Below are positions 1-47,953 of a DNA stretch of 47,953 nucleotides, one piece after another (position 1 is the first letter of the stretch; every line of letters begins with the position of its first letter). The notes below the pieces were generated by a model. That model worked only from the letters and a program-made list of their open reading frames with translations, was not told where the DNA came from and searched no databases. Origin of the DNA: Bacilli bacterium (lineage in GTDB: Bacteria > Bacillota_I > Bacilli_A > RF39 > UBA660); the NCBI GenBank assembly GCA_028700595.1, contig JAQVSJ010000001.1, positions 17,345 to 65,297 of the forward strand, in the 5' to 3' direction. A program made the translations under genes and the position numbers.

Positions 1-13
1 TTTAAATTTTTGC

Positions 14-66
14 AAAAAAAATACCAACCAAGAATCTTATACAAGACAAGAAACTTAATTGGTATA
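14..66 (-). terminator. Intrinsic-terminator-like hairpin plus U-tract (copy 1). It may be the whole body of a ~50-nt RNA.
   Basis: Minus strand: AUACCAAUUAAG-(21-nt loop UUUCUUGUCUUGUAUAAGAUU)-CUUGGUUGGUAU followed by U7. The stem is 12 bp including 2 G-U pairs. The stem begins about 5-7 nt after the -10 box. Confidence 0.6.
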
Positions 67-69
67 AAA

Positions 70-98
70 ATAATAACATGGATATTAATATATGTCAA
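70..98 (-). promoter_or_regulatory. Sigma-70/SigA-type promoter inside repeat copy 1 (TTGACA-N17-TATTAT, TG at -15/-14)
   Basis: The minus strand reads AAAAAGGTTGACA-tatattaatatccatgt-TATTAT. The -35 is at 98..93 and the -10 at 75..70. The architecture AAAAAGGTTGACA...ATGTTATT matches the rpsP promoter at 27254-27282. Confidence 0.55.
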
Positions 99-119
99 CC
101 TTTTTGTTTAAATTTTTGC

Positions 120-172
120 AAAAAAAATACCAACCAAGAATCTTATACAAGACAAGAAACTTAATTGGTATA
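120..172 (-). terminator. Intrinsic-terminator-like hairpin plus U-tract (copy 2). It is positioned to terminate the glyQS/orf164 transcript.
   Basis: Sequence identical to copy 1. It lies 50 nt downstream of the stop codon of the 222-716 ORF. Confidence 0.65.
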
Positions 173-175
173 AAA

Positions 176-204
176 ATAATAACATGAATATTAATATGTG
201 TCAA
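176..204 (-). promoter_or_regulatory. Sigma-70/SigA-type promoter inside repeat copy 2 (TTGACA-N17-TATTAT)
   Basis: Same hexamers and spacing as copy 1 (-35 at 204..199, -10 at 181..176). Two substitutions fall in the spacer and one just upstream of the -35; both hexamers are unchanged. Confidence 0.55.
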
Positions 205-221
205 CACTTTTTTGTAAATAT

Positions 222-716
222 TTATCTTTTTCTTGAATTTAATAATTGCAATCTCTCTTCCTTCGTTGGTTTTGCAATATCAATCATATATTTTTGATAT
301 ACAATATGTAATGCTTTATTAATCTTATAACTTTCTTTAAGACTGAAATTTTCAGTAGACATTTCTAAACATTCTTTAAATTCCTTTTTTAATTCTTCAT
401 ACGTCTTATGTCTACGATTATCAATATCATCTATATAATCATTAACGTCTTTCTTTAATTTGGATTTTATTATATCAAGACAACATTTAAATTGCATATC
501 TTTTTCCATCTTAATAATCTTATTTAAAGATGTATTAGACATATTCATCTTTTTTAATTCATTAATTATATTATCTCTTTCTTTAATTAATGTTTGTAAA
601 CTAGAATTAGCCTTACCATTATTTGTTGTTTCTCTAATATCATCACATACAATTATATATCGTTGTTTTAATTGTTCTATTTTAATCATATTCTGCTTAA
701 TTACTTCATTATTCAT
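222..716 (-). CDS. Hypothetical protein, 164 aa, Lys/Glu/Asn-rich, probably helical or coiled-coil
   Basis: Intact ORF directly downstream of glyQS on the same strand. I recognise no motif. Confidence 0.5.
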   Translation of the reverse strand: MNNEVIKQNMIKIEQLKQRYIIVCDDIRETTNNGKANSSLQTLIKERDNIINELKKMNMSNTSLNKIIKMEKDMQFKCCLDIIKSKLKKDVNDYIDDIDNRRHKTYEELKKEFKECLEMSTENFSLKESYKINKALHIVYQKYMIDIAKPTKEERLQLLNSRKR

Positions 717-720
717 GATA

Positions 721-2085
721 TTAAATCTTTATCTTGTTTTCAATATATTGAATTAAATCATTAGTATTAACTACTTCTTGTTTCATAGAATCTCTATCTC
801 TAATAGTAACTGTATTATCTTTAATTGTGTTTTCATCAACTGTAATACATAGTGGAGTTCCAATAACATCTTGTCTTCTATATTTCTTACCTATATTTGC
901 AGTATCATCATAAGTACAAGAAAAATATTTACTTAATAATTCATATAATTCATATGCTTTATCTTTATGTTCTTTCTTAACTAATGGAAATACTGCAACT
1001 TTATATGGTGATATAAAAGGTTTTAGTTTTAATACTTCTCTTTTAGTACCATCTTGTAATGTTTCCTCTTCATATGAGTCACATAATAGTGTTAAAAACG
1101 CTCTGTCAACGCCTATTGTAGATTCTACTACATAAGGTATATATTTTTCATTATTATCAGAATCTAAATATTCCATATTTTGTCCACTAATTTTTTGATG
1201 TTGATTTAGATCATAATCTGTTCTATTGTGTGTTCCATTAATTTCTCCCCAACCAAATGGAAATAAATATTCTATATCACAAGCTGCTTTTGCATAAAAT
1301 GCTAATTTATCATGATTCTTAAATCTTAATTTTTCTTTATTAATTCCTAAATCTACAAAAAAATCTTTAGCATACTCTTTAAAGTATTCATATATTTCTT
1401 CATCATTTCCTTTTTTGCAAAAAGTTTGATATTCCATTTGTTCAAACTCTATAGTTCTAAATATAAAATTACCAGGTGTTATTTCGTTTCTAAAAGCTTT
1501 ACCTATTTGACCAATACCGAATGGTATTTTACAACGCATTGTTCTTTGAACATTTAAATAATTAATATATTCTCCTTGTGCATTTTCAGGTCTTAAATAA
1601 ACTAAATTTTTAGAATCATTAAGTACTCCTCTATATGTTTGAAATAAAAGATTAAATTGTCTAATATCAGTAAAATTACTTTTATGGCATTTTGGACACT
1701 CAACTTTATTTTTATTTATGTATTCTAACATTTCTTCATTAGACATCAAATCTACTTTAATAGAACTATCATGTTCAGATATTAAGTTATCAACTCTATA
1801 TCTAGATTTACATTCCTTACAATCAACTAAAAGATCATTAAAATTACTAACATGTCCACTAGCTTCCCATACTTTAGGATGCATTAAAATAGAAGAATCT
1901 ATTTCATAACTATTAGCTCTTTCTTGAATAAATCTTTTTCTCCAAAAATCTTTTATATTGTTTTTCATCTTACTACCTAAAGGACCATAATCCCAAGTAT
2001 TAGCAAGACCACCATATATTTCACTGCCTTGAAATATAAATCCATATTGTTTACATAAATTAGTTATCTTATCAATCGTTAACAT
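721..2085 (-). CDS. glyQS: Glycine--tRNA ligase, single-chain alpha2 type
   Basis: The N-terminus reads ...YGFIFQGSEIYGGLANTWDYGPLG and the protein shows the class II core. Position after era-recO matches Bacillus. Start moved to the ATG at 2085 (MLTIDKI), preceded by GGAG. Confidence 0.9.
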   Translation of the reverse strand: MLTIDKITNLCKQYGFIFQGSEIYGGLANTWDYGPLGSKMKNNIKDFWRKRFIQERANSYEIDSSILMHPKVWEASGHVSNFNDLLVDCKECKSRYRVDNLISEHDSSIKVDLMSNEEMLEYINKNKVECPKCHKSNFTDIRQFNLLFQTYRGVLNDSKNLVYLRPENAQGEYINYLNVQRTMRCKIPFGIGQIGKAFRNEITPGNFIFRTIEFEQMEYQTFCKKGNDEEIYEYFKEYAKDFFVDLGINKEKLRFKNHDKLAFYAKAACDIEYLFPFGWGEINGTHNRTDYDLNQHQKISGQNMEYLDSDNNEKYIPYVVESTIGVDRAFLTLLCDSYEEETLQDGTKREVLKLKPFISPYKVAVFPLVKKEHKDKAYELYELLSKYFSCTYDDTANIGKKYRRQDVIGTPLCITVDENTIKDNTVTIRDRDSMKQEVVNTNDLIQYIENKIKI

Positions 2086-2089
2086 TTTA

Positions 2090-2833
2090 TCATCTCCATT
2101 TTTCAATATTATCTAAAAACTTTTTAGTTGCAAAATACAAACCAGTATGTTTATCATAATAATCATTTATAACGTTATCTATCTCTCTTATAGTATCTTC
2201 ATTTATACTTAATTTACTTATCTTAGATATATCAATATAATTATACATTCTTAAATACTTAATAGTATCTAATTTAACAATAATTTCATTTGTTCTACAA
2301 TCTTTACATAACAAGCCATTACTATCAGCTGAAATTGTTACTATATCTTGTTTTTTTCCACATTTAGAACATTTATCCAATATTGGGAAAACTCCTAAAT
2401 ACATTAAATATTTCATTTCTAATATATTTTTTATTACTATACAATTATACCCTTCATTAATTTTTAATATTGAAAATATAAATGAATCATATATATTGTT
2501 AATATTATCTTCTGATACTTGTTTTAATACTTGATAAGTTAATTCCATTATATAAGAAACATATCCAATTTTAAAAATATCTTTTCTTATTTCTAATAAA
2601 TTATTAATTACATCTACTGATGTTAGAACAGATAATTTATCTTTTTTATAATATATTTCAAAAATACCATATACAAATTTGTTTGAAACATTACATAAAG
2701 CATTCTTAGGTTTCTTACATCCTTTAGATATTATGGATATAACTCCATATTGCTTAGTTAATACATCAATTATTTTACTTGAATCTCCATAATCTCTATC
2801 TCTTAAAACAATCCCTTCAACTTTTTCAAGCAT
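2090..2833 (-). CDS. recO: DNA repair protein RecO
   Basis: 247 aa with an N-terminal OB region (EGIVLRDRDYGDSSKI) and a Cys4 zinc motif (CSKCG...CKDC). era-recO synteny. Confidence 0.85.
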   Translation of the reverse strand: MLEKVEGIVLRDRDYGDSSKIIDVLTKQYGVISIISKGCKKPKNALCNVSNKFVYGIFEIYYKKDKLSVLTSVDVINNLLEIRKDIFKIGYVSYIMELTYQVLKQVSEDNINNIYDSFIFSILKINEGYNCIVIKNILEMKYLMYLGVFPILDKCSKCGKKQDIVTISADSNGLLCKDCRTNEIIVKLDTIKYLRMYNYIDISKISKLSINEDTIREIDNVINDYYDKHTGLYFATKKFLDNIEKWR

Positions 2834-2845
2834 AATAACACATCC

Positions 2846-3718
2846 CTAAAATCCTAGCTTAGAAAGATGCTTTTCCTTATCTCTCCATTTTGGAATACAC
2901 TTAACATATAATTTTAAAAATACTTTTTTTTGTAAAAGTTTTTCTATATCAATTCTTGCTTTAGTTCCAATTTCTTTAATTTTATCACCATTTTTACCAA
3001 TAATAATCTTTTTTATTCCTTCTCTTTCAACAATAATAAGAACATCTATTTCAATTAATTGCTTATTTTCTTTAATATTTTCAACCATACAAGTTGTTGA
3101 ATGAGGGATTTCATCATCCGTTAAATTTAATATTTTTTCTCTAACATATTCAGATATAAGAAATTCTTTAGTAACATCTGAAATACAATCATTTTCATAA
3201 TATTTTATCGGATCAACTATATATTTCTTAATAACACTTATTAGCACATCAACATTTTCGCCTTTTAATGCGGATATAGGTACTATTTCATTAAAATTGC
3301 CTAAATCTTTATATGCATCAATTATTTTCAAAATCATTTCTTTTTTTATAGTATCAATCTTGTTTAAAACCAATATTACAGGTTTATTCATCTTATTAAG
3401 TCTTTCAATAATAAATTTGTCTCCAGGCCCTATTCCATCACATACATCTACTAAAAATAGAATAACATCAACTTCATTCATACAACTGTATGCTCTATCA
3501 TTTAATACTTTACCTAATCTGTGTTTAGGCTTGTGTATTCCAGGTGTATCAATAAACACTATTTGATGTTCATTATCATTATATATACCTTGTATATTAT
3601 TTCTAGTAGTTTGTGGTTTATTAGATATAATTGCCAATTTACTTTTCATTATATTATTTAATAATGTAGATTTACCAACATTAGGTCTTCCAACAATACT
3701 TACAAATCCTGATTTCAT
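2846..3718 (-). CDS. era: GTPase Era
   Basis: G1 GRPNVGKST, G3 DTPG, G4 NKID, and a C-terminal KH domain. Confidence 0.95.
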   Translation of the reverse strand: MKSGFVSIVGRPNVGKSTLLNNIMKSKLAIISNKPQTTRNNIQGIYNDNEHQIVFIDTPGIHKPKHRLGKVLNDRAYSCMNEVDVILFLVDVCDGIGPGDKFIIERLNKMNKPVILVLNKIDTIKKEMILKIIDAYKDLGNFNEIVPISALKGENVDVLISVIKKYIVDPIKYYENDCISDVTKEFLISEYVREKILNLTDDEIPHSTTCMVENIKENKQLIEIDVLIIVEREGIKKIIIGKNGDKIKEIGTKARIDIEKLLQKKVFLKLYVKCIPKWRDKEKHLSKLGF

Positions 3719-4101
3719 AATAAATCTTCCTTATCAAAAGAATGACTTAACAAATCTTTTAATATGATTCTTTCTTCAAACTTATTTTTTGAATATAAAT
3801 ATATTGGCAAATCTTTACTAACAAAATCATTTAATGCTTGTCTACATATATAACAAGGAAAAGAATACTTATCACTATCAACCATAATATGTAATTCTTT
3901 AAAATCTTCCTTTTTAAGTCCATTACTCATAGCATTAAACAAAGCATTTCTTTCAGCACATATACCTGCTTGTGGAGAACTAGTTTCAATATTAACACCA
4001 TTAAACAATCTACCATCATTACTTACAAGAATAGCAGATACTTTAAAGTTGTAATAATCACTTCTCGAATTTTTTAACAATTTTAATAATTCATTATACA
4101 T
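3715..4101 (-). CDS. cdd: Cytidine deaminase
   Basis: CAERNA and PCxxCRQ zinc-ligand motifs, 128 aa, 4-nt overlap with era. Confidence 0.85.
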   Translation of the reverse strand: MYNELLKLLKNSRSDYYNFKVSAILVSNDGRLFNGVNIETSSPQAGICAERNALFNAMSNGLKKEDFKELHIMVDSDKYSFPCYICRQALNDFVSKDLPIYLYSKNKFEERIILKDLLSHSFDKEDLL

Positions 4102-4109
4102 AAATCACC

Positions 4110-4532
4110 TCACATAAATAATGATAATATCTTTGGTACAAAAACATATAACCAAACACATCCTGCAACTATTGATATAAAAAATACTGCAGCAGATGCA
4201 CAATCTTTAGCAACTTTTGCTAATGGATGAAATTCCTCAGTTACTAAATCTACAGTTGCCTCAATAGCTGTATTTAACAATTCTGCAACAACAATAATAG
4301 CAGCAGCAAACAAAACTAATACCCATTGTATACCAGATATCTTAAAATACATTCCAGCACATACTACTACTATAGATAATATAACATGTATTAGCAAACT
4401 TTGTTCATTAGTATAGGCATATTTTAATCCTGCTAATGAATTAGTAATACTATTTATAAATCTCCTAAAACCAAATTGTTTCTTTATAATTTCTCTATGT
4501 GTCTTTTTTCTACCTTGTTTTTTTGATCCCAT
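4110..4532 (-). CDS. dgkA: Diacylglycerol/undecaprenol kinase family protein
   Basis: Small three-TM protein with ...ELLNTAIEATVD... Position between ybeY and cdd matches Bacillus. Confidence 0.8.
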   Translation of the reverse strand: MGSKKQGRKKTHREIIKKQFGFRRFINSITNSLAGLKYAYTNEQSLLIHVILSIVVVCAGMYFKISGIQWVLVLFAAAIIVVAELLNTAIEATVDLVTEEFHPLAKVAKDCASAAVFFISIVAGCVWLYVFVPKILSLFM

Positions 4533-4962
4533 AATTCTCTAATATCTCCTTCTGTTTTTTGAACATTATTTTTTCATCTTCTTCATTAATATGATCATAT
4601 CCTAATAAATGAAGGAAACCATGAATCATTAAGAAACATAATTCTCTTAATAATGAATGATCATAATCATTAGCCTGCTCCTTAGCTTTATCTAATGAAA
4701 TATAAATATCACCTAACACTCTTATTTTATCATATATTACAGGTTTATAATCCTCAAATGCAAAAGAAATTACATCAGTCTCCTTATCAATTTTTCTATA
4801 ATCTCTATTTAACTCCTTAATTTTAGTATTATCAACTAATATTATATCAAATTCAACATTATCTAACTTTTCATATTTTAAAGCATATTTAATAAGCTTT
4901 TTCATTTCTGATATTTCTCTTACATCATACTTAGTCTCATTAAATATTTCTATAGTATTCAT
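4510..4962 (-). CDS. ybeY: rRNA maturation endoribonuclease YbeY
   Basis: HGFLHLLGYDH metal-binding motif, 150 aa. Confidence 0.9.
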   Translation of the reverse strand: MNTIEIFNETKYDVREISEMKKLIKYALKYEKLDNVEFDIILVDNTKIKELNRDYRKIDKETDVISFAFEDYKPVIYDKIRVLGDIYISLDKAKEQANDYDHSLLRELCFLMIHGFLHLLGYDHINEEDEKIMFKKQKEILENYGIKKTR

Positions 4963-5582
4963 TTTATCACCGTTCCAATCAAATATTTATAAAAATCAGA
5001 GAAAAATATAAATAATATTAAAATTAACAAAATTACAATCATATTAATAAACCAATCTTTTTTAAAAATAGATGGTAACTTATAACTAATATTAAAAAAT
5101 ATTTTATAAATATAAAAACCAATAATGCCACCTAATAAATTCAAAATAACATCATCAACATCAAATACTCTACCTATCAATATTTGAGTAACCTCAATAG
5201 AAATAGATGATATTAAAGTTAAAATAATAATTGGTATTACTTTTTTAATTCCTAATATATAAGAAATAAATAATCCAAATGGAATAAAAAGTAAAATATT
5301 ACCTACTACATTAGTAAAAAATAGCTTATCATTTAAATCATATCTAAAAATTTCTTCAAATGGTATAAAATTGCTACTTCCATAACTACTATCTTGAAAA
5401 GAAACAATGTAAAATAATAATAATATATATATTAAAAATGATAATAATAATAATTCTTTGTATAATACGAACTTTTCTTTTTTAACAAATAAATAAGAAA
5501 TTCTTAGAGATGATAATATAACAGTAAATATAATTATCATAGGCCAAGCATTGCTTAAAGCATCAGTTAAAGCAAACTTCAT
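4959..5582 (-). CDS. VanZ-family membrane protein
   Basis: Multi-TM protein with ...NILLFIPFG... and ...E.TQ...GR.FDVDDVILNLLGG... Start moved to the ATG at 5582 after GAGAGGTGA. Confidence 0.6.
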   Translation of the reverse strand: MKFALTDALSNAWPMIIIFTVILSSLRISYLFVKKEKFVLYKELLLLSFLIYILLLFYIVSFQDSSYGSSNFIPFEEIFRYDLNDKLFFTNVVGNILLFIPFGLFISYILGIKKVIPIIILTLISSISIEVTQILIGRVFDVDDVILNLLGGIIGFYIYKIFFNISYKLPSIFKKDWFINMIVILLILILFIFFSDFYKYLIGTVIK

Positions 5583-5655
5583 TACTATCACCTCTCTACT
5601 AAATATTATAACACAATATATATTCTATATTACACTTATAAAAAGAAATTCCTTT

Positions 5656-5680
5656 AAAAAAAAGATTTCATTGAAATCTT
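5656..5680 (-). terminator. Rho-independent terminator after rpsU
   Basis: Minus strand reads AAGAUUUCAAUGAAAUCUU followed by U8, immediately after the rpsU stop codon. Confidence 0.75.
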
Positions 5681-5875
5681 TTAATAATCAGAGTTTCTAC
5701 TGTTTTTTCTACTATTTTTAATAGCATTCTTTTTAGCTTCCCTTTTAACTATACCAGGCTTGCTATAATGCTCTCTTTTTTTAACTTCTGAGAGGGTACC
5801 ACTCTTTGATACTTGTTGTTTAAATCTCTTTAGGGCTCCTTCAATATTACCATTTTTTACAACAGTCTTAATCAT
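5681..5875 (-). CDS. rpsU: 30S ribosomal protein S21
   Basis: [19 protein letters not shown]... Start moved to the ATG at 5875 after GGGAGGG. Confidence 0.9.
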
Positions 5876-5895
5876 TCTAATCCCTCCCTTCATTT

Positions 5896-5924
5896 TTACA
5901 ACAAAATTATAACATTATTATAAA
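5896..5924 (-). promoter_or_regulatory. Promoter of rpsU (TTGAAA-N17-TATAAT with TG extended -10)
   Basis: Minus strand reads TTGAAA-atgttttataataatgt-TATAAT, with -35 at 5924..5919 and -10 at 5901..5896. Confidence 0.55.
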
Positions 5925-5958
5925 ACATTTTCAATATATTTTATATCAAAAAGGACAG

Positions 5959-6150
5959 CTATGCCGTCTTCTTTTCTTTATTATTCAAAACTAATTTGCC
6001 TTTATAATATCCACATTCTTTACAAACTCTATGTGGTCTTATAACTGCTCCACAATTTGAACACTTTGTAGTAGTATTAGCATCAATCTTATAAAAAGTA
6101 CGATGCATTCTCTTTCTAGTCTTACTAACTCTTCTAAATGGAACTGCCAT
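5959..6150 (-). CDS. rpmF: 50S ribosomal protein L32
   Basis: MAVPFRRVSKTRKRMHR plus a CxxC...CxxC zinc ribbon, 63 aa. Confidence 0.95.
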   Translation of the reverse strand: MAVPFRRVSKTRKRMHRTFYKIDANTTTKCSNCGAVIRPHRVCKECGYYKGKLVLNNKEKKTA

Positions 6151-6151
6151 A

Positions 6152-6613
6152 TTATTCTGCCTCCTTATTACTATTTATATCTTCCTCTGTTAATAACTTC
6201 CAGCCATTACCATTAAAATTATTTCTATTTAATCCTTCTTTAATAATTTTTATTGGTATTTCCATTAAGATATTTTGCCATATAATTGGTTTAATATCAA
6301 TAGATTTACCATTTATTTTTAAATATTCTTCATCTAAATCAGGATTATCAGTTAAAATTTCACTAATATTAATATTAATTGGTATATTTACATCTTCTAA
6401 AGAAATAGAACATGGTAATACCATATTACCAACTACATTAATATATAAAGAATAAACTTCGTCCATTGTTTTCTTTATACTACCGCATATCTCAATAGCA
6501 TTTATTTTCTTAATATCAGTATTTTTCAAATATTCTTCATCAAATTCAATAATATTTTCAAAATTAACTTCATCTACATAACTGTTTAACAATCTAGTTA
6601 AATCTATATTCAT
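6152..6613 (-). CDS. yceD: YceD/DUF177 family protein (23S rRNA accumulation protein)
   Basis: Acidic ~153-aa protein immediately upstream of rpmF, the conserved arrangement. Start moved to the ATG at 6613 after GGTGG; the longer ORF-track start runs into the divergent promoter region. Confidence 0.7.
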   Translation of the reverse strand: MNIDLTRLLNSYVDEVNFENIIEFDEEYLKNTDIKKINAIEICGSIKKTMDEVYSLYINVVGNMVLPCSISLEDVNIPININISEILTDNPDLDEEYLKINGKSIDIKPIIWQNILMEIPIKIIKEGLNRNNFNGNGWKLLTEEDINSNKEAE

Positions 6614-6716
6614 ATAACCACCGGATAACATTATACTAGTTTTTTTTATAATATGCAACAAATAATTAAATTGAAGATTAGCTAAACATATGTTATTATT
6701 TGTTCGAGGTGATATT

Positions 6717-7856
6717 ATGAAATCAGTAGGAATTATTGTTGAATACAATCCTTTTCACAATGGTCACTTATATCATTTAAATGAAACTAAGAAAAAATAT
6801 AAAGATCATATTATTATTGCAGTAATGAGCGGAAATTTCACTCAAAGAGGAGATACAAGCATTATAAATAAACAATTAAAAACTTTAATAGCTTTAAATC
6901 ACGGAATTGATATTGTTGTAGAATTGCCATTTCAATATGCAACTCAAAGTGCAGATATATTTGCTAAAGGTGCAATTGAAATACTAAATAATTTAAAAAC
7001 AGATGTAATTATGTTCGGCAGTGAATCTAATGATATTAAAAAATTAAAAGAAATTGCTACAAAAATTACACATAATAAAGAATACGAAAAAATAATAAAC
7101 AATAATTTAAGTCTTGGAAATAATTATCCAAAAGCTACATTGGATGCTTTAAATCAAATAAATAATACTGAAATAAATACACCAAATGATATACTAGGTA
7201 TTTGTTATATAAAAGAAATATTAAAAAACAAATATAATATAGAATATAATTGTATAAAAAGAACAAATGATTATCATGATTTAAAAATTAAAAATATATG
7301 TAGTGCATCAAGTATTAGAAATGCAATAAAAGAAAAAAAAGATATTAAAAAATCAATTCCACAAGACACTTATAAAGCATTAGATCATTTATCATTTATT
7401 GATAATTATTACAATTTATTAAAATATAAAATATTATCATCAAATGATTTAAGCATATATCAAGGTGTTAATGAAGGAATTGAAAATAGAATTAATAAAT
7501 ATATACTAATATCTAACTCGTTAGAAGAATTAATTAAAAATATAAAAACTAAAAGATATTCTTATAATAAAATAAAAAGAATGCTTACTCATATATTAAT
7601 CGGTTATACAAAAGAAGAAAATAAAATATTAATTAATACTAACTATATAAGAGTACTTGGTTTTACAAAAAAAGGACAAAAATACTTAAACAAAATAAAA
7701 AAAGATATAAATATACCTTTGATAACAAATTATACTAAATATAAAAATTTACTATATTTAGATTATAAAGCAACATGTATATATTCACAAATATTTAACA
7801 AAGAATATAGTTATAGACTAATTAAAGATGAATTAAATAAACCAATAATAAAATGA
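6717..7856 (+). CDS. tmcAL: tRNA(Met) cytidine acetate ligase (UPF0348/YlbM-type nucleotidyltransferase)
   Basis: GIIVEYNPFHNGHLYHL HIGH-like motif. Start at the ATG at 6717 after GAGGTGA. Confidence 0.7.
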   Translation: MKSVGIIVEYNPFHNGHLYHLNETKKKYKDHIIIAVMSGNFTQRGDTSIINKQLKTLIALNHGIDIVVELPFQYATQSADIFAKGAIEILNNLKTDVIMFGSESNDIKKLKEIATKITHNKEYEKIINNNLSLGNNYPKATLDALNQINNTEINTPNDILGICYIKEILKNKYNIEYNCIKRTNDYHDLKIKNICSASSIRNAIKEKKDIKKSIPQDTYKALDHLSFIDNYYNLLKYKILSSNDLSIYQGVNEGIENRINKYILISNSLEELIKNIKTKRYSYNKIKRMLTHILIGYTKEENKILINTNYIRVLGFTKKGQKYLNKIKKDINIPLITNYTKYKNLLYLDYKATCIYSQIFNKEYSYRLIKDELNKPIIK

Positions 7857-7864
7857 GTTCACAC

Positions 7865-9139
7865 TCATTTTATTATTTCAATATTACCCATATAAGGTCT
7901 TAAAGCAATAGGTATATTAATTGATCCATCTTCATTAATATTATTCTCTAAAAAAGATATTAACATTCTTGGCGGAGCTACTACAGTATTATTTAGAGTA
8001 TGTGCATAATATTTATTACCATTATCATTTATTCTAATTGCTAATCTCCTAGCTTGTGCATCAGTTAAATTAGAACAACTTCCAACTTCAAAATATTTTT
8101 GTTGTCTTGGACTCCAAGCTTCAACATCTATACTCTTATATTTTAAATCTGCTAAATCACCACTACAACATTCTAAAGTTCTAACTGGTATATCTAAAGA
8201 TCTAAAGAAATCCACTGAATATTGCAACATCTTATTAAACCACTCACTACTTTCTTCTGGTTTACAAACAACAATCATTTCTTGTTTTTCAAATTGATGT
8301 ATTCTATATACTCCTCTTTCTTCAATACCATGAGCACCAACTTCTTTTCTAAAACATGGGGAATAAGATGTCATAGCATATGGTAAAGATTCTAAATCTA
8401 ATATTTTATCTTTAAATTTTGCTATCATTGAATGTTCACTTGTACCAATTAAATACAAATCTTCACCTTCAACTTTATACATCATATTTTCTCTTTCTTC
8501 AAAACTCATAACACCATCAACACATTCACCTTTAATTAAAAATGGAGGAATACAATATATAAATCCTTTATTAATCATATAATCTCTTGAATAACTTAAT
8601 ATTGCCGAATGCAATCTGGCTATATCTCCTGTTAAATAATAAAAACCATTACCTGCAATCTTTCTAGCAGAATCCAAATCAATACCATTTAGTTTTTCCA
8701 TTATATCTATATGATATGGTATTTCAAAAGCAGATATTTTAGGTTCTCCATACTTATTTAATTCAACATTCTTTGAAGAATCTTCTCCTAAAGGTACATC
8801 ATCAGAAATAATATTAGGTATTTTAATCATAATGTCTTTTATTTTATTTTCTAATTCAGATTCTTTATTTTCAATTTCTAATAGCTTATTATTTATTTCA
8901 ATTACTTCTAACTTTAATTGTTCAGCTTTTGATTTATCATCTTTTATAACACTGCCAATTAATTCACTTTTACTATTTCTTTCACTTCTTAATGTATCAG
9001 CTTTAACTTTTAAATCTCTATATTCTAAATCAAGATTTTTAACATCATCAACAAATGATAATTTATAATCTTGAAATTTTTTCTTTATATTCTCTTTTAC
9101 AAATTCACTATTTTCTCTTATTAATTTAATATCTATCAT
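7865..9139 (-). CDS. serS: Serine--tRNA ligase
   Basis: N-terminal coiled-coil arm, class II motifs (FRKE..., GSCSN...QARR), 424 aa. Confidence 0.95.
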   Translation of the reverse strand: MIDIKLIRENSEFVKENIKKKFQDYKLSFVDDVKNLDLEYRDLKVKADTLRSERNSKSELIGSVIKDDKSKAEQLKLEVIEINNKLLEIENKESELENKIKDIMIKIPNIISDDVPLGEDSSKNVELNKYGEPKISAFEIPYHIDIMEKLNGIDLDSARKIAGNGFYYLTGDIARLHSAILSYSRDYMINKGFIYCIPPFLIKGECVDGVMSFEERENMMYKVEGEDLYLIGTSEHSMIAKFKDKILDLESLPYAMTSYSPCFRKEVGAHGIEERGVYRIHQFEKQEMIVVCKPEESSEWFNKMLQYSVDFFRSLDIPVRTLECCSGDLADLKYKSIDVEAWSPRQQKYFEVGSCSNLTDAQARRLAIRINDNGNKYYAHTLNNTVVAPPRMLISFLENNINEDGSINIPIALRPYMGNIEIIK

Positions 9140-9222
9140 ACTTACTCCTTTTTAATAAAAAAAGATATTTAATTTAGGAACAAAATATCAAAGTTCCATA
9201 TAACCGAATCATTTATATACTA

Positions 9223-19554: not shown

Positions 19555-20703
19555 TTATCTAAAAAATACCATATATATTAAGAATAAGACAGATAAAATA
19601 GATATTATAATTCCATTAATTCTACTACTTTTACTACTCTTATATTTAATTCCAACTGCAGAAGATATAACTAATCCTCCTAATAAGCCCCCAATGTGAG
19701 CAGCATTACCAATAGACGGCATTGAAAATCCAATTAACAAATTTAATAATATAATTATCATTATTTGTTTAATTACTGAATTTCCAAAATAAGATCTAAA
19801 ATAAAACCCAAAATATAACATTGCACCTAATAAACCAAATATAGCTCCACTAGCACCTGCTGATATTGAACTATCAGGCATAAATATTAATGACATTAAA
19901 GATCCTACTATAGCACTAAAAAAATATATTAATAAATATTTGTATTTCCCAAAAAAAGATTCTATTTGTTTTCCTAATATATTTAATGCATACATATTAA
20001 ATGCCAAATGTATAATTCCAATATGTAAAAATGCAGCTGTAATAATTCTAATATATTGACCACCTAAAACAACCGATTCTTTAGTAAGAGCACCGAAAGA
20101 ATATAATGTATATATATCTTCACTACCGTTACCAAGTAAATACATTAATAAAAATATCAATATATTTAAACACATTAATACATATGTAACATATGGTTTT
20201 TTAGGTGATAATACCTCTTCAGCTTTCTTTGATTCAGATATATTTTTCTTATTTATATCATTAGTTATTTTAGTAAATAATTGCAACCCTTTCTCTTCAA
20301 ATTTAGTTTTTTTATTTATATCAGGAAAAGATTGTATTATTTCTTTTTTTCTCAATCCGCTCTTTTTTAAATCAATACATACAATATTTTCTGTATTTTC
20401 TAATTTTACATACTCACCTAAATCCATATACAAAGATAATACATTAGCTTTGAAACTAAATGTTCTTAATTTTATTTTATTTAATATTTTACTTGTTTTA
20501 AATACATCAAAACTATATTGTTCTTCATTATGAATATATCCCATCATTATTCTAACTATCTTATATGGCCCATTAATATTTTCTAACCATATTTCATCAG
20601 TTACACCATGTAATATAATTGGATTATATCCTTTTTGTGTAATAAAATAATGAAGTAATTTCATTACTTGTAAATCTCTATCATTATAATTTGTTTTATT
20701 CAT
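19555..20703 (-). CDS. Rhomboid-family intramembrane serine protease with a ~170-aa cytoplasmic N-domain
   Basis: GASGAIFG (Ser) and AHIGGLLGG (His) motifs in a six-TM core. Confidence 0.85.
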   Translation of the reverse strand: MNKTNYNDRDLQVMKLLHYFITQKGYNPIILHGVTDEIWLENINGPYKIVRIMMGYIHNEEQYSFDVFKTSKILNKIKLRTFSFKANVLSLYMDLGEYVKLENTENIVCIDLKKSGLRKKEIIQSFPDINKKTKFEEKGLQLFTKITNDINKKNISESKKAEEVLSPKKPYVTYVLMCLNILIFLLMYLLGNGSEDIYTLYSFGALTKESVVLGGQYIRIITAAFLHIGIIHLAFNMYALNILGKQIESFFGKYKYLLIYFFSAIVGSLMSLIFMPDSSISAGASGAIFGLLGAMLYFGFYFRSYFGNSVIKQIMIIILLNLLIGFSMPSIGNAAHIGGLLGGLVISSAVGIKYKSSKSSRINGIIISILSVLFLIYMVFFR

Positions 20704-20711
20704 AAAGCCTC

Positions 20712-22088
20712 CTATTTTGATATTATATAATTTGCTACATATACACCATTAGAATTTGCTTGTGCTATTCCTCTTGTAATTCCTGCACCATCTCCAATAG
20801 CAAACAAACCTTTAACATCTGTTTCAAAATTATTATTTACTTTTACTTTATTATTATACAACTTACACTCTACTCCATATAATAAAGTTTCACTAGAACT
20901 AAATCCAGGAGCTACTCCATTTAATGCTTCAATCATTTCTTCAATATCTTTAATTATTCTATATGGTAATACTAATGCAAGATCACCTGGTTCAGCATCT
21001 TTTAAAGTAGGTACTATATTTCCTCTATATAATCTATCATGTGTAGTTCTTCTTCCTCTTTTAAAATCTTCATATCTTTGAACTATTATTTTACCATCAC
21101 CTAACATATTAGCAAGCTTAGCTATTGATTTAGCATAACCAATAGAATCTTTAAATGGTTGAGTAAAATGTTTTGATACCAATAATGCTACATTAGTATT
21201 TTCAGTTTTGCTATTCTTATAAGAATGCCCATTAACTGTAATTAAATCATCATATCTTTCTATTGATACTTCTCCAGAAGGATTTTGACAAAAAGTTCTT
21301 ACTTTATCATCAAATGTTTTAGAATTATATAAAAACTTTCCTTCATATAAATATTTATTAATATCTTCCATAACTTCATTTCTTACTTCTACTCTAACTC
21401 CAATATCTACTGTTGAAGGTTCACTAATTATATTGTTTTTATTACAAATATTTCTTAACCATTCTGAACCTTCTCTACCAACTGATAATATTACATTATC
21501 AGCATATATTTTTTCATTACCAACTAAAACACCTTTTATATTATTGTCTTCAATAAGAATATCATCAACTTGTGTGTTAAATTTTAAATCAACACCTTTA
21601 TTTTCAAGATATTCTTCAATTTTAGTATATATTTTATAACTTTCCTCAGTTCCTAAATGTCTAACTGGGCATGCAATTAATTTTAAATTATTAATAATTG
21701 CTTTACTCTTTAATTCCTTTATTTTGTCATTATTATCCAATCCATATATTTTCTTATCCGCTCCAAAAGATAAGTAAATAGAATCAATATAATCAATTAA
21801 TTCTTGAGTTTTATCATATCCTATATATTCTGGTAAATTACCACCAACTTCTGGTGATAAAGATATTTTACCATCACTAAATGCTCCCGCTCCGCTAAAA
21901 CCTGTAGTTATATTACAAGGATTACAATTAACACATATATTAGTTTTTCTTTTTGGACATACTCTCTTTTTAATAGAATTCCCTTTTTCAATCATTAGCA
22001 CTTTTTTATTGCTTTTATTAATTAATTCATAAGCTGCAAATATTCCAGAACATCCTGCCCCAACAATAATAACATCATATTTATTCAT
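20712..22088 (-). CDS. NAD(FAD)-dependent dehydrogenase of unknown function (COG2509-like)
   Basis: N-terminal DVIIVGAGCSGIFAA dinucleotide-binding motif and a C-terminal GDGAG motif. Confidence 0.6.
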   Translation of the reverse strand: MNKYDVIIVGAGCSGIFAAYELINKSNKKVLMIEKGNSIKKRVCPKRKTNICVNCNPCNITTGFSGAGAFSDGKISLSPEVGGNLPEYIGYDKTQELIDYIDSIYLSFGADKKIYGLDNNDKIKELKSKAIINNLKLIACPVRHLGTEESYKIYTKIEEYLENKGVDLKFNTQVDDILIEDNNIKGVLVGNEKIYADNVILSVGREGSEWLRNICNKNNIISEPSTVDIGVRVEVRNEVMEDINKYLYEGKFLYNSKTFDDKVRTFCQNPSGEVSIERYDDLITVNGHSYKNSKTENTNVALLVSKHFTQPFKDSIGYAKSIAKLANMLGDGKIIVQRYEDFKRGRRTTHDRLYRGNIVPTLKDAEPGDLALVLPYRIIKDIEEMIEALNGVAPGFSSSETLLYGVECKLYNNKVKVNNNFETDVKGLFAIGDGAGITRGIAQANSNGVYVANYIISK

Positions 22089-22096
22089 ATGGCCTC

Positions 22097-22981
22097 CTAT
22101 TTAAACATATTTAATATTTCAACAAACTCTTTTGGTAATTCAGAATCAAACTCCATATATTCTTTTGTTCTAGGATGTATAAAACCTATAGTCTTAGCAT
22201 GTAACATTTGTCCATAATCATTTATTACTTTTTTATTTCCATATACTGAATCATTTATTATTGGATATCCAATATATTTCATATGAACTCTTATTTGATG
22301 AGTTCTACCAGTTTCAAGAATACACTCAATTAGTGAAGCATTATTTAATCTTTCTAATACCTTAAAATTAGTTACTGCATTTTTACTATTTATTTCAGTT
22401 ACTGCCATTTTCTTTCTATCTTCTTTATCTCTTCCAATTGGTGCATCTATTGTACCAGTCTCATGATTAATAATGCCATTAACTAATGCTATATATTTTC
22501 TAACTACAGTTTTATTTTTTAATTGTTCACTTAAACTTAAATGTGCATCATCATTTTTAGCAACCAATAATAATCCACTAGTATCTTTATCAATTCTATG
22601 TACTATTCCAGGTCTAACTCCATTATTACTTAACTTACAATGATACATTAGTCCATTAACTAACGTACCGCTGTAATGACCTACAGATGGATGAACAACA
22701 ATACCACTAGGTTTATTAATAACAATTAAATCCTCATCTTCATATACTATATTTAAATCCATGTCTTCACTTTTAATTTCATAGTTTTCTACAACTTCAT
22801 CTATTTTAATTTCATCATCAGTTCTAACAATATAATGATTTTTAACTACTTTATCATTAACTAATACATTACCTTCATCAATTAATTTTTGAACTTTACT
22901 TCTTGTTATATTTAATATATCTACTAAATATTTATCAAGTCTAATATCACAATCATATTCATCAACAGTTATTAATTTCAT
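22097..22981 (-). CDS. rluD: 23S rRNA pseudouridine synthase RluD-type (S4 domain plus RluA core)
   Basis: HRIDKDTSGLL motif and an N-terminal S4 domain. Follows lspA, as in Bacillus. Confidence 0.85.
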   Translation of the reverse strand: MKLITVDEYDCDIRLDKYLVDILNITRSKVQKLIDEGNVLVNDKVVKNHYIVRTDDEIKIDEVVENYEIKSEDMDLNIVYEDEDLIVINKPSGIVVHPSVGHYSGTLVNGLMYHCKLSNNGVRPGIVHRIDKDTSGLLLVAKNDDAHLSLSEQLKNKTVVRKYIALVNGIINHETGTIDAPIGRDKEDRKKMAVTEINSKNAVTNFKVLERLNNASLIECILETGRTHQIRVHMKYIGYPIINDSVYGNKKVINDYGQMLHAKTIGFIHPRTKEYMEFDSELPKEFVEILNMFK

Positions 22982-23435
22982 CTTTCTCTCCTTTTGTCAT
23001 ATAAGTACTTGCAAATATAATAGCTCCAAATACAATGCATATATCTGCAACATTAAATATTGGAAAATCATATCCAAAAAAATACATATCTATAAAATCA
23101 ACTACATAACCATATATAACTCTATCTATCAAATTACCTACAATTCCAGCTAATAACAAAGAATAACATACAAATTCTACTTTTCTAATTTTCTTATCTT
23201 TAATAATATGCATTATCATAACAAATAACACTATTAACGAAAGCACAATAAAAATAATTCTACCACCTTGTAATATACTAAAAGCTGCACCTTCATTTTT
23301 TACAAAAGTTATATACAATAAATTGTTTACTATTTTAATACTATTTAATTGCTCAAAATTATTTAATACTAATATCTTAGATATTTGATCTATAACAAGA
23401 AAAACCAATGATAATATTAATATCTTTTTTTTCAT
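22962..23435 (-). CDS. lspA: Lipoprotein signal peptidase II
   Basis: NxGAAFS and FNVAD motifs, 157 aa, four TM segments. Confidence 0.9.
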   Translation of the reverse strand: MKKKILILSLVFLVIDQISKILVLNNFEQLNSIKIVNNLLYITFVKNEGAAFSILQGGRIIFIVLSLIVLFVMIMHIIKDKKIRKVEFVCYSLLLAGIVGNLIDRVIYGYVVDFIDMYFFGYDFPIFNVADICIVFGAIIFASTYMTKGEKDEINNC

Positions 23436-23461
23436 AAAATCACCATTACAATTTTACCAAA

Positions 23462-23489
23462 TAAAAGCAAAAAGCACAATCGTGCTTTT
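23462..23489 (-). terminator. Rho-independent terminator after fmt
   Basis: Minus strand reads AAAGCACGAUUGUGCUUU followed by UUGCUUUU. Confidence 0.65.
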
Positions 23490-24423
23490 ATTCTACAATC
23501 TTACCAATAAACTTAGATTTATCTTGAATACCATTTAAGAATACACTAGCTAGCATCCTTTTTTTACCTTCTAATTGAAGATCAGTAACAATTATTTCAC
23601 CATTAGATGTTTTTATTCCAAAACCATCACTATATATTTTTACTATTTCCCCAATATAATTATCTCCATAATATCCATCACCAATTCTACATTTGTATAA
23701 TTTACATGTTTTACCTTCATATAAGAAATATGCTCCTGGAGATGGATATAAACCTCTAACCTTATTGTATATTTCCCAACTAGATTTACTAAAATCTATT
23801 TTTTCATCTTCTCTTTTTATATTAGGTGCATATGTTGCTTGACTACTATCTTGTTTAATTCTTTTAGATTTACCTAAAAATATATCAGGTAAAGTACTCA
23901 TTAATAAATCTTTCCCCATTATACTTAATCTATCATGTAATGTCTTTAAATCATCTTCATCTAGTATTTTAGTTGAAACTTGACTTATAATATCTCCAGT
24001 ATCCATTGATTTATTCATATACATAATAGTTATACCTGTTTCTGCATGACCATTTATTAATGCTCTATGAATTGGAGCTCCACCTCTTAGTTTAGGTAAT
24101 AAAGACGCATGAACATTAATACATCCATATGTTGGATAATCTAATATCTCACTAGGAATTATTTGTCCATAAGCACAAGTAATAACAATATCAGGTTTTA
24201 ATTCAATTACTTCAAAAAATTCAGATTTAATTTTAGTAGGTTGAATTATTTTTACATTATTTTTTAAAGCAATTTCCTTAACTGGACTATACTTTGGTAA
24301 ACCATTAACTATATTATCAGGTTGAGTAACTACTCCAACTACATTATATTTTTCAATAATTGCTTCTAGAATTGGAACTGCGAACACAGGTGTACCCATA
24401 AATACGACTCTATGATCTTTCAT
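23488..24423 (-). CDS. fmt: Methionyl-tRNA formyltransferase
   Basis: VVFMGTP..., NVHASLLPKLRGGAPI motif, 311 aa. Confidence 0.95.
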   Translation of the reverse strand: MKDHRVVFMGTPVFAVPILEAIIEKYNVVGVVTQPDNIVNGLPKYSPVKEIALKNNVKIIQPTKIKSEFFEVIELKPDIVITCAYGQIIPSEILDYPTYGCINVHASLLPKLRGGAPIHRALINGHAETGITIMYMNKSMDTGDIISQVSTKILDEDDLKTLHDRLSIMGKDLLMSTLPDIFLGKSKRIKQDSSQATYAPNIKREDEKIDFSKSSWEIYNKVRGLYPSPGAYFLYEGKTCKLYKCRIGDGYYGDNYIGEIVKIYSDGFGIKTSNGEIIVTDLQLEGKKRMLASVFLNGIQDKSKFIGKIVE

Positions 24424-24435
24424 TTTTCCTCCTTA

Positions 24436-24780
24436 TTATATCCATCTAGTTTGACTAATGAATGTTTCTAAATTTTCTTCATATTCATTAGAAAACTTTA
24501 TTATATAATCAAAAAACTGTTCAATATATTTACTAAAACCTTTATCTAAAATAGATTCAGGTTTTATTGTAGAACATAACTTTTTAGAAAATAAATAATC
24601 ATCTACATATCTATATATTGCTCTATCTAATTGTTCTGCTCTTTCTTTATTTTTTAAATCATTAAAATCTAACTTATCAATATAATCTCTATAATATTCA
24701 ACAAGTTTCATACTAAAAAGGTCATCATCCATAAATTCAGAAGTAATAATTTCATCGTAATGTTTTATATTAGAATTCAT
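24436..24780 (-). CDS. Hypothetical protein, 114 aa, acidic
   Basis: Intact ORF packed between rseP and fmt. No motif recognised. Confidence 0.45.
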   Translation of the reverse strand: MNSNIKHYDEIITSEFMDDDLFSMKLVEYYRDYIDKLDFNDLKNKERAEQLDRAIYRYVDDYLFSKKLCSTIKPESILDKGFSKYIEQFFDYIIKFSNEYEENLETFISQTRWI

Positions 24781-24788
24781 AAACCCTC

Positions 24789-25832
24789 CTATTTAATTAT
24801 AACTGCTACATCTTTAATTGTAATTAATATCATTAAACCAAATAAAACAAATAAACCAACTGCATTAATTGCATTTTCTATTTTTCTATTAATTGGTTTC
24901 CTTCTTATTTTTTCTAATACTAATAAAAATAATCTACCACCATCAAACGCTGGAAAAGGTATTAAATTAATAAATCCAACATTAATACTCAATAAAGATA
25001 TTAAATACATAATATTAGAAAAACTACCTGAGCTTTGTTCATCAACTATACTATATATACCAACAGGTCCAGTTAAACTTTCAACACTCAATTTACCTGT
25101 TATTAGATTACCAAACACATTAAACATGGTTTTAATTGTAGATATAAATTGTGTAAAAGCATATTTTATAGAAACAAATAAACCTCTTTCTATATTTGAT
25201 GAACCAGTAAAACCATATATATATTGATCTTCTCCATCTATAGTTTCCAAAGTAGGAACAACACTTATATTTTTAATATTACCATCAGAATCTTTAATAT
25301 TAAATACAATTTCACTACCTGATTCAATCGTTTCAAAATAAATTAATACATCATTCCAATATTTTACCTTTTTATCATCTATCTTTAAAATTAAATCTCC
25401 TTCTCTTATTCCCATTTTATATGCACTATAATTTTCATCAACAGCTCCAAAAATAGCTCTATTTTCTTGACTACCATATATAATTCCTATTAAAAATAAT
25501 AATAATATTCCTAATATAAAATTAAATAAAGCTCCTGAAAATATTGTTAAAAATCTTTGTGTAAAACTTTTAGAAGTTAAATGTTTATCTTTACTAACTT
25601 TTTCTTCTTCATCATCATCTTCTCCAGCCATTCTAACATACCCACCAATTGGAAATAATCTTACTGAATATAAAGTCTCATCATTTTTTCTGTTAAAACT
25701 AAAGAGCTTAGGACCCATTCCTAATGCAAACTCATAACAATATATTCCTGCCCTTTTTGCAAATATAAAATGTCCTAATTCATGTACAAAAACAATTAAT
25801 CCTAAAATAAGTATAAAATATATAATAGTCAT
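24789..25832 (-). CDS. rseP: RIP zinc metalloprotease RseP (M50) with PDZ domain
   Basis: HELGHF zinc motif and the NLIPFPAFDGG motif. Confidence 0.9.
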   Translation of the reverse strand: MTIIYFILILGLIVFVHELGHFIFAKRAGIYCYEFALGMGPKLFSFNRKNDETLYSVRLFPIGGYVRMAGEDDDEEEKVSKDKHLTSKSFTQRFLTIFSGALFNFILGILLLFLIGIIYGSQENRAIFGAVDENYSAYKMGIREGDLILKIDDKKVKYWNDVLIYFETIESGSEIVFNIKDSDGNIKNISVVPTLETIDGEDQYIYGFTGSSNIERGLFVSIKYAFTQFISTIKTMFNVFGNLITGKLSVESLTGPVGIYSIVDEQSSGSFSNIMYLISLLSINVGFINLIPFPAFDGGRLFLLVLEKIRRKPINRKIENAINAVGLFVLFGLMILITIKDVAVIIK

Positions 25833-25843
25833 ATAACCTCCTG

Positions 25844-26644
25844 CTATAATATTGATAAAAATATAACCAAACCATAAACTACAAATATAACACTATCTAA
25901 TCTATCTAATATTCCTCCATGTCCCGGCATTATATTAGAAAAATCTTTTTTATTATAATATCTCTTAATAGTACTAAAAAACATATCTCCTAGTTGTCCG
26001 AGTAAAGTTAAAAACAATATTATTAATATTAAATAAAATAAATTAGCAGAATCATTAATATTCATATAATAATAAGTACAAGTAATTAATGTCCCAAATA
26101 TAGAACCAATAACAAATCCTTCAACAGTTTTCTTTGGTGAAATCTTTGGACATAATTTAGTTCTTCCTGACAAACTTCCAGATATATATGCAAAAGTATC
26201 AGTAGAAATAGTAATAAGAAATAATAAAATAAAATATTTAATATCATAATTTCTTAATATTAAGAACATATTAAATGCTATTCCTATAAATAATATAGAA
26301 CCAAATATAAAAATTGCATCAGATATATTATATTTATCATTATTATTAATAAATATTACCGGTAATAAACTAAATATAGCAACAATCGAAATAACCATAT
26401 AATCAATATTAAATACTATTTCTTTACTAAAAGAATTATTAAGTATTAATAAACACACTAATATATAAGAAAACACTTTAATTAATGATGGTATTTTCTT
26501 TTTAGTTTCTCTAATATTTATTAACTCTTTTAAACCAAATACCCCTAATATTGATATAGCAACCTTAAAAATATTTCCACCCAATATAATTATTGGTATA
26601 AATATTGCTAATGCTATGATAGCACTAATTATTCTTTTCTTCAT
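25844..26644 (-). CDS. cdsA: Phosphatidate cytidylyltransferase
   Basis: ...SxxKRxxxxKDxxxxxPGHGGxxDRxD signature (FSTIKRYYNKKDFSNIMPGHGGILDRLDS). Start moved to the ATG at 26644 after GGTGG. Confidence 0.9.
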   Translation of the reverse strand: MKKRIISAIIALAIFIPIIILGGNIFKVAISILGVFGLKELINIRETKKKIPSLIKVFSYILVCLLILNNSFSKEIVFNIDYMVISIVAIFSLLPVIFINNNDKYNISDAIFIFGSILFIGIAFNMFLILRNYDIKYFILLFLITISTDTFAYISGSLSGRTKLCPKISPKKTVEGFVIGSIFGTLITCTYYYMNINDSANLFYLILIILFLTLLGQLGDMFFSTIKRYYNKKDFSNIMPGHGGILDRLDSVIFVVYGLVIFLSIL

Positions 26645-26691
26645 TATTACCACCTATATTGATTATAGTATAAAAAAGATGTTATATCAAC

Positions 26692-26712
26692 AAAAAAAGA
26701 GCATTGCTCTTT
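26692..26712 (-). terminator. Rho-independent terminator after the KH-domain gene
   Basis: Minus strand reads AAAGAGCAAUGCUCUUU followed by a U-run. Confidence 0.7.
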
Positions 26713-26958
26713 TTAAAAAGTATCTATATTAATTCTAACTCTCTTATTATCTTTTAAATAAGAACTAGCTTGTACTATATTTCTAATAGAGTTAGCTATT
26801 TTACCACCTCTACCAATTATTGTACCAGCATACTTTTCATCTACTAACACTTGAATTAATATTGAGTCATCATCAGTTTCAAATTGCTTTACTGATACAC
26901 TTTCAGGATCAACCAGCAAAGATTTAACTATATACTCTGTTAATTCTACTAATTCCAT
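26713..26958 (-). CDS. KH-domain RNA-binding protein (YlqC/UPF0109)
   Basis: IIGRGGKIANSIR GXXG loop. Directly downstream of rpsP, as in Bacillus. Confidence 0.85.
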   Translation of the reverse strand: MELVELTEYIVKSLLVDPESVSVKQFETDDDSILIQVLVDEKYAGTIIGRGGKIANSIRNIVQASSYLKDNKRVRINIDTF

Positions 26959-26959
26959 A

Positions 26960-27232
26960 TTATTTACCTTCTTTTTTATCTCTAAATTTTTTCATAACTC
27001 CAGCTTTTACTAGTATATTTTTTACTGTATCAGTAGGAATTGCTCCTTTTTCTAACCAAGCTATAACTTTATCTTCTTCAATCTTGATTTCTGCAGGAAC
27101 CTTTAAAGAATTATAAGTACCTAATAATTCTAAAAATCTACCATCTCTAGCATATCTAGAATCAGAAGCTACTATACGATAAAATGGTTGTTTCTTAGCA
27201 CCCATTCTTTTTAATCTAATCTTAACTGCCAT
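26960..27232 (-). CDS. rpsP: 30S ribosomal protein S16
   Basis: [21 protein letters not shown]... Start moved to the ATG at 27232 after GGAGG. Confidence 0.95.
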
Positions 27233-27253
27233 AATATCCTCCATTTCTTTTAA

Positions 27254-27282
27254 AGAATAACATAATTAATTATTGCTGTCAA
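27254..27282 (-). promoter_or_regulatory. Promoter of rpsP (TTGACA-N17-TATTCT with TG extended -10)
   Basis: Minus strand reads AAAAAAGGTTGACA-gcaataattaattatgt-TATTCT. The -35 at 27282..27277 forms one arm of a palindrome. Confidence 0.55.
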
Positions 27283-27493
27283 CCTTTTTTGTTGACACAA
27301 AAGAATCATAAAATAAATCATCAGGCTTACATTTTAATATTTTAGATATTCTATATGCCATATCATAAGTTAACTTCCTCTTATTATTTTCAATTTGACA
27401 ATAATAAGACTTACTAATATCCAACATATTAGCCATTTGCATATGTGTATAATTATTTTCTCTTCTTTTTAAATATAATTTTTCAAATTTCAT
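27266..27493 (-). CDS. Small XRE-family helix-turn-helix transcriptional regulator (75 aa)
   Basis: ...HMQMANMLDISKSYYCQIENNKRKLTYDMAYRISKIL... is a typical HTH_3 pattern. Start moved to the ATG at 27493; the ORF-track N-terminus overlaps mltG. Confidence 0.75.
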   Translation of the reverse strand: MKFEKLYLKRRENNYTHMQMANMLDISKSYYCQIENNKRKLTYDMAYRISKILKCKPDDLFYDSFVSTKKVDSNN

Positions 27494-27500
27494 ATATACC

Positions 27501-28589
27501 TCAAAACTTACATCCAGATGCTTTAATTTCAGCAACGGACTTGTCGTGCATTGCATTAGTTTTATTAAATATTGTAGTCATAGTTCTACAATCTGCTATA
27601 AAGAACCAATAATCAGATTCAACTGGATTTAATGTTGCTAATATAGAAGCTTTTCCAGGACTACAAATAGGTCCAATTGGTAATTTACCCAACATATTAT
27701 AGCCTTTATTAAGCGAACTTGTATTATAAGGACTAGCTAATTCTAAAGCCGATTTAAATATAATTGGATTCTCACTCATATCTAATTCTGCAGCATAATA
27801 AGATGTAACATCACTACCTAAAGTCCAATAATTTTCTAATCTTTTAAATAATACTCCTGATATCATAGCTCTATCATCATCAAATTTGCCTTCTAATTCA
27901 ACAATACTAGCCATAGTTAATATTTCGTGTATTGAATAATTAGATTGCTCTATTTCATCCTTATATGGTGTTATTATTTGATTCATTCTATCTAACATTT
28001 TAGTAAATATAAAATTTACTGATGATGTTTTTAAAATAGTATAAGTATCAGGAAATAAATATCCTTCTAATGCATATCTTATATCTTTATTTTTAACTAC
28101 ATCTTCAAGAAACCAATATTTTGAAATTAAAGAATCAATATACTCTTTATCTTTTAATAAATTATATACATCTTCTTCAGTATTATTAGTATTTTCAACA
28201 ATTAATTTAACTAAGTTAACAATACTTTTTCCTTCTTTAAAAGTAATATTAACCTCATCCTTTTTATTAACATCACCATCTCTTAACATATTAATTATCT
28301 TAATACTACTATACGATCTATTCAGATCATATGTTCCTGCTTGAAATCCAGATATATTAAATAACTTAACATATATTTTAGAAAATAAAGAATCTCTAAT
28401 TATATTATTCTTATCTAAATCTACTAACACATTATAAATACTAGATCCTTTCTTAACTTCATATTCAATTACTTCATCTTTATTAAATCCAGATAATTTA
28501 AAAAAGAAAAAGCAAATAGAAAATAAAAATAAAAATAAAATTATAAATAAACTTAATTTAACTGATTTTTTTAGTCTTCTTTTATGCAT
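27501..28589 (-). CDS. mltG: Endolytic murein transglycosylase MltG (YceG-like)
   Basis: N-terminal TM segment, ...ASIVELEG... catalytic Glu context, and a C-terminal ...GLPPGPI-like (KLPIGPICSPG) motif. Confidence 0.8.
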   Translation of the reverse strand: MHKRRLKKSVKLSLFIILFLFLFSICFFFFKLSGFNKDEVIEYEVKKGSSIYNVLVDLDKNNIIRDSLFSKIYVKLFNISGFQAGTYDLNRSYSSIKIINMLRDGDVNKKDEVNITFKEGKSIVNLVKLIVENTNNTEEDVYNLLKDKEYIDSLISKYWFLEDVVKNKDIRYALEGYLFPDTYTILKTSSVNFIFTKMLDRMNQIITPYKDEIEQSNYSIHEILTMASIVELEGKFDDDRAMISGVLFKRLENYWTLGSDVTSYYAAELDMSENPIIFKSALELASPYNTSSLNKGYNMLGKLPIGPICSPGKASILATLNPVESDYWFFIADCRTMTTIFNKTNAMHDKSVAEIKASGCKF

Positions 28590-29446
28590 AAATTCTCCTT
28601 TTCGATATAGCTTATTACTTTATTAACAGTATTACTAAAATCATTATAATTAATATCAAACCACTTTACTTCCATTTGATTATTAAACCAAGTATATTGC
28701 CTCTTAGCGTACTTTCTACTGTTCTTTTTTATTAAACAAATTGATTCTTCCAAAGATATTTTATTATTAAAATACATATACAATTCCTTATAACCAATAG
28801 CAGTATTAATTGCTCTGCTATTTATTCCAAGATCGAACAACTCTTTAGCTTCCTCTACCAAACCATTATTAATCATATCATCTACTCTGTTATTAATAAT
28901 GTTATATAAATCTTTTCTATTAGTAGTAAGACCAACAGTTATAAATTTATATATTTTTTCATCTTTATTATTAGTATTACTATTATTTTCTAATTTATTT
29001 AATAATCTAACTAATCTTCTTCTATTATTTTTATCAACAACTATATCTTCTTTTAAATTAATAATATTACTATATAATTGTTCATTACTTAATTCTTCAT
29101 ATTGATTGTTACTATCTTCATCAAATATATAATTATATAATATTGACTTAATATATAGTCCTGTACCGCCAACTATTATAATATTTTTTTTATTAATTAA
29201 ATTATCTATAATACTTCTACATTCCTTTTGATATTCATATACAGAATATTCATCATTAATATTTCTAATATCAATCATATGGTGTTTAATACCTTCCATA
29301 TTAGATATTTTAGCAGTACCAATATTTAATTGTTTATATATTTGCATGCTATCTGCATTAATTATTTCTGCATTATATTTCTTTGCTAATTCAATACTCA
29401 TCCTTGTTTTTCCAACACCTGTTGGACCTACTACTACTATAATCAT
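28571..29446 (-). CDS. miaA: tRNA dimethylallyltransferase
   Basis: P-loop GPTGVGKT and the ...DSMQIYK... motif. Confidence 0.9.
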   Translation of the reverse strand: MIIVVVGPTGVGKTRMSIELAKKYNAEIINADSMQIYKQLNIGTAKISNMEGIKHHMIDIRNINDEYSVYEYQKECRSIIDNLINKKNIIIVGGTGLYIKSILYNYIFDEDSNNQYEELSNEQLYSNIINLKEDIVVDKNNRRRLVRLLNKLENNSNTNNKDEKIYKFITVGLTTNRKDLYNIINNRVDDMINNGLVEEAKELFDLGINSRAINTAIGYKELYMYFNNKISLEESICLIKKNSRKYAKRQYTWFNNQMEVKWFDINYNDFSNTVNKVISYIEKENLCIKED

Positions 29447-31128
29447 ACTACCCTCTTAAACAACTTCTCAATTTCATAATAAGAATAAAATATTACAGTA
29501 GGTCTTCCATGTGGACAAGTATATGGATTAGAACAACTATTTAATTGTTGAATTAAACTTTCCATTTCTTTAAAACTAATATTTTCATTAGCTTTTATAC
29601 TCATCTTGCAACTTAATGTAATTGCTATTCTTTCATTAAATCTATCTATATTAAATTCTTTTTCTTTTACTACAATTAAATCCAATATTTTTTTAATTGC
29701 TTCTTCCTCATTACCAATTGGTAACCATATTGGATGACTTCTAAATATTAAAGTGTTTTGACCAAAATCCTCTACTGTAAAACCAAGTGATTCAAATATA
29801 TTAATATTTTCTTTAACAATAATATATTCATTATATGGTAATTCAATATTAATAGGAAAAAGCATAGATGTAACATCATTAGACTTCCCTATAACCTTTT
29901 TATAATACTCATAATTAACTCTTTCCTTAGCAGCATGTTGATCTATTAAATACATACCCATATCATTTTGACAAACTATATAAGTACCTCTAACTACTCC
30001 AACTGGATAAAGTTCAGGTAATTTATCAGAAGAAACATCTATATTTTCTTCTTCAACTTCTTCATTAACACTTCCAAAATCCATCCTTATTTCTTCATAT
30101 AAAGTAGCTTTTTCTACTTCCCTATTTTCAACCTTTGGTATTAATCTAATAGATGACAATCCTTCTTCAATACTACTAATAATGATTTCTTTTAATTGAT
30201 CCATTTTACTAAACTTAATGTCTTGTTTAGTAGGATGTATATTAACATCTATTAAAGTAGGATCAACATATATATTTATAACAACAATAGGATATCTGTC
30301 CTCAGGCTTATAAGTATGATAACAATCGTTTATTACTCTATTTAATTCAATATTTTTAACTACTCTATTATTAACTAAAGTTATAATATGATTTCTATTT
30401 GACTTTGTAATTTCAGGATAACAAATATAACCATTAATTTCATAATCATCATTACTACCATTTATTTCAATCATTTTCTTAGATATTTCTAATCCATAAA
30501 TCTTATTAATAACTTTTAATTGATTATTAGAACCATCAGTATTAAATATAACTTTATTATCATTTAAAAGTGTAAATGAAATAGATGGATAAGATAATGC
30601 TATCTTATTAACAAATTCTACTACATTAGCTAGTTCAGAATATAAACTAGACAAATGTTTTAACCTAGCAGGTGTATTATAAAACAAATCATTAATTATT
30701 ATTATAGTACCTTTTCTGGCTTCACATTTCTTTTTATATACTTCTTTACCACCTTTAATATTTATTTCAGTACCAATATCCCCAGTACTTGTTTTCATTA
30801 CTACATTTGATATAGACGCAATAGAAGGCAAAGCTTCACCTCTAAATCCAAGAGAATGAATCCTGTATAAATCTTCCTCATCATATATTTTACTAGTAGC
30901 ATGTCTTTGAAACGCTAAAGAAGCATCTTCATAATCCATACCTTTACCATCATCTACTACTTTTATTTCTTTTACTCCAGACTCAAGAAGTTCTATTTTT
31001 ATTTTCTTTGATCCTGCATCTATACTGTTTTCAACTAATTCTTTAACAACAGAAACACACTTTTCTACAACTTCCCCTGCTGCAATTTTATTAGATAAAA
31101 TTTCATCCATTATTTTAATATTATTCAT
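29443..31128 (-). CDS. mutL: DNA mismatch repair protein MutL (endonuclease-type)
   Basis: GHKL ATPase region IAAGEVVE...ELVENSIDAG, plus C-terminal DQHAAKERVNYE, SCK and CPHGRP endonuclease motifs. Confidence 0.95.
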   Translation of the reverse strand: MNNIKIMDEILSNKIAAGEVVEKCVSVVKELVENSIDAGSKKIKIELLESGVKEIKVVDDGKGMDYEDASLAFQRHATSKIYDEEDLYRIHSLGFRGEALPSIASISNVVMKTSTGDIGTEINIKGGKEVYKKKCEARKGTIIIINDLFYNTPARLKHLSSLYSELANVVEFVNKIALSYPSISFTLLNDNKVIFNTDGSNNQLKVINKIYGLEISKKMIEINGSNDDYEINGYICYPEITKSNRNHIITLVNNRVVKNIELNRVINDCYHTYKPEDRYPIVVINIYVDPTLIDVNIHPTKQDIKFSKMDQLKEIIISSIEEGLSSIRLIPKVENREVEKATLYEEIRMDFGSVNEEVEEENIDVSSDKLPELYPVGVVRGTYIVCQNDMGMYLIDQHAAKERVNYEYYKKVIGKSNDVTSMLFPINIELPYNEYIIVKENINIFESLGFTVEDFGQNTLIFRSHPIWLPIGNEEEAIKKILDLIVVKEKEFNIDRFNERIAITLSCKMSIKANENISFKEMESLIQQLNSCSNPYTCPHGRPTVIFYSYYEIEKLFKRVV

Positions 31129-31152
31129 AATATCACCATTAAAATTATATCA

Positions 31153-31180
31153 TAAAAAAAAGATATTCTCTCGAATATCT
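31153..31180 (-). terminator. Rho-independent terminator after the lipoprotein gene
   Basis: Minus strand reads AGAUAUUCGAGAGAAUAUCU followed by U8. Confidence 0.75.
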
Positions 31181-31943
31181 AATTAGCATCTTCAACACAA
31201 TACTTAAATATTGCATTTTCCATTACAAAACTATACACTTTTTCAGAACTTTCAATTGTGTAATCATCTTTAAATTTGAATTTAAATACAGATGTTATAG
31301 TTTCAACAAATCTTTCTTGTTTTTCAGAATCAATAAATGTTACAACATTACCCTTAGATTTTAAAACATCCTTATCACATATATCAATATAATCACCATC
31401 TCTAGATACATATGATTCACCATCCATAGATGTAAACATTACATATAAATAATCATCTTCAACATAATAATCATTTTTACCGAATTTATCTACAAATAAA
31501 GATAACAATTCAGCTCCACCAATTGTATAATGTAATCCAAAAGATCTAGGATTTAAATTTTGAACTAAATCACCATCTTTATTAAATGCTAATAAAGTTC
31601 TACATCCTTCTCCTTCACAATTATTTTTATTATAATATGAATCAACAATTATTGTGTTTTTATAAATTGATATTTTTTTAACTTTATAAACATCAGAAAT
31701 CTCTTTTTCAGCAATAAATAATGCTTGCTTATCTTCAACTTTCTTTAATTCAACATCAATATTTTTATCATCCATCTTTAAATTTTTGATTTTAACTCTC
31801 TCATATTCTTTAGTAAAATCACAATCATCATTTAATTCACAAAAGTCAACTTCCCCTTTTTCCTTATAATCAATTGATAAAGTATTACTAGAACAACTTG
31901 TTAAAATTAATAATGAAACAACTAACAAACAAATCTTTTTCAT
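31179..31943 (-). CDS. Putative lipoprotein, 254 aa
   Basis: Signal peptide with a lipobox (LLILTSC). The mature part is acidic and has no recognisable domain. Confidence 0.65.
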   Translation of the reverse strand: MKKICLLVVSLLILTSCSSNTLSIDYKEKGEVDFCELNDDCDFTKEYERVKIKNLKMDDKNIDVELKKVEDKQALFIAEKEISDVYKVKKISIYKNTIIVDSYYNKNNCEGEGCRTLLAFNKDGDLVQNLNPRSFGLHYTIGGAELLSLFVDKFGKNDYYVEDDYLYVMFTSMDGESYVSRDGDYIDICDKDVLKSKGNVVTFIDSEKQERFVETITSVFKFKFKDDYTIESSEKVYSFVMENAIFKYCVEDAN

Positions 31944-31953
31944 ATTTCCTCCT

Positions 31954-33264
31954 TTATGGGTTTAACCTTGTAGGTCCCCTATATATTAATGTTGCCTCTC
32001 TTATATTATCTATACCAAATATCTGCATTAACAATCTTGCTGATCCTATTGCAAATCCACCATGTGGAGGACAACCATATTTAAAGAAATCTAAATAAAA
32101 CTGTAGTGATTTAATATTAATTCCTTTTTCTTTAGCTTGAGTTTCTAATATATCTATTCTATGTTCTCTTTGTGAACCAGTTGTAATTTCTAAACCTCTA
32201 TATAATAAATCAAAACTCTTTGTTAAACCATTTTCATCTAACATATGATAAAAAGGTCTAGCACTATATGGATACTTTGTTATAAATACAAAATCAGATT
32301 TATATTCATCTTTAGCATACTTACATATTAATTCCTCTTCTTTTCTTTCAAAATCTAATTTGTTTTCAGCTTCATAACCATACTTTTCTCTAATTATTTT
32401 TTTAGCATCGCTAAATGTTATTCTAGGAAACTTAACATCATAATTATCTATTTCAATATTAAATACTTTTTTAATATCTTCTCTATACTTATCATTTATT
32501 TTAGAAAAAGTATATTTTAATAATGCTTCTTCATGATCCATAACATCTTCTTCAGAATCAATCCATGCTAACTCAACATCAATCATATTTATTTCAGCTG
32601 CATGATAACTAGTGTGTGAATTTTCAGCTCTAAATGCAGGACCTATCTCAAATACTTTATCAAATCCACTTGCTAGTGCCATTTGTTTATAAAATTGTGG
32701 AGATTGAGATAAGCATGCTGGTGTACCAAAATAATCTAATTTAAATGTCTCAGCACCACTCTCAGCACTCGCTCCACTTATTTTTGGAGTATGTATTTCC
32801 ATAAAATTATTATTAACCCAATATTCTCTCATCGAATATTCCATCAATGTTTGAACTTTAAACAACAAATTATTATCTTCTCTTCTTAAATCTAAAAACC
32901 TATAATCTAATCTTGTTTCTCTTAATGCTGCATCTTTATTTTTAATATCTATAGGCAATTCAGGTAAAGATTTGCTAGTAACTTCAATATTTTTTGGTAT
33001 AATTTCCATACCATTTAATTTAACATTATCATTTTTAAATAATTTACCACTAACTTTAATAGTACTTTCTAATGATAATGTAGATACTAAATCATTTAAC
33101 ACTTTATTACTATCGTTTTTTTCAATAGTAACTTGTACTTTTCCACTACTATCTCTCACTATTATAAATTGAACATACTGTAAATCTCTAATATTATCTA
33201 TAAAACCAGAGAAAACTACATCTTTATCAATATAATCAATTAAATTATTTGCAAATATTTTCAT
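31954..33264 (-). CDS. aspS: Aspartate--tRNA ligase, short archaeal/type-2 form (class IIb)
   Basis: 436 aa with an N-terminal OB fold, motif 2 FRAE and motif 3 GGFAIG..RL. The C-terminal ...RLNP ending is typical of type-2 AspRS rather than AsnRS. hisS-aspS synteny. Confidence 0.7.
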   Translation of the reverse strand: MKIFANNLIDYIDKDVVFSGFIDNIRDLQYVQFIIVRDSSGKVQVTIEKNDSNKVLNDLVSTLSLESTIKVSGKLFKNDNVKLNGMEIIPKNIEVTSKSLPELPIDIKNKDAALRETRLDYRFLDLRREDNNLLFKVQTLMEYSMREYWVNNNFMEIHTPKISGASAESGAETFKLDYFGTPACLSQSPQFYKQMALASGFDKVFEIGPAFRAENSHTSYHAAEINMIDVELAWIDSEEDVMDHEEALLKYTFSKINDKYREDIKKVFNIEIDNYDVKFPRITFSDAKKIIREKYGYEAENKLDFERKEEELICKYAKDEYKSDFVFITKYPYSARPFYHMLDENGLTKSFDLLYRGLEITTGSQREHRIDILETQAKEKGINIKSLQFYLDFFKYGCPPHGGFAIGSARLLMQIFGIDNIREATLIYRGPTRLNP

Positions 33265-33271
33265 ATTACTC

Positions 33272-34531
33272 CTATCTTAAATTTAGATAATCCGATATAT
33301 CAAATATATCCATTTCTACTTCTTCTTTAGTATCATTATCTTTTATCTTAACCTTACCACTCTTTAATTCATCATCACCAATAATTACAAAATACTTAGG
33401 ATTTAACCTATCTATTGATTTAAATTGATTAGTTAATTTTCTATTTTGATAATCAGTTTCAATTTTATATCCTTGCATTCTCAAACTATCAATAATAGAA
33501 TAAACTTCTTCAGGTTCTTCACTTAAATTAGCAACATATAAATCAATTCTATCATTTTTAAATAAATTTATTTCCTCGCAATTAATAGCTAATATTAATC
33601 TTTCTAATCCCATTCCAAATCCCATTCCAGGTGTTTCAGGACCATCTAAAGATTCAACTAAATTATTATATCTTCCTCCACCACATATAGTATTTTGAGA
33701 TCCAAAGCCATCTATATCAGCTTGTATTTCAAATACAGTATGACAATAATAGTCTAATCCTCTTACTAAATTATTATCAACTTCATAATCAATTTCTAAA
33801 GCATCTAAATATTCTTTGACTTTATTAAACCTAATAACACTATCTTCATTTAAATATTCTGACACCTTTGGGCACTTAATCATTAATTCATGATTCATAT
33901 CAACCTTACAATCAAGTATTCTAAGAGGATTCTTGTTTAATCTTTTTTGACAGTCTTCACATAATTCATTAATTCTAGGTTTAAAATAATCAACTAATTT
34001 TTTATTATATAACTTTCTAGATTCAGAATCACCTAATGAATTAATTTTAACTATAACATTCTTTAATCCAATTACTTTTAAAATATTAACTGCCAAACTA
34101 ATTATTTCAGCATCAATTAATGGATTATCATTTCCTAGTACTTCTACACCAAATTGTGTATGTTCTCTTAATCTTCCAGATTGAGGTCTTTCGTATCTAA
34201 ATGCAGATGAAAAATAATATAGTTTTACTGGTTGTTCCGAATTAGCATACATCTTATTTTCAATAAAACTTCTAATAACTCCAGCAGTTCCTTCTGGTTT
34301 TAAAGTTATTTCTCTATCAGATCTATCTTTAAAATCATATGTTTCCTTAGTAACTATATCTGTAGTTTCTCCAACACTTCTATGAAACAACTCAGTATGT
34401 TCATATGTAGGAGTTTTAATAAAATTATAATTATATTTATCACATATATCACTTATTAAGTTTTGCAAATAAATAAATTGTTTTCCTTCTAACCCAAATA
34501 TATCTTTAGTTCCTTTAGGTTTTTGTATCAT
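33272..34531 (-). CDS. hisS: Histidine--tRNA ligase
   Basis: KGTKD, ...FRYERPQSGRLREH..., and GGGRYN motifs. Confidence 0.95.
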   Translation of the reverse strand: MIQKPKGTKDIFGLEGKQFIYLQNLISDICDKYNYNFIKTPTYEHTELFHRSVGETTDIVTKETYDFKDRSDREITLKPEGTAGVIRSFIENKMYANSEQPVKLYYFSSAFRYERPQSGRLREHTQFGVEVLGNDNPLIDAEIISLAVNILKVIGLKNVIVKINSLGDSESRKLYNKKLVDYFKPRINELCEDCQKRLNKNPLRILDCKVDMNHELMIKCPKVSEYLNEDSVIRFNKVKEYLDALEIDYEVDNNLVRGLDYYCHTVFEIQADIDGFGSQNTICGGGRYNNLVESLDGPETPGMGFGMGLERLILAINCEEINLFKNDRIDLYVANLSEEPEEVYSIIDSLRMQGYKIETDYQNRKLTNQFKSIDRLNPKYFVIIGDDELKSGKVKIKDNDTKEEVEMDIFDISDYLNLR

Positions 34532-34599
34532 AATATCCTCCTAAAAAACAAGCACTCTATACTTTACATAATAATTATAACATGCTTTTATTATTTTTT

Positions 34600-36750
34600 T
34601 TATTTAATTATTCTTTCAACATCAATAACATTTTGAATTTTATTAACATTAATTATAAATTTATCTAGTTTTTCTGTATTTTCAACCAATACTATTAAAT
34701 CAAATATATTTTCCTCTCCATTATTAATAGTATTAATATTTTGTATTCCAATATTTGATGTAGAAGCTTTACTAATTAATTCCATTAGAAAATTATCTTT
34801 ATTACTAACTCTAATAACCAAATTAGTTTGATACTTATTATTAGTATTATCATTCCATTTAACATCTATTAATCTCTCATCTATATTAGATATATTATGA
34901 CAATTACTTCTATGTATAGTAATTCCTTTACCTTTAGTTATATATCCAATAATTTCATCACCTTTAATAGGTTTACAACAACTGGCTAAATTAACTTTAA
35001 TTGCATCAATATTACTAACAATAATATCATTTTTAATCTTAATATCATTATAATTATTAGATATTACTTTTTCTAACAATTTATCTTCCTTATTTATCTC
35101 TTCTTTATATATTAAATTAATAATATAAGTTGGAGAATACTTATTGTTACTAATAGATAAATATATTTCATCCATATTTTCTTCAGCCAATTCTTTTAAT
35201 ATTATCTTAATATTATCTTCATTATAAAACTCATTAAATGCTATCTTACTTTTTCTTAATTCCTTTTCTAATAACTCTTGTCCTTTTTTAATATTATCTT
35301 TCTTATCTATTTTAGTATAAAAAGATTTTATTCTATCTCTAGCTTGACTAGTTTTAACAATATTAACCCATTCTTTACTTGGTCCTTTAGAGCTTTTATT
35401 AATATTTACTTTAATAACATCTCCATCTCTTAATTCATAATCAAGAGATACAATATTGTCATTAACAATAGCACCAACCATCTTATCACCAATCTCAGTA
35501 TGTACTCTATATGCAAAATCTATTGGTGTTGATCCCTTTGGTAACTGTATTACATCCCCTTTTGGAGTATATACATATATATCGTTATCATTTAATTCAG
35601 ATTTGATTGTTTCAATCAAATCCTCACCACTAATTTTTTCATCTTTTTCTAATATAGTTCTAAAAAATTGTAACTTTTGTTCACAAAAACTTTTAGTAGC
35701 TTCACTAACATCAACTTTTTCCTTATAAGCCCAGTGAGAAGCAACACCATATTCAGCAATTTGATCCATATCAAAAGTTCTTATTTGAACTTCAAACAGT
35801 TGACCATCTATTCCAAATATAGTTGTATGTAAAGATTGATACATATTCTCTTTAGGCATAGCTATATAATCTTTAAATCTTTTAGATAAAGGTTTAAACT
35901 TAGAGTGTATTAAACCAAGAGATAAATAACACTCTGATTCAGTATCTACATATACCCTTAATGCTAAAATATCGTATATTTCATTAAATCTTTTACCGTT
36001 TTCCATCTTCTTATATATACTGTAAATAGACTTACTACGTCCCTTAATTTGATGCTTAATACCATTATCATTAAGAATATCAGATATTTTATTTTTCATT
36101 TCAATAACTGAATTATCTCTTTCCAATTTACTATTATTTAAATTCTTTACAATATCATAATATACATCTGGTTTTAAATATCTTAAACATAAATCTTCTA
36201 ATTCACTCTTTATATAATGAATACCTAAATGATTGGCTAAAGGTACAAGTATCTCTAAAGTTTCTTTAGCTTTTTCCTTTTGTTTATTTTCAGGTAAAGA
36301 ATATAAAATTCTCATATTATGAAGTCTATCTGCTAACTTTAATATTATAATTCTAGCATCTTCACATATACCTATTAATATCTTTTTATAATAATTAATT
36401 AAATATTCAGAACTAGTAGATAAAGGTATTTTAGAAATCTTTCTAGAGTCTACAACAATACTTAACACTTCTTCACCAAATATATTCTTAACTTCATCAT
36501 CTATATCAGTAGCATGAAGTAAAGCTGCACAAAGAGTTACATAATCAGCTTTAATTTTAGTTAATATATTTGCTACATTCAAAGGATGTAATATATAGTC
36601 TTCCCCATCAGTATTCTTCTGACCTTCATGATATTTATACGCAAAAACATATGCTTTCTTAAGCATATTAATTTTATCTTCATCATCTATATATTTACCA
36701 GCATTTTTTAACAAATCATCAATAGTAATTATTTCCTGTTGCTCATTCAT
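34600..36750 (-). CDS. rel: RelA/SpoT-family (p)ppGpp synthetase; the hydrolase motif looks degenerate
   Basis: Synthetase motifs are intact (GRSKSIYSIYKKM, DILALRV, RFKDYIA, YQSLHT, EVQIRT). TGS and ACT-like C-terminal domains are present. The hydrolase region has HP...LLHATDIDD in place of LLHDVVEDT. Confidence 0.9.
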   Translation of the reverse strand: MNEQQEIITIDDLLKNAGKYIDDEDKINMLKKAYVFAYKYHEGQKNTDGEDYILHPLNVANILTKIKADYVTLCAALLHATDIDDEVKNIFGEEVLSIVVDSRKISKIPLSTSSEYLINYYKKILIGICEDARIIILKLADRLHNMRILYSLPENKQKEKAKETLEILVPLANHLGIHYIKSELEDLCLRYLKPDVYYDIVKNLNNSKLERDNSVIEMKNKISDILNDNGIKHQIKGRSKSIYSIYKKMENGKRFNEIYDILALRVYVDTESECYLSLGLIHSKFKPLSKRFKDYIAMPKENMYQSLHTTIFGIDGQLFEVQIRTFDMDQIAEYGVASHWAYKEKVDVSEATKSFCEQKLQFFRTILEKDEKISGEDLIETIKSELNDNDIYVYTPKGDVIQLPKGSTPIDFAYRVHTEIGDKMVGAIVNDNIVSLDYELRDGDVIKVNINKSSKGPSKEWVNIVKTSQARDRIKSFYTKIDKKDNIKKGQELLEKELRKSKIAFNEFYNEDNIKIILKELAEENMDEIYLSISNNKYSPTYIINLIYKEEINKEDKLLEKVISNNYNDIKIKNDIIVSNIDAIKVNLASCCKPIKGDEIIGYITKGKGITIHRSNCHNISNIDERLIDVKWNDNTNNKYQTNLVIRVSNKDNFLMELISKASTSNIGIQNINTINNGEENIFDLIVLVENTEKLDKFIINVNKIQNVIDVERIIK

Positions 36751-36760
36751 TATATCACTC

Positions 36761-37036
36761 CTAATTATTGTCTAAATTAACTTTTCTATCAATCAAAGAT
36801 ATTTGTTTTTTAATATAATTATCTAACAAGTCCAAATCACAACATAAAATATCATTAACCATTTCTGATAATGTTAAATTACTTGTAGACTTCCATTTAG
36901 ATTCCTTTAAACAATTCCATATATCTTCTTCTTTTATATATGTTTTACCCAACTTATATATATCTCTTTTTCTATTTGATAACGCAGGATAAACTTTTTT
37001 ATATAAATCTAATAAAGAATGAAATTCATTTTCCAT
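36761..37036 (-). CDS. ComN-like post-transcriptional regulator family protein
   Basis: ~91 aa with ...ITEEDIW.CL...KW......LSEMV.DIL-like pattern. Position upstream of rel matches Bacillus yrzD. Start at the ATG at 37036 after GGGTGA. Confidence 0.45.
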   Translation of the reverse strand: MENEFHSLLDLYKKVYPALSNRKRDIYKLGKTYIKEEDIWNCLKESKWKSTSNLTLSEMVNDILCCDLDLLDNYIKKQISLIDRKVNLDNN

Positions 37037-37071
37037 AATATCACCCAATATAATTATATATTAAAATCAAA

Positions 37072-37101
37072 GAAATAAAAAGAGATGATTTATTCATCCC
37101 T
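37072..37101 (-). terminator. Rho-independent terminator after the 37102-37470 ORF
   Basis: Minus strand reads AGGGAUGAAUAAAUCAUCUCU followed by UUUUAUUU. Confidence 0.6.
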
Positions 37102-37470
37102 TTATACAGCTCTTTTAAATATTGATTTTACTTTCATCTTAGGTTTCCCAACATATTCAACAATTAAAGTTGTACCATCATTGTTTTTTATAGTAGTAGC
37201 TTTATAAACACTTTCAGAATACTTGTTAATATTTCCTAAAAACAATCTTAATTCTTTAAAAGCACTTGAAAGTCTTTTCATATTATTTACTTCTGACAAA
37301 CAAGATACTATAGATTCATTTATAAATCTATAATCTTTTTTTAATTCATAAGCTGCTAAATTATAGTAATGATAATCTTCCTTAACTTTTCTAACCATAA
37401 TTTCATAATTTTTTCTATCCTGTTCGCTAATAAATTCAATTATCTTGCTATTCAGGTCACTCTTATTCAT
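37102..37470 (-). CDS. Hypothetical protein, 122 aa
   Basis: Intact ORF with its own terminator. No motif recognised. Confidence 0.45.
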   Translation of the reverse strand: MNKSDLNSKIIEFISEQDRKNYEIMVRKVKEDYHYYNLAAYELKKDYRFINESIVSCLSEVNNMKRLSSAFKELRLFLGNINKYSESVYKATTIKNNDGTTLIVEYVGKPKMKVKSIFKRAV

Positions 37471-37488
37471 AATAATCCTCTCGAATTT

Positions 37489-37986
37489 TTATATTCTTTT
37501 TAATAGTGCTTTCTCAAATTCATCTATAGTAACTTCAGTACGCAAATCACAATTAGCATAAAAATTACTTATAAATGTAGCAATTTGTTCCCTAGTATAA
37601 ACATTTATTTCTGGTAATTGTAATTTTTCTACTTCTTCTTTATCAGCAATAAATACATAATAACCAGCAACACCACCACGAAGTAAATCTTTTTGTCTAT
37701 TTATAATAGCATACTTTGAACCATTATCAAATATATAATGTGCATTAACATTGTCTCCTAATATTCCTTCACAAATATTACTTGTTCTTTTGTCATCTGC
37801 ATATAAAAATAAATCTTCATCATTATTCATTTGTCCATCTTTAAACATTGCAAAACTTAAATTTAAATCTTTATCTGCATAAATTGATAAATAATGATCT
37901 TTACCATTCCCTTTTGATACTTGTAATTCTACACCTAATTTTTCATTATCTTCTTTCCCATTTAGACTAAAAGCTTTCATTTCCAT
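37489..37986 (-). CDS. Hypothetical protein, ~165 aa
   Basis: Start moved to the ATG at 37986 after AAGAGGAG. TGTGTAAAAT, an extended -10-like element, lies upstream. No motif recognised. Confidence 0.45.
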   Translation of the reverse strand: MEMKAFSLNGKEDNEKLGVELQVSKGNGKDHYLSIYADKDLNLSFAMFKDGQMNNDEDLFLYADDKRTSNICEGILGDNVNAHYIFDNGSKYAIINRQKDLLRGGVAGYYVFIADKEEVEKLQLPEINVYTREQIATFISNFYANCDLRTEVTIDEFEKALLKRI

Positions 37987-38048
37987 AATATTCTCCTCTT
38001 TCCTTCTTTTGAAAACATATATTTTACACAAAAATAAAAAAAAGTCAA

Positions 38049-38750
38049 CTATTTTCTCATATACACAGTCTTTTTACTACATTCTAATTTCTCTATTGAA
38101 TATCTTAACATAGTTCTAGGCATTACTTTACAATACTTATCTAAAAATAAATATAGTATATTTAAATCCCTTTTACCAACTTCTCTAAGCATCCACCCTA
38201 ATGCTTTATGAATCAAATCTTCTTTGTTATTTAATAACATCTCACTCATAATAATTATATCTTTATAATCTTTATTTCTAATAAAGAAAAAAGTCGATAA
38301 AATTGCAATTCTAATATTCCACAAATTATTACTTTCAATTAATTTATATAATATATTTCTATCAATCTCATTTTCATAAATATATTTTCCTACAATATTA
38401 GGTGATGACAAATCTACTAAGTCCCAATTATTAATATATTTAGTGTTTCTTAAATATAAATTATATATTTCTTTTCTATCATTTAAATTTTTTTCATACT
38501 TAATTATTAATATAAATAAAGATAACAATCTTATTTCATGATATTTATTTTTTAATAACTTTTCGCAGTCTTTTAAATTAATTTTATTCCAATATATTTT
38601 AGATATTTTTCTTAATACCGGTACTCTAATACCTAAAAACAAATCTCCTTCACCATATTGTCCTTTATCAGTTTTAAAAAATCTTTGTAATATTTTACAA
38701 TCTTCTTCAGACTTTAAACTAATTACATAATCAATCAAATCATTATACAT
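38049..38750 (-). CDS. DNA alkylation repair protein (AlkD-like HEAT-repeat family)
   Basis: ...FFKTDKGQYGEGDLFLGIRVP..., NNWDLVD and ...ALGWMLREVGKRD... patterns. Confidence 0.6.
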   Translation of the reverse strand: MYNDLIDYVISLKSEEDCKILQRFFKTDKGQYGEGDLFLGIRVPVLRKISKIYWNKINLKDCEKLLKNKYHEIRLLSLFILIIKYEKNLNDRKEIYNLYLRNTKYINNWDLVDLSSPNIVGKYIYENEIDRNILYKLIESNNLWNIRIAILSTFFFIRNKDYKDIIIMSEMLLNNKEDLIHKALGWMLREVGKRDLNILYLFLDKYCKVMPRTMLRYSIEKLECSKKTVYMRK

Positions 38751-38757
38751 AATATCC

Positions 38758-38967
38758 TCACTTATTTAGAAATGGTTCTAATTCTTTACCAGTTCCTAAA
38801 TACATAATACATAAACATGTTATTACTCCAATCACAATTAAAGATAATACAACAATAATTGCTGTTTTTTTAGTCATTGCAGGTTTTTCTTCTTTAAGTT
38901 TAGCACCACAATTAAGACAAAAATCCTTATTATCAATCATTTCTTGACCACACTTAGGACATTTCAT
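38758..38967 (-). CDS. Zinc-ribbon membrane protein, ~69 aa
   Basis: CPKCG...CLNCG followed by one TM helix. ATG at 38967 after GAGGTG, one nt after the tgt stop codon. Confidence 0.5.
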   Translation of the reverse strand: MKCPKCGQEMIDNKDFCLNCGAKLKEEKPAMTKKTAIIVVLSLIVIGVITCLCIMYLGTGKELEPFLNK

Positions 38968-38968
38968 A

Positions 38969-40087
<1,119 letters not shown>

Positions 40088-40111
40088 TTATATATATTAA
40101 TTATTTTCAAC

Positions 40112-41131
40112 TTACTTTATAAACATGCAATCACCAAAAGAAAAAAATCTATATTTTTCTTCAACTGCAATCTTATAAAAATCTAATATATATTTTCTAT
40201 CATAAAAAGCACTAACTAACATTAACAAAGTAGATTTTGGTAAATGAAAATTAGTTATTAAACAATCAATTGCTTTAAATTTATATCCTGGATAAATAAA
40301 TATATTAGTACTTCCAGAACATTCACAAAAACAATTATGTTCATTCATTATTGTTTCTAATGTTCTAGTAGTCGTAGTGCCAACACTAATAATTCTATTA
40401 TTATTCTTTTTAGCAACATTTAAAATATTTGCAGTATCATTTGACATAAAATAATATTCACTGTGCATTTTATGCTCTTCTATTTTATCAATAGTAACAG
40501 GTTTAAAAGTTCCTAAACCAACATGTAAAGTTATGTAACATAACTTTATTCCTTTTTCTTTAATTTTACACAATAATTCTGGTGTAAAGTGTAAACCGGC
40601 AGTTGGAGCTGCTACACTTCCAATATTATTAGCATATACAGTTTGATATTTATTTTTATCTTTTAACTTTTCATGTATATAAGGAGGTGTTGGCATTTCT
40701 CCAATTTCATCTATTATTTCTAATAAATCCCCTTCATATTCTAATTTAAATAATCTCATTCCTTCTTCTAATATTTTAATACAAGTTGCTTTTAATTTAT
40801 TAAATATAATAATAGTTCCTTCTTTAACTCTTCTTCCAGGTTTTACTAAACATAAATAAATATCTTTTTCTTTCTCTTCTAATAAAAACATTTCAATAAC
40901 AGCATTTGTTTCTAACTTATTACCAATAAGTCTACATGCTATTACCTTAGTGTCATTTAAAACTAGAACATCATCTTGATTTAAATAATCAATAATATCC
41001 TTAAAATGTTTGTGTTCAACATTATTAGTACTTCTATCTATAACCATCATTCTTGATTCATCTCTTCTGTCCAATGGATGTTGAGCAATTAAGCCTTCAG
41101 GTAAATAATAATTAAAATCATCTGTTTTCAA
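40112..41131 (-). CDS. queA: S-adenosylmethionine:tRNA ribosyltransferase-isomerase
   Basis: [23 protein letters not shown] and VGTT motifs. Confidence 0.95.
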
Positions 41132-42132
41132 AATAATGTGTCCTCTTTCTTAATATTAAAATGTTCATATGCTTTTTCAGTTACAACTCTTCCTCTAGAA
41201 GTTCTTTTTAAAAATCCAAGTTTCAATAAATATGGTTCATATACATCTTCTATAGTACTAGTCTCTTCATTTATAGTAGCTGCTAAAGCATCAATTCCAA
41301 CTGGTCCTCCATTATATCTTTCAATAATAGATATAATTAATTGCTTATCTGTATCATCTAAACCTAATTCATCAACCTTTAATCTTTCTAAAGAAACTTT
41401 AACTATCGATAAATCAATAGAACCATTACCAAGTACTAATGCAAAGTCACTTACTCTTTTAAACAATCTATTTGCAATTCTTGGTGTGCCTCTACTTCTC
41501 ATTGCTAATTCAATAGCAGCATCATCTTCAATAGGCACATCTAAAACTCTACTAGTTCTTTTAATAATCTTTTCTAATTCTTCAATAGTATAATAATTTA
41601 ATTTAGATATAATTCCAAATCTTTCTCTTAATGGTGCTGATAAATCTCCAGCTCTAGTAGTAGCACCTACTAACGTAAAAGGAGGAAGATCAATTTTTAA
41701 ATTCCTACTAGTTCCATCATTACCAACAATAATATCCAAACTAAAATCTTCCATAGCGGGATATAATATTTCTTCAATATATCTTGGTATTCTATGTATT
41801 TCATCAATAAATAATACATCTCCGGTTTCCAAAGTACTCAATATAGCTGCTAAATCTCCGCTCTTCTCTATAGAAGGTCCACTAGCAGTTTTAATATTTG
41901 TCCCCATTTCATTAGCAATAATATGCGCTAAAGTAGTTTTACCTAATCCAGGAGGACCATATAACAACACATGATCCAAAGATTCATCTCTCATTTTAGC
42001 AGCGCTAATAAAAACTTTTAAATTTTCTTTTACTTCAGATTGTCCAATATATTCATCAATACTATCTGGTCTAATACTAGCTTCAAAAGTATCTTCTTCT
42101 AATTTTTTATTATTTAATATTCTTTCTTCCAT
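41128..42132 (-). CDS. ruvB: Holliday junction branch migration helicase RuvB
   Basis: Walker [10 protein letters not shown], Walker B LFIDEIH, sensor [13 protein letters not shown] motif. Confidence 0.95.
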
Positions 42133-42140
42133 TACTCCTC

Positions 42141-42692
42141 CTATTTAAGCAATAACTTTAATGCTTCTTTTACTTGTTCACCTAATTCAATATCTTTACT
42201 TACTTTAGGCAATACTTTATTAATATCATTTAATTTATAGCCCAAACCTCTAAGAACTTCAACTAACTCCATATTAGAATCAACATAATCATTTTCTATT
42301 TGTAATTTAAATTTCCCTTTTAAATCTAATATTATTTGTTTTGCCACCTTTTCCCCTATTTTAGGGAACTTAGTTAAATAAAGAGTATTCTCTCTATTAA
42401 TTGCATCCATAATTCCACTTACTGAACCAGTAGCTAACATTGGCAATGCAGTCTTAGGACCAATACCACTTACTTCTATTAAATTTAAAAACAAATTTAA
42501 CTCTTCCTTAGTCTTAAACCCATATAAAGTACTTTCATCTTCTCTTAAATGTTGATATACATATATTTTATATTCCTCTAATCCAAAAGAATAAGGATTA
42601 GGAACATGAATTTTATAACCCATATTATTATTTTCTAAAACTATATAAGTAGACTCTTGATCTACAACTAAACCTTTAATATATTCGTACAT
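42141..42692 (-). CDS. ruvA: Holliday junction DNA helicase RuvA
   Basis: MYEYIKGLV..., HhH motif VSGIGPKTA. Start moved to the ATG at 42692 after GGGTGA, with TGATATAAT upstream. Confidence 0.9.
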
Positions 42693-42747
42693 TTTATCAC
42701 CCATATTTATTATATCATATAGTAAAAAAATAATGAACATATGTTCA

Positions 42748-43254
42748 CTATTTTAACTTTTTATTTAACAACAAATCAAAATATCTTTTTTTTCTACATT
42801 TATATATATCACTATTTTGAATAACCATATCATCAAGTCTATCTTTTTCAAAATATGCAAGAACATTTGAATATTGCTTATTAATAACCATCAATAAAGT
42901 TGTATCATATATTTGATCATTTACTTCTAGCCATACATGACCTCCATTTGGAGATCCAGCTGTACCTTTTAATATTGGCAAAATTCCATTTACAATAGAA
43001 CAATTTTCAAACCCATAACTAAGAGTTTGCACAAAAAATCTACATCTCCCAATATTATATCCTTCCTCGAACGCTTTATTTACATCACCATTTACAACAA
43101 CATTACTTAGAGAACCAAAAATATTTATTTCTTCTTCTCCAAAATCTCTTATAAAATTATTATTTATTCCATATTTAATTTTATTATAAAATTCTGGGTT
43201 ACTTTCTAACAAATAATTTCTAAACTCTAGTGCCTTTTTCATTGTTGCTTTCAA
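42748..43254 (-). CDS. Hypothetical protein, possibly with a transglutaminase-like Cys-His-Asp core
   Basis: GRC71RFF ... GGH106VWLEVNDQIYD117TT resembles the C...H.W.E....D.T core of transglutaminase-like cysteine proteases. It overlaps the valS 3' end by 23-35 nt, depending on the start (43254 or 43242). Confidence 0.4.
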   Translation of the reverse strand: MKATMKKALEFRNYLLESNPEFYNKIKYGINNNFIRDFGEEEINIFGSLSNVVVNGDVNKAFEEGYNIGRCRFFVQTLSYGFENCSIVNGILPILKGTAGSPNGGHVWLEVNDQIYDTTLLMVINKQYSNVLAYFEKDRLDDMVIQNSDIYKCRKKRYFDLLLNKKLK

Positions 43255-45646
43255 TAACTATATTTTTAATCATATATTCTGAATCCTCCATAATGTTTTT
43301 ATTTATATTATTTATGTTTAATGTTGCTTTTAAGTCATCAATTGCTTCTTCAAAAGCAATATTTAATTCATTTGATAAACTAATATCAATACTCTCTACC
43401 AAAGTTTTTAACGATACATTTTTATTGGTTTTCTCTCCTCTAATATCACTAACAATATTAATTAATTGATCTCCATTTTCAATATTATTTTCAAAATTAA
43501 AATCTAATTTTTTAATCTCAGTTAAATGGATAGATTTATTATTTTTATATATTTCTTGAAATATTTCTTCAGTAATAAATGGAAAGAAAGGAGAAAAATT
43601 TTGTAGCAATTTATATAAAATCATATATATAGTCTTTTGACCAGAATATCTAGCATTATTTTTAAATTCTTCTGGTCTATATAATCTATGTTTTACTATT
43701 TCAATATAATTATCGCAGAAATTCCAAAAGAACTTTTCTAATATATTCAATCCTAGACCAACTTCATAATCATCCATATACTTAATATATTGTTTTTCCA
43801 TTTCATTATATTTGTTTATTATATACTTATCAAAATATTCATAATTATCAAAACTCTTATCTTCATAATCAACTAAATGCATTTCAATAAATCTACAAAC
43901 ATTATATAACTTATTAACTAACTTCTTACCTCTATCTAAAGTATCCATTGAGAATAAAATATCTGTTCCCAATCTTCCACTTCCTGCCCAATATCTAACT
44001 ACATCAGCAGAATAAGTATCAATTAAATCAATTGGTTCAAACTTATTATTTCCTTTACTTTTACTAATCTTTTCACCTTTATCAGCCATTACAAATCCTG
44101 ATATCATAACATTTTCCCAAGGTTTATTGCAGAAATGATAATAACTTTTAACAATTGTATAAAAATCCCATGTTCTAATTATTTCAGATGCATTACTTCT
44201 TAAACTCATAGGATTAAGAATATTTTCATAATTACTCTCTTCTTTATACTTCATATTAATTAAAGGAGTTAATGATGAAGTAGCCCAAGTATCCATAACG
44301 TCTTTTTCAGGTATAAAGTCATCACTTCCACATTCACATTTACTATTAGGTTTATCTATTAATGGATTAACTGGTAACTGTGATTCATCTGCAAATATTG
44401 GTTTACCACATTTAGAACAATACCATACTGGAAAAGGTACACCAAAATATCTTTGTCTCGATATACACCAATCCCACGCAACATTGTTTACCCATTCATT
44501 ATATCTAGAATGCATATATTCAGGATGCCATTTAATAGAATTCCCAATTTCAATAAACTTTTCCTTATTATCAATAATATTAATAAACCATTGATTAATT
44601 ATAGAATATTCTATTTCCTTACCACATCTCTCATGAACTTGTACTTCATGCTCAATTTCTTCAATCTTTTCAAGATAGCCATTATTATCTAGATCACTAA
44701 TTATAGCTTCTCTAGCTTCTTTAATCTTCATACCTTTATACTTATCAACTGAATCATTAATACACCCATCATTAGTAAATATATTCTTTAAAGGTAATTT
44801 ATATTTATTCCACCATTCAATATCAGTTTGATCTCCAAAAGTACAACACATTACAATACCAGTACCCTTGTCAATACTAACCTTTTCATCACCAATAATA
44901 GGTACTTCAATATTTAATGTTGGCACAATTGCTTTCTTACCAATAAGATGATTATTTTTCTTATCACTCGGATTAATAAATACAGCTACTATTGCAGGTA
45001 ACAATTCAGGTCTAGTTGTTGCAATAGTAAATACTTCATTATCAGATGATTTAAAATTAATATAATTAAAATTAGCATTAATAGTCTTAGTTTCTAACTC
45101 TGCTTGTGCAATAGATGTTAAACATTCATTACACCATAATGCAGGAGCTTTCTTATAATATGCTTTATTTTTATTTACTAAATCAAGAAATGACAATTGA
45201 CTTATTTTAATAGATGATGGACTAACAGTTTTATACAACAAATTCCAATCAGTACTTACTCCCAATTTACTAAATAAGTTTCTAAATTCTTCTTCATATT
45301 TATCAGTAATTGAATAGCACAATTTAGAAAATTCTTCTCTGCCAATTTCACTAGCTTTCTTACCACATTCTTTTTCTACTAATCTTTCACTAGGTAATCC
45401 ATTATCATCAAATCCGAAAGGATAAAAAACATTATAACCTCTTAATCTTTTATATCTAGCAATCATTTCAGTTTGAGAATAAGAAAATATATGACCAATA
45501 TGAATCTTACCACTTACAGTTGGTGGTGGTGTATCAATAGAAAAAACTTCCCTTTTATCTTGTTTAAAATCATATACTTTATTATTATTCCAATAATTTA
45601 ACCATTTGTTTTCTTTATCTTTAAAATCATATCTATTATCAAGCAT
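43220..45646 (-). CDS. valS: Valine--tRNA ligase, archaeal-type
   Basis: IDTPPPTVSGKIHIGH (HIGH), YPFGFDDNGLPSERLVEKE (archaeal-type rather than bacterial PGTDHAGIATQ), KISKS (KMSKS). A T-box with a GUA specifier candidate lies upstream. Confidence 0.8.
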   Translation of the reverse strand: MLDNRYDFKDKENKWLNYWNNNKVYDFKQDKREVFSIDTPPPTVSGKIHIGHIFSYSQTEMIARYKRLRGYNVFYPFGFDDNGLPSERLVEKECGKKASEIGREEFSKLCYSITDKYEEEFRNLFSKLGVSTDWNLLYKTVSPSSIKISQLSFLDLVNKNKAYYKKAPALWCNECLTSIAQAELETKTINANFNYINFKSSDNEVFTIATTRPELLPAIVAVFINPSDKKNNHLIGKKAIVPTLNIEVPIIGDEKVSIDKGTGIVMCCTFGDQTDIEWWNKYKLPLKNIFTNDGCINDSVDKYKGMKIKEAREAIISDLDNNGYLEKIEEIEHEVQVHERCGKEIEYSIINQWFINIIDNKEKFIEIGNSIKWHPEYMHSRYNEWVNNVAWDWCISRQRYFGVPFPVWYCSKCGKPIFADESQLPVNPLIDKPNSKCECGSDDFIPEKDVMDTWATSSLTPLINMKYKEESNYENILNPMSLRSNASEIIRTWDFYTIVKSYYHFCNKPWENVMISGFVMADKGEKISKSKGNNKFEPIDLIDTYSADVVRYWAGSGRLGTDILFSMDTLDRGKKLVNKLYNVCRFIEMHLVDYEDKSFDNYEYFDKYIINKYNEMEKQYIKYMDDYEVGLGLNILEKFFWNFCDNYIEIVKHRLYRPEEFKNNARYSGQKTIYMILYKLLQNFSPFFPFITEEIFQEIYKNNKSIHLTEIKKLDFNFENNIENGDQLINIVSDIRGEKTNKNVSLKTLVESIDISLSNELNIAFEEAIDDLKATLNINNINKNIMEDSEYMIKNIVIESNNEKGTRV

Positions 45647-45650
45647 ATAT

Positions 45651-46400
45651 TCACCTACTTTCTAAATATTCATTCATAAACTTTTTAATTTCTTTATACT
45701 TTTCAATAGTTTCTTCATTTTTAACAATTCCAATGTACCTATCAATTAATATATTAAAATAATCTTTCTCTTTAATAATATCATAACTATATTTAAAATT
45801 TAAATCAAAAAACATAGATACTTGCAATATTTTCATATCAGCACTAGTTTTAATATCATTAAAATTTAATGCTTTCTTTTCAAAAAAACTTTTATATACA
45901 TTTTCAGTTACATTATCTGTTTTAAAAACTATTGCTTTACTATCTTCTACATAATGCTTAAATATATCTAACTTATCTGCATCTCTTATTATCTTACAAA
46001 ATAATAATTCTTTCTCATCACATTCTCCAATTTCATGTTTATTATGATATAGAATACTTTTTTTAATTATTTCATCATAACTATTATCAACAATATAACT
46101 CCTTATATATTGATCCTTAAATAATATATCTATAGCATAATCACCATGATCAATACTCTTAGAATCATTAAAAGTATTGTATACCTTATATTGTTCAAAT
46201 CTACCAATATCATGTAATAAACCTATTAATCCAGCTATTAATACTTCTTCAATACTCAATCCAATATTCTTAGCCAAACTAATACAATTTTGCATTACTC
46301 TCTTAGAATGATAATATTTATAATTAATATTACTATCATTTAAATCATACTTATTCACAAAATTATTAAACTCTTTTTCTGCTTTATCAAAATTAACCAT
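45651..46400 (-). CDS. HD-domain phosphohydrolase family protein (249 aa)
   Basis: H...LLHDIGRF...DHG...H...RDADKLD metal-binding pattern. Start moved to the ATG at 46400 after AGGAGG; the longer ORF-track N-terminus is the T-box terminator read as protein. Confidence 0.7.
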   Translation of the reverse strand: MVNFDKAEKEFNNFVNKYDLNDSNINYKYYHSKRVMQNCISLAKNIGLSIEEVLIAGLIGLLHDIGRFEQYKVYNTFNDSKSIDHGDYAIDILFKDQYIRSYIVDNSYDEIIKKSILYHNKHEIGECDEKELLFCKIIRDADKLDIFKHYVEDSKAIVFKTDNVTENVYKSFFEKKALNFNDIKTSADMKILQVSMFFDLNFKYSYDIIKEKDYFNILIDRYIGIVKNEETIEKYKEIKKFMNEYLESR

Positions 46401-46416
46401 ATTACCTCCTATTAAA

Positions 46417-46613
46417 CAAAAAAAGCACCCTAAACTAAGGACGCTTATACGTGGTACCACCTTACATAGCAAAGCTATGATCTCAATTCGTAACGAGAAT
46501 AACGTTATATCCTAAGATATAATACTCACAAGCTACATTCATATATTTAATTATTAGTTTTCACCAACCACTAACTCTCTACAAAAATAAATATATTACT
46601 CCTCTTGATCAAC
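46417..46613 (-). promoter_or_regulatory. T-box riboswitch leader (probable Val specifier GUA) with terminator/antiterminator
   Basis: The minus strand shows, in order: GAUCAAGAGGAGUA (GA/K-turn region), AGAGA bulge, GGUUGGUGAAAAC distal loop, specifier loop GAAUGUAGC (GUA at 46536..46534), T-box sequence AAGGUGGUACCACG (46466..46449), then hairpin GCGUCC-UUAGUUUA-GGGUGC plus U7. Confidence 0.8.
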
Positions 46614-46617
46614 GTAT

Positions 46618-47268
46618 TTAATTTTTAATTTCAATTCCACCAAATACTACTGTATATGTAATAGTAATTTCATTTTTACTATCTTCTTTTTCAACCAAAT
46701 TCTTATTATCAAATGCACCAAATAAAGGTAAACCTTCACTTGTTACTTTATGTTTCTTAGGTAATATTAAATCTACTCCACCAAATAATACAAATACATT
46801 AATATGTCCTTTATTATCTTTTAACTTAATATCACTTAAATCAACAGTACATCCTCCAAATAAAGCAGTTACATCACAAGATTCAAATTCTTTATTAACA
46901 ACCTTTTCTTCAAGACCACCAAATAATGCACAATAACTCTTACCACCATTTGAATCTTTTTTAATAGTCTTTATATTTAATATTCTAACACCTATTAGTA
47001 CTATAATAACAGGAAACAATAAAAGACCTACAATACTCTTATCAAATATTTCTAACGCTAAAATTAATGAAGAAAGACCCAATAAGAACAATATTAAATA
47101 AAATATATCAACCTTTCTTCTTTCTACCATGCCTACAACTCCAATAATCAATACCAATGATGGAAGCAAGTATTCAGAAATTTCATTAAAATCAATTATT
47201 TCAGCATTCGATAAAAACAACAATATACCTAATATTATTACAAATAAACCCAATGTTTTCTTAATCAT
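46618..47268 (-). CDS. LiaF-like (DUF2154) membrane protein, cell-wall stress response family
   Basis: Four N-terminal TM segments, then a C-terminal domain with repeated LFGG/VFGG beta-strand motifs. RBS GGGAGG. Confidence 0.5.
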   Translation of the reverse strand: MIKKTLGLFVIILGILLFLSNAEIIDFNEISEYLLPSLVLIIGVVGMVERRKVDIFYLILFLLGLSSLILALEIFDKSIVGLLLFPVIIVLIGVRILNIKTIKKDSNGGKSYCALFGGLEEKVVNKEFESCDVTALFGGCTVDLSDIKLKDNKGHINVFVLFGGVDLILPKKHKVTSEGLPLFGAFDNKNLVEKEDSKNEITITYTVVFGGIEIKN

Positions 47269-47314
47269 AAAAACCTCCCATATTAATTATATTATATCAT
47301 ATATAAACACAATA

Positions 47315-47953
47315 TCAACCTTCTAAATATAAAGATAAAACTTCTTCTTTAGTCAATTCCCTATTATATATTCTTAATTGATTAATAGAACCATTAAAAT
47401 AATTAGATTTAGTACCACCAACACCAGGGTTACATCCAATACAAGTTACCAAATCAGAACCAGTTAATGTTGTAGGAAGATAAGAACTAATATATTCAAC
47501 AAATGAATATAAATATCCATCATGATACAACTTAACATATTTAGAACCAAAATTAATTACTAATACAACATGAGTCCATTTACCAACTTGAGATGCAGGG
47601 CCATTCATATTTTGATACCCAGATCCAAAATAAGAAGAAATTGTATAGGTATTTGAACCTGCATCTTGTCTTATTTCATATCCTCCACCTTCAGTATTAC
47701 TTATAATTGTTCCAACATTTGTATTACTTCCACTATTCATATATATCCATGTGGATATACTTACTGTTCCAGTCTCTATACTATATGGAAGAGCAGAATA
47801 ACTAGATGATCCATCAAATGTTCCTGCCAAACCAATATTTGATGGTTTATATCCTATAGTTGAAGAATAAGATGATGGATTATATCCATTTCCACTTGTA
47901 TCATTTACAGTTCCATTAAATAAATATTCTCCATATAAACCACCTGCAATACA
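47315..47953 (-). CDS. C-terminal part of a larger protein ending in a LamG/concanavalin-A-like lectin domain (5' end lies outside the window)
   Basis: ...SISTWIY...GKWTHVVLV...KLYHDG...FNGSINQLRIYNRELTKEEVLSLY is the classic Laminin_G_3 pattern. The frame stays open from 47830 to the window end, so the listed TTG start is not the true start. Confidence 0.6.
   Translation of the reverse strand, partial: CIAGGLYGEYLFNGTVNDTSGNGYNPSSYSSTIGYKPSNIGLAGTFDGSSSYSALPYSIETGTVSISTWIYMNSGSNTNVGTIISNTEGGGYEIRQDAGSNTYTISSYFGSGYQNMNGPASQVGKWTHVVLVINFGSKYVKLYHDGYLYSFVEYISSYLPTTLTGSDLVTCIGCNPGVGGTKSNYFNGSINQLRIYNRELTKEEVLSLYLEG

Follow-up and report, generated by a model that had tools for sequence, protein, structure and literature searches.

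A tandem array of promoter-hairpin units between orf164 and lepA in uncultured Bacilli, a candidate small-RNA gene array

The left end of the window (the whole stretch of 47,953 nucleotides analysed here) carries a 106-bp module repeated in tandem, which is best regarded as a candidate array of small-RNA genes, new, lineage-restricted, unusually minimal and belonging to no described family. In the reading that we favour, and to which we give about an even chance of being correct, each module would be an autonomous transcribed unit whose product is a short hairpin RNA, and the locus would be an array of sibling mini-units. Judged from sequence comparison, the repeat itself is real, statistically solid and apparently maintained in evolution. 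A multi-copy small-RNA gene was one of the readings offered in the preliminary description of this DNA, and it fits the comparative data best because promoter and hairpin are inherited together, the -35 and the key -10 positions are invariant, the hairpin shows compensatory changes and the copy number ranges from one to three; no target or partner was found for the predicted RNA.

Gene context and anatomy of the repeat unit

The window has a G+C content of 24% and its minus strand carries nearly all genes. Read along this strand, its left end contains era (2846-3718), recO (2090-2833), glyQS (721-2106), which encodes a single-chain glycyl-tRNA synthetase, and orf164 (222-716), which lies 4 nt downstream of glyQS in the same orientation and encodes a 164-aa orphan helical protein with four conserved cysteines; the repeat comes next. 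An A-rich stretch (205-221, minus strand) leads from the stop codon of orf164 (222-224) to the first -35 hexamer. The repeat unit begins 8 nt past this stop codon, and the first hairpin lies 51 nt past it on the same strand. We infer that this hairpin, a predicted terminator, ends the co-directional glyQS-orf164 gene string. The second copy of the module had been placed at the end of the glyQS operon; a hairpin does stand where the glyQS-orf164 transcript must end, although orf164 intervenes between the two.

Tandem Repeats Finder reports a tandem repeat at 1-223 with a period of 106, 2.1 copies and 94% matches, in agreement with the tandem 106-bp module originally reported at 1-214. Positions 1-80 match positions 107-186 without a mismatch, which bears out the 80-bp core said to be the same in both copies. 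The five differences between the copies fall in the promoter spacer (81/187 and 92/198) or upstream of the -35 hexamer (100/206, 101/207 and 106/212), and none is located in the hexamers.

On the minus strand, each unit comprises, in this order, A/T tracts, TTGACA, a 17-nt spacer, TGtTATTAT, four T, a 45-nt hairpin and a run of eight T. In unit 2, which directly follows orf164, a motif scan places the promoter at 176-204 (-35 TTGACA at 199-204, TG at 183-184 and -10 TATTAT at 176-181); its hairpin (127-171) is the first terminator-like structure after orf164 and is followed by a U-run of eight T (120-127). The inter-unit spacer GCAAAAATTTAAACAAAAAGG (99-119) comes next; its phased A/T tracts occupy the UP-element position of the unit 1 promoter and may act as one. 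The promoter of unit 1, located by the same scan, extends over 70-98 (-35 TTGACA at 93-98, TG at 77-78 and -10 TATTAT at 70-75). The unit 1 hairpin (21-65), which has the same sequence as that of unit 2, forms with its U-run of eight T (14-21) a predicted intrinsic terminator, and the last 13 positions (1-13) are the start of a further inter-unit spacer, GCAAAAATTTAAA, cut by the window edge. The U-run and A/T tracts of each unit are in this way the upstream region of the next promoter. A 40-aa open reading frame running across the unit (85-207, minus strand) was rejected as a gene, its start and frame not being conserved in the other unit types or in the other species.

Both promoters (204-176 and 98-70, minus strand) score 11/12, with TTGACA, a 17-nt spacer and a TG-extended -10, and both copies have the sequence make-up of an extended -10 promoter of the housekeeping sigma factor (sigma-70/sigma-A). 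The combination of a perfect TTGACA, a 17-nt spacer and a TG-extended -10 occurs at only three sites in the 48-kb window, the two units and the S16 promoter. The parallel that had been drawn between TTGACA-N17-TATTAT of each unit and the S16 promoter is therefore sound, and the two promoters closely resemble each other. Among 12 distinct variants of the unit, the -35 hexamer, the TG and positions 1-3 and 6 of the -10 are invariant, whereas the spacer varies at 7 of its 17 positions and the -10 at positions 4-5. Invariance at these critical bases combined with a variable spacer is the pattern expected of a working promoter, as this one is predicted to be. The predicted starts are A65 or A63 for unit 1 and A171 or A169 for unit 2. 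Since the stem begins 4 nt after the -10, and not 5-7 nt after it as first described, these likely starts are at or inside the foot of the stem.

The hairpin and its predicted RNA

In the 45-nt hairpin, a lower helix of 12 bp is separated by a symmetric UU/UU internal loop from an upper helix of 6 bp, which is capped by a CUUGU loop. What had been read as a 21-nt loop is instead made up of the UU/UU internal loop, a 6-bp upper helix and the 5-nt CUUGU loop. The reported U7-8 tail is present, with the correction that both runs count eight T (14-21 and 120-127), and its leading U is able to form a pair with the hairpin's 5' A. This hairpin, hereafter type I, reads AUACCAAUUAAG-UU-UCUUGU-CUUGU-AUAAGA-UU-CUUGGUUGGUAU and folds at -18.5 kcal/mol (z = -7.7). 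The fold is strand-specific: the opposite strand attains no more than -8.4 kcal/mol, since what are G-U pairs in the hairpin are A-C mismatches there. The 45-mer is present exactly twice in the window (21-65 and 127-171, minus strand), against an expectation of 0 from shuffles, and the hairpin with its U-run is the strongest of the 48-kb window (-17.3 versus -11.9 kcal/mol for the next best).

Two other types were identified in related sequences. Type II, found in the last unit of the window's species and in the first unit of a sister species (L003), has an 11-bp lower stem, the UU/UU internal loop, an 8-bp helix (AUUUCGUA/UAUGAAAU) and a CUUG loop. Type III, found in the second unit of L003 and in a third lineage (L093), has an 11-bp lower stem, the UU/UU internal loop, a 7-bp helix (UUCUCGU/AUGAGAA) and a CUUGU loop. 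All three types are built alike: a lower stem of 11-12 bp leads through a UU/UU internal loop to an upper stem of 6-8 bp, which is capped by a CUUG(U) loop. Pairing is kept in 96% of cells across the 12 distinct variants, compared with 28-45% when the partners are slid. Three pairs are substituted on both sides (16 cells), and the observed covariation was reached by 0 of 500 shuffles; as three hairpin types represent few independent events, this covariation is supportive, not conclusive.

Conservation of the hairpin is equally expected for a plain terminator. All types fold at -16.6 to -20.5 kcal/mol, are followed by U7-8 and stand at the end of a co-directional gene, as intrinsic terminators do. 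A simple consensus terminator scan reports none for the unit, a miss explained by the internal loop of the stem and its low number of G-C pairs. As a separate observation, the host lineage has almost no other strong terminators.

We propose that the strong housekeeping-sigma promoter of each unit would start transcription at the foot of the 45-nt bipartite hairpin, and that each unit would release an RNA of 48-52 nt, almost entirely one hairpin. The same hairpins would end the era-recO-glyQS-orf164 transcript, and transcription of lepA, the next gene, would begin at a separate extended -10 promoter belonging to lepA itself, which lies 23 nt past the final U-run. Given the 5'-end-dependent RNA decay of Firmicutes, an RNA without a 5' tail and with a strong 3' hairpin should be long-lived. 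The predicted RNA, which lacks single-stranded nucleotides at its 5' end and finishes in a U-tail at its 3' end, would thus be expected to be stable and abundant. Firing of the promoter, efficient termination and selection for the short RNA, rather than for the act of transcription, are features of this proposal that we infer from the sequences.

In the predicted hairpin RNA, only the 4-5-nt apical loop and the UU/UU internal loop are unpaired. The suggestion that the loop could be complementary to mRNA leaders was examined within the 48 kb of the window: when 51 translation-initiation regions were compared with the apical parts of the hairpin, none stood above the shuffled controls, the best duplex reaching -13.3 kcal/mol and the median best of the shuffled controls -14.2 kcal/mol. 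Since the RNA has no obvious single-stranded seed, a role as protein ligand or decoy, or a loop-loop interaction, would be likelier than seed pairing, and our guess is that it might act as a structured protein ligand, as a decoy or by loop-loop contact.

The locus beyond the window and the lepA promoter

The window edge cuts the array. The preliminary description anticipated further copies past position 1, and other contigs of the species indeed show one more unit with a different hairpin: the GCAAAAATTTAAA spacer leads on to a third unit with a type II hairpin, and then to lepA. In the contigs that span the locus, the order is glyQS, orf164, one to three promoter-hairpin units and lepA. A contig of the same species (L097, GCA_023392775.1) carries glyQS, orf164, three units of period 104 and then lepA; L002 likewise has three units, and L094 has two units with lepA next. 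The sister species L003 (GlyRS 82% and LepA 89% identical) has two units followed by lepA, and the third lineage, L093 (orf164 86% identical), has a single unit followed by lepA. The copy number is thus 2-3 in the window's species, 2 in the sister species and 1 in the third lineage, as counted in short-read assemblies, which break or collapse in the repeat. Every short-read contig with orf164 does break inside the repeat, though several contigs span the locus. Assemblies that contain the locus derive from the read sets SRR8925720, SRR8925766, SRR8925778, SRR11845623, SRR22315503 and SRR27710307 and from JGI 3300028602. At the sequence level, at least two homologous copies with their own promoter and terminator are present, with 1-3 complete units per locus.

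The identity of the next gene disposes of one candidate, tandem rRNA-type P1/P2 promoters preceding an rRNA operon at the contig edge. The lepA gene has its own extended -10 promoter (TGnTATAAT), which lacks a -35, and a GGTGA Shine-Dalgarno sequence; in L097, its start region reads TGaTATAAT-N7-GGTGA-N4-ATG. This promoter and the Shine-Dalgarno sequence are also conserved in relatives that lack the unit (L047, L049, L098, L099 and L102), which indicates that the unit promoter is not needed for lepA. The last U-run is separated from the lepA -10 by exactly 23 nt in all three lineages, and the unit-less relatives likewise have a terminator next to the lepA promoter, 12-24 nt away. Contigs starting on the lepA side (L104 and L096) were considered as a source of information on transcript ends and proved uninformative.

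The proximity of terminator and lepA promoter is an argument for the strongest rival reading, which we nevertheless consider unlikely: the array could be a terminator and insulator cassette that also feeds lepA, its hairpins serving to stop the glyQS-orf164 transcript, its promoters serving to raise or regulate lepA transcription, and the short RNA being a by-product. Feeding could occur if some polymerases read through, so that lepA mRNA would gain a protective hairpin at its 5' end, or by hand-over of polymerase still on the DNA after termination to the -35-less lepA promoter. The constant 23 nt in three lineages would fit such a hand-over, as a polymerase terminating on the last U-run would sit on the lepA promoter; the abutting terminators of the unit-less relatives point in the same direction, as does the location of the U-run and A/T tracts of each unit upstream of the next promoter. 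Sliding of bacterial RNA polymerase after termination, followed by re-initiation, has been shown in vitro, with in vivo support, and in published single-molecule work re-initiation is often reverse-directed, which counts against hand-over (PMC6978322, PMC6978380, PMC11364550). The cassette is further weakened by the lepA promoter itself, which is ancestral and sufficient in the relatives, and by the up to three strong terminators that read-through from the first unit would have to cross. Moreover, the interval from start site to hairpin contains nothing able to sense a signal, and no natural example of such a cassette is known.

An attenuator or riboswitch in the lepA 5' leader is disfavoured because there is no sequence between the start site and the hairpin: the predicted transcript starts at the stem, leaving no room for an antiterminator. 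The unit moreover has no match in Rfam, and the lepA promoter is its own. The earlier reading, in which a terminator was duplicated together with a promoter serving the gene beyond it, can therefore be retained for its first half, the end of glyQS-orf164, while its second is disfavoured, given the conserved promoter of lepA and the case against an attenuator.

Inheritance and distribution of the unit

Relatives of the window's species provide an evolutionary series. In L047, L049 and L098, the extended -10 promoter of lepA comes after glyQS with at most a short terminator between them. L099 has a 47%-identical orf164 homologue between glyQS and lepA, accompanied only by a weak A/T hairpin and T8, without the unit. 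Other genes are inserted in L102 and L103, each with a simple terminator-then-promoter junction, and one relative has two near-identical terminators at adjacent gene ends. This series argues that the lepA promoter is ancestral and independent. It appears that orf164 came first, and that a narrow clade subsequently acquired the promoter-hairpin unit, whose amplification followed.

Between species, the type II unit is 94% identical in its promoter half and 91% identical in its hairpin half; the type III units of L003 and L093 are 100% identical in both promoter and hairpin. Third-codon identity in the flanking genes amounts to 71% for glyQS and 66% for lepA, and is unusually high, at 84-87%, for orf164, so that part of the conservation of the unit may reflect recent shared ancestry of the segment, not selection. 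Within one genome, the promoter halves are 97% identical between units whose hairpins are only 76% identical. The single copy of L093 is already arranged as promoter-then-hairpin, which shows that the repeating entity is a promoter with its hairpin and not a terminator with the next promoter. From these comparisons, the unit of inheritance appears to be the promoter together with the hairpin into which it is predicted to fire.

These data also bear on a second rival, unlikely as well and ranked below the lepA-feeding cassette, in which the array would be neutral: slippage or unequal crossing-over in a recombination-prone, AT-rich spacer would have multiplied a terminator-promoter junction, leaving fortuitous or decaying promoters and termination as the only function. 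The difference in copy number between strains of one species (2 versus 3) and the homogenised promoter halves (97%, against 76% for the hairpins) would be natural outcomes of such a process. The near-identical terminators at adjacent gene ends in a relative indicate that local reuse occurs in the clade, and the -10 region of the unit (CATGTTATTAT) resembles that of the lepA promoter (CATGTTATAAT). However, the perfect -35 and the A/T tracts are absent from the lepA promoter and are invariant in the 12 variants from three lineages, while the spacer varies; the promoter-then-hairpin order of the single L093 copy is unlike the product of a duplicated terminator-promoter junction; and two distinct unit types have each been retained across species.

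Considerably less probable than either is that the array serves as a polymerase launch pad, in which the strong promoters would recruit polymerase that makes a disposable 50-nt RNA and terminates 23 nt before the lepA -10; the polymerase would stay on the DNA after termination and be handed from unit to unit, and finally to the -35-less lepA promoter. Under this reading, the copy number would set lepA output. If true, no earlier case would be known of a genomic element dedicated to using the re-initiation of bacterial RNA polymerase after termination.

The search for other occurrences of the unit returned this locus only. A covariance model (R1) built from six units, with 95 positions and 18 pairs, recognises the unit in the three closely related lineages only, with scores of 95-110 bits, and finds nothing at E < 0.4 in the glyQS regions of 79 other related species (80 loci fetched, 1.43 Mb in all); these related loci come from uncultured RF39-like Bacilli, including 'Clostridium sp. 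CAG:417' and 'CAG:1000'. The exact stem pattern has 0 matches in 185,579 species-representative genomes and, in one metagenome contig collection that includes the sample holding this organism, it matches the same locus only. A degenerate pattern gave 0 matches in viral contigs, and BLAST against plasmids gave no match to the unit. Neither the 48-kb window, with 3 mismatches allowed, nor 20 kb of the sister species contains a further copy. The Rfam 15 search at gathering thresholds reports no match for the unit, the only hit being a T-box elsewhere in the window, and the best score of a permissive search was 18.6 bits for a threshold of 78; ARAGORN detects no tRNA or tmRNA. A protein-database search with the spurious translation of the unit, aimed at loci where an ORF had been called across it, yielded no candidates. 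In about 1.5 Mb of related sequence, a strong promoter within 12 nt of a strong hairpin and T-run is found essentially only in these units.

A genome-wide repeat was among the readings first offered, and a dispersed REP-like intergenic family that is tandem here by chance now seems highly improbable: short-read contigs do break inside the unit, as at dispersed repeats, a behaviour explained by the tandem structure itself, whereas only this locus was found across the window, the sister species, the related loci and the genome, metagenome, viral and plasmid sets.

The gene orf164 is real but orphan, with only 3-4 homologue clusters in billions of proteins. The protein belongs to no Pfam or NCBIfam family and has no PDB match by sequence or fold; its model is all-helical and of low confidence (pLDDT 63). 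It is always located upstream of the units, yet the 47%-identical homologue of L099 is present without them, which indicates that orf164 and the unit are not obligately linked. This homologue and the lack of a family match led us to reject orf164 as the partner of the unit, be it an antiterminator, a toxin or an RNA binder. A type III toxin-antitoxin array, in which one promoter drives short RNA repeats that precede a gene for a ToxN/AbiQ-like endoribonuclease, was rejected as well, the units being located downstream of orf164, each with its own promoter, and orf164 having no ToxN, Pfam or NCBIfam match.

The closest known kind to the array appears, from its organisation, to be that of tandem sibling small RNAs, such as PrrF1/PrrF2 of P. 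aeruginosa, OmrA/OmrB of E. coli, AbcR1/AbcR2 of Agrobacterium and Sinorhizobium and some streptococcal csRNAs (PMC4211561). Like the units, these are homologous copies arranged head-to-tail in one intergenic region, each with its own 'orphan' promoter and terminator; their copy number or arrangement differs between related taxa and they originate by local duplication. In contrast, they measure 80-150 nt and have single-stranded seeds and defined mRNA targets, whereas the predicted unit RNA of about 50 nt would consist of the terminator hairpin only. There is no sequence or Rfam relationship between them and the unit.

The enterobacterial small RNAs DapZ and MicL are transcribed from a promoter inside the 3' end of a gene and use the terminator of the mRNA. 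The unit is similar in that a promoter lies within the end of the preceding gene or immediately past it, and in that the mRNA and the small transcript have a common terminator; however, DapZ and MicL carry a seed upstream of the terminator hairpin, where the unit has 0-2 nt, and the unit is tandemly repeated. RNA-OUT of IS10 and the copy-control RNAs of plasmids are short, very stable RNAs; each is essentially a single long hairpin with imperfect pairing, and the loop is the part that acts. The predicted unit RNA would likewise be short and essentially one hairpin, but these RNAs are antisense to a gene on the opposite strand, whereas nothing is encoded opposite the unit, which is chromosomal and has no mobile-element genes around it. 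In an ordinary terminator-then-promoter junction, such as those seen before lepA in the relatives, a hairpin and U-run also end the upstream operon and a promoter comes next. The unit differs from such junctions in having a near-consensus promoter 4 nt before each hairpin, an order kept even in single copy.

If transcribed as predicted, the unit would rank among the smallest known RNA genes that are autonomous, with a promoter flush with its terminator, and would represent a new, unannotated RNA family kept in 2-3 diverged versions in a small-genome, uncultured, gut-type lineage of Bacilli. It would also offer a natural test case for whether terminator-only RNAs can function and whether adjacent termination influences a promoter. 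If not transcribed, it would be an unusual duplicated terminator of local interest only.

Two likenesses concern phages. The '6S RNA' of phage lambda is a short terminated transcript from PR' to tR', read through only with the Q antiterminator. As in the unit, a strong constitutive promoter is followed by a close terminator, the RNA is short and a small gene lies immediately upstream; the unit locus differs in having no phage genes, in that orf164 is unlike Q proteins, in that the downstream gene has its own promoter and in that the units are repeated. Finally, the unit promoter closely resembles a region of early promoters that Staphylococcus Kayvirus phages carry in their terminal repeat. 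BLAST against phages matched these terminal repeats over the promoter part only, with no hairpin there, and we therefore reject a phage relationship and attribute the resemblance to convergent strong-promoter design.

Unit promoter and terminators

The promoter of the 106-bp unit follows a pattern, AAAAAAG(T/G)GTTGACA…CATGTTATT(A/C)T, that is also found in the S16 (rpsP) promoter of the window (27252-27289, minus strand) and in an early-region promoter of Staphylococcus Kayvirus phages. The phage promoter lies in the terminal repeat (412-450 in that of phage Stab22, L105), and the match includes 18 consecutive identical bases. The likeness between these three promoters seems to reflect convergence on a strong-promoter design, not common descent.

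Outside the units, strong hairpins followed by a U-run are nearly absent from the 48-kb window: the best one has a predicted energy of -11.9 kcal/mol, and the majority fall short of -9. This organism therefore seems to have few canonical intrinsic terminators. L102, a related locus without the unit, comes from a more distant relative; there, two near-identical terminators, CGATATAAAtTAATATATCG (1296-1330) and CGATATAAAaTAATATATCG (2436-2468), each with a T-run, stand after two adjacent genes upstream of lepA, which shows that terminator sequences are reused locally in this clade.

The unit copy numbers obtained from short-read assemblies are best taken as lower bounds. Contig L095, which originates from the same metagenome as L002 (a contig carrying three units), has at 100-140 a type I hairpin fused straight to one of type II (…CTTGGTTGGTACCCAATTAGTTATTTCG…), and the junction is probably an assembly chimera within the repeat.

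The orphan protein orf164

The ORF located between glyQS and the units (orf164; 222-716, minus strand) encodes an orphan protein, predicted to be all-helical, in which four cysteines are conserved, as are the motifs RHKT and NKALH. Just 3-4 clusters of homologues were present among >5 billion proteins, and in every case the gene occupies the glyQS-lepA interval. Its third-codon conservation reaches 84-87%, versus 66-71% for the flanking housekeeping genes. In one strain of the same species (L094, 2745-2770), the stop codon TAA is mutated to CAA, adding 7 codons that extend into the promoter of the first unit, for a total of 171 aa.

T-box leader and coding repeat

A T-box leader (RF00230, 112.5 bits) was detected at 46434-46621 on the minus strand, with an HD-domain-like ORF (45651-46472) and a valyl-tRNA-synthetase-like ORF (808 aa, 43220-45646) downstream. 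The glyQS gene, which is placed within the era-recO gene string, has no T-box of its own in this genome.

Another tandem repeat, of 132 bp, spans 11793-12263 (3.6 copies, 96% identical, with weaker copies on its flanks). It is located inside an 807-aa ORF (9996-12419, minus strand) and encodes a hydrophobic 44-residue repeat (…GLGIKYLFIGIYKLLYYVFKYLIFGFKY…); it is a coding repeat and not an intergenic array.

Follow-up and report, generated by a model that had tools for sequence, protein, structure and literature searches.

Rel of Firmicutes and Tenericutes is treated as bifunctional in textbook and review accounts, and the term "monofunctional long synthetase" is reserved for RelA of Beta- and Gammaproteobacteria, which originated in a duplication, with SpoT beside it (PMC3153485, PMC6606846). 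The HDxxED motif is crucial for hydrolysis and is missing from the pseudo-HD domain of RelA, which still regulates synthesis (PMC8012599). RelA of these proteobacteria also has an extended H-loop between helices alpha6 and alpha7 (PMC8012599). In RelSeq, Arg44 binds the substrate and pairs with Asp78, and Arg44, Lys45 and Ser46 contact the guanine and the phosphates; either of the exchanges D78A and R44Q abolishes hydrolase activity experimentally (PMC13299517). RshB of Bacteroidetes is another long RSH nested in Rel, in which the HD domain has diverged strongly, in a manner "similar to that for RelA", and SYNTH is conserved (PMC3153485). In the literature searched on RF39 and Tenericutes and on pseudo-hydrolase or degenerate Rel proteins, the Rel of the lineage studied here is not described. 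This lineage is widespread in gut and rumen, and its single syntenic rel appears to have undergone an independent loss of hydrolysis.

The gene lies in a window of 47,953 nucleotides, which is the whole stretch of DNA that was analyzed. The features of the gene and its neighbors are the following:

31954..33264, minus strand: non-discriminating aspS, downstream of rel beside hisS (ORF and annotation)
33272..34531, minus strand: hisS, directly downstream of rel (ORF and annotation)
34600..36750, minus strand: long RSH gene of the rel type, 716 aa (intact ORF; MDD4027496.1, "RelA/SpoT family protein [Bacilli bacterium]")
34612..34842, minus strand: ACT/RRM domain, aa 637-713 (PF13291, 35.6 bits)
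34876..35364, minus strand: alpha-helical and RIS/zinc-finger region, aa 463-625, CC...H...C (PF19296)
35407..35580, minus strand: TGS domain, aa 391-448 (PF02824, 84.7 bits)
35716..36042, minus strand: (p)ppGpp synthetase domain RelA_SpoT, aa 237-345 (Pfam, 134 bits)
35869..35880, minus strand: RFKD (RxKD) synthetase motif, aa 291-294 (alignment)
36220..36654, minus strand: putative pseudo-hydrolase HD_4 domain, aa 33-177 (PF13328, 113 bits)
36310..36333, minus strand: ADRLHNMR block, aa 140-147 (sequence, alignments)
36496..36522, minus strand: degenerate HDxxED segment LLHATDIDD, aa 77-85 (reverse complement TTA CTT CAT GCT ACT GAT ATA GAT GAT)
36511..36513, minus strand: Ala80 (GCT), replacing the Asp of the HD dyad (RelSeq Asp78; codon)
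36586..36588, minus strand: His55 (RelSeq His53), a kept metal ligand within ILHP at about 36586..36597 (alignment)
36613..36621, minus strand: QKN, aa 44-46, Asn46 replacing RelSeq Arg44 (alignments)
36758..36762, minus strand: AGGAG Shine-Dalgarno sequence of rel (sequence)
36761..37048, minus strand: gene of the Post_transc_reg family (PF13797), upstream of rel (Pfam)

The window protein belongs to the long RSH family by its TIGR00691 score (654.9 bits, cut-off 499.2). It has the complete six-domain architecture of a long RSH, and its five Pfam domains (HD_4, RelA_SpoT, TGS, RelA_AH_RIS and ACT_4) all exceed their gathering scores. The equivalog models all score it below their cut-offs, namely the bifunctional enzyme (NCBIfam, 511 vs 947), RelA (NF008124, 423 vs 728) and SpoT. 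The generic HD model PF01966 reaches 17 bits on the HD domain, under its cut-off of 22. As for the surroundings, the Post_transc_reg gene ends 10 nt before the ATG of rel, and the conserved rel-(dtd)-hisS-aspS synteny is found at the locus, with dtd missing here. The same Post_transc_reg-rel-...-hisS-aspS context occurs in two relatives with a canonical rel (P0118 and P0119). An NJ tree places the window protein inside the Rel of Bacilli, with canonical Rel sequences around it. Judged from synteny and this tree, the window gene is the orthologue, in the same ancestral position, of the Rel of Bacillota, which is normally bifunctional. Its genome is AT-rich, with 24% GC, and belongs to the reduced type.

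The hydrolase half departs from this ancestry. The first-pass annotation had read LLHATDIDD in place of LLHDVVEDT, and the codons of 36496..36522 on the minus strand bear this out. It had also put the segment at about five residues shorter than usual, which is correct since 11 residues separate the His from FG, compared to 16 in RelSeq. In the HMMER alignment with B. subtilis Rel (6yxa), the window sequence "LLHA----TDID-DEV" stands opposite "FLHDVVEDTDVTLDDL", and the Glu81-Asp82 pair (RelSeq numbering) is deleted. A further change, absent from the first-pass annotation, affects the alpha2/alpha3 loop, where Arg44-Lys45-Ser46 of RelSeq has become Asn46-Thr47-Asp48. The window protein lacks both the HDxxED motif and the Arg44/Lys45/Ser46 set that are expected of a bifunctional Rel [HS]. 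It carries natural equivalents of D78A and of the loss of R44, in addition to the missing ED pair.

Other parts of the site are kept. ILHP and ADRLHNMR are both present as first described, but the latter (36310..36333) lies outside the span 36490-36620 that was given for the feature. His55 is invariant in alignment A1, and the ADRLHNMR block retains Asp141 (RelSeq Asp144) and Asn145 (RelSeq Asn148). By sequence, three of the four Mn2+ ligands are therefore in place (His55, His79 and Asp141), the fourth, Asp78, being Ala. The AF2 model of the N-terminal domain (pLDDT 87.6) has the Rel NTD fold, and its top Foldseek matches in the PDB are Rel NTDs; in this model, the helix ends at Leu78 and gives way to a loop at residues 79-83. 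The site may still bind metal or nucleotides or be weakly active, which is a point against a full loss of hydrolysis.

The synthetase half, RFKD at aa 291-294 included, is intact, as had been claimed. All 16 catalytic or substrate residues checked are canonical with respect to RelSeq, bar one conservative Ile-to-Leu exchange, and these residues are invariant in all relatives (120/120) and species representatives (71/71) compared. The ribosome-sensing C-terminal domains are also intact according to Pfam, and the Cys/His columns of the RIS/zinc-finger region are conserved (alignment A1).

The first-pass annotation had proposed checking whether relatives share the HA variant, and they do. The Ala and the deletion are common to P0002/L002 (78% identity) and P0003 (77%), which are independent assemblies, so that an assembly or sequencing artefact is excluded. 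Strain variants with 99.7% identity have Ser at position 80. Among the nearest long-RSH cluster representatives (50% identity), canonical H-D..E-D is the rule, with 139 of 147 informative sequences. In the surrounding clade of uncultured gut and rumen "Bacilli/Mollicutes" MAGs, HDxxED occurs in 0 of 71 sampled species representatives, a biased and non-exhaustive sample because the contig scan used peptide patterns specific to the window. H-D-E-D is found in only 8 of 120 relatives, and one of the eight is a chimera. This sequence, P0096, seemed to place a canonical HDED inside the degenerate clade, which would imply a reversal. It was rejected: identity to P0011 is only 33-68% over its first ~140 aa, compared to 95-100% over almost the whole remainder.

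The decay is graded within one clade, from HDE[TN] through HE[DN]x, HEKx/HDKM and HE-- to HA--, and this clade has 99/100 NJ bootstrap support from the SYN and CTD columns only. It affects the whole clade beyond the window gene, a point that the first-pass annotation did not notice. In the RF39-like sister clade, a new motif, LLHE[TV][IV]N[HN]G, is strongly conserved. The grouping of the window clade with this RF39-like HENH clade, which would correspond to a single loss, received 20/100 NJ bootstrap; the alternative is two losses.

Purifying selection acts on the gene, and its HD domain alone evolves faster than in canonical relatives. Between strains, 19 synonymous and 2 non-synonymous codon differences were counted, and Ala80/Ser80 is one of the latter. 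Compared with L002, pN/pS is 0.28 for HD, 0.10 for SYN and 0.25 for CTD. Kimura distances of the HD domain to the outgroup are 0.96-1.08 in the degenerate groups vs 0.81-0.83 in the canonical sisters. They are about equal for SYN (0.90 vs 0.86-0.88) and for CTD (1.42-1.45 vs 1.39-1.40).

The window gene is likely a Rel orthologue that has turned into a synthetase-only, RelA-like stringent factor in this lineage. A long RSH that makes (p)ppGpp and probably does not degrade it, as in the case of RelA, had been suggested in the first-pass annotation, and every sequence-level test supports the suggestion, because the equivalents of D78A and of the R44 loss are present, the ED pair is missing, and the synthetase and the CTD are intact. 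Such an enzyme would keep the ribosome-based sensing of deacylated tRNA through TGS, AH, RIS and ACT and would still make (p)ppGpp. Its (p)ppGpp hydrolysis would be gone, and the HD domain would persist as a folded pseudo-enzyme regulating the synthetase, as in E. coli RelA. If the window Rel does not hydrolyze the alarmone, removal would fall to another enzyme (a small alarmone hydrolase, a second RSH or a hydrolase outside the RSH family) or to dilution.

A SAS/SAH companion was sought in the 48-kb window by phmmer with the HD and SYN domains as queries and by hmmsearch with HMMs from ~150 diverse long RSHs; among all six-frame ORFs, rel alone was matched. Nudix, Ppx/GppA and HD_4 were not found among the other Pfam-annotated genes of the window, whose functions are housekeeping; this set covers the window except for some ten ORFs at 18.6-24.8 kb. 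The same HMMs found only Rel beside rel in 80 species-representative loci (+-3 kb). At one of these loci, L080, rel is split by a frameshift. The stand-alone HD protein encoded at 45651..46400 was considered as a candidate hydrolase and rejected, as it is a member of a generic family of ~250 aa with a very wide distribution (PF01966; 7364 matches, including Clostridia). It gave no PDB sequence match, and its AF2 model (pLDDT 96) has weak matches to generic HD hydrolases only, with no Mesh1, SAH or Rel among them. A hydrolase-less Rel without a partner would be expected to be toxic. This expectation counts against the synthetase-only reading, with no partner found in the window or in the 80 loci.

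A further-reaching possibility, which we consider unlikely, is that a whole lineage of uncultured gut and rumen Bacilli with reduced genomes has a single synthetase-only long RSH, encoded at the ancestral rel locus, and no RSH-family hydrolase. Its (p)ppGpp would be cleared by an unrecognized non-RSH enzyme, by dilution or by further conversion. The lineage concerned is abundant, and comprises the clade of the window and RF39-like "Mollicutes/Tenericutes" MAGs, including Mycoplasma sp. CAG:956. If true, this would be an exception to the rule by which every (p)ppGpp synthetase is accompanied by an RSH hydrolase. On the main reading, the question raised is by which route (p)ppGpp is degraded in these organisms. 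If the genomes encode a small alarmone hydrolase, the case would be one of tidy and unsurprising subfunctionalization; if they do not, the alarmone-clearing route would be of a new type. On the same main reading, the readable intermediates from HDED through HDKM/HEKx and HE-- to HA-- offer a natural experiment in the conversion of a bifunctional Rel into a RelA-like enzyme with a pseudo-hydrolase. The apparent loss of hydrolysis contradicts the label "bifunctional (p)ppGpp synthetase/hydrolase" that close relatives receive in automatic annotation.

Several other explanations of the degenerate site were weighed. Part of the site might have been kept because the dead pocket was repurposed as an allosteric metal or nucleotide site, which, for instance, would bind but not cleave (p)ppGpp or pGpp and would tune the synthetase. 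The retention of His55, His79, Asp141 and Asn145 would fit, and so would the strong conservation of the new motif in the RF39-like sister clade, which is unlike random decay; the pseudo-HD of RelA, which regulates synthesis, provides a precedent (PMC8012599). However, the guanine and phosphate contacts Arg44/Lys45/Ser46 are replaced by Asn/Thr/Asp, and the motif drifts rapidly inside the window's own clade. We therefore regard this explanation as improbable.

Even less probable is a hydrolase that is still active through a re-wired center, which would make the protein a bifunctional Rel. The metal would be held by His55, His79 and Asp141, and one of Asp82, Asp84, Asp85 and Glu86 would stand in for Asp78 and the ED pair. 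Three of the four metal ligands and Asn145 are indeed kept, acidic residues follow the His, and purifying selection acts on the HD domain (pN/pS 0.28). Compensation by Asp82, Asp84 or Asp85 had been raised in the first-pass annotation as a reason to abandon its own reading. It was judged here via the conservation of the residues among relatives, in place of geometry, and it is not supported, since the residues are not conserved, the alignment is offset and position 80 is polymorphic. Among the three HA-type sequences compared, P0002 has Asn in place of Asp82 and P0003 has Asn in place of Asp85. In the HMMER alignment, Asp82 of the window protein faces the Asp that comes two residues past ED in B. 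subtilis Rel; Asp84 and Glu86 would fall among the acidic residues of the following stretch. Position 80 is Ala or Ser between 99.7%-identical strains, and the clade as a whole has D, E, A or S there. Moreover, the residue equivalent to N148 is Thr in P0002 and P0003. D78A and R44Q are each enough to abolish the RelSeq hydrolase, and here both changes are combined with the loss of ED.

Finally, it is scarcely credible that rel is a relic on its way to becoming a pseudogene, in a reduced genome that has given up (p)ppGpp signaling: the AT-rich genome of reduced type (24% GC) and the loss of dtd from the locus would agree with it, but the selection data (19 synonymous vs 2 non-synonymous differences between strains, pN/pS 0.10 in the synthetase domain) largely refute it, and the ORF of 716 codons is unbroken, is preceded by a strong ribosome-binding site (AGGAG) and encodes synthetase residues invariant across >190 relatives.

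Among known systems, B. subtilis Rel (6yxa, E=1.5e-146) and RelSeq (1vj7) represent the type that best matches the window protein in sequence and, by Foldseek, in structure. Like the Rel of Bacillota, it has six domains, RFKD and an ungapped alpha6-alpha7 region relative to 6yxa, and its gene lies beside Post_transc_reg and hisS-aspS. In contrast to them, it has lost HDxxED through the exchange of Asp78 for Ala and the deletion of ED, and it has other residues in place of Arg44/Lys45/Ser46.

With E. coli RelA (5iqr), the window protein shares an intact synthetase, a ribosome-sensing CTD and a degenerate but retained HD domain. The differences are nevertheless several. The window protein has RFKD where RelA has ExDD, and a true RelA-type representative (P0249) shows E-D-D. 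The extended H-loop is missing, E. coli RelA being 7 residues longer there. In the HMMER alignment, E. coli RelA has lost all four metal ligands; the site of the window protein is far less degraded, since three of them and Asn145 are kept. According to the NJ tree, the window protein also has an independent origin, inside the Rel of Bacilli. Its gene occupies the ancestral rel locus, and there is no sign of a duplication or of a SpoT partner in the window or within +-3 kb of rel in 80 relatives.

Two further systems are comparable in part. RshB, from another phylum, is a duplicated second copy alongside a normal Rel, whereas the window gene is no such copy but the syntenic rel. SpoT[Hs] of Moraxellaceae (A. 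baumannii SpoT, 7qpr) is likewise a monofunctional long RSH through the loss of one active site. It is, however, the mirror image of the window protein, as it has lost the synthetase, kept the hydrolase and is paired with RelA.

The rel gene is an open reading frame of 716 codons on the minus strand (34600..36750) of a window with 24% G+C, and the altered site described by the first-pass annotation falls inside it. The encoded protein is identical to MDD4027496.1 in NCBI ("MAG: RelA/SpoT family protein [Bacilli bacterium]"), and the same contig is found in ENA assembly ERZ27250894. According to Pfam, the long-RSH architecture is complete:

aa 33-177, HD_4
aa 237-345, RelA_SpoT
aa 391-448, TGS
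aa 463-625, AH/RIS
aa 637-713, ACT

In NCBIfam, the protein belongs to the RelA/SpoT subfamily TIGR00691 (655 bits, cut-off 499) and stays below the cut-off of the bifunctional SpoT-type equivalog (511 vs. 947).

The reported LLHATDIDD is indeed encoded, as TTA CTT CAT GCT ACT GAT ATA GAT GAT is the reverse complement of 36496..36522 (aa 77-85). In the HMMER alignment to B. subtilis Rel, "LLHA----TDID-DEV" pairs with "FLHDVVEDTDVTLDDL", and the spacing from the His to the conserved FG is 11 residues, compared to 16 in RelSeq (S. equisimilis Rel, whose numbering is used for catalytic residues). RelSeq R44 K45 S46 Y50 H53 H77 D78 E81 D82 K141 D144 H147 N148 T151 correspond to N T D Y H H A - - K D H N I. 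His53, His77, Asp144 and Asn148 are kept, and the blocks ILHP (His55), ADRLHNMR (36310..36333) and RFKD (aa 291-294) were found as the first-pass annotation had listed them. Its account of the hydrolase loss was right for Asp78 and the Glu81-Asp82 pair but incomplete, as the loss of Arg44, Lys45 and Ser46 was overlooked. The HDxxED motif is crucial and is absent from the pseudo-hydrolase domain of RelA (PMC8012599). With Asp78 and Arg44 changed and the ED pair lost, two individually inactivating changes (D78A and R44Q each abolish RelSeq hydrolase activity; PMC13299517) are therefore naturally combined with the loss of the ED pair. As for the synthetase, 16 residues were compared with RelSeq (R241, K243, K251, D264, I266, R269, R295, K297, D298, K304, Y308, S310, H312, E323, Q325, R327), and all match except for a conservative Ile-to-Leu change at 266.

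The proposal that Asp82, Asp84 and Asp85 of the window protein replace the missing ligands fails on conservation, since Asn takes the place of Asp82 in the relative P0002 and of Asp85 in P0003. The HMMER alignment pairs Asp82 with the B. subtilis Rel Asp that lies two residues past the ED pair; Asp84 and Glu86 seem to fall among the acidic residues of the following stretch. The AF2 model has a confident HD fold (pLDDT 87.6), in which the HDxxED-bearing helix stops at Leu78 and residues 79-83 form a loop. Structurally, it is closest to Rel N-terminal domains. The highest TM (0.80) is to 6s2u (T. thermophilus Rel with AMP and ppGpp), a likeness that does not firmly indicate a conformational state.

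The HA variant is real and is a lineage trait. Together with the deletion, it is common to two independent assemblies, P0002 (locus L002; 78% identity) and P0003 (77%), which also carry Thr at Asn148. Strain-level variants exist: in P0121 and P0122 (99.7% identity), Ser replaces Ala at position 80. Compared to the close locus L085, the window gene has 19 synonymous and 2 non-synonymous codon differences, codon 80 (GCT/TCT) being one of the two. Thus, the gene is strongly constrained overall, and the ex-catalytic position is drifting.

Among the 120 closest proteins from a collection of 5.8 billion sequences, the synthetase residues are invariant in all 120, and H-D-E-D occurs in only 8.

Commonest states at positions 77/78/81/82 in the 120 closest proteins
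HDKM, 39
HE-- (4-residue deletion), 11
HDKT, 10
HA--, 3
HE-x-x variants, many

One of the 8, P0096, was rejected as a true HDED case because it is chimeric: over the first ~140 aa, identity to P0011 is only 33-68%, compared to 95-100% over almost all of the rest. This Logan contig (4439 bp) places a canonical HDVLEDT N-terminus of another organism on a P0011-like body of the HEKT type; an assembly artefact is the probable cause, recombination being the alternative. Against the general background of long RSHs, degenerate motifs are rare: among the nearest representatives of 50%-identity clusters, HDED is present in 139 of the 147 that were informative.

In a scan of the species-representative genomes in GTDB, 80 loci were obtained, with Mycoplasma sp. 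CAG:956 and Coprobacillus sp. CAG:605 among the sources. All come from uncultured gut or rumen MAGs labelled "Bacilli / Mollicutes / Tenericutes / Erysipelotrichaceae", which we take to be RF39-like lineages in GTDB. None of the 71 Rel proteins extracted has HDxxED, in a sample biased by the use of window-derived peptide patterns; the synthetase residues are invariant in all. In the RF39-like clade (L020-L079, e.g., L067 from Mycoplasma sp. CAG:956 and L021 from Coprobacillus sp. CAG:605), the decay is not random. The replacement motif LLHE[TV][IV]N[HN]G (D78E, E81N, D82H/N, Arg44 retained) is strongly conserved there, is carried by most of the 71 proteins and could reflect a different, still-constrained pocket function. 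In L080 (CAZKBC010000025.1, about 2723..4875), rel is broken up into ORFs of 235 and 490 aa, reflecting a frameshift or an error of sequencing, or else a genuine pseudogene.

A neighbour-joining tree was built from synthetase and C-terminal columns only and is therefore independent of the trait. All degenerate relatives of the window protein fall in one clade (bootstrap 99/100), with HA-- as a subclade (100/100). The RF39-like HENH sequences form a separate clade (100/100), and the canonical P0104, P0114, P0118, P0119 and P0129 branch around the degenerate clades. A single origin of the motif loss received 20/100, and one and two losses are both compatible with the tree. In the window clade, the states run from HDED through HDE[TN], HE[DN]x and HEKx/HDKM to HE-- and HA--. 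This series is consistent with relaxed constraint following a first hit to the ED pair, which is supported by a relative-rate comparison.

Kimura distances to the outgroup, degenerate groups vs. canonical sisters
HD domain, 0.96-1.08 vs. 0.81-0.83
Synthetase domain, 0.90 vs. 0.86-0.88
C-terminal half, 1.42-1.45 vs. 1.39-1.40

Uncorrected pN/pS between the window and L002 is 0.28 for the HD, 0.10 for the synthetase and 0.25 for the C-terminal region, which indicates that the HD domain is still under purifying selection.

The gene order in the window is Post_transc_reg (36761..37048)-rel-hisS-aspS, compared to Post_transc_reg-rel-dtd-...-hisS-aspS in P0118 and P0119, the closest relatives with a canonical Rel. 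Given this common synteny, the window gene is the ancestral rel itself turned [hS], with degenerate hydrolase motifs and an intact synthetase. The Post_transc_reg gene stops 10 nt 5' of the rel ATG, AGGAG lies 7 nt 5' of the start, and a terminator-like hairpin (37079..37103) precedes the Post_transc_reg gene. No T-box was found in the 68-bp rel-hisS gap (34532..34599). From the 10-nt gap, the upstream hairpin and the short T-box-free gap, rel is probably co-transcribed with its neighbours.

Several other features of the region were recorded. The D-aminoacyl-tRNA deacylase gene dtd, directly 3' of rel in the canonical-Rel loci L082-L084, is missing from the window. The AspRS (31954..33264, minus strand) is of the short archaeal type, with 436 aa, and is a non-discriminating aspartate-tRNA(Asn) ligase (NF003483, 493 bits), which implies that Asn-tRNA is made by transamidation; the AspRS of L084 is instead a 580-aa protein of the bacterial type that includes a GAD domain. 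Several ORFs of 120-250 aa in 37102..38031, 31179..31943, 42748..43254 and 222..716 (all minus strand) have no Pfam match, two of them just 5' of the Post_transc_reg-rel unit, and 37102..37470, 37489..38031 and 31179..31943 have no NCBIfam match. An unusually long 807-aa protein with two T2SSF (GspF/PilC-type) stretches (9996..12419, minus strand) adjoins a prepilin peptidase (9223..9987, minus strand), possibly the remains, in a reduced genome, of a competence system or type IV pilus.

The first-pass annotation noted that a Rel of this kind would call for a further alarmone hydrolase. Besides rel, neither the 48-kb window nor the 3 kb on either side of rel in the 80 relatives was found to contain an RSH-like gene. 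The window also contains a two-gene operon with a stand-alone HD protein:

46434..46621, minus strand, T-box leader heading the operon (RF00230, 112.5 bits)
45651..46400, minus strand, generic HD-domain phosphohydrolase of ~250 aa, first gene of the T-box(Val)-valS operon
43220..45646, minus strand, 808-aa ValRS (valS; NCBIfam NF009687, 991 bits), starting 4 nt after the HD gene

The HD protein was rejected as a (p)ppGpp hydrolase: it belongs to a generic, very widespread family and has no fold likeness to Mesh1, SAH or Rel hydrolase domains. A Pfam hint of LeuRS for the synthetase gave way to ValRS on the NF009687 score, and the leader's specifier loop (GAA-U-GUA-G) is consistent with GUA for Val.

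The window protein most likely works like RelA but outside the RelA family. The basis is an intact synthetase centre and TGS/AH/RIS/ACT region, a destroyed hydrolase centre and purifying selection on the gene. By analogy with established Rel/RelA knowledge, it would bind deacylated tRNA on stalled ribosomes and make (p)ppGpp, and would be incapable of hydrolyzing it. The HD domain of E. coli RelA packs against the synthetase and regulates it (PMC8012599), and the HD domain here is probably kept for the same reason. As three of the four metal ligands are retained, a residual, allosteric metal- or nucleotide-binding role of the former hydrolase pocket is a live minor alternative.

Monofunctional long RSHs with a pseudo-hydrolase (RelA) and duplicates with a divergent HD domain (RshB) are well known. 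The present case differs in that it arose independently, in the single and syntenic rel of a gut lineage derived from Bacillota, and in its clade-wide extent and visible intermediates. No description of this lineage's degenerate Rel was found in the searchable literature. In the standard classification, Rel of Firmicutes/Tenericutes is bifunctional, and some close relatives are auto-annotated as such. The importance would grow substantially only if complete genomes lacked any RSH hydrolase. RelA/SpoT and RshB originated by duplication (PMC3153485), whereas the window gene is the rel of the ancestral locus. Besides its RelA-like working, the window protein differs from RelA in several respects. 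It has RFKD instead of ExDD, lacks the extended H-loop (ungapped against B. subtilis Rel, 6yxa; RelA has 7 additional residues), scores below the RelA equivalog cut-off (423 vs. 728), is placed within Rel of Bacilli in the tree, and keeps the three of four metal ligands that E. coli RelA has lost.
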